This document shows, in pieces, positions 1 to 64,000 of a stretch of DNA of 64,000 nt. Within the stretch, counting starts at the first letter, position 1, and every line of letters begins with the position of its first letter. The notes under the pieces are model-generated. The model had not been told where the DNA came from and did not search any database. It saw only the letters and a program-made list of their open reading frames with translations. The position numbers and the translations under genes were made by a program. This DNA comes from Eledone cirrhosa (Eukaryota), in NCBI GenBank assembly GCA_964016885.1, contig OZ024741.1, positions 356,376,001 to 356,440,000 of the forward strand, in the 5' to 3' direction.

Positions 1-710
1 AATGAAATATCCGTTAACTCGGGGAAACGAAGTAAGGAGTGCATGAAACTAGTTTCCAGCTGCAGCCACAAAAAATGATGGACTGACAGCAGTAGTGGTA
101 GATTTACGAGTAGGCGTAGATAAGGATGTGGTACTATTCACAAGTTTCTGGTTCCTGACATCTACCAAAAATGAAAAGTGCTGTAAGAAATCCGCACTGA
201 AAATAGGATGAGGTAGGTCGGCAATGACAAAAATCCATTTGAAATCTCGACTTAAAGCTAGGTCCAATGTTAAAGATATCTGTCCTTAAGTTTTTATAGA
301 AGACTGGTTTACTACATACAAAGAAATGCCGGAAAGAGTTGGCTTGGTATAGTTGAACCGTAAGGGCCAAATACTGCAACTTGATCCTGTGTCGACCATG
401 AATGATTTGTTTGAAACTCGGTCTCTGATGAAAAAAGCACGATAAGGTGAATTAATGAGGGAGAGATCTGCCATGCCCAGACTCTCCAATTTTAGTTTTC
501 CGAGGTCTCGAAAGAGCAGGGCTGAGTGCAATGCGTCGCCTTTTCACGAAAACGCATGTGATACCAACACAAAGACGAGTTGTTGGTGGGGAGGTTGGCG
601 CGACGGTGAAAGGAAGAAAACCGACTTCGTGAACGCCGTCTACATGGCGTTCGATCCCTACATAGTTTAGCTACTTGCCTAGTTAGCGTGTCAATGGCTC
701 TCAACATTGA
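1..710 (-). mobile_element. Ty3/Gypsy LTR retrotransposon gag-protease fragment, disrupted
   Basis: Minus ORFs in different frames: Gag Cys/His motif CWYHMRFREKATHCTQPCSF (492-707), aspartic protease FMVDTGSS (286-531), FVIAD..HPIFSADFL (49-267). Runs off the window start. Confidence 0.8.
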
Positions 711-749
711 GTCCTCACGAAGTGAAACAGGCTATTCCTAATCAGTTGT

Positions 750-860
750 GCTAAAACTCACTGTTACCTTCATAACTTGATCCATCCATTTGATGCCCCT
801 ATAATTGCTCCTTTCTAGAGCATCTCATTTGCCTTTATAACAGGTAATGATGATGCTGCA
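750..860 (-). mobile_element. Short RTE LINE fragment
   Basis: Reverse complement reads DALERSNYRGIK.MDQVMKVT, the motif seen in the RTE copies at ~5.95 kb and ~62.2 kb. Confidence 0.65.
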
Positions 861-1164
861 ATATGTTTATATTTATCTAAAACCTTCCCATCATAATTTT
901 CATGTATGAAACTTTGTTAAGTTAAACTTCAAACATGAGCTAAAATTTTGTTATATTACAAAATACCTCCAAATTTTTTTATTATTTTCAAAATTATTTT
1001 GAAAATCATAGGTATTTTGTTAGAAATCTGGTAACAAAAGTATTAAAGAGATAAATGGTGCAAACTATAAAGTATATTATACTTCTGGTTCATGTGTTCA
1101 TGAAAAATATTTTATTACCATATAATCCAAGCTAGTTTGCTTCATACTTTAACCCTGTATGTTT

Positions 1165-1935
1165 ATAATAATAATGAAATTATTGTGTACAGTGCTCAGG
1201 TGCACTACAACTCATCAAAGGTGCATGTATAGTACATAGAATAATGTACAAATGTCAGGAAAATGAACAGTGTATGAGTCATGATATAATAACAATAATG
1301 AAATACTGTGTACAGTGCCCAGGTGCACCACAACTCATCAAAAAAGTGCATGTACAGTACATAGGGCAATGCACAAACACCAGTAAAATGAACAGTGCAC
1401 GAGTCATGATACACACATGTGTGCATGTGTATGGAAGGAGTACATCAGGTGTAGTTTTGGCGTATTTCGGGAAGCATGAGTGTCTTAAAGGATGCAGTGT
1501 CTTGGCAGCTAACAATTGACGCAGGCAGTTTGTTCCATGCTTCAGCAACTCTGAGCGTGAAAAAATGTCTACGAAAGTCATGGGAGCTGTGCTGTTTTCT
1601 GATCTTGTAGGCATGTCCACGTGTGTTAGACACATGGCGATCAAAGAGGCGCTCAGGGTTGCAATTGGCGAGATGGTTAAAAACTTTGTGGGTATTCACC
1701 AAGTCCATTGCCAGACGTCGGAGCTTCAATGAATCCATGCCCAGGGAAGCAAGGCGTTCAGAGTATGGTAGGTGTCTGATGGAGGGTATGCGCTTGGTTG
1801 CACGTCTCTGAACAGTTTCCAGGAAGTCAATGTTCTGAGCAAGATAGGGGTTCCAGACTGATGATGCGAATTCCAAGTGTGGTCGTACCATAGCTGTATA
1901 CAGTTTTAAATAGATGGCTGGAGAGCGGCTAACAA
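1165..1935 (-). mobile_element. CR1/L2-type LINE 3' end, 5'-truncated
   Basis: ORF 1445-1891 (VRPHLEFASSVWNPY, VQRRATK, LPYSERL, TRGH, RVAEAWNKLP), a 3' UTR with an internal duplication and a (TTA)n tail; near-identical to the copy at 46.3-47.2 kb. Confidence 0.88.
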
Positions 1936-1989
1936 ATTAATTAATGAAACATTTTGAGTAATTTACAAAAGTGATTATTTCCTCGTGAA

Positions 1990-2260
1990 AGTGCGTGGCC
2001 TAGTGGTAAGGGTGTTGGACTTATGATTATAATGTTGTTCGATTCCTGGGCTAGGTTGCATGTTGTGTTCTTGTGTTCATTTCACATTGCTCCAGTATAC
2101 TCAGATGAAAACAAGTACCAGCAATAGCTGAGAGTTTAACCCTGCAATGGACTGGCATCCTGTCCAGGGGAAGTCTTGTACTTTCAGTCGCTTCACGCCA
2201 TGAAAACCAGGATAAGCACAGGCCTAATGCACCTCCTGGCTTAAGACAGACTTCAGACTT
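1990..2260 (+). mobile_element. tRNA-derived SINE with Meta-domain-like centre
   Basis: Pol III A box TGGCCTAGTGG and B box GTTCGATTCC, then AACCCTGCAATGGACTGGCATCCTGTCCAGGGG..AGTCGCTTCA..GGATAAGC, resembling the MetaSINE central domain as recalled. A degenerate minus copy lies at ~33.8-33.98 kb. Confidence 0.55.
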
Positions 2261-2964
2261 TTTAGATTATTTCATTAGTAAGTAAAATCATGAAGAAAGA
2301 TTTGAATTTATAAAGGCTCTTTAAAATAAGTGACTTTGTTTCATAAAACGAGAACTGGTTTTGGCCATGTTGGTATCAAATGGTCAACTCAGGTGTAGGA
2401 AGACCTTTTTAGTAACTAGGGTAAATTGCAAGTACATAGGAAGCTGAGGAGGTACATCTGTACTGAGAAAAATAATGTATCTTTATTTTTACAAATTCAT
2501 AGGTATACCACTTATATTAAATTATTGGTTTAGTTTTAGGGGATTAAACCTTTCATTACCATATTTCTAATGAAAGACACAGCCTATGATTTTCAATTTA
2601 TTTTTAAATAATTAAGAATTTGGAGGAATCTTATAAAATAACTTTTTTATTAAGATAATGTTTAGAATATAACAAATGTTCTTACATAAAAATAATGATG
2701 GAACGTTTTTAAAAAATATAAACACTAACCTCGTTGTCACCATATTTCTAATTAAATAATTTTGAAAATAATCAAGTATTTGGAGAGATTTAGTAAAATA
2801 ACTAACTTTCTCATTATTAAGCTGGTGTTTGTAGCATAACTTAAGCAAGGTTCTTACATGAAATTATGATGGAAGGCTTTTAAATAAATATGAACACTTT
2901 AAATCAAACAGTTTTATATTGTAGGACAAGGAACATTTTCAGGTATCAAAAGGGCTAAATAAAA

Positions 2965-3150
2965 TAATTGTTTCTATTTTTTGGCACAAGGCCAGCAATT
3001 ATCCCAGTACATTACTGGTACTTTATTTTATCGACCCCGTAAGGATGAAAGGTAAAGTTAACTTTGGCGAGATTTGAACTCAGACCGTAAAGGGACGTAA
3101 CTATGCTGGAAAGCATGGTGTCCGACCCTCTACTGATACTGCCAACTCAC
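2965..3150 (-). mobile_element. SINE family with Nin/Deu-like centre (many copies)
   Basis: Motif GAGTTCAAAT..GTTAACTTT(A/G)CCTTTCATCCTTACGGGGTCGATAAAATAAAGTACCAG recurs at ~9.8, 16.7, 19.1, 28.1, 29.7, 34.9, 39.9, 55.8 and 57.55 kb. Confidence 0.7.
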
Positions 3151-3220
3151 CAATGATATACTGGTATGTATACAGAGAGAGACATACATTTTATAGAAAA
3201 ATAGATTTGAAGTTACATAC

Positions 3221-3416
3221 CAGCATCAAATACAGGATTATTCTCAAGACTTGTCACAGCAGTCACAACAGCATCTATTGCACTTCCATTTTGTTGTAAT
3301 TTCATAAATCCTAAATTAGCTGCCTGTTTTACTCCTTCTCTGCTTCTGTCAGCTATATCATCAGGTATAGCCCACGCTCCACCATGGATTACTATAATTG
3401 GTTTCATATCATTCAT
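3221..3416 (-). CDS. ASRGL1: Isoaspartyl peptidase/L-asparaginase (type 2 asparaginase), first coding exon; gene continues beyond the window start
   Basis: MNDMKPIIVIHGGAWAIPD..G...AA..G...L...GSAIDAV..AV..LENNPVFDAG is the family N-terminus. Acceptor ttttttttag| before 3452 (36 nt of UTR, then ATG 3416); phase-1 donor G|GTATGT at 3220. Confidence 0.88.
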
Positions 3417-3643
3417 ACTTCACTCCCTTCTTCCTGTGGCAAGAATTTGTTCCTAAAAAAATAAAAATTAAAACCCAGATATACATACATATAAACCCAG
3501 ATATACATACTAGACCACCCGTGACCCGTTGGGTCATGTTCACTTTAAATAATTAAAATATACAGACATGTATATAATGTATATATATGGGTCTTCCAGT
3601 TTCATTTCACGTGTATATGTGTGTTTGTATATATATATATATA

Positions 3644-4685
3644 CTAGCAGCAGTACCCAGCGTTGCCTGGGTAGGTAAAATAATATCTGCTTTGATGAAA
3701 AGGTGTTGATCTTAGTGACTGCTTCTCGATGACTCATCTATGGCCACACACAAGCCATGCAGAGGAGGATGGTGATGACCTCTATCACTGAGAAACGCAG
3801 ATGACTGACGAAGGGGCATGCTGGGGGAGGGAGGTAATGACCTCTAACACTAAGCCAAATTTCCTCACGCTACTTGATTGGAAACTGATGAATTCTCAAA
3901 TACACAACTAAAAGCTCAGACGACGTCAGTGGCTATCATTTTGCCTTTGACCATCTATAAGATGTGCAATGATAGGTTCTATCGTAGTATAAAAGTTGAA
4001 CCAAATAAATTGATTTATATGTGAGGTGGAGCTGAAGTTTCGAATTTGAACGAAATCGGTTGAAAAATGTGGGAGCTAGAGCCGAAAAGGCGGAAATTTG
4101 AGCGAAAAGGTGGTATTTTCGAATATTCAAGCGGCTGCCACGCCGTTCCTGAACAAAAAATCCAAAACGTGAAGCCACTTTAAAACGTGAAATAATCAGA
4201 TCTAGTGTAGTGTAAAATTTGAACAAAGTAGGTTGATTAATGTGGGAGCTAGAGCCGAAAAAGTGGAAATTTGAGTCTAAAAGTGGTATTTTTGAATATT
4301 TAAGCGGCTGCCACGCCGTCCCTGAACAACAAATGCAAAATATAAAGCCGTTACAGGATGTGCAATGATAAATTCTATTTTGCTTTAAAATTTGAAAGAA
4401 ATCGGTGGCAAAATGTGGGAGCTAGAGCCAAAAAATCTTATTTTTCGATATCTAAAAAAAGGTGACCCACCTATCGATTTTTATCTGCAGAATGACCCCG
4501 GAATAAAAAAAACAATACGCTGATATATAGAAAACACTCCCCAATGACTAATCTATGAGCCTGTAAGGTTTCATGAAAATCGGTTGTAAAATGTAGGCCC
4601 CTAGAGGTAATACACAGACACACAGACACACACATACTTAATTTTATATATTTTTATATATATACAGATATATATATATAGTATA
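3644..4685 (-). mobile_element. Second Helitron-like non-autonomous element nested in the first unit
   Basis: CTAG followed by hairpin TACCCAG..CTGGGTA at 3644-3672, three internal AATGTGGGAGCTAGAGCC repeats and an (ACAG/AC)n tract near the other end. A similar terminus occurs at ~26937. Confidence 0.45.
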
Positions 4686-5364
4686 TAAGAGGGATAAGTT
4701 GTAGTGTGCGGGAGAGAAGACTGCGGAGGTTGACTGCTGGGTAAAGAAGTGCCAAGAAATGCCAGTTGAAGGAAGACCACAAAAAACACGGGCGGAGGTG
4801 GTGAGAGCGGACCTCAGATCGCTGAAGCTCACGGAGGAGATGATGAAGGACTGTGACAAGTGAAGAGATGCAGTGCTGAATAGGACTCGTCCGACCCTTG
4901 CAAGCAGGGAAAAGCGGTCTCTTCCATTCTCCTTCTCCTCTCCCTCTCTTTATGTCTTTCTTTCTCTGTTTATGAACGTACCCGGAAAAACCCCATATCT
5001 TGGGAATCCGTGGTCCAATTTATATGAAACTTGTTTTATTTCATTTGTATTCCTATTTCAGTGTCAACTTCCTTTCACAGTATTTTCCCATTATGTGCCC
5101 TTTTGGGTTTATTACATTACAGACAAGCAAGCAAGCAATCACAGACTTTTAGTAATATACTAGACCACCTGTGACCTGTTGGGTCACGTTCACTTCCAAA
5201 TATTTAAAAAAATCATGTTCACTTAAAAATAATTTTTAAATAATTAAAGCATACATACATGTATATAATGTGAAATGAAACTGGAAGGCCCATATATATA
5301 CATGTGTGTATGGATATATATATATGATTGTGCGAGTGTGTGTGTGTGTATATATATATATATC

Positions 5365-7425
5365 GGAGTAGATAGGGTCATTAGAGACAAAAGACTAGCA
5401 TGGAAGGCTTGGAAAAAGGGTGGGAGTAGAGAAGGATATACAGCCGCTAAGAGAGAAGCTAGACGTCAGGGAGGCTGAGAGTAAGAGATTTGCCAATGTT
5501 CTGCAACGGGAAGATCAGAGGCGTGCGGTGTTCCACATTGCAAGGCGGTGTGTCAATGCAAATCAGGATGTTGTTGGAGATAAATGTGTCCGGAATGATG
5601 CCGGTGTACTTAGTGTCACGAATGATCAGAAAAAGGAGGCCTGGAAATGTCATTATGAGAGACTGATGAATGTGGAGAACGAATGGAAGAGAGAGAAATT
5701 ACCCTCAGTAGATCCGATAGAGGGACCAGCTATTGAGATTGACAAATATAGGGTCCAAGAGGCGATTAAGGAAATGAAAAATGGTAAGGTTGCTGGACCT
5801 TCGGGGATAGTTGCTGAGATGCTGAAGGCATCAGGGGACGTAGGCACTAAACTGGTTGCACGCATCATCAATCAGGCTATATATGGCGGTGTCATACCCA
5901 AAGACTGGTGCAGCAATATTCTCATAAATTGCTATAAAGGTAAAGGGGATGCTCTGGAGAGGAGCAATTATAGGGGTATAAAACTGATGGATCAGGTTAT
6001 GAAAGTGGCAGAAAGGATATTAACACAACTAATTAGAGAAAGGGTCAAACTAGATGAGATGCAGTTTGGTTTTGTGCCTGGGAAAAGTACAACAGATGCC
6101 CTTTTCTTGGTGAGACAATTACAAAAGAGGTTCTTAGAGAAGAATAAGCCACTATACTTAGCTTTTGTTGACCTAGAGAAAGCTTTGATAGGATACCCCG
6201 ATCTGTCATCTGGTGGTCCCTAAGGAAACTAGGTGTTGAGGAATGGCTTGTGAGGACAGTGCAAACTTTGTACAGAGGTGCTGTCAGTAAAGTCGGGTAG
6301 GAATGGAGTTTAGTGAGGAATTCCAGATACAAGTAGGAGTACATCAAAGTTCAGTCCTCAGCCTGCTCTTGTTCATTATAGTTCTCTAAGCCATAACAGA
6401 GGAGTTTAAGACTGGCTGTCCATGGGAACTTCTCTATGCTGACGATCTGGTTCTTATAGCAGAATCAGTAGAGGAGCTAGAGAATAAATTCTGGCTATGG
6501 AAACAGCAGTTGGAAGCAAGAGGACTGAGAGTGAACCTAGCTAAGACAAAAGTGTTGATGAGTAGAAAAGAGGACAAAACTCTGATTCCGTCAGGAAAAT
6601 GGCCATGTTCGATATGCAGAAAAGGAACTGGCATAAATTCCATAAAATGCACACAATGCAGATCCTGGGTACACAAGAGATGTAGTGGGATAGCAGGAAA
6701 ACTAACAAGTAGGGAGAAATACGTATGCAGTAGATGTACAGGGAAATTAGACAGTAGAAGTCACATTGATAGACACATTTTTCAAATGCAGGCGGATGCT
6801 ATAGAAGTGGTGGATAGCTTCCGGTACCTAGGAGATCAGATTAGCATGGGAGGGGGGTGTTCCGAGGCCATAGTATCTAGAATAAGGACTGGTTAGAAGA
6901 AGTTTAGGGAGCTGCTTCTTCTGCTGACAAAGAAAGGTTTCTCCCTGCATACGCAAGGCCAGTTATATGATGCCTGTGTGAGGAGCGCGATGCTGCATGG
7001 TAGTGAGACTTGGGCAGCAACTGCAGAGGATATGCGACGGCTGGAGAAAAATGAGGCAAGCATCCTCCGTTGGATATGCAATGTCAATGTGCATGAACGA
7101 CTGAGCATGAATGTGTTAGGAGAGAAACTGTCTGAGAGGGATAGAATGTAGTGTGCGAGAAAGGAGACTGAGGTGGTATGGACATGTGATGCGCATGGAG
7201 GATGACCGATGGGTGAAGAAGTGCCAGGAAATGCCAGTTGATGGAAGACGTGGTAGAGGTAGACCACGAAAAACATGGGTGGAGGTGGTCAGAACAGACC
7301 CCAGATTGCTGAAGCTCACGGTGGAGATGACGAAGGACCGTGACAAGTGGAGAGATGCTGTGCTGAATAAGACCCGTCCCACCCTTGCAAGCAGGGAAAA
7401 GCGGACGTAAAATGATGATGATGAT
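5365..7425 (+). mobile_element. RTE-clade LINE, 5'-truncated, disrupted ORF2
   Basis: RT motifs (GKVAGPSGI, NYRGIKL, QFGFVPGKSTTD, FVDLEKA, GVHQ.SVLS, LYADDL), a Cys-rich finger, RRLRWYGHVMR, GRPRKTW and an (ATG)n tail; several stops and frameshifts. Confidence 0.9.
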
Positions 7426-8017
7426 ATATATATATGTGGGTGTCTGTGATCTATATACACTGGTCATAGACACACTCACATATACACACACACACAAATT
7501 TATATACACAACACCACCAGTTCTCTCTTCCATTCTCCTTCTCCTCTCCCTCTCTCTCTGTGTTTCTCTTTCAATCTACTCTCTCACAACCACTATCTCT
7601 TACTCGCTATTTAAGAAGGTACCTGGAAAAACCTGCTATCTAGGCAACCCGTGCGCCGATTAACGCAAAACTTGTTTTATACCATTTATATTCCCATTTC
7701 AGGAGCAACTTCCTTTCAAAGTATTTCCCCATTATGCACTCCTTTTGGTTGTATTACATTACAGACAAGGAAGCAAGCAAGCAATCACAGAGTTTCAGTA
7801 GTATATAGATAGATAGATGTACTCATACATATATGCTAAGACAATATATAAACAACCAACCGGTTATTGAAACAACCAACTGGAAATTTCTAATAAATTG
7901 AAGTAAAAACTAACATGTGTGTGTGTTTCTTCTATTGGCAGCATGACCCTCCCAAAGTACAATATGTTTCAACACGTTTTCAGATAAGATATCTTGCAAA
8001 ACAAATTCAAAAACGAA

Positions 8018-8018
<1 letters not shown>

Positions 8019-8083
<65 letters not shown>
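8019..8083. repeat. (TA)n microsatellite
   Basis: Pure TA run; others at 13246-13328 and 18047-18097. Confidence 0.95.
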
Positions 8084-8086
<3 letters not shown>

Positions 8087-8207
8087 TAGTAACACAACAG
8101 TTAGTTCGCCATACCGAGAACAATTGTTTCACCTTATGCGGATCTGAAGATCCTCAAACATGGACTGAGTGCTCTACCACTACGGATGTTACCTTCCAGT
8201 GTTCTAC

Positions 8208-8238
<31 letters not shown>

Positions 8239-8239
8239 C

Positions 8240-9300
8240 TGGGGGGGGGGGGCCTTGGTCTTCGTAAGTGTTCATCCATCTCTCTCCCCTGCTTCCTTTC
8301 CTCCACCCACGCTTGCTCCACCGTGGTGAGCAGCATCCTCTCCTCTCCAACATGGACTAGTTCCAACAGGGAGTTGGGTCAAGATCTCCAGCAATGGAGT
8401 AAGTAGGGCTTGTCTCTTCCTGAGAAGGTGGAGGACAGTCGAAGTCAGACAACTTGGGACAGCATAAGTTCGAAGGCCACCTTCGACTCCCTCTTGGTCC
8501 AGTCAGATCAGTTTGCTAGGTGCTGCTTACTATCTGCCAGCGCCAAATACTCAGGCGACTAGGTTGATGCCCTATCCGTGGTCAACGTCGGTGGCCTACT
8601 CAGCCTGGACAAACTTCGTGTGTCCATCCCTCTCAGAGTGGGAGCTGACGTCTGCATGGGCTTGAGGTGGTGATCGGCAAACTCCTCGGCTCCATAGTAT
8701 TTCTTGCTGCCCGCTTCGCGCGTCACACGGGGCTAAACCTCATTCCGAAGAGAGCTTTGGCCCGGGCGAACATCCCCTCAGTCTTGGAACCATCTGGATT
8801 GTCCAGAAGTGACGGCAAAAGACCTGACGGCCTTAACCTGTGCTCCTGGTCGAGAGGCAGGTGCCTGTCTGGGACGTCACTGTTAGTGACTCTTTTGCTT
8901 TTTCCCCACATCCTGGATGCTGCGGTTAGGACGAGAGCCACAGCTTCCGCAGCCGAGCGGAGTAAGACCCTCAAATACTCTGATCTGTCGGTCAGCTACA
9001 TTTTTTAGCCTGTGGCTTTCGAGACGTTTGGGGGAGTCGGGCCGCTGACTGCGAGGTTCCTCTCGTCACTGGCGACTCGCCTAATAGAGGTAACTGGCGA
9101 ATCTCGCGAGGGCGCTTGGCTGTTCCAGCGCATTAGCCTCGCCATCAACCCAGGCAACGCTGCGAGTGTGCTGGCTTGCCTCAAAAATCATTAGAGAAGT
9201 TGCCCAGTACTCCTCGCGATGTTGCTGTCTTTTGCTCTGGTGTTGGCTCGGTTGTTCACTCCTTCCTTTACATTTTCTTTGATATTGTAACATTAAAAGA
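8240..9300 (+). mobile_element. CRE-like non-LTR retrotransposon 3' part (restriction-like endonuclease), degenerate
   Basis: LEPSGLSRSDGKRPDGL..W..G...WDVT and AFETFG..GP...FL..L..RL...TGE.RE.AWLFQRISLAI..GNAASVL; starts immediately after a (TA)n run. Confidence 0.6.
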
Positions 9301-9995
9301 ATATATCTTTCTGAATGAATCGCGAGCAATTTATGTTATCTGAGCATTTGTAATGTTATTTATGTATATATTTAAAACATATTTGTTATGTTATTCTACT
9401 GTAAATTTATTTATATGCTCTGTTTATATTTTCATTCTGAAAGAATTGCAAATGATTTGTAATGTTATTTATACAACATCGTTTACATATTAATGAAACA
9501 CAAGTTATGTAATAAATATTGATCCTTCAATTTATAAATGTAAAGTTGATACACCCATAACTAGAAATGATTACCATCAACTAAAGTAAATAAAATTTTT
9601 CCTCGTAATCATCTCACTTTAAGGGGATGAAAAAAAGCCCACTAGTCCACTTGAAAATAAGACGAAATGGTTACGACTGGATTAACTTTTATGAAAGGTC
9701 GTCCGTCGGCTCGGTTAGGGCTGACCTGGAGCTAAACAACGTGACGTTTCCATTCTCTTTTAAATAAACAGATAGTTTCTAGAATAAGGCCAGCAATTTG
9801 GTGGGGGAGAGTAGAGAAATTAAACCCCTAGTACTTGACTTGCACTTTATTGTATAGACCACGGAAGGATGAAAGACAAAGTTGACCTCGGCAAAAAGAA
9901 ATGACAAATATATCAACTTACCTGAGTGTTTAATGATCTTATAGAAAATATATTTCCGAAGGGGAAAATTGAAAAAAAATGAATATTTTTTTAAA

Positions 9996-10226
9996 CTAGG
10001 CGGGTACTTGAGATTGAACTGAAGGTTCTTGAGAACAAGTTATGCCAGTTTCTTCCTCAATTTTTTTCTGAATTTTAGCAGCCTTCTTATCATAAAAGTT
10101 TTTCATTTTCTTCAAATAGTTTACACGTACAGTTTTCAATCTGAAACCCGTTACAACACCTATAGCAAAAGCAACTGAAGCGATTATAATAATTTCTTTG
10201 CCGGTGGCTTGTATTTGGGCAAGCAT
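9996..10226 (-). CDS. MTLN: Mitoregulin-like single-pass microprotein (76 aa)
   Basis: Intact ORF (AAAATGC start, TAG stop). Hydrophobic segment IIIIASVAFAIGVVTGF followed by a basic helix. Ungapped hand alignment to human MTLN as recalled (VAFASGVLLGWQANRLRRRYLDWRKRRLQDKLAATQKKLD) gives 16 identities in 40 positions. Confidence 0.75.
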   Translation of the reverse strand: MLAQIQATGKEIIIIASVAFAIGVVTGFRLKTVRVNYLKKMKNFYDKKAAKIQKKIEEETGITCSQEPSVQSQVPA

Positions 10227-10239
10227 TTTCGACCGAGAC

Positions 10240-10370
10240 CATATAAAAACTAAATAGAAAAGTACGGAATACGAAACGCGTCACTTATGTATAAATCATG
10301 AGCATGTGTATCCGGTTAGAGGTAGTACTCTGTATCGTGCGCGTCATAAAAGACGGCCTAGTTGTTAAGT
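10240..10370 (-). promoter_or_regulatory. Candidate promoter of the MTLN-like/ASRGL1 unit
   Basis: Non-repetitive CpG-enriched patch (TGACGCGT, TGACGCGCAC) directly upstream of the ORF in CpG-poor DNA. Confidence 0.35.
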
Positions 10371-10399
10371 GTACTTTTTTAAAACTTTTATTATTGTAT

Positions 10400-11150
10400 T
10401 GCATTAGAGTAAACAAGTATTAAGATAAAACATACAAATAAAACCAATTTATATAAAAAGTGGGAGAAGAGACGCACACCAAATTGCTGCAGATGATAGC
10501 ATGGCTAAAGCGTCGGAATAACCAAGCACCCTCGCGGGCATCACCAGATACGTCGTTTAGGCGAGCTGCCAACAATGAGAAGAACGTCATTGGCAACCGC
10601 ACAACTCCCCTAATCGATTCAAATGCAACAGGCTAAAAAAGATAATTTACCAATAATTCCTGGTATTTTAGAATTTTATTCTGTTCAGCTACGGATGCCG
10701 TGACCCTCAACTTCTCCGCAACATTCAGGGTAAGGGTAGGAGCGAAAGAGTCAGTGACTGTGGTGTCCCAAATACGACATCTACCTCTTAGCTACGGTCA
10801 AAGCTCATTCAGATGAAGTAGGCCGTCGATGTTGACTACAGACAACGTATCATCGTCCCACCCCAACCAAGAATTTTACACTCCCAGAAAATAGGCTGTC
10901 CCTCGAGAATTTATTAGATTGATTAAAGAGAATGTTAAAAGTGTCTTTCGAACATAATTTGTCCCAGATTTTCTATCTAAATCTATCCTGCTTTGCACCT
11001 GGAACTAACAAATCCAGCTCCTTAGCTCACCTCCATTTAAGTAGAGCTTCCTCCACGTCCCTGTTTGAGCAAATCCATGTTGGAAAGGAAAAAATGTTAC
11101 CCACCAGAAGCGAGCAAGCATGGAACCGAGTTTGTATACACTATCAATAG
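10400..11150 (-). mobile_element. Second CRE-like element remnant
   Basis: LAARLNDVSGDAREGAWLFRRFSHAI and IWDTTVTDSFAP parallel the 8.7-9.2 kb element. Confidence 0.55.
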
Positions 11151-12289
11151 CTATAAACTGCTATTCTCTCTGTAATCAGGTAATTTAGTAATCATTCTCT
11201 AATGAAGTTGTAAATAACACTGAAAATCGTCAGATTGATCTCCTTATTTTTAGCCACATTTAGGAGAAATGTAGTTTACCTACAGTATCTAATTTTTACA
11301 ATGACGCTCATCATGTGTTTATAAAAATCGCACCCCTATAAGTTTACCTTACATCATTTATTGAAACATTGAACATTGATTCTATTAATTTAATTAATCT
11401 ACGTAGCTAACTATTGTATTGTTATGCAAATTAGAGGAAATTAGTTTAGTTCTATCGAAATTAGTGTATACAATAAATAATTATAAGCTTCTATTCTCTC
11501 TCCAGTTGGGAGATTGAGTAACCAATATATGACGAAACAATTTTTTAAAATGTTGAAACTAATCAAGTCAAAATCCTATTTCTGACCACAAAGAGAAAAC
11601 ATGGGATTATGGTATTTCAGTTCTTATAACCTTATGGTTGATTACTCTGGCTTAGATAATATTGCTTCCAGTATGGCACGCTACGACAGAAGAAAGCACA
11701 CACCTACATTTGTAACGAAGGGTATTTTATATGAAATTAGTGAGAATGATAATATTTGTATTTGTGTATCAACCGAAGTCACCAATTGAAGCGAAGGTGG
11801 TTAGTAGTTATCGTTAGATGAAATAACATGAATAGCTGGTTTACTTTGGATATAAAAGGTTTACTGCACTTCACTTCATAAATAAACAAAGAACAGATTA
11901 TTAAGAGTTATAAGGGTTGAAGGTATTTTTGATGTTGCTTCTTGATGCTGGTGTAGTCTGAGACCAGGAGAGAGAGTAAAGGTTTGTAGTTGTCTGTAGA
12001 CCCCAGTGGCCTGTAGTTATAGGTGAATGTTTTACATAGCTCTTCTCTGGCGTACGGCTCCAATCTTTCTGTGTGTTAGAAGTGGGATGATAGAGGCATT
12101 TTATACCTGTCGTTTTCTGTTTCCCGCCACAAAGGATCGCCCACGTACGAACTTGTTTACGCCGAAAAGGAGGCGACCCGGAATTTGACCTTTCTGTGTC
12201 ACCCAGGGTTCAAGGCATGGACAGATTTCGCTACACACTGACCCCCCATCATGCTCAGCAGTTTGCAAATTCTACTTGTTGCTGTCTGG

Positions 12290-13235
12290 GAGATACTACC
12301 ACTCAGAGGAAGTGTGTCTAGCGATTTTTTCCTTAGACATTCTAACCACATCTCTGATGTCCATAGTACCGGAGCTATATCGATTTATCATCATGAATCA
12401 ACCTTCTGAAACGATCGTAAAACAATCAACTAATTAAACATTTAACTTCGCCGTTTGTTTTCAAATTGGAGATCACCTTCCGTCGTCTGCAAATTCCAGC
12501 CGACTAATGTTACACCTACCAGTCGTGATACTACTTCCAACCCGGCTGAGCATGTCAATCCTGTTCGTGAAAATAATGAACAGGCGAGGTGACAGTACGC
12601 ACTCTTGGCGGTGTCCGACTCCCACATGGAATGTCAAGTTTCGATTTAGCACCGAACACAAATACTCGGGCATTCGTATCAGGGCAGCAAGAAGCTGACC
12701 ATCAATCCCATACTCCTGCACAACCTTCCACAGTAGGCCTCGAGGAACGCGGTCACATGCCTGTTCGAGGTCTACAAAACAAGAATATACTCCTTGGCAA
12801 TACTCCCACGATTTCTGGAAGACTTGGCGCAGTGTGGATATTTGGTCAGCTGTGCTGTGTCCGGGGCAAAAACCGCACTGTTCATCAGCTAGCTTGGATT
12901 CGGCAATCTCCCTGCATCTCATTGCCAGACACTTAGCATAGACACTACTGGATAGGCTTAACAAGGAGATCCCTTTGTAATTGGAACAATCTTTCTTGTC
13001 TCCCTTTTTGAAAATTGGGATTATCTTTCCCGATTGCCATTGCTTAGGTGCCTTTCCAGAGAACCAGGTCACCCAGCACATACGAGTCAGCCAGAGAATA
13101 CTGTCTCTATTTAAGTATTTTAACATCTCGGGTCGGATTTCATCTTCCCCAGCGGCCTTGCTACATATGAACTCTTTAACTACTCTTGTGACCTCAGACG
13201 CCGAGAGGTTAGTCACCGCTCCCAGATGCATCCGA
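12290..13235 (-). mobile_element. RTE (Rex3/Expander-like) LINE RT fragment
   Basis: KAAGEDEIRPEMLK, WQSG.IIPIFKKGD, EQCGF.PG.STADQI, FVDLEQA.DRVPR, FADD. Related remnants at ~35.0-35.25, 45.0-45.2 and 60.4-60.6 kb. Confidence 0.8.
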
Positions 13236-13241
13236 CATCAC

Positions 13242-13332
<91 letters not shown>

Positions 13333-13357
13333 AATGTATAAAAATCAATACAATATA

Positions 13358-13435
13358 ATTACCTCATTACCAGAGGTTTCCCGAATGAGGCGAATACGAA
13401 AGAAACGTCTTCATTCGTTCGTCAGACGAGGCAAT
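13358..13435 (-). ncRNA. Hammerhead ribozyme motif (type I, short stem III) in the PLE pLTR
   Basis: Reverse complement of 16333-16410, in the same sense as the PLE ORF. Confidence 0.7.
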
Positions 13436-14187
13436 ATAAAACATGGCTAAATACTTGGAAAGTCTCATCAAGAAAAGCAAAAAAAATTATATAAATATAG
13501 ACAAATGAATTACAATAGCCATATGAAATATATAAAAATCTTTCAAGAAATATAGTTAGGTGTGTGTATATGTATGTATATACGCTCACAGATGTACATA
13601 TGTGTGTATGTACAAATGTGTACGTATAGTGAAAAAGTGTGCATAAATATATGTGTTAGGGCAAGTGTATCTGTGTATCTGTAACTACAGGTAGACATGA
13701 TGTGGTTTTCTGTTTGGCAGGTACACAGAAAAATAGGGTATTAGATACATTATAAGAATATGAAGGTACGCGTATAAACACACCCACACGCACGTACACT
13801 TATATGCGGAAGTAAAAGAGGTAAGGGAGTGTAATAATTAAAAGAAAGTATCATTCTCGATATATTTATAAAAATGGAACAATAATTTAGAAAGAAAAAA
13901 TTAAAGAAAAGAAGACAAACAAGGTACACGCGTACACACACACGTATATCTACAAGAAACGTATATCTATAAGAAATATATATATATACACGCAAAAAAA
14001 ACGTGCAGACAAAAGCGTATGCAAGCACATCTACACACACAGGATGCACATATATACGCATATAAGCCTCGCCCCATGTATATCTAATAACGCGCACGCA
14101 CGCGACTGTATACACACTCGCACACACACACACAAAAATATACATGCTGAAACACATACGCACACTTACACATCCATACATTCGGTA

Positions 14188-14190
<3 letters not shown>

Positions 14191-14248
<58 letters not shown>
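14191..14248. repeat. (CA)n microsatellite in the PLE 3' region
   Basis: Pure CA run; a (TAAAA)n run follows at ~14690-14740. Confidence 0.95.
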
Positions 14249-14252
<4 letters not shown>

Positions 14253-16332
14253 GCATATTGACCTGTTTACATGCACACACATAAAAATGAGGATGTAAAA
14301 AAAGAAGAAAAAACAAAACAAAAAAACATAGATGTAAAAACACGGATATAAAGACACATATACATACACATATATATATACACGCACGCGCACATACGGA
14401 GGCGTTCGTGTACATATATAGAAAGTATACACACATTAAGGCGCTCAGACACATAGATACAGGGTGTAAAAAGCCTTGTGGATAAGTAAGTACAAATATA
14501 AAATTATAAGATTGGCTGCGAAATAATAAAAAATATCTGGATTGGAAAACGTAAGTGATTTGTGTAATCAGTTAGTGAAGAAAATAGGGAAGTAAAAAGT
14601 GGAAAGTTAAGATATTAGGTAAGTGAATCGGAGTATAAAGGGGGAGGGGTTATTGGTGGATGTGAAGTAAAAATAAAAAAATAAAAAAAAATAAAAATAA
14701 AAATAAAAATAAAAATAAAAATAAAAATAAAAATAAAAATGAAATTAATAATAAGGATAAAAATGAAAGTAAATCAGAAAGGGTAGTTATAAAGAGAATA
14801 ATAAGAGTTTATGGAGGATAAGTATCTGAAAGTGTGTTAAGTTTATATGAGCTGGAAAGCAGGTGTGATTTCATGTGTGGGCAACTGGTGAAAATTTCTG
14901 TCTTTGTGTTCAGGCAGGTCTTTGGTGATTTAAGATTTTGCAAGATCCAATATTTTTCATTTATGCAGAGCGTGCATTTTCTTGTTCCTCTTGCATATTC
15001 TTTAGATTGGTTCAAAATTGACCAATCCAATTTATATTGGATACCTTGGTCTTTCAAATCCCATTTTCTGCTAGCCAGAGCTGTTGTAAATCTTTTTTCT
15101 GGATGTCGAAAGGATGCGACATGTGAGTAATAACGCGTTTTGAATTTGTCTTGCGTCATACCCACATATCGTTCACTGGTGGCTGGATGGTTGTTGCTGA
15201 TGGTTGTCACTTTAGCCGCATATACAATGGCTTTGGTGTTGCATTTACCTTGTAATGGGCATTCACTTTTGATTCTACAGGAGCAATTTTGATGTTCTCT
15301 AGGTGATTTTTTGTTGATGATATAGGACTTAATAGGGGGACCGCAGGAATAGCTAATTTTGACACAGTTTCTATTAAAGATCTTATAGTATATATGTGTT
15401 CTAGGGAAATGTTTATCGAGGAGCTCTAGGAATTTTTTGCCTACATTAGTTTTAACTGCTAGAGAGTAGGGGGGTGTGAACCAGATTATTTTTCTTTTCC
15501 TGTTTTTATGTTTAATAGAGTTAGTATAGTTGGGTATGTATTTAATCGGTTCGCTAAAACCGCTATTTTGGAGGGCTTTATTATAGTAGGGGGATGCCTT
15601 ATTAAAAATAGCTTCTGAGGAAGATAGGGTGGAGATCCTACGGCTAATATTAGGGATAAGGTTTTTAAAAACTATAGGAGGATGGCAAGAGCCTTTATTT
15701 ATATATTTTAAGTTTTCATTAGGTTTATGGTATGGTTTATAAGAAGCAGTAGGCAAATCTAGGTTTATATCTAGGAAATCTACATTGGAAAGGTTAGTGT
15801 CAATAGTAATTTTAAGATTAAAACTAGCGAAGGTTTTTATTAAGTCTTTCCTTAATCTATCTAAGTTATGGCCTATGGTGGTATGGGAAAGTATTAGACC
15901 ATCGTCGCGATAAAGCCCAAAAATATGGTTATGAAATTTTTCTTTACCTCTTTTACTTCCGCATATAAGTGTACGTGCGTGTGGGTGTGTTTATACGCGT
16001 GCCTTCATATTCTTATAATGTATCTAATACCCTATTTTTCTGTGTACCTGCCAAACAGAAAACCACATCATGTCTGCCTGTAGTTACAGATACACAGATA
16101 CACTTGCCCTAACACATATATTTATGCACACTTTTTCACTATACGTACACATTTGTACATACACACATATGTACATCTGTGAGCGTATATACATACATAT
16201 ACACACACCTAACTATATTTCTTGAAAGATTTTTATATATTTCATATGGCTATTGTAATTCATTTGTCTATATTTATATAATTTTTTTTGCTTTTCTTGA
16301 TGAGACTTTCCAAGTATTTAGCCATGTTTTAT

Positions 16333-16410
16333 ATTGCCTCGTCTGACGAACGAATGAAGACGTTTCTTTCGTATTCGCCTCATTCGGGAAACCTCTGGTA
16401 ATGAGGTAAT
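16333..16410 (+). ncRNA. Hammerhead ribozyme motif (type I, short stem III) in the inverted pLTR
   Basis: Stem I ATTGCCTCGT/ATGAGGTAAT (two G-U pairs), core CTGACGA, stem II CGAATGA/TCATTCG, GAAA, stem III CC-TCT-GG, cleavage triplet GTA at 16398-16400. Confidence 0.72.
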
Positions 16411-16512
16411 TATATTGTATTGATTTTTATACATTAAATTTTGCTCTGGTACTTACATAGAGCGCTCTTCACTTCTATGACCTTTTCTGTTTTCAACGGA
16501 AATTTCAATACT

Positions 16513-16574
<62 letters not shown>

Positions 16575-18043
16575 CGTGTGCGTGTGTGTGTGTGTGAGTG
16601 TATGTGTAATTAACAATGGTTTTCTGAAGAGGGGTCAGGAAAAAACACAATTATTAAGGTACTCAATACATTAGTAAAGAAGTTACTATTATTATAATTG
16701 TTTCTACTTTAGGCACAAGGCCAGCAATTAAACCAGTACATTACTGGTACTTTATTATATGACATCTACATGACAGAAATATAATATAAGGGGAGATAAA
16801 TACAATAATCTAATCATCAAAACATTATGGCACGTCTGTTTAACCGTACTTTTTATTCAATCTTGTATAAATTGTTTCAATCCTGATGTTTTATAAAAAC
16901 TGACACATATTTTTGTCACAGATTTAATTTTGTCCCTTTCCATTCTAAATTCAAATCATACTTAATTATTCAACATTGGATAATTAATAAAATAATCAGC
17001 AGCAAGATACCATGAGTTGATTTAATTGACGAAACACCTGTGCTGTTGTACCAAGCTAAAGGTCATTAAATAAAATTCGTTTGAAAATAATATTAATTGT
17101 ATTTAATTTTTTAAAAGTTAATTATTTTAAAGTGAAGTTGTACATGTTTTAATTAATATTACAATTCAATATATACTTTCATAAAATTAAACCGAAACAT
17201 TTTTCTACGAATATAACGATGCGTGGAGTAGTTTCCATATTTAGATGTTTGGTTGCCTCCAAACGGCGCTATATACTTGATTCTTTTGGGTTCTACTTAT
17301 AAACAGTAAGTTATTTAACAACAGCTTACTTTCTTTCAGACTGTTTTGGGTCGTGTGTTAAGAACGTAAAAGTGTGTCTAAAAACAATGCATTACATTAT
17401 GAATTCTGCAACAAAGTATTGATAATTTAACGGTATTTTGTTTACATTGGGATGTTTTGAGCTAGTTACACTTAGGTTGAAATTCATTATTATGCACTTT
17501 TAATTTAATTAAAAATTGACGATACATTGCTATTTTTACACCCGTCTTCGAAACGAATTTTATGCAATTCTTGGATTAGGGATCCAGAGATAACGAGTCA
17601 TCTACGACGGCTTTGTAGGCCATATTCGTTCAAACCGCACCCAAAATTATTGGAAAAACAAATTTCACCTTCAAAATTCTAATCACCCTATAAACTACTC
17701 ATTGAATTTTAAAAATTACTATACACCCGTCTAGGAGTGTAATAGTAATTTTGCAAATTGAAAGATATTTCAAATCTCGTGTATTTTTTTTAGTGTACAT
17801 TGGAAGGGTTTGTGTGATAAACATTCTAAACATGCACCGAATTAAGGACTCGCATATAGTATATAGAGTCAATATATTTGTTATTAATAATGAATATTTA
17901 CTTCGAGTTTAGTCGGTGTTACCGACTTATCAAAATAGTTTACATTGAAAGATAAATTGTTGTGCAATTTGATCAAATATAAATAAAATTGGGTAAATAT
18001 CGACTTATCATTGTTTTATATTTCACCACCTGCATTTTCAAAG

Positions 18044-18100
<57 letters not shown>

Positions 18101-19299
18101 ATTGAGTTATATGGTTTGTTGATTATAATTCAACAAAGTTATTTTTATAACAGATTTGAAGCACTCTACAGATTTATCTGGAGTATTATTAATATTAATA
18201 AATGGAAAATTATGGTATTATAAATGATATTTTCCATTTATTAATATTAATATATATGTATGTATTTATGTGTGTATGTATATGTATGACTAACAATACA
18301 GTCATTTTTTATTTCAATTTTATGAATGAAAGTAGAACAATTTATATAGTGAAAGCAACTGGTGCGTATGTTTCTTATTGGCAACATGACCCTCCCAAAG
18401 CATAACAATATCGGTTTCAACACACGTTTTCAGATAAAGAATCTTGCTAAACAAATTTTAGAAACGAAATTTATATAGTACTTATGGTTTAATAAAAAAG
18501 AGTCAGAAAAAAAAAGAAAAGAAGGGAACACCCTAAAACAGAATTTTGGTGTTGCCCTCTAAACGTTTTTGAGGGCAAACCAAGGCATTCACAACATTAC
18601 CGCGGGTGATAGCGAGACTAAAGAGCCGGAATAGCAAAGCACTCCTACGAGTACCACCTGATACTTATTAACGTCTCGAATGCCACAGTCTGTAAAACGT
18701 AATTTACTAAGAAATCACGGTAGTTCAGTTGTTTATTTTATTCGGCTATAGATGTAGTAATTTCCACCTGCATCACAGCAACTAGAATGTGAGAAGGGGC
18801 GGAAGAGTTACTGATACTGGCGTCTCATATAAAGCATCTACCTCAAGTCCACAGACAAAGGGTAAGCCCATGTATATGTATATGACCCTCGGAATCAAGA
18901 GACTAGCTACAGCGGCATTTCAATCTCCTACAGAGATCAGCCTTGATGAGAGCGGTAGAGATGTAGAGTTCATCCGAATTGGATAAAACGTCAATATTTG
19001 TCTCAAGCAAAACATCAAGCTAGAAAATTTGGCACCTACTAGAAAATTGCACTCTAGTATTTTACCTGTCCCCACGCTTAGCTAACATTATTAATTCGCC
19101 GAGGTCAACTTTGCCTTTCATCCTTACGGGGTCGCTAAAATAAAGTCCCATTAATGTACTGGGTAATTGCTGGCCTTGTGCCAAAAGTAGAAACAATTAT
19201 TAATATTTTCGTACTTTTTTCAGTACATAACTCCCTAGTCTATTCAAATTCATGCCATTTCCTCGTTTGAATTATCTCCCTTAGCACGCATATCATATA

Positions 19300-20960
19300 T
19301 CATCATCATCATTGTCGTTTTAACTGTGCGCATTTCTTGGTAGCAAGGGTTGGACAGGTCCATATAGACTAAGTTTGCACTGAAGTGGAGCCACTGATTT
19401 CCCAGGCAGGCCAGGGACTTGTGCGCTTATGTACGGTCTCACGTTCGATCAAGTGCTTAGGAGAGGTTGTCATGCCTTTGACACAACTGAGGGTCCTCCT
19501 ACCTTTTGCCTGGAAAGTTTTCTACGATTGGATGCCCTTCCTATCATCAACCACTTTATAGCGTTTACTGGGTGTGTTTATTGTGTAAATCACCAAACAC
19601 TAGGGTGGCTGCCATGTTCATGACATGACTATAGGGTCCTTCCGACCCTTTGTTTGCTTGGCAACTTTCCATGGCTTGAAGCCCTTCCTATCACCAACCA
19701 CTTCACAGGAGGAGGGGGTAAGGGAGAGTAATGAATACTAGATGTATGCTTCAATCTGTGCTCATGGAAAGGCGGGTCTTCTGAATTACTGTATAATGCC
19801 AGAGATCTCGATCCTGTGTCATCTCCTTTGAGAGGTGTAAGGTCAGCTTTTATCACCTTATCCCAAGTCTTCTTACTCCATAGTGTCTATCAATTTTGAG
19901 CGCCCTGCACCTTTTTATACCATGTCCATACCAATGCAGTCTCCTCTCCTGGACACTGCATCTGATCCCTCTTATGCCCAGTTTCTCTCTTAATTCATTT
20001 ATGCTTTGCTATTCATATATACAGGTAAAATTCCGTTATAATGAATTTTTCAGTATAACAAAAAAATTTTCAATCCCCAAGGATAAATGCTCAAATTGTT
20101 TTAGTCGATCTCATTATAAAGAATTTTTCATTACAGCAAATTTTTTTTATACCCTGTGAATTACATTATAACCGAATTTCACTGCATTACTATTACACAT
20201 GTGTCAAAGCATACCAGCTTCATTTCTTTCATGAACTTTTTCAATTACTCTTTCTGTAACTTTCATGAGCTGGTCCATCAGTTTGATGCCACAATAGTTC
20301 CATGCTGCCTTCTTTTCGGTTTCAGTAAGAGCAAGTACACCATTATCATCTCAAACAACACTTACTTCCCACATCTCTATTTTCCCTGACATATTGCCTT
20401 AGGATCCTGAACACCTCATGTCTTTTGTCATCATACTGCATAACATTTACAATTTTTTTTACTTTCTGCTTCCCTCCTTGCAAAGTATACCTTGCCTCTT
20501 TCCTGGCCACTTGGTAAAGCTCTCTGCTACTCCCATTTTGCCTTTCTTACCATGCCTGTCTCTTAGCTTTAATTGTTTCCTCCACCCTACTATTTCATTA
20601 CCAAGTCACTCTCCTACTCCCTGGACCTCTGCTACATCCATACACCTCATTTATTATCTCCCAGGAGCTCCCACTGCTCCTCTATATCGTATGTCGCTAT
20701 TTTTTCCCTCCTTATTGTCAAAAGCGTCAAATAAGATACCCCTAAATTTGTTACAGGCTGTGGGCTCCTTTAATTTCCATATCCTTCTCTTCCAGGTTGC
20801 CCTCTGTCTCTGAGTTTTTCTAGCTCTAATAAGCAAGTCACTGACTACTAGGTTATGCTAAGAGGTGCACTCCTCACCCGGAAGGGACTTTGTGTTTATG
20901 ATCATCCTCTATCTTGCTTTCTGGTAAGGATGAAATCTATTTAGCTACTGCGCTTACTTG
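19300..20960 (-). mobile_element. Old RTE LINE, fragmented, with a small TIR element at ~20022-20184
   Basis: (CAT)n tail at ~19300, family 3' UTR motif, RRIWKLKEP linker at 20.65-20.84 kb; the insert has CAG(G)TAAAATTCCGTTATAA/TTATAACCGAATTTCACTG ends. Confidence 0.6.
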
Positions 20961-20984
20961 ATCAAGTGGTTGTCAGGTTTTTTT

Positions 20985-21590
20985 AAGTTAGTGTTATAGG
21001 AGTGTGCTCTAAGAACATAATAGCTAGAATAAAGATAAGATGGAAGCCGTTTAGAGAGCTACTCCCACTGTTGTCAATAAGAGGTTTCTCCCTATGGACA
21101 AAAGGATGACTGTGTGACGCCTGTGTACAAAGTGTCATGCTGCATGGTAGTGAAATATGAGCAGTGACTGTAGAGGACAAGCGTAGGCTGAATATGGGCA
21201 GTGACTGTAGAGGATATGCGTTGGCATGAAAGAAATGAAGCAGCTATGCAATGTAAATGTGAGAGAAAGGCAGAACTTGGATGAACTGAGGGGAGAAACT
21301 GGGTTTCAGAAGAATCCGAAGTGGTGTGCAAGAGAGAAGATTGCAGTGGTACAGACATGTGATGTACATGGATGATAGTCACTGGGTGAAGATATACCAG
21401 GAGATCCCAGTGGAGGGAAGCCGCAGTAGAGGTAGACCAAAGAAGACTTGGGCAGAAGTGGTGAGAACTGATCTCTGGATCTCACAGAGATGATGATGAA
21501 GGAACGTGGCAAGTGGAGCGAGGGTGTGCTGAAAAGGACCTGTCCAACTCATGCAAACATGGAAAAATGGATGTAAAAATGTTGATGATA
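20985..21590 (+). mobile_element. RTE LINE 3' end, degenerate
   Basis: FRELLPLL..RGFSL, MLHGSE, and GRP.KTW remnants, ending in a GAT tail. Confidence 0.7.
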
Positions 21591-21659
21591 TATATATATG
21601 GGGACGTAACTATGCTGGAAAGCATGTCCGAGCCTCTACCGATACTGCCAATAATGAAG

Positions 21660-23575
21660 ATATGTGGGACCCAACACAGTGCCTTGTGAGACACCACTAC
21701 TGACTTTGGCTAGGCTTGATTGTACTCCTTCAACTACATGTTGGGCCCTGTTTGACAGAAAACATTTGATCCATTGCAGTAACTTTCTAGAGACACCAAT
21801 GCTGGATAGTTTTTTCAACAAGATCTTGTGATCAACTCTGTCAAAGGCCTTGCTGAAATCAAGGTATATGACATCAGTGTTGGAGCCCTCTCCCAAAGCT
21901 CTTAAAGTGTCATCAAAGTGATGCAGAAGTTGCGTTAGGCAGTCCCTTCCATTACAGAATCCATGTTGGTTGGAATTCAGCTAATTGTTATTTTCAAGAA
22001 AGTGAGTTTTTCGGGATCTCACCACCCTCTCAAATACCTTAATGATGTGAGAGGTGAGTGAGATCAGACGGTAATTCACTACAAGGGACTTGTTTCTCTT
22101 TTTGAAAACTGGGACAGAAAGTTTTCAGCTATATAGCCACTGTGCAGTGAGTTCCTCCACAAATTAGCCAGAAGAGATGCAAGTTGGTCTCAGCATACCT
22201 TCAGGTATGCTGACACCAACTTGCATGGGAAACTATCGGGCCTACTACTGAGTTGTATTTAATTTTGTTTAGGAGTGCCAAATGTTATGTCAGATATAGT
22301 GTTTTGGGGATTAACATCACTGATACAGCCCAGATCAACAATATCTTGATTGCTGAAAACAAAGCAGTATTTTTTCTGCAGTATCTCACCCATTATTTAG
22401 TCTTGGAGAGTACCATTTTCATCAATCATTAGGTGAACAGTGGAGACAGTGACCTTCTGTTTTTCACAAATGAAAAGAACACTTTGGGATTGAGTTTGAT
22501 TTTCTTAATGGCTCAGTCCTCCTCAGCTGTTCTTTGGTTATTGATGATGGTCTTCATACATTGTTGGAGATTATATATTTTTTATTCATGTAGTGCAATA
22601 GCAGTCAAATGTGTGTGTTGCTGTTGGCAGTATTTTATTATTTATTTTTTTTATATTTTTGTTGGTTTGCTTTTTTGCTTTTTTTTGTTTTGGAGGATTC
22701 TGCACTTATTGGGGTGTGTTTTGCACATATGTTTGTAACAGTGTCTACAAATATCTGCCAGGATGTTTTGATGTTGGTGGAGATGTGTGCATGCGTGAAA
22801 GACCAATCAACATATGACAGGTGATTAATGATTGCATTCCAGTTGGCATTATGAAGATCCATGTTATCAAATGGGTGGGCTGGAGAGAAGTCATTGGGTT
22901 TAGCTTTTGACTGGTGGAATATCAGGTTTAAGAAAACTATGTTGTGGATTGGGAGAAGGGTATTGTGTATAATGTTAGTGTGGTTACTAAACACTAGGTC
23001 CAGAATGGTTTTCTGATATATTGTCAGTGTAAGAACAATTTGGAACAGGAAAAACTCATCCATAAAGTTGAGAAGTGGCTCTACTGCTGCTTTGTCAGCA
23101 ATTGAGGTGGAAGCACCTGGTTTCAAACTGTAGACCAATTAACACAGAGTAAATTGAGGTTTCCCATCATAGATATGTTACCAGAATGGCACTGTTAATG
23201 TTGCTGAGGCATTCTTTGAAACACAGTATGGGCATTTGGGGTGGCCTATAGAGCCCAACTACTATCAAATCATTGGCTTTGTTGTGCACAGTGACTTGAT
23301 TCACAGTAGCCATGGGAAAATATATTTCCATCTGCCATAAAGGAACCATGTAAGGAAACGGCAGTTCCTCCCTTCCCTCTGCCGACATGATCCAGGCAGA
23401 TAATTGTAAAATTCCTCACCTTCACTTCGGCTTCCAAGTGGGAGTTCTCAGGATGAAGAAAGGAATGTTGTGTGGATGGTTGTCAACCCAATCCGCAATG
23501 AATTGAACCTTCCATTTTTGTGTATTGATGGATGGGCTGACACCTTGTACATTGAGTAGTAATGTTGAGGCTAGA
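21660..23575 (-). mobile_element. Degenerate CR1/L2/Jockey-group LINE (endonuclease + RT)
   Basis: VGLYRPP and ILDLVFSN (APE domain); DVIYLDFSKAFDRVDHKILLKKL..SGVSQGTVLGP (RT); many stops. Confidence 0.75.
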
Positions 23576-23597
23576 GTAGTGGCTATATGTAATGTAT

Positions 23598-24780
23598 ATC
23601 ATCATCATCATCAACGTTAACGTCCATCTTCCACGCTAGCATGGGTTAGACGGTTTTGTTCTATTTGATGCGGGAATGGTCGGGAGACCATGTCTCGTTC
23701 GCATGGAAGCGTCTCTGGCAGGTTTTTTACAGCTGGATGCCCTTCCTAACACCAACCACATTTACAGTGTGGACTGGGAGCCTTTTCACCGTGTCTCCTA
23801 CACGGTCACCTTACAGTCTGGACTGTTGTGTCATCAACACAGTGGATGGAACAGGAGAGGTAGGGTGTGGCGGTGAGGTGTACATTGAGTTAAGAGGTGC
23901 CTACTGACTGTAGGTTTGTATGCAATGGTAGTCTGGTCTTCTGTACAACTGCATGGTGCCAAAGGTCTCGATTCAGTGTCATTGTCTTAGAGAGGTGTAG
24001 GTTGACAAGGTCAGTTTTTATCACCTCGTCCCAGTTTTTCTTGGTCTACCCACGCAGCTTCCATCAATTTTCATTGCTCTGCACTTTTTTATATAGCTGT
24101 CATCTTTCATACACATCACATGTCCATACCAACGCAATCTCCTCTCCAGAACACAACAGTTGATACCTCTTATGCTTAAACTCCCTCTTAGTTTGTTTAT
24201 GCTTCGTCTTTCGCGCACATTACTATTACACATCCATCGGAGCATGCAAGTTTCATTTCTTTCTAATCTATGCAGGTCTTCAGCACACAATGCCCAAGTC
24301 TCACTACCATGTAATATTGCTGTTTGTATACATGCATCATACAATCTGCCTTTCATTTTTAGAGAGAAACCCCTTGTGGCCAACAGCAGTATTAGCTCTC
24401 TGAACCTTTTCCATCCCGTTCTAACTCTGGCTACTACACTTTCAGAGCACCTTCCTCCACTGCTGATTTTGTCACCCAGGTAACGGAAGGTGTCTAGTAT
24501 TTCTATAGAGCCATCTGGGCAGCTGAAGGAGATATCATCTAGTGGATTCTTGCTACTTACTGCACCTGAGCATCGGCCACATATAAAATCTACATTCTTA
24601 GATAGCTTACCTCTGATCCCACTACATCTTTTATGTATCCATATTTTGCATTTGGACATAGAATGGAGTTTCTGCCTACTCCTTTCTTACACACTGAGCA
24701 TGGCCGTTTCCCAGAGGGTACCTGTGCCCTATTCTCCTTTCTGTATACTAGAATCTTAGTCTTAGACAAGTTGACTCTAA
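23598..24780 (-). mobile_element. RTE LINE 3' part
   Basis: ORF 24021-24659 homologous to 62404-63630, same 3' UTR, (CAT)n tail at ~23600. Confidence 0.88.
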
Positions 24781-25559
24781 TATATATTTATATATATATA
24801 TATTATAAAGAGTTGGGACTCGACGGTTGAGCTCTTGCCGTTTCAACAGCTAGTTCCATATATATATATATTCTTCTAATTGACAAAAGACCAAGGTTAA
24901 CAACTTATCTTACATTCTTTAATTTCTTGCTCTGTTTCAATATGGTTACAATAGTACATGTATACAAAAACAATTAGAAATAATTAATTAGTGTGACCTA
25001 ATAATTGGGGAGTATCCTTCTTAACCACTCAGTCATGCCTGTAACCAGCAAAACTAGAATTAAGTTGAAGGAAATATTTCATCATTGAATATTATTAAGC
25101 AAGAAAAAAATGAAAAGAGAAGATTTCAGTACGAGGATGTTCAGGTAAAGAGACTACCTTGATGTTTGGTAGCAACATCCTTAGGGATGGAGAGGTGCAC
25201 TAGTTCTCACCTAACTTTCATTTCTGGCACCAGAACACTTTTCAACCACAACCTGGTAACTGCTTCAGCTGGTACACTAAACTTAGTAACGGACTGAATG
25301 CTTGGAAAAGAGATGGGCAATGCCAAGTGTTTCTAAGGCCCACCGAAATGACATGATGGACACACAGTCCAACATCTAGAGTTACACCCCATCAAGTGGT
25401 TGCACCAGTTGCAGGAACTGGATTGATTGATTGACTGAAACAAATGCACCCCATTGTTATGTTACTTCTCTATCTAAAACTACCTAGACTTCATATTGAG
25501 AAAATATTGCTCGCACTTCCTATCCTTTTCTCAGCTCTTAGTCTGGTTTGTTCGGTCAG

Positions 25560-26240
25560 GAACATAAGTCAACCAATCGTCTCCAACGCTGTCAGTCATT
25601 GACATCCATGTCAGGTGATGTTGATGGTTTGTAGGTTGCTTTGGAATGTTCGCTGTGAGGTCATCTTTGGTTAGCTTCTTTTCCGCTTGCCGTCAGGGGG
25701 AGCCAATGTTATTGCTGTCTTGGGAGGTGCAGAATGTGACCCACAAAATGGAACCAGCACTCTGTTCCTAACCTGATCTTGCCAGGTGACCTTTAGAATA
25801 TTACACAGGCACCTTTGATGGAAATTGTTTAAACGCCTATCCATCTTGGCAGAGCATTTCCATGTTTCACAGGCATAGATAACCATGGGAAGTACAATGC
25901 TGGTGTACAGGCACAGCTTGATGTACGTGCTGATGGCTACGTTTTACCAAATCAAGTGCATCCGTTGGAGCACCATGATTACCTTCCCAATCCTACAGTT
26001 GATGTCCAGCACAATGTCGCCATTGTTGCTCAGGGTACTGCCAAGGTCCATGAAATGCTCAACCTCATCCTGGTCCTGTTGGTTCACTTTAACTGCAGCC
26101 ACCTGGCCATGGTCACTTCCTACCTTCATAACCTTGGTCTTTTGGGTGTTGATTCATAACCTGATCTTCTCGGCATTCAGGTTGTTACCTCCTGCAGGTT
26201 CGTACTGTCCTCAGCTGGCAAGGTGATGTCATCAGCATAA
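25560..26240 (-). mobile_element. RTE LINE fragment of another family
   Basis: YADD at ~26230, VEHF..LGS.LS..G, YACETW, RLNNFHQRCL.NIL.VTWQD.VRN. Confidence 0.65.
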
Positions 26241-29130
26241 TCCTTCTCGATAACGTCAAACTGTTGACAGACTCTTTCTTTCTTACTACCATCTACCTAC
26301 AAAATTTCAAGCTGAACAGCAACAAGATCTCGGCAAATACTCTACAAATAATTTATAATGGAAAATATAAGTTTTGACAATGAGCATTGAGTTTATTCTA
26401 TCAACTGAACATCAAACTTGTGAATTAATGTGTGATTAACTATTCCACTAACAAGTGTACCATTAACATAATTCCCAAATTGAATCAGTGTGACTCCATA
26501 TGTGACAAGGTTTAGACCTTTCATTTGCAGGTACAATCCATCTTGCATGATTGTGTAAGTGGTTAGGTATTCCACATATAAGTGTAGCCTATATCAGCAT
26601 GACAATATGGGACAAGGATAGACCTTTGATTTACAGGTGCAATTCATCTACTACATGACTTTCACAGTTTCAGTTTACCCAATTTCCCTCTTAAGGATTG
26701 GATTGACTTGATGCTATGGTATATGACACTTATCCAAAATGGCATGCAGTGGGATTGAACCCAGGACTTAATGATTGTGAAGCAAATTTCTTTAATATTT
26801 AGCTATGTTGCATCCACATGTCTAATAACATCTATAAGTATCCACCACTGATTGTTTCTAAAGAAAATACTATTGATTGTCAAGAAACATACTTGGGATT
26901 TATTGTTACTACTTTGTTGTGGTATCTATTATATTACTAGCTGATGTACCCAGCTTCACCTGGGTAAACAGATGATAAGAGAAGACAGGAAGAAGAGAAA
27001 ATGACTGTATTGGATGTTTGTCATGGAAGTAGCGGATCCACATTTCTCAAAAGGATGATGGAAGTTACAATCTTTTATATTATATGTAGATATAGATAAT
27101 TGTATGTAAATGTGTTGGTGCGTGTGCATGTGCATGTGTAAACCAGCGTCCAAATCGTGTGTTTAATTCTCTGTGTATCTGATTTAAGTATTTACGTGAA
27201 GATGTGTGTGTATGTAACTTACTAAGGCATAACTTTCTCACAGAAAACTTTTTCAACTTTCATACCTTCTCTCTCCCTTAGTTAAGTTTCTTTTCTTCAT
27301 CTTCATTGATTCTATCTTAATCTACCTTAATCACACATTCTATTTCCTTCAGGTTTATCTGATCTTTTGCTATTTCTTAGTGGGAATATTAATTTGGCAT
27401 GCTTTAATTTACTTATATAGGATGGTTAACTTAATCTGCTATGGTTACTTTTAGTGCCGGTCCACTATGTTGCAAGCATTCGGGCCAGGGCTCCAGTTTA
27501 AGGATACCTTTCTACCTCCCTTCCCTTTGCAGTCTCTGAAAAGGGTCATGTGTTCAACCCGTCCCTCTCTGAATGAACAGTATAATAAAAACACACACAC
27601 AAAAAAAAAACATAATTGAAAATGAATATCGATTTTCTCTTTATTTAAAGGTTATTAATGACTACAGATACCAGTTCTTCAACATTACCAAAAATTCTCA
27701 AAATGTAAGTGATGCAGCATGTTTTTTATATTTTATCAGTCATTTGTTTTGCTATTTAATGTTCTTTCAAGAACTAAATGTTTTTTGTTTTTTTAACAGA
27801 ATCTTTTTATTTCTTACTTCTATTTGTCTGGAATCCTTTATATTAACCCTTTAGCATTTACATTACCCTATATTTACTATTGTATTTTTGCGGCAAAGCT
27901 TTACCTCACATAATATCGAATCTGATATTTTGATATTATTCATTTTGAGAACAATACCTTAATGTTGGCATGAGTGGATGGTTACAGCCAATTTGTACAG
28001 AAAGAGGTGAGAGAATTCTAGCTGGATTGGCAGAATCATTAGAGTGTTGGGTGAAATACTTTGCAGCATTTAGTTACAGCTCTTTATGTTCACCTTTACT
28101 TTTTCATCCTTCTGAGGTCAATAAAATAAAGTATAATCAAGTACTGATGTTGATTGGTGCAGATTCCCAGGTGACAGATTGGGGGACAACTTCTAAATAT
28201 AGAGATTAGCAGCAAATATGGAAATAAGCTACCCCAGACCATATATTTTACATTATGATGGAATTAACTTCACTGTTGATATGGTTGTTTTTAAATGTAC
28301 TTGAGCTACATTAATGTATACAACTGTTGCTGCTAATATAAGGTTTTGAGCTGCTTTTTGTACAGTCTACTCTGTTGCAAACATTAGATCCAGTCCTTTG
28401 GTCTTAGGATAACTTTCTCCTACTCACCTCAGAAGTTCTGAAAATAGTTGCAAGTGTTGAGTTTTCTCTTCTTAGAACCATATTTTTAATGAAAATCTCT
28501 GTATTTTAATTAATTAATAAAGAATTTGGAGGGATTTACTAAAATTATTATTTCATTAACATGGTATTTGTAACATAATTTAACACAGATTTTTATATAT
28601 ATATTCGGTCTATGGTTCACTAACTGTTAGATGGAAATTGCAATAATTTCCCCCACTTTCAAGTGCCAATGCTTCCAATGTTAATAAAGTAGTATTGATG
28701 TTTCTTGGAAATGTCAAATTATCTAGGCCATATTACTCTTTGTATTTTTTACAATTTGTTGTATACAGTAACTATTTTAGTTTACAATTTGCTCGGGAAT
28801 ACCCTATCTTTGCTCTCAACATAAATTAAGGAGCATAAATCTCTGAGAGTGTTGTAGAATTAATACTTTTTATGCATTCCCTAAAAGTTCTGTTTAAAAA
28901 AAAATCTTTTCATAGGCAGTCCATATTACTTTTTTTTGGTTCAGTTAACTTGACAATCAGAATCCTTTCTCTGATATTGTATCAATATGTCAATTATCTG
29001 TATATTCCCCATCACACATAGCATTAAGAAGTGTTACCTTGCCTCCACTTGTTCTCTTAAATTGTACCTTTTTGTCTTCACAGTAGATGGCCACAGGGTC
29101 TTCTATTCTTACTATTCATAATTTTGCATG

Positions 29131-29460
29131 GTGCCACAATAAAATGTACCTAGCCCACTCTGTAATGAGATAGTATTAGTGTAATGATAAAATATACCCA
29201 GTATACTCAGTAAAGTAGTGCTAATGCCAAGATAAAATGTACCCAGCCAACTCAGTAAAGTGATAGTGTTAGTGTCACAATAAAATGTACCCAGTGCACT
29301 CAGTAAAGTGATAGTGTCAGTGTTACAATAAAATGCACCCAATGCACTCACTAAACTGGTAATGCTGGTGCCACAACAAAATGTACCCAGTATACTCAGT
29401 AAAGCAGTAGTGATAGTGCCATAATTAAATTCACCTAGTGCACTTTGTAAAGTGGTTGGC
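29131..29460 (+). repeat. Minisatellite, ~7 copies of a 45-48 bp unit
   Basis: GTG(C/T)CACAATAAAATGTACCCAGT(G/A)CACTCAGTAAAGTGATAGTG repeated; the last unit runs into the RTE/SINE-type tail GTAAAGTGGTTGGC. Confidence 0.8.
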
Positions 29461-30092
29461 ATGAGGAAAGGCCTCAAGTCATAGAAAACATGCCAAAATA
29501 TGGAATGTATGAGCAAGATGTAGTTCTATGATGTTTAATCTCGGACTGTGATAACCCATCCAACCCATGCCAACATGGAAAACAGACATAAAATGATGAT
29601 CATTATGATGTGGTTTGGCAGTATCGGTAGAGGGTCGGACGCCATGCTTTGACGCAAAGAGTTACGGCCTTTTCCATTATGAGTTCAAATCCCGCCGAAG
29701 TTAACTTTGCCTTTCATCCTTACGGGGGGTCGATAAAATAAAGTACCAGTAATACACTGGGTCATTGCTGGCCTTGTGCCAAAAAGTAGAAACAATTATG
29801 ATGATAATGACCATGTCATTCTTGTCTATGATAGACTACCCATTCAGGAAGGGTCGAATGACATAAACACGTAGGGACAATAGTAAACAACAGTAAGATA
29901 AAATTGGTTATGTTAAGCAAAAGCCAATAATAGATACTTAAAATACCATTTTATTTATTAGTAAACTGAAAAGAATATAGAAAAAGTTCAGAAGAATGTT
30001 GGATAAATTCCATTGCGGTCGGGAGAGGGAATACTTTAACGTTTTCGGCCTTGGTCGTCATTAGAGGATGAGGAACATAGACAGAGTTGCTT

Positions 30093-30267
30093 GTGCTGGA
30101 TTTACCATTGTGCTCAGGTGTGCTTAAGCGCAGGGCCCCGTTGGCCAGAGGAAGGGGTCATCTCCCTGCCCCCAAAACATTTTTTTAGCGGGCCTACTTC
30201 CTTCAGGGCCCAAGTAAGGGGCCTCATAGTTAGCACAGGGCCTCATTTGTCCTAAATTCGGCACTGG
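30093..30267. mobile_element. hAT-like MITE remnant
   Basis: Ends GTGCTGGATTTA / TAAATTCGGCAC with internal GGGCC repeats; no clear TSD. Confidence 0.4.
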
Positions 30268-30902
30268 CTGCAGGTAAATAAATGAGATGGGATTGAAATG
30301 AAAGAGCAAGTAAGGGGCTTATAGGCTACAGGTGGATGTGAGAATGCTAGAAATTAGGAAAGTGCAATGGCCAAATGAATAAATGGAGCAATAAGTTTAA
30401 TTAAGTTGCTGTGTAAATTCTATAATTATTCCTCTGTTAACATGAAAAATGATTCCATGAATTAAAAATGAAGACTCAAGTTAATTTCATATCTCATATA
30501 ATGAATAACTTTGCAAGCCTTCATTTTCCTACCAGCATGTAATATATCTTTCCTGAAGCATGATATTTTTTTAATCAGTTATTGTAAATAGGATTACTAT
30601 AAAAACGCGAGATTCTACATGAAATTACTTCTAGGGAAAGTAATTACATGTGAAGATTTTTTTTCCATTTTGTTTGCATGAATAACATCTTACTTTAAAT
30701 TAAGTAATTTTTTCCTGGCATTGTAGTAGATAAGAACGACTTTATTATATTCAACTTGTAGAAATATTCGCTAACTGTGGTGCTCCGTCGGTAAATGTTT
30801 GGTTGGTTTCGACGTAACGGCTTTTCTGCATTCAATACAATGTCTGCAGGTTGTATCAATTTTAAAGGACATCTACTTCGTCTCAATTTATGAAAGAGAA
30901 GC

Positions 30903-30961
30903 ATGAGAAAACAAGTTCTTTCTAACCAATTGTCTTCGATACCTCCCTCTGCTACATCTGG
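30903..30961 (+). CDS. PPME1: PPME1 probable first coding exon
   Basis: MRKQVLSNQLSSIPPSATS-G; donor GG|GTAAGA, phase 2, fits the exon at 33529; an in-frame TGA lies upstream. Confidence 0.6.
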
Positions 30962-31811
30962 GTAAGACAACCTCTTATTAAAATTCGTCGTGTTCATGCA
31001 CCCATCACAAATCTTCGATTACATCTTATGCTTACGAAAGACTTCGATTCAAAAATAAATATCACCGTCTTCTTTTAAAACAATTTAGACGTAATTAAAT
31101 TTATACTTAGCTTAATTTCTGATTAGAACCAATATTTCTAAAATGAAAATGAGAAGCGATAACTAAAGCAAATTTCAGTTATATCTCATTCATTCTTATA
31201 TTCTTCATAATAAAGCTTCTGTTAACTCTTCCGAAGCGTCTACAGCAACGTTTTCTCCGCCTTCATATGCACCTCATATTTCCTTCTGTTCAAACCATTT
31301 TAACATCTCCATTGCTTCACGAGAACGTAAAACTTCAAAAAATTTGTATTATTAGTTTTAATTTCTGTAATCTTTGTAAAAAGTAAAAGAAAAAAGAAAC
31401 GCGAATGCCGTGTATTTTTTTCCTCGTAAACATTTGTAACAATAGATAGCATTCTTGAAGTTAAGGTGTCTGCAATAGCAGTTGCAAAACAAGAAAAATC
31501 TTGCTCCGAAATTTATTTTAGGATTAGATTAGTATTTTGCAGATGAAAGAGACAGTGCCAAAAGATTTCGAAATATAATTTTTTTAAATAATACTTTTAA
31601 ACAACAAATTGTAATAATATAAGCATTCACAACTTAAATCATCTTCCGTACATTATTTGCAGAGTTTTAGTCGCTTGAACTGCTAGATTTTATAATAATA
31701 AAACTTCAATGTAAACAATTAAGACAGAAGACCTATTTAAATCGATTTGTTTATCACTAATTTAATGTTAACATGATTTTTTTTTTTTTGCGGTCATTTA
31801 GCAGCATGAAA

Positions 31812-32511
31812 GGCACTACCATGCTATTAGCTGTCAGAAGTGAAAGTTTCGTCAACCTTCTCAATCGTAAACATCGTTTATTTCCGTATTACCACGCGTT
31901 ATTTTAATAAAGCATATCGATGTAAGTGGAGTTACTTAAATGAAAATATAGGTGGCCCTTAAAAGGGCCAAATTAGAAAACAAATTTAAGTTAATTAGTC
32001 ATGGTTATCAAATAAATTGGATTAATTTTATATTTTCATAGTCATGGTTATCAATTTCATGTATAGGGTTGGTGAAAAAAATTTGATAACCATATATTTG
32101 TTTTCTAATTTGGCCCTTTTAAGGGCCACCTATATTTTCATTTAAGTTAACTCCACTGTTGGTGAAAATGACTTGTTTTCTACATTGATAACTATGACTA
32201 TGAAAATATAGTTCATGGTATCAGCTGTCAGAAGTAACTCCACTGTTGGTGAAAATTCATTTAAGTTAATGGTATTAGCTGTCAGAAGTAATTCCACTGT
32301 TTAAAATGACTTGTTTTCTACATTGATAACCATGACTATGAAAATATAAATGATTAAATCCAATTTATTTGATAACCATGACTTGTTTTCTAATTTGGCC
32401 CTTAAAAGGGCCAAATTAAAATAACGCTTGGTAATACGGAAATAAACGATGTTTACGATTGAGAAGGTTGACGAAACTTTCCCTTCTGACAGCTAATAGC
32501 ATGGTAGTGCC
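31812..32511. mobile_element. Foldback MITE, Merlin-like termini
   Basis: ~95-bp TIRs starting GGCAC (31812-31907 / 32416-32511), flanks GCATGAAA / GCGTGAAT (6/8), nested internal inverted repeats. Confidence 0.6.
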
Positions 32512-33528
32512 GCGTGAATTATATAACTATAACTTTCTCTGTCCTCGAAAATGTAGATTTTATAATGTTGTTGATGGACCAAATATCTATGTTCAAAACA
32601 AGGATTGACTTCGATTTTCATCCTTCGGCTTTGTAACACAGATATACTCCTCCCAAACAAATTTGGGCACCTTGTGTTATATTTATTATAAACTAGATGA
32701 CTATTTCGGGTTGACTTGAAATTACAAAAACAAATGCCAAAGTTGTCAAAATTCAACACATACACAGATGTATCTCCATTACTTAATTACATAATTCACA
32801 TGAAAATATAGAATCAACACTGTGTCAATAGGTCAAACATCACAAGGGGTGCCGGAGCCTCCCGGTAATACTTTTTGAGACAAGCCAACACATGCAATGC
32901 AGTGGATATTATTATAGGAAATACTACACAAACACACACATATATTTAATATGTGTGTGTATTTATATACATAAATATTGAGAGGGGGAGAAGAAAGAGA
33001 GGGGTAAAATTAGGAATGCTAAAACTAAAACATATGATTTAATATACCAATCAAATACTGAAAACATCGATTTCACAGTATTAGTTCTACTAATTTCAGT
33101 TACTACTGATGCTGTTACTACAATTAATAATTCGCATTGCCACTCAGGAATGCAGGGTTACTTAGTTGACATTAAATCAGTTTGGCATATTGACTATTTC
33201 CTAGCCTTTTTTCTCACTTGGGTGGTTTTAGAATATTAGTGGCTTTTCAAACTTAAAAAAATTAAAGTGATATTACCTCTATAAAAAAACAAGTCCTCTC
33301 TGACTGCATATTGATGATTTAAGAAGCGTCATGGGCACCTTCTTTCTCTGAATTTAGGAAATCACGCCAAAAAAGAAGTGATAAAGAAATTGTATATATC
33401 GTATGTGATCATATGATTCGATTTGATTAAACTTTGACTTTTAGCATAAAACTTCTGAAATAAATCGTATTTTTTTCACGCTTTTAAGATAAGTTTGTAA
33501 GATAATTTTTCTTGGTTGCTTATTTTAG

Positions 33529-33628
33529 GAGTTCTCACCGACGTAACAATCTGCAAAAACGAGATTATACCCCTGTGTCTTGGAACAAGTATTATCACAA
33601 AAAGCATGGTATAAAAGTAGGAAACAAT
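33529..33628 (+). CDS. PPME1: PPME1 exon (SSHRRNNLQKRDYTPVSWNKYY..VGNN)
   Basis: KRDYTPVSW matches PME-1 KRDFSPVPW; ttttag acceptor; donor GTATCCTTTT. Confidence 0.85.
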
Positions 33629-34477
33629 GTATCCTTTTCTTTCTTTTTTTTTATAACTGCATTGACATTTTAAAATTGATTATTGTTATATTAAGAGTAC
33701 AATTTTATATCTTTGGTGAGCCCAGAATCTCATTAGCCCAGAGTTTATCCCAATTTAATTGGTGTCAAGCGATTGCGAGTACAAAATTCCTTCTCTAGGC
33801 AGGATGTCTGTATGCTGTTTGTAGGGTTAACCCCTCAGCTGTTGCTGGTACCTATTTCTTTTTACAGCAAAGTGGACTGAAGCAATGTAAAATAAAGTGT
33901 CTTGCCACCTGATCCAGGAATTAAACACATAACTTTACAATTATGTGCCAAACACCCTAATTGCTAAGCCACACACTTTTGGTGAGGTACAGTAGGTAGA
34001 GGAATAAGGAGGCAGACATATTGGATCTTTATTTCATTTTGTTTTTAGTAAAGATATAAAGGTATTCATCAGTGATTGAACCACCAAGCAATCTAATTTA
34101 ACCAATTAATAATACTTATACAGTGAGAAAAATTAATTTGATCTGATCTTTGCAAATACAGGCAACAACTTTAGACAAGTTTCACTCATATTAAACTTCC
34201 TCAACAGAATAAAGCCTTCTTTTTACTTTCTAGATTAATAGAGATCAAAAACAAATTTAGAATAAATTATATTGAAATCCCACCCTTGCAAGCAGGGAAA
34301 AGCGGATGTAAAATGATGATGATGATGAAATCCTAGGTAAAACAATGTTTTTAAGGACGTTTGAATCATAATTTGTCAAGGTACATGTACCTTACTATTT
34401 GGAAGCTTGAAAATTAAAAGATAGATATTAGATTTGTAAAAATGAGAAAATAAAAACAATATGTTAAACTAGGTAGG

Positions 34478-34748
34478 CAAGGGCCTTGTTTCAGGGGGGT
34501 ACCAGGGGACAAGTCCCCCTCACTTTTTCAAATGTCAAATAAACGTTTGTTTATTTGATATAATAAATTCTTTTTAAGCTTATTTTTTTTATATCTGAAC
34601 TTCATTTGAATATATAAGATTTAATTAGCGTAAAACTTTTACTTGTGATAGGGTCCGGGAAAGGCACTATAAGCAATTTATGCTTCTTTAAGAATCAACA
34701 AATGTTGGTTTGTCCCCCCTCATATTTTTAAGGCAAACGAGGCCCCTG
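34478..34748. mobile_element. hAT-type MITE
   Basis: Imperfect 14-bp TIRs CAAGGGCCTTGTTT / AAACGAGGCCCCTG with an exact 8-bp TSD TAGGTAGG. Confidence 0.8.
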
Positions 34749-36279
34749 TAGGTAGGCATGATTTAGCTAATGTATTTTCCTTATCCTTACCTCATAAGTA
34801 TTATTGATAAATTAGATTATTTTCTTCACTAAATTAAGTATTAAGATATCGGAAAGACTTCTATGTAAAATCTGTTCCAATTCTCTGTACTCCTAGTTCA
34901 AATCCTGCCGAGGTCAACTTTGCCTTCTTTCATCTTTTCAGGGTCATCTTCTTCACCTACTTATTCCTGGGAATGTTGTGGAGGCAGAGTCCTCAAACAC
35001 TCCTTCCAGTGGATCCTGTTGGAACCAGTTGTCTCCAATTGATCTGGCTGGATCCCCAAGCAAAAAACTAGCTGAGCTCATGGATCACCTTCTGATGAGT
35101 TAAGTAGTACCATATCGTCTGCAAATTCCAGTCGATTGATCTTACAGCAACCAGTCATGATACCACTTCCAAACCGGTTGGACGTGTCAATCCAGTTCAT
35201 GAAGATTATGAACAGGAGAGGTGACAGTACACACCCTTGGTGGAGTTCAACTCCTATATTGAATGATTTTGATTTAGCACCATTTTCAAGATCAATAAAT
35301 ATAATACCTGTCTTGGTGTGGTAAATAAGCTGAATTGTTAAAACATTGAATAGGATGCCTTGTGGTGTCTCTTACAACACTATGTTTTGAGTTCAAATCC
35401 TGCTTTCTGTCACTGGAAAAGTGGTGATGCTTCTGCCAGTTGTGACCAACAAATAGCATCAACAATGGAAAGACTAGTGGAAACATAGTTTTTTTGCTTG
35501 GTCTATCTACAAATATCGGCTTCTTTCTTTCACATTAAGTAAGCTGGCTCTAACTTGACTGTTATTTTTTGTACAGATAGCATTCCTGCATCATTTCCTT
35601 TAGTAATTATAAATTTCAGGAATGTATTTACCAATCTATCTATATATTACTAAAAGTCTGTGATTGCTTGCTTGTCTGTAATGTAATACAGCCAGAAGGG
35701 CGCATAATCGGAAAAAACTTTGAAATGGGAATACAAATGGAATAAAACAAGTTTCGCATAAAATCGAAGCACGGGTTCCCCAGATATGAGGTTTTCTGGG
35801 TACCTTCATAAACAGAGAGAGAGAAGGATAAAGAGAAAGAGACACACATTTATATATATACATGTCTGTGTATATTTTAATTTTTTAAAAATTATTTTTA
35901 AGTGAACATGATTTTCAAAAAATATTTTGAAGTGAACGTGACCCAACGGGTCACAAGTGGTCTAGTATATTACTAAAACACTGTGATTGCTTACTTGCTT
36001 GCTTGTCTGTAATGTAATACAGCCAAAAGAGCGCATAATGGGAAAATACTTTGAAAGGAAGTTGCCTCTGAAATGGGGATACAAATGGAATAAAACAAGT
36101 TTCGTGTAAATCGAAGCACAGGTTCCCGAGATATGGAGTTTTCTGGGTACCTTCATAAACAGAGAGAGAGAGAAGGATAGAGAGAAAGAGATAGTGGTTG
36201 TGAGAGTAGATTGAAAGAGAGACATTGAGAGAGGGAGAGGAGAGGAGGGGAGCGAGCTGGTGGTGGTGTTGTGTATATA

Positions 36280-37873
36280 CAGTGGCGGACATGGAAGTAA
36301 GAACACTTTTTATTTTGCATGTAACTTTTTAGTTATTTTGTTTCTGTAACTTTGCAATATGCCAAAAGAAGGAGAAATAATTTCTCTATTGCTATCTCTG
36401 TTATTAAGCCAATTAGTAAAGCGAACCAGTTTTTATGGCTCATTAACGCAATTATAGCAAGATTTTGGCGGACGTGGAAGTAAGAACACTTTGCATTTCC
36501 TATGTTTACTTTCTTCATAGCTACTCTAGCAAATTTTAGATTTGTATAATAAAATATGATTTTATATATGACATTTTTCTTTTTTCCAGCATTTTATTAT
36601 TATGGGGAGAAAAAGAGATTTGAGTCCTACTAAACGGGCACGGATCGTCGAGTTGAGAAAGTTGAATTTTTCCTTCCGCGTGTTTTCTAAGATGACAACA
36701 TGCAGCTCCACTGCTTGTATTCAAGCCTGGCGCACTTGGGAACGTACAGGATCATACAAATCGAAGCCAAAACCAGGACCAAGTCGAAAAACGGACGATC
36801 GCCAGGATAGAGCGATTGGCCGGTCATCAGAAAATGACCGAAAAAAGACTGCTGTCGAGATCTGCTCCGAAGTGAACACTTCCCACAACTCGGATATCTC
36901 AGTCAGAACTGTCCGTCGTCGTCTGCGCGAAATCGGACTCAATGGTCGCATCGCCAGACGTGTTCCGCTCATCTCACTCGCCAACCGTCGCAAACGACTT
37001 GCATTCGCATACAAATATCTCGCATGGACACCTGCTGATTGGCGCAAAGTCCTATTTTCAGATGAAAGTCTATTCACCATGGTCGGATCAGATGGCAAGA
37101 CTTATGTCAGAAGGAGAACACACTCGAGGAATTCGATGATCGGTGTTCTCAAAAAACGGTGAAACATGGTGGAAAATCGATCATGTTCTGGGGTGCATTT
37201 TCGGCTATGGGCACCGGTCCCCTTGTTCCCATTTCCGGCAGTATGAACCAGAACACTTATGTCAAGATCCTGGAAGACCATTTGGAGCCCTATGTTGATG
37301 AAAATATGCCTTTAAATTGGCAATTTGTGCAAGACAATGCCCCGTGTCATTCTGCAAAGTCGGTTAAGCAATTTTTTCATGAGAAAAAATGGAAGGTCAT
37401 CGATTGGCCTCCTCAATTGCCAGACTTAAATCGTATAGAAAACCTGTGGCATTTAATAAAGCGCGAAATTCAACATCAAAACCCAAAAAACTTTCACGAT
37501 CTGATGGCCACCATCAACCTGACATGGAACTTCAGTTTGGACCAATGCATGAAATTAGTGGAAAGTATGCCTAGAAGATGTACTGCCGTGATCAAACAGA
37601 AAGGATATGCCACCAAATATTGATTTCGACCATAATTCGAGCATTAAATGAAATAAAATAAAAGTGTTCTTACTTCCATGTCCGCCAAAATGTGGCTATA
37701 ATTGCGTTAAAGAGTCATAAGAACTGGCCTATTTGACTAATTGGCTTAATAACAGAGATAGCGATAGAGAAATTATTTCTCTTTCTTTAGGTATATTGCA
37801 AAGTTGCAGAAACGAAATATCAAAAAAGTTACATGCAAAATAAAAAGTGTTCTTACTTCCATGTCCGCCACTG
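36280..37873 (+). mobile_element. Tc1-family transposon, full length, IR/DR type, one frameshift
   Basis: TA|CAGTGG..CCACTG|TA; ~210-bp TIRs, each with two GCGGAC(A/G)TGGAAGTAAGAACACTTT repeats; transposase 36602-37623 with FSDES, QDNAPCH, LNRIENLW (DD34E). Confidence 0.95.
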
Positions 37874-37929
37874 TATATATATATATATATGTGATTGTGT
37901 GTGTATATATATATATATATATATGTGAT

Positions 37930-37971
<42 letters not shown>

Positions 37972-38071
37972 ATTGTGTGTGTATATATATGACCAGTGTA
38001 TATAGATCACAGACACCCACATATATGTATAGAAACACACACATTTATATATATACATACACACACGTATA

Positions 38072-38902
<831 letters not shown>

Positions 38903-39692
38903 TATGGGCCTTTCAGTTTCATTTCACATTATATACATGTCTGTGTATATTTTAATTATTTAGAAATTATTTTTAAGTGAACATGATTTTTTAAAAATAT
39001 TTTGAAGTGAACATGACCCAATGGGTCATGGGTGGTCTCGTATAAATGGTCTATAAACTGACTAAAAACATTCACAGTCATGTTTAACACACAACACACA
39101 CACACACAAGAAATCAAGGTCATTTCTCTTTGTTGGCTCTAAGACAGGTATCACACTCATCATAGAGTCCTTTTTGAAGCAATGTTTTATGGCCAGATGT
39201 CCTTCCTGACATCAGAATTCGGTGTACCTATTCTAAACCAGATACATAAAGCAAACATATATTTTCACAGTCAATCTAAAAATTGTTTTTGAATCCTTGC
39301 AAAGATTACATTATTTAAATTTTGCTTTACAAATTATTTTCAAAATGTTCTATATTTTCCAGTAAAATCCATTATTAACCTATATTACAATATGTAAACA
39401 TGAAGTCCTTTTCAATGAGTATAATATCATGTATTACGCAAGGAGGAAGGGGAAGACAAATAAAGATATGTCTGGAAATGAAAGCAAAGCAGTTGGTGAA
39501 GAGGGATATAGGTGAGAGGACTCCATAGATGACAGAAGAAGCTTGTTTTGGGGCCTTGCAATGTTATCCCCTGCTATTAGCAGGAAAAATGTCCTTAAAA
39601 CGCTTGTTGCTGTTGTGAAATATCCAAACCTTATGTAGTCTTTTTCAGTAAGATGTTATTTGAAATGTTAAAATGTCCCTTAACTTGATCAG

Positions 39693-39785
39693 ACATTCCG
39701 AGTATATGAATGCGGGAAAGATGGACCCATTTTGTTTCTTCTCCACGGAGGAGGATATTCTGGGTTATCTTGGGCTCTACTGTCT
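39693..39785 (+). CDS. PPME1: PPME1 exon (TFRVYECGKDGPILFLLHGGGYSGLSWALLS)
   Basis: LHGGG oxyanion motif; 93 nt, phase 0-0; GTAAGT donor. Confidence 0.93.
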
Positions 39786-40888
39786 GTAAGTAGTCAACAT
39801 ATTTATTTTCTATAGTTTTGCAATATTTAGTCATTCTTATAATTTTCATTAAGACAGCAAATTACCTGACTCATTTGGGCATGAAATAGAATGGTAATCA
39901 TTCCAGCTCTCTGCACTCAAATCCCATTAAGGTCACCTTTGCCTTTCATCTTTTCAGAGTTAATAAATAAAATAGCAGTCAAGTATTAAGATCAATTCTT
40001 TTTCTAAGAAATTGGCTTTGGTTAACCCAGGAAAGGGTTAAGTGTTGCCAGGTTTAAAATGCTCCAGACATACTGAATGTCGCAACGGTGCCCCTATGAC
40101 TACATTAGCATTTAAAGGATCAGTGATCAAGGATATGTTCCATTACTACTATTACTAGTTGAATTAAATTTTTATGTTATTACTTTGAATCAGTTTATAT
40201 TCTTATTGTGCCTTTAATTTGAAATAATTGCAGTTTTGCATGTTTATGTTTTAAAGCTTGCCAAACAAAGAGTCAGGAGTCTTCAGCTCTGTCAAAGACA
40301 TGACAACCTCTCTAGTACCATGATGAAATGTACTTGGTAGAGTGCAGCAATGTATGTAAGCAAGATGTGGGCTCCTGGCCTATCTGAGCACTTGGTAGAA
40401 GTGAAATGCAAGTGCCTGACATATCTGAGAGGTCAGTAGTGGCAACCTGTTAACAGGGAAACAGATGTTAATGAAATTGGATAGATGGAAACCTTGGAAG
40501 CTTGCTGAATGGACTATACTTGTAATTCAAAGGGCCAGCCATGTCACACATTGTATGATGCTGAATCTCTCTGAGAATTAAATTAAGCATACACGTCTGT
40601 GGAATGCTCAGCCACTTACACACTAATTTCATAAACATGCTATTCTGTTGATCAAACAACTGGAACACTTATCATCAAAAGTAATGGAGATCCATTCTGT
40701 TCCATTCCACATGTTGAGTTTGTGAGTCTTTCTTACAATTTGCAACAACATTCTTGAATATATATCAGATCGGCTATTATTTTTGTATTTTTTAACTCCC
40801 TTACTTATGACCAGATTGTGTATTTGATAGAGGTATATGTTATCTTACATAATTACTAATATAGCCTTTAAACTTTGTATTTTGATAG

Positions 40889-40946
40889 TCAACTCTATGT
40901 GGACTTGTTAGTTGCCGTTGTGTAGCTCTTGATTTGAGGGGCCATG
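40889..40946 (+). CDS. PPME1: PPME1 exon (STLCGLVSCRCVALDLRGHG)
   Basis: DLRGHG motif; AG/GTAAGT boundaries; phase 0-1. Confidence 0.92.
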
Positions 40947-42042
40947 GTAAGTATATATACTCTGTTTTTTTTCTTTTCATTGTTATTTTGTTTCCTGTTA
41001 ATTAGTTATTTATTAATCCTTTCATTATTATATTTCTAATGAAAAACGCTGCCTCTGATTTTCTAATGATTTTGAAAATAAGACTGGACTAGCATATGAC
41101 AACCTTTCTAATGTTGGTGTCATGATAAAATTCAGTGGACACCCTGTAAAGTGTTAGTGCCATGATAAAATGCAGCCATCCCACCCATTAAAGTGGTAGT
41201 GCTGGTGTCATGGAAAACACACCCAGTGCACCCTGTGAAACACTTAAGAAGTGCATCCACATCCAACTATAGAAACCATGCTAAATGTGGAACATAATGT
41301 GGAAGATTGGTCACTTGAACTCACCTTGTTTTAAGACCATGATAACCTGTGTCCAACACTTGCCAGTGTGGAAAGCAGATGTAAAAATGTGATGATGATG
41401 GGGGAATGAAATCCTCTAAATTATGGGACATAAACAAACAGTACCAGTAAATATAAACACAGACAAATATATATGTACACACACACACACATATATGATG
41501 GTCTGCACAGTTTCCATCCACAAAATTCAACTCTCAAGGCATAGGTCAACCCAAGGCTACGGAAGGAGTAATTTGCCCAAGGTGTTATACAGTGTGACTG
41601 AACCTAAAACCATATGGTTTTGAAAGAGACTCCTTAACTATACAGCCATGATGGCAATAACTCTCCAGCAATATGTCTTACTTTCTTATCATCATCATTT
41701 TACATCTGCTTTTCCCTGCTTGCAAGGGTGGGACGGGTCCTATTCAGCACAGCATCTCTCCACTTGTCATGGTCCTTCGTCATCTCCTCCGTGAGTTTCA
41801 GCGATCTGAGGTCTGCTCTCACCACCTCCGCCCATGTTTTTTCGTGGTCTTCCTCATTGTTTTTGTTTTTAAGAAATCATTATTAAGCTGGTGTTTGAAA
41901 CATAACTTAACATTTTCTTTCATATTAGAAGACTTAAATATGTGCCCTTTCAAACAAACAGTTTTGAATCTTAGAATCATGCACTCATGGTTTTAAGCAG
42001 TTTAGTATCAAAAAGGTTAAATGTGTTTTCTTGCTATTTTAG

Positions 42043-42094
42043 GAGATACTGTAACTGAAGATGATACTGATTTATCTAGTGAGACATTGTCAAG
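42043..42094 (+). CDS. PPME1: PPME1 exon (DTVTEDDTDLSSETLS)
   Basis: DLS.ET motif; AG/GTGAGT; phase 1-2. Confidence 0.9.
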
Positions 42095-44387
42095 GTGAGT
42101 CTAAAATGAATTTGTTTAATTGCTTCTGTTAAAGATTTTTTTGTTTTTGTCTTTCCCCCCCTACCATCTCCTTATTTCTTTTCTTTTCTGCTATTGCATT
42201 TCTAACCAAGTTATGAATGAAATTTAATAGAGATATTAGATTTTGTTTTTCACCCTTTCAAACTACACCTGCAAAAATAGAGGGAAAAAAAGTATTATGT
42301 TAGTAGTCTGTTTCAGACAGTGGCTAGATAGTGATAAGAGAATTACATGAAGGAATTAACTGGACAAAGAATGCAAGTTTAATACATTAATGTTGCACAT
42401 ATAAGTATATTGCTTATGAAAAGAAACAGAGGTAATAAGGTCTTTAAAGGGAATATGTTATATATTTCATGACATTGAACTCTAAAACATGTAGTGGAAT
42501 AAAGACAAATGTTTTTATTACCATATAAATACTTTGAGGGTATGTTAGCTTGGATACTATTATCTGCCTTTCCATGCTGGCATGGGTTGGATGGTTCATT
42601 ACTAAGCAAGTCAGTACTTAATTGGAACTACTGTCCTCTTAGAGAGGACTGGGGACGCATCTCACATTTCAGTTTTTTTATATAGTTTCTACAGCTGGAT
42701 GCCCTTCCTGATGTCAGCCACTTTACAGAGTGTATAGGGTGAATGTTATCATGAGGCCAGCTCTTGGGAAGTTATGTCGTTGTACCAAATGAAGAGTCTT
42801 CTCAACCCTTTCTCACATGATTTCTATGGCTAGATTCCCTCACTAATGCCAACCACTTTACGGAATGTATTGGGTGCATTTTATCATGGTGTCAACATTA
42901 GGGAAGTTGTCTTGTCCTTGACATGGTTGAAGTGTTCTCTCAACACTATTTAGCATGGTTTCTATGGTTGAATTCCCTCCCTAACACAAACCATTTTACG
43001 GAATGTACTGGGTGCATTTTATCATGGTACTAACATTAGAGTGGGTGTTATGTCCTTGATATGAAAATTATTTCATCAATGATTTTTTTTATGCAATTTC
43101 TGAAAGATATTTGGTTGTTAGAATTGAATAAACCTAATCTTGGTCGTTAGAATTGAATAGATAAAGTTAATTTTAGTCATTAGAATTGAATAGATAAAGC
43201 TAATTTTCCTAGACTTCAACATTAGCAATAGTTAATTATGTATTCTTACCAGGTGAGATCCACAATCCAAAGTGATACAACAAGGATTTTGAACTGAACA
43301 AGATGGTTCTAATGTTGAGCTGGCCATAGAAAGGTGAGAAATTTCTTCTTGGGTGAGATGTATGCTGATTGAATCTCATTGACTAACAAACCTTTGTGGT
43401 TCAATCTCTCTTAGCCATTACTTATTTCCTGAAAAAATACATCATCATCATCCGTTTTCTCATGAACAGCTCCAAACTTCAAGAATTCAACATGCCATGT
43501 AAGTTAGGACAAGATATCACTATTGAACTTTTGAGGGAACCACAAATATCTCCTATTGACAAAACTATATTGGAGACAGTTGTTTCCCTTTTCAGTGCTA
43601 AAATTCACTTTAACCCTTTCATTAACATATTTCTAATGAAAGACATGGCCTATGATTTTCAAATAATTTTTTAAATAATCAAAGAATTTGAAGAGATTTA
43701 TTAATATGACTAACTTTCTCATTATTAAGTTGATGTTTGGTACATAATTTAAAACTACTTACACAAAAATTTGATAGAAGATTTTAATTTAAATATGAAC
43801 ATTTTATATCATGGAACCAGGAGCGATCTTGGGTGGTTTAGTATCAAAAGGGTTATGAACATCTCTTTGAAACTGCATTTGTGTCTATGCATTTTGAGCA
43901 ATTAATAACTTATTTCATTTTAAGCTTAACATAAACCCATAAACCTCACCCACCAATCTATATAGTAAACATTTTACATGCCACAGTCACATATCTTTCT
44001 CTCTCGATTAACAACATTTGGAAAAAACAGTACTATTCTAACGTTAAGCAAGAAAGTAGCTATAAAATTAAGTTGAGCCATTAGTCGTGTTAGGGTTATG
44101 TTCCTGAGGTATAAACAGAACTAATTGCTGTAAGAAATCGACATCATCAATGTTTTATCTTTGCTTTTCTATGCAAGCTTCGGTTAGATGAGTTTTCTGG
44201 GCTATTATATTTAGGCACCACTACTAACATTGCCACTATACAATGTATCCAATAATCAAAAACATGCACCTTTCTTGACCTATCTATCCTCATGACATGA
44301 CAGACATGCAAACATCGAAAAAAGACATTAAACAGTGATGAGGTTAAATTTATTTAATTACTTTCTTGGTGGTTCATTCTTGTATGC

Positions 44388-44740
44388 AGGCATGGCCAAA
44401 TGGTTAAGAAGTTCGCTTCACAACCATGTCTTGGGTTCGATCCCTTTGCATAGTATCTTGAGTAAGTGTTGTTACAAGAGCTTTCAGTCAACCTAAGCCT
44501 CGTGACTGAAATTGAGTAAACAGAAACTGTGGAAGCCCTTCAAATGGATTGTACCTCTAATTCAAGGGTCCAGCCTTGTCATATATTGTATAAGGCTGGA
44601 TTTACCTATGATCTACACATTAAAGGAACACATGTCTGTGGAATACTTGAGCATTTACATGTTAATTCATGTGTTGGTCATAGAGTTGATCGAATAACTG
44701 AATGCTCATCATCAAAAATAATGGTTCCATTATCATCATC
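44388..44740 (+). mobile_element. tRNA-derived SINE
   Basis: A box TGGCCAAATGG, B box GGTTCGATCC; minus copies at ~26.6-26.8 and 41.5-41.65 kb. Confidence 0.6.
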
Positions 44741-45768
44741 TGAGAAACTACAGAAACCAGACAATCCAGATGAATTATCAAATATTTTTTTTTTTTTTTT
44801 TTTTTTTTTGTAGGATAAGGCAAAATGTAGGAGATTTTAGTCGGGAAAGTGGCCTTCAAATGTTTGTTGTTGCTGTTGTCTAGAGTAGTGACAACAAATA
44901 CATTAAATATATTGTCAGAGAAAATTCTAAAAATGGAGAAAAAATTTAAATGATTAAGTTTTCTTTTTTGCCCACTTATTTCTGGGCAGGTCGTAGGAGC
45001 CCCTGCTCCTCAAGCGCATCTTCCAGCGGGTTCTGTCAAAAGAAACCATTTGCAATTGATCCAGCTGAATCCCCTCGTGACCAGCTGAGCTTATGAACGT
45101 TATCCAACCATCTTGCTGGGTATCCTGCCAGTTAGTTTGACCAGTAAAATCTGTCCAGTGATTCTTTCTTGTGACATTCTAACTACATGTCCATAATACC
45201 AGAGCTGTAATCTCTCTAAAAATTGGTTTGTTAATTCAAAGATCTTTGTGGAAATTTGCAGTAAACTAAACACTTCAATTTTTCATGTGATGCAGTCATA
45301 AGGCTGTTTTTTTACTTTTCAAGAATTTCTTGCTAATGTGGTTATATGTGGAGCAGGACATTATGAGTTTATAGGCATGCATAGTTTATTTTATTTTAAT
45401 ATATAATTAATAGTAGTATCAATATTTTTCATTTATAAAAAACATTGCTATTTAGATTAATCTCTAATTCATAAAAAGAAAAATGAATCAATTATAGATA
45501 AGAGAGGTGACAGTAATTGTAAATACATATATGATATTCCTGTTTAATACAACATAAAATAATTATTTTGTGTCTGGAACAGTACATTTATTCTAATATA
45601 AGGTTGAATTATTGTTCAATAAAAATATTTTAATACTACTTAGTTATAGGAAGGGCATCTAGCCATAAAAAAACTTGCTAAATAAAAGATTGTGAGGATT
45701 CGTCAGTTGTGTCAAAGACATAACCTCCTTAGTGATGGGGCTACAATGAAATGCACCCTATATGTAAC

Positions 45769-45962
45769 CAGCCTGTCAACTCTCCCCGTCCAATGGTGAG
45801 ATCTCCCATCCACTTTGGGGTGGGTGAGAGATGTCTTCTCTTGTAAAAATAAGTATAGCTTTCATTTTGTAAAATCTCCCCATTTTGCTTCATTTCTCCT
45901 CGTTTGGGGGCACTTTTTTCCATAGTATTCCCCGTTTGGGTTTTTAGAGGTTGGCAGGTCTG
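45769..45962. mobile_element. hAT-like MITE inserted in an older repeat
   Basis: CAGCCTGTCAAC / GTTGGCAGGTCTG ends with ATGTAA(G)C on both flanks. Confidence 0.45.
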
Positions 45963-46280
45963 ATGTAAGCAAGATACTGCCCCCAGCCTACCTGAGAGGT
46001 CAGTAGCTCCAATTAAGTACCTTGTTAACAATAATAGTAAATATTTTGTCAGAAAACTTATGGAAAGGGTTAATTAAAAGACAGTGTGTAATTTTTTTCT
46101 AATATTTTAACAAGAAACACTTCATGTAGTTAATACATGGTTTAGAATAATGCAAATTTGATTTTGAAAGACCAATAGAATTAAGCTGTTAGGATTGATG
46201 CTGTCTATCAGTAAAAACCCAAGAAATTTATGAGATACAACCTCATAGGATGTCATCAAAACTTGTGTAGATGTGAGCCA

Positions 46281-48110
46281 TAATAATAATAATAATGAAT
46301 TATTGTGTACAGTGCTCAGGTGCACTACAACTCATCAAAGGTGCATGTATAGTACATAGAATAATGTACAAATGTCAGGAAAATGAACAGTGTATGAGTC
46401 ATGATATAATAACAATAACAATAATGAAATATTGTGTACAGTGCCCAGGTGCACCACAACTCATCAAAAAAGTGCATGTACAGTACATAGGGCAATGCAC
46501 AAACATCAGTAAAATGAACAGTGCACGAGTCATGATACACACATGTGTGCATGTGTATGGAAAGGGTACATCAGGTGTAGTTTTGGCGTATTTTGGGAAG
46601 CATGAGTGTCTTAAAGGATGCAGTGTCTCGGCAGCTAACAATTGACGCAGGCAGTTTGTTCCATGCTTCAGCAACTCTGAGCGTGAGAAAATGTCTGCGA
46701 AAGTCATGGGAGCTGTGCTGTTTTCTTATCTTGTAGGCATGTCCACGTGTGTTAGACACATGGAGATCAAAGAGGCGCTCAGGGTTGCAGTTGGCGAGAT
46801 GGTTAAAAACTTTGTGGGTATTCACCAAGTCCATTGCCAGACGTCGGAGCTTCAATGAATCCATTAGACACATGGAGATCAAAGAGGCGCTCAGGGTTGC
46901 AGTTGGCGAGATGGTTAAAAACTTTGTGGGTATTCACCAAGTCCATTGCCAGACGTCGGAGCTTCAATGAATCCATGCCCAGGGAAGCAAGGCGTTCAGA
47001 GTATGGTAGGTGTCTGATGGAGGGTATACGCTTGGTTGCACGTCTCTGAACAGTTTCCAGGAGGTCAATGTTCCGAGCAAGATAGGGGTTCCAGACTGAT
47101 GATGCGAATTCCAAGTGTGGTCGCACCATAGCTGTATACAGTTTTAAATAGATGGCTGGAGAGCGGCTAACAAAGGTCTTGCTGGGTGATGCCAAGACAC
47201 CCTCGGCCTTCTTGACAATCTTAGAGACATGCTTTGTCCAACGCAAATCGTTGCTGACAGTAATGCCCAGGTCACGTTCACAAGAGGACTTTTTGATGTC
47301 AGTGTTGTGGAGGGAGTATGTGGACGCTGGATTTTTCCTTCCAAAATGCATGGTGGTACACTTGTCCACAGCCAGCTTCAGTTGCCAGTCTGTGATCCAT
47401 TGCTGCATTGTGTCCAGGTCTGATTGTAGGAAAGAGTTGTAAATTTCAGGATCAGTCCTTTTGATTTCAAGGTACAGCTTGATGTCATCTGCATATTTTA
47501 GTACCGTGGCATTCTGTAAGTTGGCATCTATGTCATTAATATATGCCACAAACAAAAGAGGACCAAGAACAGATCCCTGTGGTACACCAGATGACATCTC
47601 ATATGGTGAAGAATGCTGTCCTAGAACCGTGACTACTTCCTTTCGGCTGAGAATGAAGGATTTCAGCCAGTCGAAAAGATCATCCCTCACACCCATTGCA
47701 GAGAGTTTTGCCATAAGTCTTTTGTGTGGCACAGAATTAAAAGCCTTAGCAAAGTCAAGGTAAACAACATCCACCCATGAGCCGCTGTCAGTGATCCGGG
47801 TGATATCCTCAAGGAACTCGATAAGCTGATCACAACAGCTGGAGTTAGGGATAAATCCAAACTGTGAGGGCCGGATGAGGCTGTGAGAGCTCCAGAAGTT
47901 CCAAAGTGTTTCTCTGACACAGGATTCCATCAGTTTGGCCATACAGCTAGTAAGACTGACTGGACAATAGTTGACAGGTGACATGCGGTTGCCCTTTTTG
48001 AACAGGGGAATGACACTGGCAGTTTTCCACTGCTCCGGAGTAGCACCATTGCTGAGACAGTATTGAAAGAAAAAAGAAAGCTGGCGCAAAAGGAAATCCC
48101 CTGATAACAG
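46281..48110 (-). mobile_element. CR1/L2-type LINE, 5'-truncated, open RT frame
   Basis: PLFKKG, QFGF, YLDFAKAF, SGVPQGSVLGPLLF, YADD, ERDLG; 112-bp tandem duplication at 46752-46975; (TTA)n tail. Confidence 0.92.
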
Positions 48111-48694
48111 AATTATAACAGAATTATGTGTTTTCTCAGGAAATTGAAATATTACATAGGAAGTCATGAGTGAAAGGTCACTTTATCTTCAATACTTCAT
48201 ACTACATTGGAAAAGAAATATTTATTTAAGGATAGGAAAGAAAAGAGCTTATCATCAAACTGGACTAAGGAAATAATGTTTCCATTTATCTGTCCATAGC
48301 TGACATTATCTGCCAGTCACAATCCCTGAGAGAAGGAGGAAAGATTTATTTAAAGTCAGAACTAACAGGGCGGGATCAGATACCACAAAATACCCTGTCC
48401 AACTTTTTAACAATCCTGTCAATCTACCGTCCCTGGACTGGTACATGATTTATTGATCCTGAAAAGATGATTGGCAAAGTTGACTTTAGTGTTATTTCAA
48501 TTCAGTGCTGAGAGCTCGAACAAATACCAAAGCATTCAATTTAACACCTGAACAACTCTGCCAGTTTGATGCCTACATGATAAAAAAAAACAGGCATTAA
48601 GATTTACTTTTTACTTTGTTTGAAAATCTATATTACCGATCCTTACATAGATTATTATAAATGATGCAAATTAAATAATAATGTTTTGTTTCAG

Positions 48695-48763
48695 TGATGT
48701 TGGTGCTGTAATTAATGAAATGTATGGAACTGAAGCTCCACCTATTATTCTCATAGGCCACAG
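48695..48763 (+). CDS. PPME1: PPME1 exon (DVGAVINEMYGTEAPPIILIGH-S)
   Basis: Matches PME-1 DVG.V...MYG..PPI.LIGHS; phase 2-2; CAG|GTAAGT. Confidence 0.93.
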
Positions 48764-49794
48764 GTAAGTTGGGTTGTTCATCATAATCATCAATCCCATC
48801 ATAACCATTTAACATCTATTTTCCATGCTTACATGGTTAGCTGGGCTGTCACATTATGAAACTAAACATGTCAGGTGATCATATCTTGCTTATATGTTCC
48901 GTTTTTGGCTTGGTTTTCTATGGCTGGATGCCATTTCTAATGCCAACCAATTTATAGCATGTACTGGGAGCTTTTTCCATGGTGCCAATATGACTGCTGT
49001 ACTCTGTGGACTGGGTGCTTTATGTTGTGGCACCAGCATGATCAATCATGATTCTATGATTCAGGATATCTCATTTTAAATTGTATATATTTATCTATAA
49101 ACCTTCATCATAATTGTATGTAAAAACTTTTTTGCTCCAAAAACCTGCTTAACCTTTTGATATTTACATTACTCTATATTTACTATTATATTTTTACAGT
49201 AAAGGCTTTACCTCACATAATTGTCTCACATAATATGGAATCTATGAGATTTTGATATTATATATTTTGAGAACAATACCTTAACTTCAGTATGAGCAGC
49301 CATTTACAGCCAGTTTGAACAGAAAGAAGTGAGAAAATTCTGGCCGGATATCGCCTGTTTAATGCTAAAGGGTTAATAATGAGAAGGTTAATTGTGTTAC
49401 TAAATTCCTCCAAATTCTTGATTATTTTAAAATGTATTTGAAATACATAGGCAGTGTCTTTCCTTAGAAATATGATCATGAAAAGGTTAAATAGAAACCC
49501 TTTAAAATGGATGATTTTGTTTCATAGAACCAGAAGCTGTTTGGAGCAGTTTCATGTGGTGTTAAGCAACTGAAAATATAAGACAAGATGCCAGTTTGTT
49601 GCAAGGTTAACCTTCTGATAGGGCTGGAACTCATTTTTTCCAACTGAGTTGAATGGAGTTACGTGAAATTTATTGCCCTACTCAAGGAAACAACAAGCCA
49701 CATTGTCTAGAAATCAAGCTCATAACCTTCTGTATATGATTAACTCTACATAACAGTTTATTCCAATTTCCTCAATATCTCTTTATTTTTTCAG

Positions 49795-49880
49795 TATGGG
49801 TGCTGCAATAGCTGTACACACTGCTGTAAGGTCACTCGTACCTACTTTAGTTGGGTTGGTTGTTATCGATGTTGTTGAAG
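49795..49880 (+). CDS. PPME1: PPME1 exon (MGAAIAVHTAVRSLVPTLVGLVVIDVVE)
   Basis: Completes GHSMG; contains IDVVEG; phase 2-1. Confidence 0.93.
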
Positions 49881-50492
49881 GTGAGTAGTACCACCACCTT
49901 TTTATATTTTCTTACCTTATCAATAAAATGTAAAGAATGTTTTATTTGACAGATTTTAAAACAAAATTTGGTTTTGAATGCTTTCCTTACTATATTTCTA
50001 ATGAAAGACACTACCTATGATTTTTAATTAATTTTGAAAATAATCAAGAATTTCTTAACAGATTAATAATTAGAAATTTAGTTAATTTATTAAATCTCTC
50101 CAAATTTTTTCTTATTTTAAAAATAACTAGAAATACTAGTGGACAAGTGCCATCAATAATGACAGCAATATCTCTGAATGTATTTAATTTTTGGAATTCA
50201 GAATTGGTATGCCATATATAACAAGATTACCAGATATATGAACAATCATACAAATTCAGAAATTAGCATTTTGATAAATTTAGGGCTTGCATAAGAGAAA
50301 CCCTATAGTTTATGTTTAAACACAAAAGTGAATAAAGATAAAAATATTTTAATAATTTCCAGGATATAATTACGTAGATTTTCTGTATATATGTACAAAT
50401 GACATACAGGATTAAATATATGAATAACTTGGGAGAAATAACTATTTACAGAGACACATGTAGAGTTAGAACTCGTGACCATGTGATCTTAT

Positions 50493-51855
50493 TGTGGCAA
50501 CATAACTGAGATAGAAAATACATAGTGTATGTATATATGGTCCCGTATCTCTTGATAGAACAAACAACCAACTAGTGACAAGTAAATAAACACAAAGTTC
50601 AGAGAGCTTATACCACTATTAGCCACTAGAGGGTTCTCCCTAAAAATGAAAGGCAGGTTATACGATGCCTGCATACGAACAGCAATGCTGCATGGCAGTG
50701 AGACCTGGGCATTGTGTGCAGAGGATATACGCAGACTAGAGAGGAACGAAGCTTGCATGCTCTGCTGGATGTGCAATAGTAATATACGTGAACGGCAAAG
50801 CATAAACGAACTAAGGAAAAAATTAGAAATAAGAGGGATCAGATGTTGTTTACTCGAGAGAAGGCTACGTTGGTACGGTCACGTGATGCGCATGAAAGAC
50901 GACAGCTGTATAACAAAGTGCAGGGCAATAAAGATAGACGGTAGCCACGGAGTAGGCAGACCCAGAAAAACATGGGACGAGCTGATAAATTCCGACCTCA
51001 CACGCTTACACCTCTCCAAGACAATGTCACTGGACCGAGACCTTTGGTGGTACTCAGTAATAGAGAAGACCCGCCTTACCTAAATACAAAGTAAAAACTT
51101 ACTACAGTCAGTAGGCATCTCTATCAAAACACACCCCCGTCCCACCACCTCCACCCCACCCACACCGCCCCTTTCAATGTAAAGTTATGTTGGTCCCACA
51201 ACATCCAGGCCGAAACAAATGAGATCGTGTAGGTGTCACGACAAAAAACACAGTCCACGCTGTAAATGTGGCCGTGTAGGCAACACGGTAAAAACCTCCC
51301 AGCCCCACACTGTAAATGCGGTTGGTGTTAGGAAGGGCATCCAGCTGTAGAAAACCCGCCAGACAGTCCACGCTGTAATGTGGCCGTGTAGGCAACACGG
51401 TAAAAACCTCCCAGCCCCACACTGTAAATGTGGTTGGTGTTAGGAAGGGCATCCAACTGTAGAAAACCCGCCAGACAGTCCTATGCGAGCAAGACAACCA
51501 CTCTTGCCTCAAGTGGGAAAACCCCCGTCCAAACCCATGCAAGCGTGGAACACGGACGCTAAACCTGATGATGATGATGATGATGATAAATAAATAAAAA
51601 CACGCACACACCTGGATGTAACACATGTGCAAACTAGGCACACAACTCACAAAAACAAGATGGTGTAGGACAGAACAAAGGAGACAAAATAAAAACCCAG
51701 TAACTGAGGGGGTTACAGAATGTGTGACAAAAGAGCTTTGACAATATGTAAACAACCATCCGGTTATCCAATCAACCGGAAATTTATAATAAATTGAAGT
51801 GAAAACCAACAGGTGCGTGTTTTTATTGGCAGCATGACCCTCCCAAAGTATAACA
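50493..51855. mobile_element. Possible solo LTR interrupted by an RTE insertion
   Basis: TGT..ACA ends; the terminal motif ATTGGCA(G/A)CATGACCCTCCCAAAG recurs at ~7.94 and 18.38 kb; flanks TTAT/ATAT. Confidence 0.35.
50594..51586 (+). mobile_element. RTE LINE 3' end (young)
   Basis: Near-identical to 63143-64000; (GAT)n tail; TSD-like AAATAAA(AA)CAC flanks. Confidence 0.88.
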
Positions 51856-52610
51856 ATATATATATATACACACACACACTGTAAATGTGGTTGGTGTTAC
51901 GACATCCAGCTGTAAAATACTCGACCAAATTTATAGTCCTTGCCAAAGCAAGGTGCGACATGACCAACTATGGCCAAACTTGCTTCCCAGCATGGACAAC
52001 CTGTCTAACCCATGCAAGCATGGAAGAATTGATGCTAAATGGAAATAATGATGAATGATGATATGCATATATGTGTGTTATTTTCTCTTCCTAATTAACA
52101 TTGCAGACAAGGATGAGTGTTTATGTTATGCAAACAGAGATCCTTCTGCTTAGTAGTTAGACAAGCAAAGATCTATACCTTACTTTACAAAAAAATGAGA
52201 GTTGTTATCAGGGAGGGCCTCAAGCTGTAGATTCTGCCTCAACAAGTCTTGTTGAATACATAGCAGCATGTAAAAACATAAAATCATTGATGATGGTAAT
52301 GATGATGAACTAATGATAGTTCAGTGGCATAATCAGTTATAAGGAAATAAGAAAATGCACTCAGTAGAGCGTGAGATTGTATGATAATAAGATGCAAGCC
52401 CACTGCTTATCTGAGAGGATAGTAGCTCTGCTAGATTACTGACTTGGTCTATGATAATTCATCTAACTCTTGGTAGCAGAGAAAAACGTTAAATGATGAT
52501 GGTGTGCATTGTTATATTCATTTATTTGATAGGGTTTTCCCAACTCTTTATATTCATACTAAGAATTGTTTTCTTGTTAATAGTAAATTTGAGTTTAAAA
52601 TTTTATATAG

Positions 52611-52701
52611 GTACAGCAATGGAAGCATTAAGCAGTATGCAGAGTTTTCTTCGTGGTCGCCCTTCATTTTTCAAATCCATAGAAGAAGCTATTGAATGGA
52701 G
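52611..52701 (+). CDS. PPME1: PPME1 exon (TAMEALSSMQSFLRGRPSFFKSIEEAIEW)
   Basis: Close match to PME-1 GTAMDAL.SMQ.FLRGRP..FKS.E.AIEWS; phase 1-2. Confidence 0.95.
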
Positions 52702-52744
52702 GTTAGACAAATTTCTATATTTCCTATATTTGTTTTAATGAATT

Positions 52745-53380
52745 CACAGTAAATGGTTTAGAAGGCAGGACATTACTTCCATCAGGAAAATGACTGTATT
52801 CAATATGCAGAAAAGGAGTAGAAAGAAATTCCATATAATATATACAGTGTAAAATATGGATGCAGAAGAGGTGTAGAAGGATCTCAAGCAACCTAACAAA
52901 GAAGGTAGATGCACAGGAACACTCAGTAGTAAAAATACATATGAAATGGATTCTTTCAAATGCCCAGAAGGTTCCCTGGCAGTAATTGATAGCTTTTGTT
53001 ATCAAAGCAATCTTAGAAGCTAGGGAGGCAAGTGATTTAAAAGCATAGTAGCAAGAGTAAGAGCAGAATAAAAAAAAACTTTCAGGAAGTTGATACTTAT
53101 GCTGGTAATAAAGGGCTTCTCTTTCAGAGGAAAGAGCAGATTATATGGATGCTTAGATACAAAGTGCAATGCTGCATGGTAGCAAGATATCGGCTTTAAA
53201 TGCAAAGGATTGAAAAAAGAAGAAATGAGCATGCTCCACTTGATGTGTGTTGCTAATGGGTATGAAAAACGAAGTAGAAATAAATTGAGAGCAAAGTTGG
53301 ATATAAGAGGAGTCAGATGTAGTGTGTAGGAAAGAAGACTGCATTGGCATGGATTTGTAATGCATATGGAAGAACATATA
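52745..53380 (+). mobile_element. Old RTE LINE fragment
   Basis: Degenerate PSGK..CSICRKGV and RL.WHG remnants. Confidence 0.6.
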
Positions 53381-54645
53381 TCTACATTTAGGCCTCTCAC
53401 CCATTACATTCCTGCTAAGTCTACATCTGTGGCTACCCACTCTTCTACATTACTTTCTTATCTATCACTCAGTCTCATTCATCCTCCCATTCACTGTACC
53501 ATGTCGCCTGTATGACAAGGTATGGCATTTTGGATCTGTCTGTATTCAATACCCACAAGCCATCAGTGTAATCATTCCTAAAGATAAGTGTTTTAAAAAG
53601 GTTATTTTCATTGCCAAAGCTTCTCCATTTTGCCTTATCCTTTACACCCCATCTCACTTTTATTTCCTCCTTCATCATCTTCAACCATGTTTTCTCCATC
53701 CTCTACTTCCTTCTAAATTTATTTCCATTACTCCTCTCACCCATTCACTTCATCCTTCCTCATCACATGACCTAGCTATCTCATTCTATTTCTCTTCACA
53801 ACATTCATCACTGGTTCTATTTCCATCATTGTCTGTAGTTCATTGTTTGTCTTCCTCTCTCCTAGCAACACTCCTCTCATCGATAGTTTCATTTCTTTTC
53901 TTTCCAGCATTCTCTGCTGCACCACACATTCATCACTCATGTCTCACTCTCATAAATCGTGGCACTACTCATGCATGCAGTATACACCCCTCTCATCTCA
54001 GTAACACTCCCCTCTTCATTATTACACCACTCAGTGCCCGGAACTTCTTCCATGTGTATTTCACTCTAGCCACTGTTGCCAAGTCTGATCCACCTTCTTC
54101 ATTCAACACCAAAAAGGACTTTATATAATTAATTCATATATATATAAACGGCACATTTTTATTTTTTTTTATGTTTTTTGATGTAGCATTTTAATATTTC
54201 CATTGAAATAAAGCCTTCTATAATACTAGAATTGTTTTCAATACACTAACGCGTATGTGTGTGCATATTCATATATTTGTATGTATGTGTATAAATGCAC
54301 AGACACAGTTACAAAAATACACACTCACAGACATACATTCACACACACATTCACACAATAATTATTACACACACAGCGTTCTATATATGTGTATATAAAT
54401 ATAATCGTACAAACACATGCACTCTCATATATATACTAACACAAACACACACAGACATACATTCACACAGCGTTTCACCATCCCCTACCTTTTACACATG
54501 CAGCAGACGTAAAGAGAGAGGAGTAGTATGAGGTAGTCAAACTACTCTTTTCTCTTTACGTGTTGTGACAGAATTTCAGAAAATTATATATTCGTAATTA
54601 ATAGTTACTGTTTTACTGTATATATATATATATCTCCTGTTTTAG

Positions 54646-54711
54646 TTTACGCAGTGGTCAACTACGCAACATTGAATCTGCAAAGATCTCTCTTGTTGGG
54701 CAAATGAAATG
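54646..54711 (+). CDS. PPME1: PPME1 exon (LRSGQLRNIESAKISLVGQMK)
   Basis: SGQ.RN.ESA..S.VGQ.K; phase 2-2. Confidence 0.93.
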
Positions 54712-54739
54712 GTAAGGGATCATTTGCATCTTCCTTTTC

Positions 54740-54771
<32 letters not shown>

Positions 54772-55221
54772 CTCAAAAACATCGCGTTTTGTGCAGTGTT
54801 AACTTTTTCAATACCAAATGATGATATATATGTGTGTGTATATACATTTACATACATACACACAGTATATAATATTTAGTATTTAACTTGGTTGAAATTT
54901 CTGAAATCAAGAGTAAATTTTCCCAATAGATTCTCCACAATAAATTAATGTCTACCGTTACCCATTACCATTCATCCTTTCGGGGTCAATAAATATGTAC
55001 CAGTCTAATACTGGGATCGATTCTTCTGCTATACCTCTTTCTCACTTCCTCTATATCATGCTCTCTTCTCTGGAACAAATCGGCTGTGTTCAAACCTGAG
55101 GAGGAGATGGGCTCCACTAGATTTTAAATGGCCAAGACTCCATCAGGAGTTACAGGTCTATACATATATATACAGTTACCCAAGTTCTTCATGAACTAAA
55201 TATTTCTTTTATGTTTATTAG

Positions 55222-55456
55222 TGTTGACACAGGAAAAACAGCAACCTTTGAACAAGAACATCCCACGTCCCATCAAGTCAAACCTGCAAATAAGGACATT
55301 AGCGAAACAATCCTTGAAGAAGAGGAGGAAGAGCCAAGTGAAACTAGATTAGAGGAGACAAAGGTTGATTCTTCTGATATGCCACCTCCTCCTCCTCCAC
55401 CAAATCTGGCATATTTTTCAACTGAAGTTTCTCGTACAACATCACCAAATCAAATG
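55222..55456 (+). CDS. PPME1: PPME1 exon, acidic/Pro-rich variable loop
   Basis: ILEEEEEE parallels the PME-1 acidic tract; phase 2-0 fits both neighbours. Confidence 0.82.
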
Positions 55457-57323
55457 GTAATTTTCTGAATTTTGTATCTATCAGTAAAAAATGTATCCTT
55501 TTCTTTTTTCCTATTTTATATATATATATATTTTTATTTTTTTTATTTTCTTATAGTTTACACTTTGCATTATTGGCAAACATTGCCATTAAATACATCT
55601 TTCAATAATTAGAAATTGATTTCTTAATCAGACATTAACCCTTTCGTTATCATATTCCTAATGACATATACTGTATTTCAATTAATTAATGAAGTATTTG
55701 GAAAAATGTACTAAAATTATTGTTTCATTTGTAAGATAGTATATAGGGTTGGGGATTGGCAGAATCATTAGAGCATTGGACCTAATGGTTTGTGGAATTT
55801 CTTCTGGCTCTTTATGTTATGAGTTCAGATACCACTGAGGTCAGCTTTGCCTTTCATTCTTCTTGGAGCGATAAAATATAATACCAGTGAAATATTGGGT
55901 TTCATATGATTGTCATTCTCCTTTCCTCAAAATTGATGGCCTTGTTCTAAAATTTGAAGCCATTACTCTTTTACTCTTTTACCTGTTTCAGCCATCCGGC
56001 TGAGGCCATGCTGGGGCACCGCCATTATTAACTTAACAAAAGCTTCTTTTATTATTTAAATCAACATGATTTACTGTCACTTTTTTTTTGTTATTCACCC
56101 CAAGCAAAGCACTAAAAGCCACTAAAATGCAAGGAGTTACTGAGAGGAAAGGACAAGACAGCGAGATGATGACAATTAATGTCCCTTTTGAATTTTTGCA
56201 AATTGTAATGATCAGGAAAGCATGAAGCTGGAAGAGAATTCTATAGGCAAGATGTGCAAGGGAAGAAACCATCAGGATGGAATTTGCAATTGAATTTAGG
56301 AATTCCAACTGTAAATGGATGAAACCTAGCCCCCAATTTATTTAAACTCGTGAATACAAGGCAACAAAGTGGAAAACTCATCAGAACAATTCCCATGAAA
56401 ATATTTATAAAAAAGAGAAAGTGTGGCAACGTTCGACGGTGTGATAGTTTTCTAACATTTGTCTTCACCTCAGTAATGTATGCATGGAGTCGTTGGGATG
56501 CCATAGTGACATACAACTTTTCTTGGGCATTTTAAACTTGGCAGAGCCCTTTCCTCTCCGGAGGATTTCTTCCAGAGAAGGAGAGAGAAATAGAAACTGG
56601 TCGGATTTGAATTCAGAGAGCCAGAATGAATACTGCAAAGCATTCTATCTGACATTCTAATGATTCTGCCAATGTGCCACCTCCACCTCAGTAATACAGC
56701 TCTTTATTTACTTAATATCCAATATGGATGGAAACTACACGACAGATAAAGCAGTACCTTATCTCTCTTCCATCATTTATAACATCCAAATTGGTTGAGA
56801 GTTCAAAAATTCAGTTCAAACCCATTAACAATAGAGATTTTGCTTTGTCCATAATGTTATCTTTTATTGGGAAAGTGCAGCTTAATCTTTAGAGCACTGG
56901 AGGCAACAAAATGCACCATGGAGTAATCTCCGCTTAATAGATAATGCAGTGTCAAGGGAAACAACTCATAAAAATTACTAGCATGCTAAAGGTTCATTCT
57001 TTGAGTGTGAAAGTTATACTGTTATATCTTTTGCCTCCCATCCCTTGTATGTGTAAGATGTACTGGCAACTTTTAGTTTAGTTTATGAAGCACATATCCA
57101 GACAAAATAAATATAGCAACTTTCATCAAAATATATTTTTTATTCTATTTTTCTTTTGTTTTAACCATTTTTTTTTTTTATTGAAAACATTAATATGAAA
57201 TCACAGCTAAGGACAGTAAAATACCAAAAATGTCACTGGCACACAAAAATTTAATAGGTTACACCCTTGGAAGATTTTTATTATTCAACAATGATTGTTA
57301 ATTATGTTTTTATTAAATTACAG

Positions 57324-57387
57324 AGCAGCAGTTCACATCAATATACTTGGAGGATTGATTTATCAAAGACAGATAAATATTGGTCTG
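57324..57387 (+). CDS. PPME1: PPME1 exon (SSSSHQYTWRIDLSKTDKYWS)
   Basis: YTWRI.L.KT.KYW motif; phase 0-1. Confidence 0.92.
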
Positions 57388-58059
57388 GTAAATATATTTC
57401 TCTGTTAACTGTCAGTATCAAGAATTTGGAGTGATTTAACAATATAACTTACTCTCTCATTATTAAGCTCGTGTTTAGGGCTGTGGATTAGCAGAATCAC
57501 TAGGGTGTCAGACAACATGCTTTGCAGCATTTGTTTCAGCTCTTTACATTCTGAGTTCAAATCCCACTGAAGTGAACTTTACCTTTCATCCTTTCGAGGT
57601 TGATAAAATAAAGTACCAGTCAAGTACTGGGATCAATTTAATCAATTTTCTTCTCCCACAAAGCTAATGTTTGGAACATAACAAAGGTTCTTACATAACA
57701 TTATGATGGAAAATTTTTAGATAAATTTAAACTTGTTAAAAACAGATAAATAAAAACACTTTAAAATAAACAGTTTTGTATTGTAGAACCAGCGACGATT
57801 TCAGACGGTTTGGTATCAAAAGGGTTTAAAATTTGTCAGATTATTTTAATTTTTATTACATTAATATTTACTGTTCAGTCATATGTTGTGTTTTGTTTTA
57901 GCAACTATGAGATGATTAAGTTGTACGGTTTATTCTTAATAGTCCTACATAAACGTTACTTAGATAGGAATTTCATGTTTACAGTTCATTATAAAAAAAA
58001 TTCTATTCAATGTTTTACGCATTTATTGATAATTTCTGATTTTCATACTATATTTACAG

Positions 58060-58125
58060 GTTGGTTTAAAGGACTTTCTGTGAAATTCTTATCATGTAAC
58101 GTTCCAAAATTATTATTACTTGCAG
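58060..58125 (+). CDS. PPME1: PPME1 exon (WFKGLSVKFLSCNVPKLLLLA)
   Basis: GWF.GLS..FLSC..PKLLLLAG; phase 1-1. Confidence 0.95.
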
Positions 58126-58610
58126 GTAAGCTTTTGCATTTGAATTCTTTATTTTTCTGATGAGCAAATGTTTTATAGTGTGTTCATGTTTAGAGCATAA
58201 TTCTCATTTTTGTTTTTAAATTTTAAATTCTTGTTTCATTTGAATGTCATGGTACTAAATTATCAGACACTAGTTGAAAGATGTCTTTTTGAAGTATCTG
58301 TTCATATAAGACATTCTTATGTGCAGTATTGATTTTTCTAGAGACAAAGGCTTAAATGATAAGAGGTAATTGTCAGTTGTTAATGAGATTACAAAGCTAA
58401 CTGAATAAAGGCAGGGAAGAGAGTACTCCATCTATACATGCCATAGTAAAACAGCTAGACAAAAGATTGATGTTGGTAGCTATGGATAGGTAGATGCAGC
58501 TTTACTAATAGATTGCCATACCTTATTATGAAAGTCCTACAGTTTCCATTCTGATTGGATTATTAGCGATGATTCTATTGTTCTTATTGTGTATATTTTT
58601 TTAATTGCAG

Positions 58611-58655
58611 GAGTTGACCGATTGGATAAAGATTTAACTATAGGTCAAATGCAAG
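58611..58655 (+). CDS. PPME1: PPME1 exon (VDRLDKDLTIGQMQ)
   Basis: PME-1 signature DRLDKDLTIGQMQG; phase 1-1. Confidence 0.95.
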
Positions 58656-60750
58656 GTAATAAGATTAACCCTTTCTTTACCATATTTGGAACTTACCAAA
58701 GATTTTTACATAAAATTATTATGGAAGGTTTTTAGATAAATATAAACACTTTAGCCCTTTTGTTACCATATCTATAATGAAAAACACTGCCTCTAATTTT
58801 CAAATTAGTTTGAAAATAATCAAGAATCTGAAGGAATTTAGTAATATAACTAACTTTCCTAATATTAAGCTGGCATTTGGAATTTAACAATGTTTTTTTT
58901 TTTTTACATAAAGTTATGATGGAAGGCATTCATGAGTTTTATATCGAATAATAATAATATTTTATTCATTTGCAAGAAAACAGCCTCATTACACCATGTG
59001 TTTTAGATGACCATTGCCATCCTTTTGTTCTAGCGATGACAGAGAGAAAATTTTGTTTTTATGATAGAAAGGTTTTAGATAGATATAAACACTTCAAAAT
59101 ATAGTATATTAGTGTAAAACCTGGGGCAGTTTAGTATCAAAAGATCTACACAGAAAACAATATTATTTCTAGATTATTAAATGCACACATGACATTACGC
59201 TGTTGTCACCACCATCCATTGTCACTTACCAATGACATCAAACTTATTATCATCCTCCCTACTCCATGACATCCTACCCCACCCTATCATATCTATCCCT
59301 CCCTATAAAGTAGAGAGGGCTCTTTAGTTGTGCCAATAATCAACAACCTCCCTAGTGCTAGTACCACAATAAAACACACCCAGTATACTTTGTCAAAAAG
59401 GGTTGAGAGAACTCATCAATGTGTCCTGGGCACAGCCACCTCTCTTGTGTTGGCAACTCAAAACATACCCGGTACACCCTGTAAAGTGATTGGTTATAGG
59501 AAGGACATCCAGCCATAGAAAACTTGTCAAACAAAGGGTAGAAATGACTTTTCAGTTGTCAAAGGTATGACAACCTCCCTAGTGCTGGTGCCATGATTGT
59601 ATGGCACACATTGTAAAGTGCAAGAACATGTAAGCAAAATGGGTCCATTTGAGAGATCAGTGACTCCAATTGTGTGCTGGCTTGGTCTTTGACAATTCAT
59701 TCAACCCTTGCTGACAGGGAAAATGGATATTAAATGATATGTAATTTGTATCATCTCATAGATAAATTAACAAATATTTTAGGATCATCTGCCTGAAGCT
59801 GCTATCTTTCTCTGTTTCCCTATATTTTTAGCAAGATAAGCACACCCAGTACACACTGTAAAGTGATTGGTGATATGAAGGGCATCCAGCTGTAGAAAAC
59901 CTGCCAAATAAAGTGGCAGCTGTGTCAAATAATGACAACTTCCATAGTGCTTGTGCCAATGTAAAATGTTCTCAGTAGAGCACTGAATCATGTCAGTCCC
60001 TCAGCCCGGCTGAAGGTTAGGGGCTCTGCTTGAGTACTAACCGGTCTGTGATGTCACACCCAACCCTTCCTTGTTAGCAGGGAATTAAATACCTGTGATA
60101 AAATTTGACAGCCATTTTGAATTTGCCTCCACTATATCTACCTAATTACTCTAAACTTTTTATATATTTGAGTTTTTCATTGTGTTTATCTAATTATTAA
60201 AGTTTATATATCTAGGTTCCCCATATAAAATGTAAAGCATTGTGAAAAAAATAAGTATAACTTAAAATATTTTTGAAAATAATTTTGTCTTTTTTATTTC
60301 CCAAAATTGTTCTACTACTATTACTACTACTAATTCTCCTCTTCCGCCTCCTCCTCCTCCTCCTCCTCCTCCATTGGTGCAGAGTCCTCAAATACTCCTT
60401 CTAGCAGGTCCTGTCAGAAGCAATCATCTCTAATTGATCCAGCTAGATCCCCAAGCGAGACCAGCCGAGCTCACAGATTTTAACTATCCATATTGCTCTG
60501 GGTCTCCTGTCGGTTGGTTTTGTCCAGCGATTCTTTACTGGGACATCTAACCACATACCTGTAGTATCGGAGCTGTGATTTCTCAGAGAGTCGCAAAATT
60601 AAATTTGATTTACCAAATAAATGCTATAAGCAATTTAATTCATTTTCAGTATATATCATCATCATCATCAGGAAATTTATAAACTAAGATTTTACATTTA
60701 TCTCTTTCAATTATGATGCAATAACATTTTACCTTGTAATTTCTCCATAG

Positions 60751-60815
60751 GAAAGTTTCAAATGCAGGTTCTTCCTCAGTGTGGACATGCCGTTCATGAA
60801 GATGTTCCAGAAAAA
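60751..60815 (+). CDS. PPME1: PPME1 exon (KFQMQVLPQCGHAVHEDVPEK); final exon(s) beyond the window
   Basis: Catalytic His motif GHAVHED; donor GTAAGG. Confidence 0.95.
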
Positions 60816-61184
60816 GTAAGGAAATAATTTTTTGTAATGGTTAATAATTTTGATAAAGTTCATTTAAAAAAAGATATTGACTGGATTATATATTTCCTTT
60901 GAAATACAATGCATATGATTTTTAGTTAATTAAAAAAATTATCAAGAATTTGTAGAGATTTAGTAGTATAACTTTCTTGTTAAGCTAGTGTTTGGAATAT
61001 AACTTAAAAACATTTAAAATAAAATTATGATGGAAGGTTTCTTTAGATGAATATACATATACTTTAATATAAACAGTTTTAATCAGAAGTGGTTTGGTAT
61101 CTAAAGGGTTAAGTAATATATAATTATGAATAGATACATAAGTAATATATATTAGTAGTCAAATTTATTTTAGTATATCACCTG

Positions 61185-64000
61185 ATCACCTATAGATCCG
61201 GGGAACACACAAGCCAGGTAGATTATATCCTTACCAGAAGACGTGACAGAGTGTCTGTTGTAAACACTAAATCCCTCCCCCATGAAGAATGCATCTCCCA
61301 ACATAGACTGATAATTAGCGACCTCATAGTCAGGACGAGACGTACTCGACAGCAGAAGAGGACTATCCTCAGGAGAAAAATATGGAAGCTAAAGGACCCC
61401 ACAGCCAGAAATAAATTTAAAAGCATATTACTTGATGCTTTCGACAGTAAGGAAGAGCATTTAGAGTCGGACAATATAGAGGGACAGTGGGAATTTCTGA
61501 AAGCAAACCTGCTGATGGCGACAGACGAAGTCTGTGGCTGGAGCAGGCCTGTAGGCAGGAGGAGAGTAACATGGTGGTGGAATAGTAAGGTGGAGGGGTC
61601 AATTAAGGCCAAAAAGCAGGCTTGGAAAGTATGGCGGGATGGGGGAAGTAGAGAAGACTATCAAGTGGCCAGGAGGGAAGCTAGGAGACAAGTGTACTTA
61701 GCAAGAAGGGAAGCAGAGGAAAGAAAGTTCAAGCATGTTCTACAACGCGAGGACCAAAAACGTGAGGTGTTCAGGATTGCTAGGTAATGCGTCAAGGAAA
61801 ACCGTGATATTGTCGGGGAGAAGTGTGTACTTAATGATGACGGCGTACTTGCCATCACCGACGCTGATAAGAAGTTAGCTTGGAAGTGTCACTATGAAAG
61901 GCTACTAAATGAGGAGAATAAATGGGAGAAAGACAGTCTCCCCCATATCGACCCAATAGAGGGACCAGCAGTGTTAGTCGAGGGGAGTATAATAAGTAAG
62001 GCAATCAAGGATATAAAGACGGGTAAGGCGGCTGGGCCTTCGGAAATAGTTGCTGAGATGCTGAAGGCATCTGGCACGGTGGGACACACCATGGTCACCC
62101 GCATAGTTAACCAAGTCGTACAGAATGGGGTTGTTCCGAAGGACTGGCATAGCAGCATCATCGTTAACTGTTATAAGGGTAAAAGAGACGCCCTAGATAG
62201 GAGTAACTATAGAGGCATTAAATTAATCGACCAGGTCATGAAGGTCACGGAAAAAGTAATAGCGCAACTAATCAGAGAGAGAATTGACCTAGATGAAATG
62301 CAGTTCGGGTTTGTGTCAGGCAAAAGTACCACAGACGCTCTTTTCATTGTACGACAATTTCAGGAGAAGTACCTAGCTAAAGGTAAACCCCTCTACTTAG
62401 CTTTTGTCGACTTGGAGAAAGCCTTCGACAGTCCCCCGCTCCATTATCTGGTGGGCTCTTAGAAAACTAGGCGTTGACGAATGGCTTGTGAGAGCTATAC
62501 AAGCCATGTATAAAGAAACAGTCAGCAAGGTTAGAATTAACAACGAATATAGTGAAGAGTTTAGCGTAAAAGTTGGCGTCCATCAGGGCTCTGTTCTCAG
62601 CCCCCTACTATTTATTATTGCCCTTCAGGCTATAACAGAGGAGTTCAAGACCGGCTGCCCATGGGAACTCCTATACGCAGACGACCTGACACTCATAGCT
62701 GAATCAATGGCCGAGCTAGAGAAGAAATTCCAAACATGGAAGCACGGCCTAGAATCAAAAGGACTTAAAATTAACCTGGCTAAGACTAAAGTTCTAGTTT
62801 GTAGGAAAGAAAATAAGGCGGCGGTCCCTTCTGGGAAATGGTCATGCTCAGTGTGTAGGAAAGGCGTAGGTAGAAACTCCATTTTATGTCCTAAATGCAA
62901 AGTATGGGTGCATAAAAGATGTAGTGGGATCACAGGTAAGCTAACTAAGAACATAGATTTTACATGTGGCCAGTGCTCTGGTGCAATAAGTAGCAGCAAG
63001 TGCCCACAAAATACTAGCTCTTTCAATTGCGCAGAGGGTTCTATAGAAATAGTGGACAGCTTCCGTTACCTGGGCGATAAAATCAGCAGTGGGGGAGGGT
63101 GCTCTGAAAGTACAGTAGCTAGAGTCAGAACTGGTTGGAAAAAGTTCAGAGAGCTTATACCACTATTAGCTGCTAAAGGGTTCTCCCTAAAAATGAAAGG
63201 CAGGTTGTACGATGCCTGCATACGAACAGCAATGTTGCATGGCAGTGAGACCTGGGCATTGTGTGCAGAGGATATACGCAGACTAGAGAGGAACGAAGCT
63301 TGCATGCTCCGCTGGATGTGTAATAGTAATATACGTGAACGGCAAAGCATAAACGAACTAAGGAAAAAATTAGAAATAAGAGGGATCAGATGTTGTTTAC
63401 TCGAGAGAAGGCTACGTTGGTATGGACACGTGATGCGCATGAAAGTCGATAGCTGTATAACAAAGTGCAGGGCAATAAAGATAGACGGTAGCCACGGAAT
63501 AGGCAGACCTAGAAAAACCTGGGACGAGCTGATAAACTCCGACCTCACACACTTACACCTCTCCAAGACAATGTCACTGGACCGAGACCTTTGGCGGTAC
63601 TCAGTAACAGAGAAGACCTGCCTTACCTAAATACATAGTAAAACCTACTACAGCCAATAGGCATCTCTAACAAAATACACCCCGTCCCACCCCATCCACA
63701 CCACCCCGTTCTATGTAAAGTTATGTTGGTGCCGCGCCATCCAGGCCGAAACAAATGAGATCGTGTAGGTGTCACGACAAAAAAACACACAGTCCACGCT
63801 GTAATGTGGCCGTGTAGGCAACACGGTAAAAACCTCCCAGACCCACACTGTAAATGTGGTTGGTGTTAGGAAGGGCATCCAACTGTAGAAAACCTGCCAG
63901 ACAGTCCTATGCGAGCATGACAATCACTCTTGCCTCAAGTGGGACTACCCCCGTCCAAACCCATGCAAGCATGGAACACGGAAGTTAAACGTTGATGATG
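61185..64000 (+). mobile_element. RTE-clade LINE, 5'-truncated, young
   Basis: End of the APE domain (SQVDYIL, SQHRL), RT (GVHQGSVLSPLLF, YADD), PHD-like finger, 3' UTR and GATGATG tail; one stop near 61787 and one frameshift near 62430. Confidence 0.93.

Follow-up and report, generated by a model that had tools for sequence, protein, structure and literature searches.

In Eledone cirrhosa, an exon containing the entire open reading frame (ORF) of a mitoregulin-like microprotein was found to be spliced to the exon carrying the ATG of ASRGL1; the junction, 9922–3452, is supported to the base by an RNA-like assembled contig. This arrangement probably corresponds to a bicistronic mRNA comparable to those of MIURF-MIEF1 and STREMI-SLC35A4, in which mitoregulin would be the main product and ASRGL1 would be translated via re-initiation or leaky scanning. 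Positions refer to the window, that is, the whole 64,000 nt stretch of DNA analysed (contig OZ024741.1, 356,376,001 to 356,440,000), unless contig coordinates are indicated. The features of the locus are the following:

9922 to 10389, minus strand: exon 1, 468 nt over the extent of the RNA-like contig; the 5′ end given is that of the contig.
10285 to 10347, minus strand: three upstream ATGs in the same frame (10347, 10305 and 10299) with a common stop at 10285.
10090 to 10242, minus strand: overlapping out-of-frame ORF of 50 codons; weak start context with T at -3 and G at +4.
9996 to 10226, minus strand: mitoregulin-like ORF, 76 aa, ATG at 10226; start context with A at -3 and C at +4.
9929 to 9934, minus strand: ATTAAA, which might serve as the poly(A) signal of a short single-gene form (motif alone).
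3453 to 9921, minus strand: intron 1, 6469 nt, GT-AG, with LINE fragments, a short high-copy repeat and microsatellites.
3221 to 3452, minus strand: ASRGL1 exon 2, 232 nt (36 nt of spacer, ATG at 3416, 65 codons).
Left of the window, contig coordinates 356371646-356371504, 356371004-356370835, 356357787-356357666 and 356356139-356356029: ASRGL1 exons 3 to 6.
Left of the window, from contig coordinate 356353901: ASRGL1 exon 7.

The initial annotation had placed the stop of the small ORF 74 nt upstream of an exon end at 9922, and an acceptor at 3452; these positions, and those of the ORF itself (10226–9996), were found to be correct. The donor at the end of exon 1 has the sequence CAG/GTAAGT, and the acceptor at 3452 is preceded by a T-rich tract; an alternative acceptor for exon 2 is possible at 3433. 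Exon 1 is present as a single copy in the genome. Splicing from 9922 to 3452 leaves a spacer of 110 nt between the two ORFs; that this spacer is ATG-free was reproduced, although such a stretch is within chance (P 0.13; 13% of shuffles). The intron had been described as consisting mostly of transposons. Its repeat share was indeed 62–65%, LINE fragments being among the repeats, and at least 4028 of its 6469 nt matched elsewhere within only 138 kb of compared DNA. Dozens of copies with about 90% identity were detected for the segment 8300–9330 (40 of 4303 candidates were scored and gave 46 matches).

The contigs of runs X1, X2 and X4 were compared over positions 9700–10900 (X3 was left out). 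X4 was taken as RNA from its behaviour, none of the four runs being recorded as RNA, and the observations that follow derive from one contig, one run and one study. Record 24 of X4 (1014 nt, depth 36.5) covers 9921–10389, which includes the entire small ORF, and then continues for 545 further letters. The first 30 letters past the junction are those of positions 3422–3451, a string with a single occurrence in the window; the predicted splice is therefore present in this record, which is unbroken from 10389 across the junction. Exons 1–4 sum to 1013 nt versus the 1014 nt of the record, exons 3 and 4 being matched by length alone. The contigs of X1 and X2, which are DNA-like, continue past 9921 into the intron. 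In the two edge bins, the depth of X4 (22.3 and 30.3) equals the contribution of record 24 alone, so that no other X4 contig is apparent in exon 1 or at the adjoining edge of the intron. X4 cover was absent at 10397–10900 and 9895–9920; contigs show presence, not absence, and a short tail is possible.

Since the kind of run is not recorded, X4 might be DNA, the joined form then being a processed copy in the genome of the sample. This is extremely improbable, however: X4 amounts to 88 million letters versus about 1400 million for the other runs, it covers exon 1 but nothing of 10397–10900, the genome assembly contains no intron-less ASRGL1 copy, and a processed copy would itself stem from a joined mRNA. 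As to the proposal in the initial annotation that one transcript encodes both proteins, the splice that joins the two ORFs is present in a contig, and this part stands. The proposed transcript with both ORFs corresponds to one short-read contig across the microprotein ORF and ASRGL1; a contig spanning two genes is not proof of a single transcript, and contigs drop rare variants.

Such a contig could also arise if short-read assembly merged two overlapping single-gene mRNAs, one for mitoregulin, starting above 10226 and polyadenylated at the ATTAAA, and one for ASRGL1, starting within exon 1 at a point below the microprotein AUG and splicing at 9922. The ATTAAA reported shortly 5′ of the donor is present at 9934–9929, and a tail added 10–30 nt beyond it would form a brief side branch of the kind that assemblies tend to drop. 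In flies, single-gene forms of both genes are found at 45 of 159 dicistronic loci (PMC4528330). Against this explanation, which appears unlikely, the signal lies only 7–12 nt from the consensus donor of exon 1, the contig is continuous from 10389 across the junction, and there is a CpG-rich stretch at the top of exon 1 and no sign of an inner start. The CpG observed/expected ratio was 1.2–1.4 over 10001–10500, versus 0.50 for the whole window.

It is quite unlikely, too, that the joined mRNA mainly makes mitoregulin and ASRGL1 is produced in useful amounts in other tissues from another first exon or promoter in intron 1, the joined form being a read-through product and perhaps an NMD target. 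The good start context and the length of the first ORF would fit this proposal, as would its stop located 74 nt upstream of the junction, while the RNA-like evidence comes from one sample and the read comparison covered 9700–10900. The statement in the initial annotation that NMD escape is implied, however, reaches further than the evidence. Against the proposal, intron 1 is mostly repeat, and the X4 contig crosses the acceptor unbroken, where frequent use of a second first exon would probably have interrupted it.

The evidence on the product of the small ORF agrees with its earlier description as MTLN-like, but its score remains under the family cut-off. A search with the Pfam profile PF22002 gave 25.1 bits (E 1.6e-5; 24.6 bits in the genome search) against a gathering cut-off of 27, the match spanning positions 12–54 of 56; it is because of this score that the product is labeled mitoregulin-like and not a formal member of the family. 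It is nevertheless the best MTLN match of the genome, which has no better copy. Five relatives were found at E ≤ 0.001, with 30–58% identity, four of which pass the PF22002 cut-off (P0001, 57% identical, with 35.2 bits; P0002, with 23, does not). Two of the relatives are 57–58% identical to the microprotein (E 7e-17 and 2e-16), and residues 7–73 of 76 align with residues 3–69 of 78 in a relative. In a profile search, 9 of the 10 matches carried PF22002, five of the 10 being already in the query. A cluster collection, in which the ORF of the window itself was absent, gave no names for 10 relatives. The start position, a hydrophobic segment and a basic tail are common to the relatives. In the microprotein, the hydrophobic segment covers approximately residues 9–29 (hydropathy over 19 residues reaches 1.88, from residue 11), and residues 28–56 include eleven K/R and one D/E. 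Structure prediction gave a single helix at residues 9–59 (mean pLDDT 68) followed by a C-terminal tail of about 18 residues predicted with low confidence. The check on purifying selection comprised protein conservation and one synonymous variant, the sole variant seen in the small ORF. Judging from its sequence, the product is probably an orthologue of mitoregulin, and is predicted to be a mitochondrial membrane protein.

The possibility that the small ORF has decayed, or is an upstream ORF present by chance, and yields no functional protein draws on its score under the Pfam cut-off, on an ESM Atlas score of 0.83 (no more than a lead, equalled by two phage clusters) and on a word-index search with the single ORF sequence as query, which returned no match. 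The identity to the two closest relatives, the features shared with the relatives and the lack of a better copy in the genome nevertheless make it very improbable.

The downstream ORF has 314 codons without a stop, distributed over six coding exons, and the six introns of the gene are all GT-AG. Exon 2 matched PF01112 above the cut-off (50.6 bits), and the six exon matches together span positions 1–306 of the 309 of the profile. Eleven PF01112 matches were found in the genome, the present locus being its only ASRGL1-like gene; the other two PF01112 loci we take, from their motifs, to resemble AGA and TASP1. The best solved-structure matches of exon 2 were to the human ASRGL1 enzyme, and isoaspartyl peptidases outranked aspartylglucosaminidase and threonine aspartase as matches. 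In the alignment, Thr175 falls on residue 1 of the beta chains of solved structures, so that the nucleophile Thr at the cleavage site is kept. The gene product is thus predicted to be an isoaspartyl peptidase/L-asparaginase. In humans, ASRGL1 begins with a non-coding exon and MTLN is located on a different chromosome; unlike human ASRGL1, the gene described here has a leader exon that encodes a second protein.

If the mRNA is bicistronic, as proposed, transcription would start in the CpG-rich stretch above 10226 and the majority of scanning ribosomes would initiate at the microprotein AUG, which has an A at -3. ASRGL1 would be produced less often, by re-initiation of ribosomes beyond an upstream stop, for which two routes can be envisaged. 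Ribosomes that have translated the microprotein might re-initiate across the 110 nt spacer, which is unstructured, AUG-free and has 29% G+C. Alternatively, the weak 50-codon ORF, whose stop overlaps the ATG at 10093, might carry ribosomes beyond the microprotein AUG, after which there are 205 AUG-free nt up to the ASRGL1 AUG. Leaky scanning would account for a smaller share, because the AUGs at 10106 and 10093 are in the path. The two proteins need not act together. Upstream ORFs of 50–76 codons are long for efficient re-initiation. The number of AUGs was not significantly low (2 seen versus 4.3 expected, P 0.13); the value obtained for the 205 nt AUG-free stretch (P 0.024) refers to a stretch chosen after looking. 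Structure in the leader, ORF and spacer was nothing special (z -0.1 to 0.64), and an Rfam search found no match within the locus. The 50-codon ORF showed no Pfam match and no likeness to the MTLN alignment. This ORF and the three short upstream ATGs, absent from the initial annotation, bear on the mechanism; the three ATGs (10347, 10305 and 10299) are part of the mRNA only if transcription starts above them.

The two ORFs are in different frames, the stop of the first stands before the second ATG, and an in-frame TGA lies immediately 5′ of the ASRGL1 ATG at 3416. A fusion or read-through protein was rejected, as the two ORFs are out of frame whichever acceptor is used and are separated by stops. 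An 11-sequence profile found no longer or fused forms among 8000 scored sequences (a weak test). In a metagenome scan for a linked relative, likewise a weak test, one of 31 pattern matches passed, L023; it consisted of 11 residues in a stop-broken frame and was rejected as a chance match. Neither of these two weak tests thus revealed the pairing in another species.

According to PMC13303939, the class of bicistronic mRNAs with an upstream microprotein is established, and comprises two non-fused ORFs of at least 30 codons with at least 80% length match to known proteins, a description that applies to this locus. The further criteria of that paper are long reads with both ORFs on a spliced transcript that is the main form, ribosome footprints on each ORF, and purifying selection on the two ORFs together with a pairing conserved across species. 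The human pairs MIURF(altMiD51)-MIEF1, STREMI-SLC35A4, PYURF-PIGY and ASDURF-ASNSD1 likewise have a conserved, often mitochondrial, small protein encoded in the 5′ leader of a gene for an unrelated enzyme or transporter, and both partners predate the pairing (PMC13303939, PMC11837024); the pair described here involves other partners in another phylum. Drosophila dicistronic genes (159 pairs, with small proteins over-represented) and conserved-peptide uORFs, for instance Tim9b-CG12788, are also spliced invertebrate transcripts with a small mitochondrial protein upstream (PMC4528330, PMC2276209), and the 110 nt spacer is within the stop-to-start range of obligate fly dicistronics (-34 to 319 nt; PMC4528330). 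The main text of PMC2276209 includes no asparaginase pair. Vertebrate mitoregulin (MTLN, LINC00116, MOXI; PF22002) is similarly small and single-pass, its hydrophobic segment being N-terminal and its C-terminal part basic (PMC11920140), but it has 56 aa versus the 76 aa found here, which include the low-confidence tail of about 18 residues, and it is the present ORF that lies inside the leader of another gene. The available portion of that 2025 review treats mitoregulin as generally not believed to occur outside vertebrates, and contains neither 'bicistronic' nor 'uORF'. Literature searches retrieved no paper linking ASRGL1 with mitoregulin, none on a dicistronic asparaginase and mitochondrial pair in Drosophila and none on a bicistronic microprotein in molluscs; for bicistronic ASRGL1 they retrieved only papers that, by their listing, were unrelated, while MTLN and 'bicistronic' co-occur in reviews.

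The locus likely originated by the joining of two older, separate genes under one promoter. If one of the partners moved, it would be the intron-less microprotein ORF and not ASRGL1, because the downstream ORF keeps its introns; SLC35A4, by contrast, is a proposed retroposed partner. The pair would be a new one of an already known kind, adding to the short list of animal bicistronic mRNAs with two conserved proteins, here outside model species, and provides a test of whether such pairs arise by the chance union of older genes. A broader and rather doubtful proposal is that mitoregulin is of old animal origin and, in invertebrates, travels as a passenger first cistron, changing hosts and being missed in 5′ leaders, and that the ORF and the 50-codon ATF4-like bypass would set the level of an isoaspartyl-repair enzyme under stress. 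An invertebrate mitoregulin-like gene departs from the usual vertebrate-only statement, as given in PMC11920140. Annotation would label the mitoregulin-bearing exon an untranslated leader, and knocking out ASRGL1 could disturb the microprotein gene, or vice versa. The Pfam tags and the ESM Atlas cluster indicate that databases already contain sequences of this sort.

The reading frame of ASRGL1 and a mitoregulin-like ORF of 76 codons lie on the minus strand of a repeat-rich animal genome of 3.0 billion bases, in which the window spans G000:C2:356376001-356440000. The elements that would bring them together are as follows:

10226-9996, minus strand: small ORF, 76 codons
9934, minus strand: ATTAAA, between the small-ORF stop and the donor
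exon end 9922, minus strand: donor CAG/GTAAGT, 74 nt past the small-ORF stop
3452-3221, minus strand: ASRGL1 start exon, with the acceptor at 3452 after a T-rich tract, the ATG at 3416 and the end at 3221

The donor, acceptor and distances claimed in the initial annotation all agreed with the sequence. Joining 9922 to 3452 leaves, as had been stated, a 110 nt spacer with no ATG between the ORFs, a property also reached by 13% of shuffles. Intron 1 (6469 nt) had been described as mostly transposon, and indeed at least 62% of it has matches elsewhere within 138 kb of compared DNA, with a high-copy element at 8300-9330. The intron also contains a 173-nt unit in 2.3 copies (4043-4435) and, starting 26 nt from its beginning, a short, very high-copy repeat (9817-9895). 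An AATAAA at 9851 within this repeat could serve as a further poly(A) site, giving an RNA that carries the microprotein alone. A second candidate acceptor, CAG/GAAG at 3433, lies 19 nt below 3452 and would give a spacer of 91 nt, still out of frame.

Exon 1 was present in four sequencing runs from a single study, none recorded as RNA, and three were compared with positions 9700-10900. Runs X1 and X2 (about 1400 million letters), both from a sample that may have supplied the assembly, continue across the donor into intron 1. Run X4 (88 million letters, a different sample) covers only 9921-10389, besides bits of high-copy repeat at about 9800-9895, the depth of which stems from other copies of the 9817-9895 repeat. 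The X4 cover of exon 1 comes from one contig of 1014 nt (depth 36.5), and the edge-bin depths are those expected from this contig alone. At its loose end, 9921, the contig reads as the beginning of the ASRGL1 exon (window 3422-3451), a 30-letter string that is unique in the window and the only part displayed beyond the joint; the listing covered 18 loose ends out of 68 and 24 pieces out of 1264. Since a G is present at both 9921 and 3452, the joint is that of 9922 to 3452. The contig extends 545 letters past it, against 544 for exons 3 and 4 together with what is left of exon 2, and exons 1-4 sum to 1013 nt. We infer that X4 is RNA; a DNA origin is most improbable. The predicted splice was thus matched in the contig of one data set, where no use of the 3433 acceptor was seen, and the core of the earlier interpretation is supported. 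By length, the contig stops one letter beyond the end of ASRGL1 exon 4 (G000:C2:356370835), which hints at a branch there, either an alternative splice or a variant.

A bicistronic mRNA carrying the mitoregulin-like ORF and then ASRGL1 is the likely reading. Contigs lose rare forms, reveal no start site and may span two genes without proving a single molecule. The main rival, which we consider unlikely, is a pair of single-gene mRNAs that overlap: the first would end at the ATTAAA and the second begin within exon 1, and short reads would fuse both into one. It is also rather doubtful that the joined mRNA serves mitoregulin only, ASRGL1 being expressed from another promoter in different tissues.

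The small ORF scored 25.1 bits against the Pfam MTLN (mitoregulin) family, below the cut-off of 27. A full HMMER scan recovered five relatives (30-58% identity), four of them above that cut-off, and the profile search listed ten proteins, five of them new, with PF22002 on nine. Start positions roughly coincide among the relatives, which have F20, G23, G27, K31, R34 and L38 in common. The protein combines a single hydrophobic segment with a basic helix, the same plan as that described for mitoregulin (PMC11920140, section 2). Within the genome, the small-ORF sequence matched only itself, and it was narrowly the best of seven MTLN matches, all weak (E 0.075 vs 0.30). As judged from sequence, it is probably a mitoregulin-like orthologue, outside formal Pfam membership. 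The sole variant seen (10164, in X4 and X2) is synonymous for the small ORF and alters an amino acid of the overlapping frame, weak evidence from one site. That the ORF is non-functional, as its score below the cut-off might suggest, appears very unlikely. The assembled contigs that carry seven relatives (P0002, P0003, P0006, P0007, P0008, P0011 and P0012; 60-80 aa) reach 1.0-2.3 kb, roomy enough for a second ORF; long untranslated tails would also account for this length.

The downstream gene is interrupted by six GT-AG introns, and its frame of 314 codons is free of stops. The best match of exon 2 was human isoaspartyl peptidase/L-asparaginase, and Thr175 aligned with residue 1 of solved beta chains. 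The genome contains 11 matches to the asparaginase family PF01112: six exons of this gene on contig C2, four exons on contig C1 and one intron-less frame, also on C1. By their motifs, the other two loci appear to resemble aspartylglucosaminidase and taspase, so this gene appears to be the only ASRGL1 of the genome. The intron-less locus is:

G000:C1:163701422-163702312 (L002): intron-less open frame of 399 residues, apparently resembling taspase 1 by its motifs; possibly a retrogene

The CpG observed/expected ratio was 1.2-1.4 over 10001-10500 against 0.50 for the window, consistent with a promoter at the upper end of exon 1; transcription would start there, in the CpG-enriched stretch. The different ORF frames and a TGA ahead of the ASRGL1 ATG make a fusion protein impossible. 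Seven ATGs precede ASRGL1 in the X4 contig:

common end 10285, minus strand: three short upstream ATGs
10242, minus strand: weak ATG of an overlapping 50-codon ORF ending at 10090
10226, minus strand: microprotein start, with A at -3
10106, minus strand: ATG in frame with the microprotein
10093, minus strand: weak ATG

Re-initiation is favoured, since ribosomes would need to skip several of these ATGs by leaky scanning alone. It might follow the microprotein stop, via an unstructured spacer (29% G+C, structure z 0.09), or the 50-codon ORF, bypassing the microprotein start; in the latter case the ATG-free stretch before ASRGL1 is 205 nt. ATG avoidance upstream of ASRGL1 was not significant (P 0.13), and ORFs of this size are on the long side for re-initiation. 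The microprotein stop lies 74 nt ahead of the junction, which might trigger decay in this animal; ribosomes translating ASRGL1 would clear the junctions further on. The main product of the mRNA is probably the microprotein, by analogy with altMiD51, stated in PMC11837024 to hold that place for MIEF1.

As proposed, the locus would work like human bicistronic mRNAs with an upstream microprotein (PMC13303939), for which the criteria include long-read predominance and ribosome footprints. It differs from them in that introns are kept in the downstream gene. No paper on the ASRGL1/mitoregulin pair was found in open-access main texts; lists of polycistronic genes in supplements may also be informative. 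The pairing was not found in other species by a metagenome scan or a search for longer fused relatives, both weak tests.

No host gene was recognised in 10300-64000 among the 24 longer frames scanned (of 151 listed). The other features of the window were:

5666-6223, plus strand: LINE-type reverse-transcriptase frame
12473-13237, minus strand: LINE-type reverse-transcriptase frame
31930-31974, minus strand: Rfam histone 3' stem-loop
32107-32152, plus strand: Rfam histone 3' stem-loop
36572-37623, plus strand: Tc1/mariner-type transposase, two frames (HTH_Tnp_Tc3_2, DDE_3)
46803-48182, minus strand: LINE-type reverse-transcriptase frame
61788-63630, plus strand: LINE-type reverse transcriptase; the frame at 62401-63630 also has a PHD finger

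Both stem-loop matches (region 31812-32511) lie inside a nest of inverted repeats that reach 97 nt, and this region is likelier to be a fold-back element than to hold histone genes.

Follow-up and report, generated by a model that had tools for sequence, protein, structure and literature searches.

We describe here a cephalopod locus at which a mitoregulin-family open reading frame (ORF) lies upstream of the gene for ASRGL1 on the same strand and likely shares a message with it. The window, meaning the whole 64,000-nt stretch of DNA that was analyzed, comes from Eledone cirrhosa (contig OZ024741.1, positions 356,376,001 to 356,440,000), and the features of the locus are collected in Table 1. 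The ORF runs intact from ATG to TAG over 76 codons and is single-copy, with one match in the 3.0-Gb genome. Sequencing depth in the DNA-like runs X1-X3 is 8-10 in both bins inside the ORF, versus thousands in the flanking repeats, and the sole variant listed inside it (position 10164, runs X2-X4) is synonymous. The original prediction, which was made from the sequence before this analysis and had described an intact 76-aa ORF in unique sequence, is borne out in this respect. Length alone is no evidence for a gene, because the window holds 61 ATG ORFs of at least 76 aa.

The encoded protein has the hydrophobic-then-basic layout of mitoregulin in fewer than 100 aa, as the original prediction of one hydrophobic helix and a Lys-rich tail had it: residues 12-30 form the predicted transmembrane segment, and the next 28 residues carry the basic charge. 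Its predicted structure is one helix over residues 9-59, with pLDDT values of about 80-90 over residues 11-50 and a mean of 71.7. An acidic C-terminal extension had also been proposed. A tail is present, of low confidence and predicted to be disordered, but it is only mildly acidic and varies among relatives.

Exon 2 of ASRGL1 sits 6.5 kb farther down the strand of the ORF, and exons 3 to 7 lie within the next 23 kb. Exon 2 matches Pfam Asparaginase_2 (PF01112; E=2e-13) and the isoaspartyl peptidase/L-asparaginase of PDB entry 4pvp (E=1.4e-10). The gene was assigned on the Asparaginase_2 profile match together with a full-length intact frame: the six coding exons, all on the same strand, yield an intact 314-aa ASRGL1 that is identical at 270/314 positions to XP_014778262 of Octopus bimaculoides. 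This identity places the genome among octopus relatives and confirms the mollusc origin that had been proposed for the ORF. Three named Octopus ASRGL1 proteins begin at the same Met. Exon 2 begins at an acceptor 36 nt before the ATG, so that an upstream exon is needed.

Two further observations concern the enzyme. Its cleavage motif reads GHNT in Eledone and in all three Octopus proteins, with Asn before the cleavage-site Thr (exon 5); the corresponding residue is Asp in Artemia and in metagenome locus L028 (motif GHDT), described below, and Glu in sea urchin. The Asn may affect self-cleavage of ASRGL1. Elsewhere in the genome are an intronless Asparaginase_2 match (G000:C1:163701422-163702312, plus strand; model positions 1-262 in a 399-aa frame; E=5e-53) and a further multi-exon member of the family (C1:292.64-292.66 Mb).

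Table 1. Features of the mitoregulin-ASRGL1 locus. Plain positions are those of the window; G000:C2 positions are those of the genome.
Feature	Position	Strand	Basis or remark
CpG-rich, promoter-like leader with four out-of-frame upstream ATGs (10347, 10305, 10299, 10242)	10227..10450	minus	Composition
Likely exon 1 of the shared transcript	9922..10389	minus	X4 record 30; the 5′ end is the contig end, not a mapped start site
Mitoregulin-family ORF, 76 aa, likely upstream cistron	9996..10226	minus	ORF list, Pfam, profile, genome search, shuffles
Predicted single transmembrane segment, residues 12-30	10137..10193	minus	Mean Kyte-Doolittle 2.27
Basic helix, residues 31-58, 10 K/R in 28 residues	10053..10136	minus	Composition, model
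ATTAAA hexamer directly before the donor; possible end of a short isoform with mitoregulin alone	9929..9934	minus	Motif
Likely intron 1, 6469 nt, repeat-rich; canonical GT donor, pyrimidine-AG acceptor	3453..9921	minus	Sequence, X4 contig
ASRGL1 exon 2, 232 nt: 36-nt leader, start codon at 3416, first 65 codons	3221..3452	minus	Pfam, PDB
ASRGL1 exon 3	G000:C2:356371646-356371504		Outside the window
ASRGL1 exon 4	G000:C2:356371004-356370835		Outside the window
ASRGL1 exon 5	G000:C2:356357787-356357666		Outside the window
ASRGL1 exon 6	G000:C2:356356139-356356029		Outside the window
ASRGL1 exon 7	G000:C2: from 356353901 downwards		Outside the window

Sequencing reads were compared with window positions 7500-12500. 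No run is recorded as RNA, which is evidence neither for nor against; run X4 was taken as RNA-like from its coverage pattern, because it comprises 88 M letters, has a depth of 36.5 on the ORF, and has no cover on the unique stretches 9504-9670 and 11174-11674 that runs X1-X3 cover. One X4 contig (record 30, 1014 nt) places letters 546-1014 on positions 9921-10389 with one other letter and no gap. Its agreement with the genome then ends at a canonical splice donor, 74 nt past the mitoregulin stop. The last matching base is G, which is the first base of both intron 1 and ASRGL1 exon 2. Counting this shared G, 546 nt of the contig lie beyond exon 1, compared with 545 nt for ASRGL1 exons 2, 3, and 4 together. 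By our estimate, the chance that a contig end lies no more than 1 nt from any of five junctions spread over 1-1.5 kb is about 1-1.5%. The donor break and the 546/545 length match make splicing from 9922 to 3452 in the Eledone genome a strong inference, as is a single promoter near 10390.

The CpG observed/expected ratio of the leader is 1.91, versus 0.50 for the window. A 50-codon out-of-frame ORF (10090-10242, minus strand) starts from a weak-context AUG and overlaps the mitoregulin start. Its stop coincides with the last internal AUG (10093), beyond which no AUG precedes that of ASRGL1, and it is a possible bypass route to that gene. L028 has no upstream AUG in its 70 nt before the mitoregulin ORF. 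Upstream of exon 1, a 229-nt X4 contig (depth 6) matches unique DNA perfectly at 10891-11119 and could be a divergent transcript or DNA carry-over. Elsewhere in the window, an exon-like open frame with acidic and poly-proline runs (55121-55468, plus strand) has no Pfam match and may belong to a plus-strand gene. Frames at 36572-37623 and 61146-63630 (plus strand) and at 14809-15990 and 46803-48182 (minus strand), judged by eye, are presumably Tc1/mariner transposase-like and several reverse-transcriptase retroelement frames.

Membership in the mitoregulin family was assessed with profiles and with homologue searches. The Pfam model MTLN (PF22002) matches the ORF at E=1.6e-5 with 25.1 bits, narrowly below its cut-off of 27 bits. 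The matched residues 15-57 and model positions 12-54 are equal in length, consistent with a gapless alignment. In a genome-wide search with the same model the ORF was the best match, but at E=0.075; the second match (C12, E=0.3) was rejected as a low-complexity frame. Pfam side matches of the ORF to Tipalpha and IMS (E>0.03) were dismissed as noise. A word-indexed homologue search with the single protein gave no match, whereas an exhaustive search found five relatives, two of them at 58% identity, and a profile search found 10 (P0002-P0011). Four close relatives share 53-66% identity with the window protein over about 60 residues. Nine of the 10 profile relatives, including three of the four closest, score above the Pfam cut-off (30-54 bits).

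The reciprocal genome search used a single distant protein as its query. This protein, P0010, is 39% identical to the window protein and scores 53.6 bits on MTLN, and genome-wide it matches only the window locus (E=6.6e-7), giving a reciprocal best match with accepted members of the family. A distant-member profile was then built from nine relatives, with the window ORF and its four close relatives left out. It aligns to the ORF at 98% probability in hhalign (E=1.4e-13), and the ORF scores 56 bits on it. Shuffled versions of the ORF (2000 full and 2000 segment-wise, of which 1772 and 1995 were scored) never score above 17.5 bits, and among 4816 frames in 264 kb the runner-up to the ORF reaches E=0.88. 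The family assignment of the original prediction is upheld by these results, with the ORF's own Pfam score lying under the cut-off. Two MTLN clusters top the named clusters of the ESM Atlas, at 0.83 (mostly Mollusca) and 0.79 (mostly Chordata), and serve as leads only. The Atlas cluster named "Mitoregulin family protein" has 54 members, among which the commonest recorded phylum is Mollusca, with the phylum known for 2. The family profile gave no match among solved structures.

Across an alignment of 11 sequences, F20, G23, G27, K31, R34, and L38 are invariant, and K31, R34, Y37, L38, and K48 are conserved in the basic helix of the window protein. A Trp that is invariant in the distant members is Val here, and the hydrophobic helix is the second most hydrophobic among 13 members. 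On its sequence, the ORF is filed as a divergent mitoregulin orthologue, and it is almost certainly a real, unannotated cephalopod mitoregulin. Translation, mitochondrial localization, and mitochondrial function of the peptide would follow by analogy with the vertebrate protein. The expectation that annotation would treat the ORF as untranslated region (UTR) also agrees with what was found: its place is the likely 5′ leader exon of ASRGL1, and a look-up of 12 MTLN-like relatives in NCBI/UniRef (P0002-P0011, P0121, P0122) gave a name for none of them. The novelty at family level is below what the original prediction implied, as non-vertebrate members are already in protein databases. Mitoregulin is described as vertebrate-only in reviews. 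A literature search of titles and abstract starts, with subscription papers outside its scope, found neither an invertebrate mitoregulin nor a pairing of mitoregulin with ASRGL1.

Related loci were collected from metagenomes with a degenerate motif designed from alignment A2. Of the 18 loci that the scan returned, 16 have an MTLN-like ORF, and L033 and L038 do not belong to MTLN. The motif came from A2, which makes the A2 scores of the loci circular in part; the Pfam MTLN model was run on three of the 16, and all three pass. The motif occurs in 0 stretches of the genome_contigs and viral_contigs sets, and a related-locus pattern search in metagenomes returned 31 pattern matches with 0 confirmed.

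One of the 16 loci, L028, contains a 65-aa MTLN ORF (34.8 bits), then 42 nt, and then a complete intronless 320-aa ASRGL1. Two fragments on 3.8-kb contigs, P0127 (identical to residues 1-96 of L028 ASRGL1 and then continuing with unrelated letters) and P0126 (residues 115-171), indicate introns in this animal's gene, so that L028 is read as a spliced mRNA. A mature transcript with two conserved ORFs that do not overlap is therefore observed directly in L028, and for the Eledone genome it is inferred. L028 comes from a non-cephalopod animal. Its ASRGL1 shares 52-56% identity with the octopus, vertebrate, sea-urchin, and Artemia proteins, about equally with each, and branches outside both the Octopus and the vertebrate clade in a tree that assigns it to no phylum. 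The other 15 MTLN loci belong to one lineage, and their downstream stretches (54-4927 nt each), all shorter than Eledone intron 1, contain no ASRGL1 match at E<0.01. The pairing is thus seen in 1 of the 16. When the longest contigs of the 10 MTLN matches and of 109 ASRGL1 matches were compared by length, no two were equal, an outcome that carries no information on the pairing. Thirteen distinct coding sequences (CDS) from these 15 loci give a median dN/dS of 0.098 and a maximum of 0.196 over 76 of 78 pairs. Purifying selection is thereby computed for the CDS of the other lineage; the window ORF has protein-level conservation and the one synonymous variant. That two distant animals share both the partner and the gene order is difficult to account for without common ancestry, and on these sequences the pairing probably came down from an ancestor that the cephalopod shares with the L028 animal. 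It is probably old but not universal.

Other sequences follow mitoregulin in the second lineage. The near-identical loci L027 (3539-4897, minus strand) and L040 (635-1993, minus strand) contain an intronless 453-aa CCCH-finger/RING ORF, which we take to be makorin-like, 27 nt after the mitoregulin stop; its protein cluster has six members at at least 90% identity. This ORF is probably a retrocopy using the mitoregulin promoter, since sister loci lack it. Between L030/L039 and L031, a 1.17-kb block that lies roughly 1.6-2.7 kb past the mitoregulin stop is 68% identical and has no long ORF; it is either conserved or repeated sequence. The Drosophila asparaginase gene is, we assume, the one named CG7860. 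Neither this name nor "asparaginase" occurs in 12 supplementary files of a study of Drosophila dicistronic loci (PMC4528330), a set that leaves out file 1, which may be the polycistronic list.

We favor, with a probability of roughly three in four, the reading that mitoregulin is the first and ASRGL1 the second cistron of one spliced mRNA and that the first product is a single-pass mitochondrial membrane protein, as in vertebrates. The bicistronic message taken by itself is likely, at a confidence somewhat above that for the complete reading, and this context, absent from the original prediction, is the more surprising part. Ribosomes would start mostly at the mitoregulin AUG, and a fraction would cross the spacer, through leaky scanning or reinitiation, to the ASRGL1 AUG. 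In Eledone the spacer from the mitoregulin stop to the ASRGL1 AUG is 110 nt long, AUG-free, and out of frame, so no fusion protein is expected; the L028 spacer is AUG-free too. Between the two starts there are 2 AUGs versus 6.2 expected in Eledone (P=0.04) and 0 versus 4.35 in L028 (P=0.01), as judged by a mononucleotide shuffle, a modest test. AUGs are not scarce in the makorin-like case (3 versus 3.85 expected). Such scarcity is reported as the pattern of leaky-scanning bicistrons in algae and Drosophila (PMC11892635). The mitoregulin AUG and an internal in-frame AUG both have A at -3, which does not favor leaky scanning, so reinitiation or a minor alternative isoform may contribute. In mammals, nonsense-mediated decay could be set off by a stop codon that precedes a junction by 74 nt. 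By homology, the peptide would insert in the mitochondrial outer membrane with its basic helix toward the cytosol and would support lipid and fatty-acid handling. What the two genes most likely gain from the pairing is joint transcription, not a physical complex.

The alternative that survives best, although we consider it unlikely, is that both genes are real and are expressed mostly from separate mRNAs, with mitoregulin on a short message that ends close to the ATTAAA at 9934 or within intron 1, ASRGL1 transcribed from another first exon, and the joined form minor. It would suit that hexamer and the AATAAA motifs at 9851 and 9411, the strong -3A contexts at the upstream AUGs, and the finding that only 45/159 Drosophila dicistronic loci are exclusively dicistronic (PMC4528330); moreover, read placement spans 7500-12500, and the intron part 3453-7499 lies outside it. 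However, a single X4 piece is listed over the ORF and it extends beyond the donor, the intron bins 9504-9837 have an X4 depth of 0-1, and L028 is a single contig whose 42-nt spacer leaves little room for a promoter. We regard it as improbable that the ORF persists chiefly as a regulatory upstream ORF (uORF) that throttles ASRGL1 translation, its peptide having drifted to a state with no mitochondrial role. The amino acids of a purely regulatory uORF need not be kept, yet those of the window ORF are 53-66% identical to those of the four close relatives, and its hydrophobic-then-basic layout is intact. The Pfam score under the cut-off, the lost Trp, and the high hydrophobicity of the helix point the other way, as does STREMI, a mitochondrial uORF that can in addition regulate the ORF downstream of it (PMC13303939).

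Very little probability attaches to a fusion, in which the ORF would serve ASRGL1 as an N-terminal membrane anchor joined by alternative splicing or read-through. The L028 spacer is in frame and contains no stop, and a preprint argues, by its title, that many uORFs are exons; against a fusion stand the frame of the Eledone spacer, the X4 contig that crosses the stop without a gap, the presence of only one weak donor-like site inside exon 1, and the common start Met of the Octopus proteins. A chance ORF of generic hydrophobic-basic composition, to which the abundance of ORFs this long, the sub-threshold Pfam score, and an Atlas match that is only a lead might point, is effectively refuted by phmmer relatives at E=7e-17 and 2e-16 among 1.84 billion proteins, the failure of segment-wise shuffles, the one match of the reciprocal genome search, and the same gene order in L028.

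A wider history built on the bicistronic reading has, in our view, even odds. Mitoregulin would be an old animal gene that was bicistronic with ASRGL1 in an early ancestor, a state that cephalopods and at least one distant phylum retained and vertebrates gave up, and its short, AUG-poor first exon would repeatedly lend its promoter to unrelated genes (ASRGL1, the makorin-like retrocopy). Annotation would then have hidden mitoregulin as 5′ UTR because this exon lends its promoter to downstream genes. A conserved mitoregulin-ASRGL1 message, if true, would be an unusually old animal bicistron and a test case for the origin, persistence, and splitting of such a pair. Non-vertebrate orthologues provide a far deeper alignment for finding the mitoregulin residues that matter, as well as new model animals for its disputed membrane location and partners. 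A conserved shared message would also give annotation something concrete to correct: a conserved gene concealed within the 5′ leader of a housekeeping enzyme.

The window ORF resembles vertebrate mitoregulin (MTLN/MOXI/MPM, LINC00116; PF22002) in its N-terminal hydrophobic helix followed by a basic helix, its profile match over model positions 12-54, and its position within a first exon (PMC6091870). The vertebrate protein has 56 aa, versus 76 aa here with a variable disordered tail and the conserved Trp lost. The host here is a cephalopod, and the ORF likely forms the first cistron of a message for an enzyme; the major human transcript, in contrast, measures about 440 nt (PMC6091870), and vertebrate MTLN appears to stand alone. 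Vertebrate mitoregulin is reported to insert in the outer membrane with its C terminus in the cytosol (PMC10469944) and to bind cardiolipin, with targeting by basic residues (PMC6091870); vertebrate studies disagree on inner versus outer membrane and on its partners (PMC11920140). Eledone ASRGL1, with a 314-aa product from six coding exons, resembles the known enzyme (PF01112; PDB 4pvp) and differs in that it is likely translated from the second cistron of a message. Among described systems, STREMI-SLC35A4 (PMC13303939) comes nearest. In that pair and in sloth1/sloth2 of Drosophila (PMC9681215), as these sources describe them, a small mitochondrial membrane protein comes first, as is predicted here, and the downstream partner is unrelated, with no evident functional link between the products. 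STREMI-SLC35A4 is described from jawed vertebrates only, and its downstream ORF is intronless (retroposed) (PMC13303939). The CCCH/RING ORF of L027 and L040 fits this retroposition model. In contrast to STREMI-SLC35A4, ASRGL1 has introns in both animals, and its pairing with mitoregulin appears in two distant non-vertebrate lineages.
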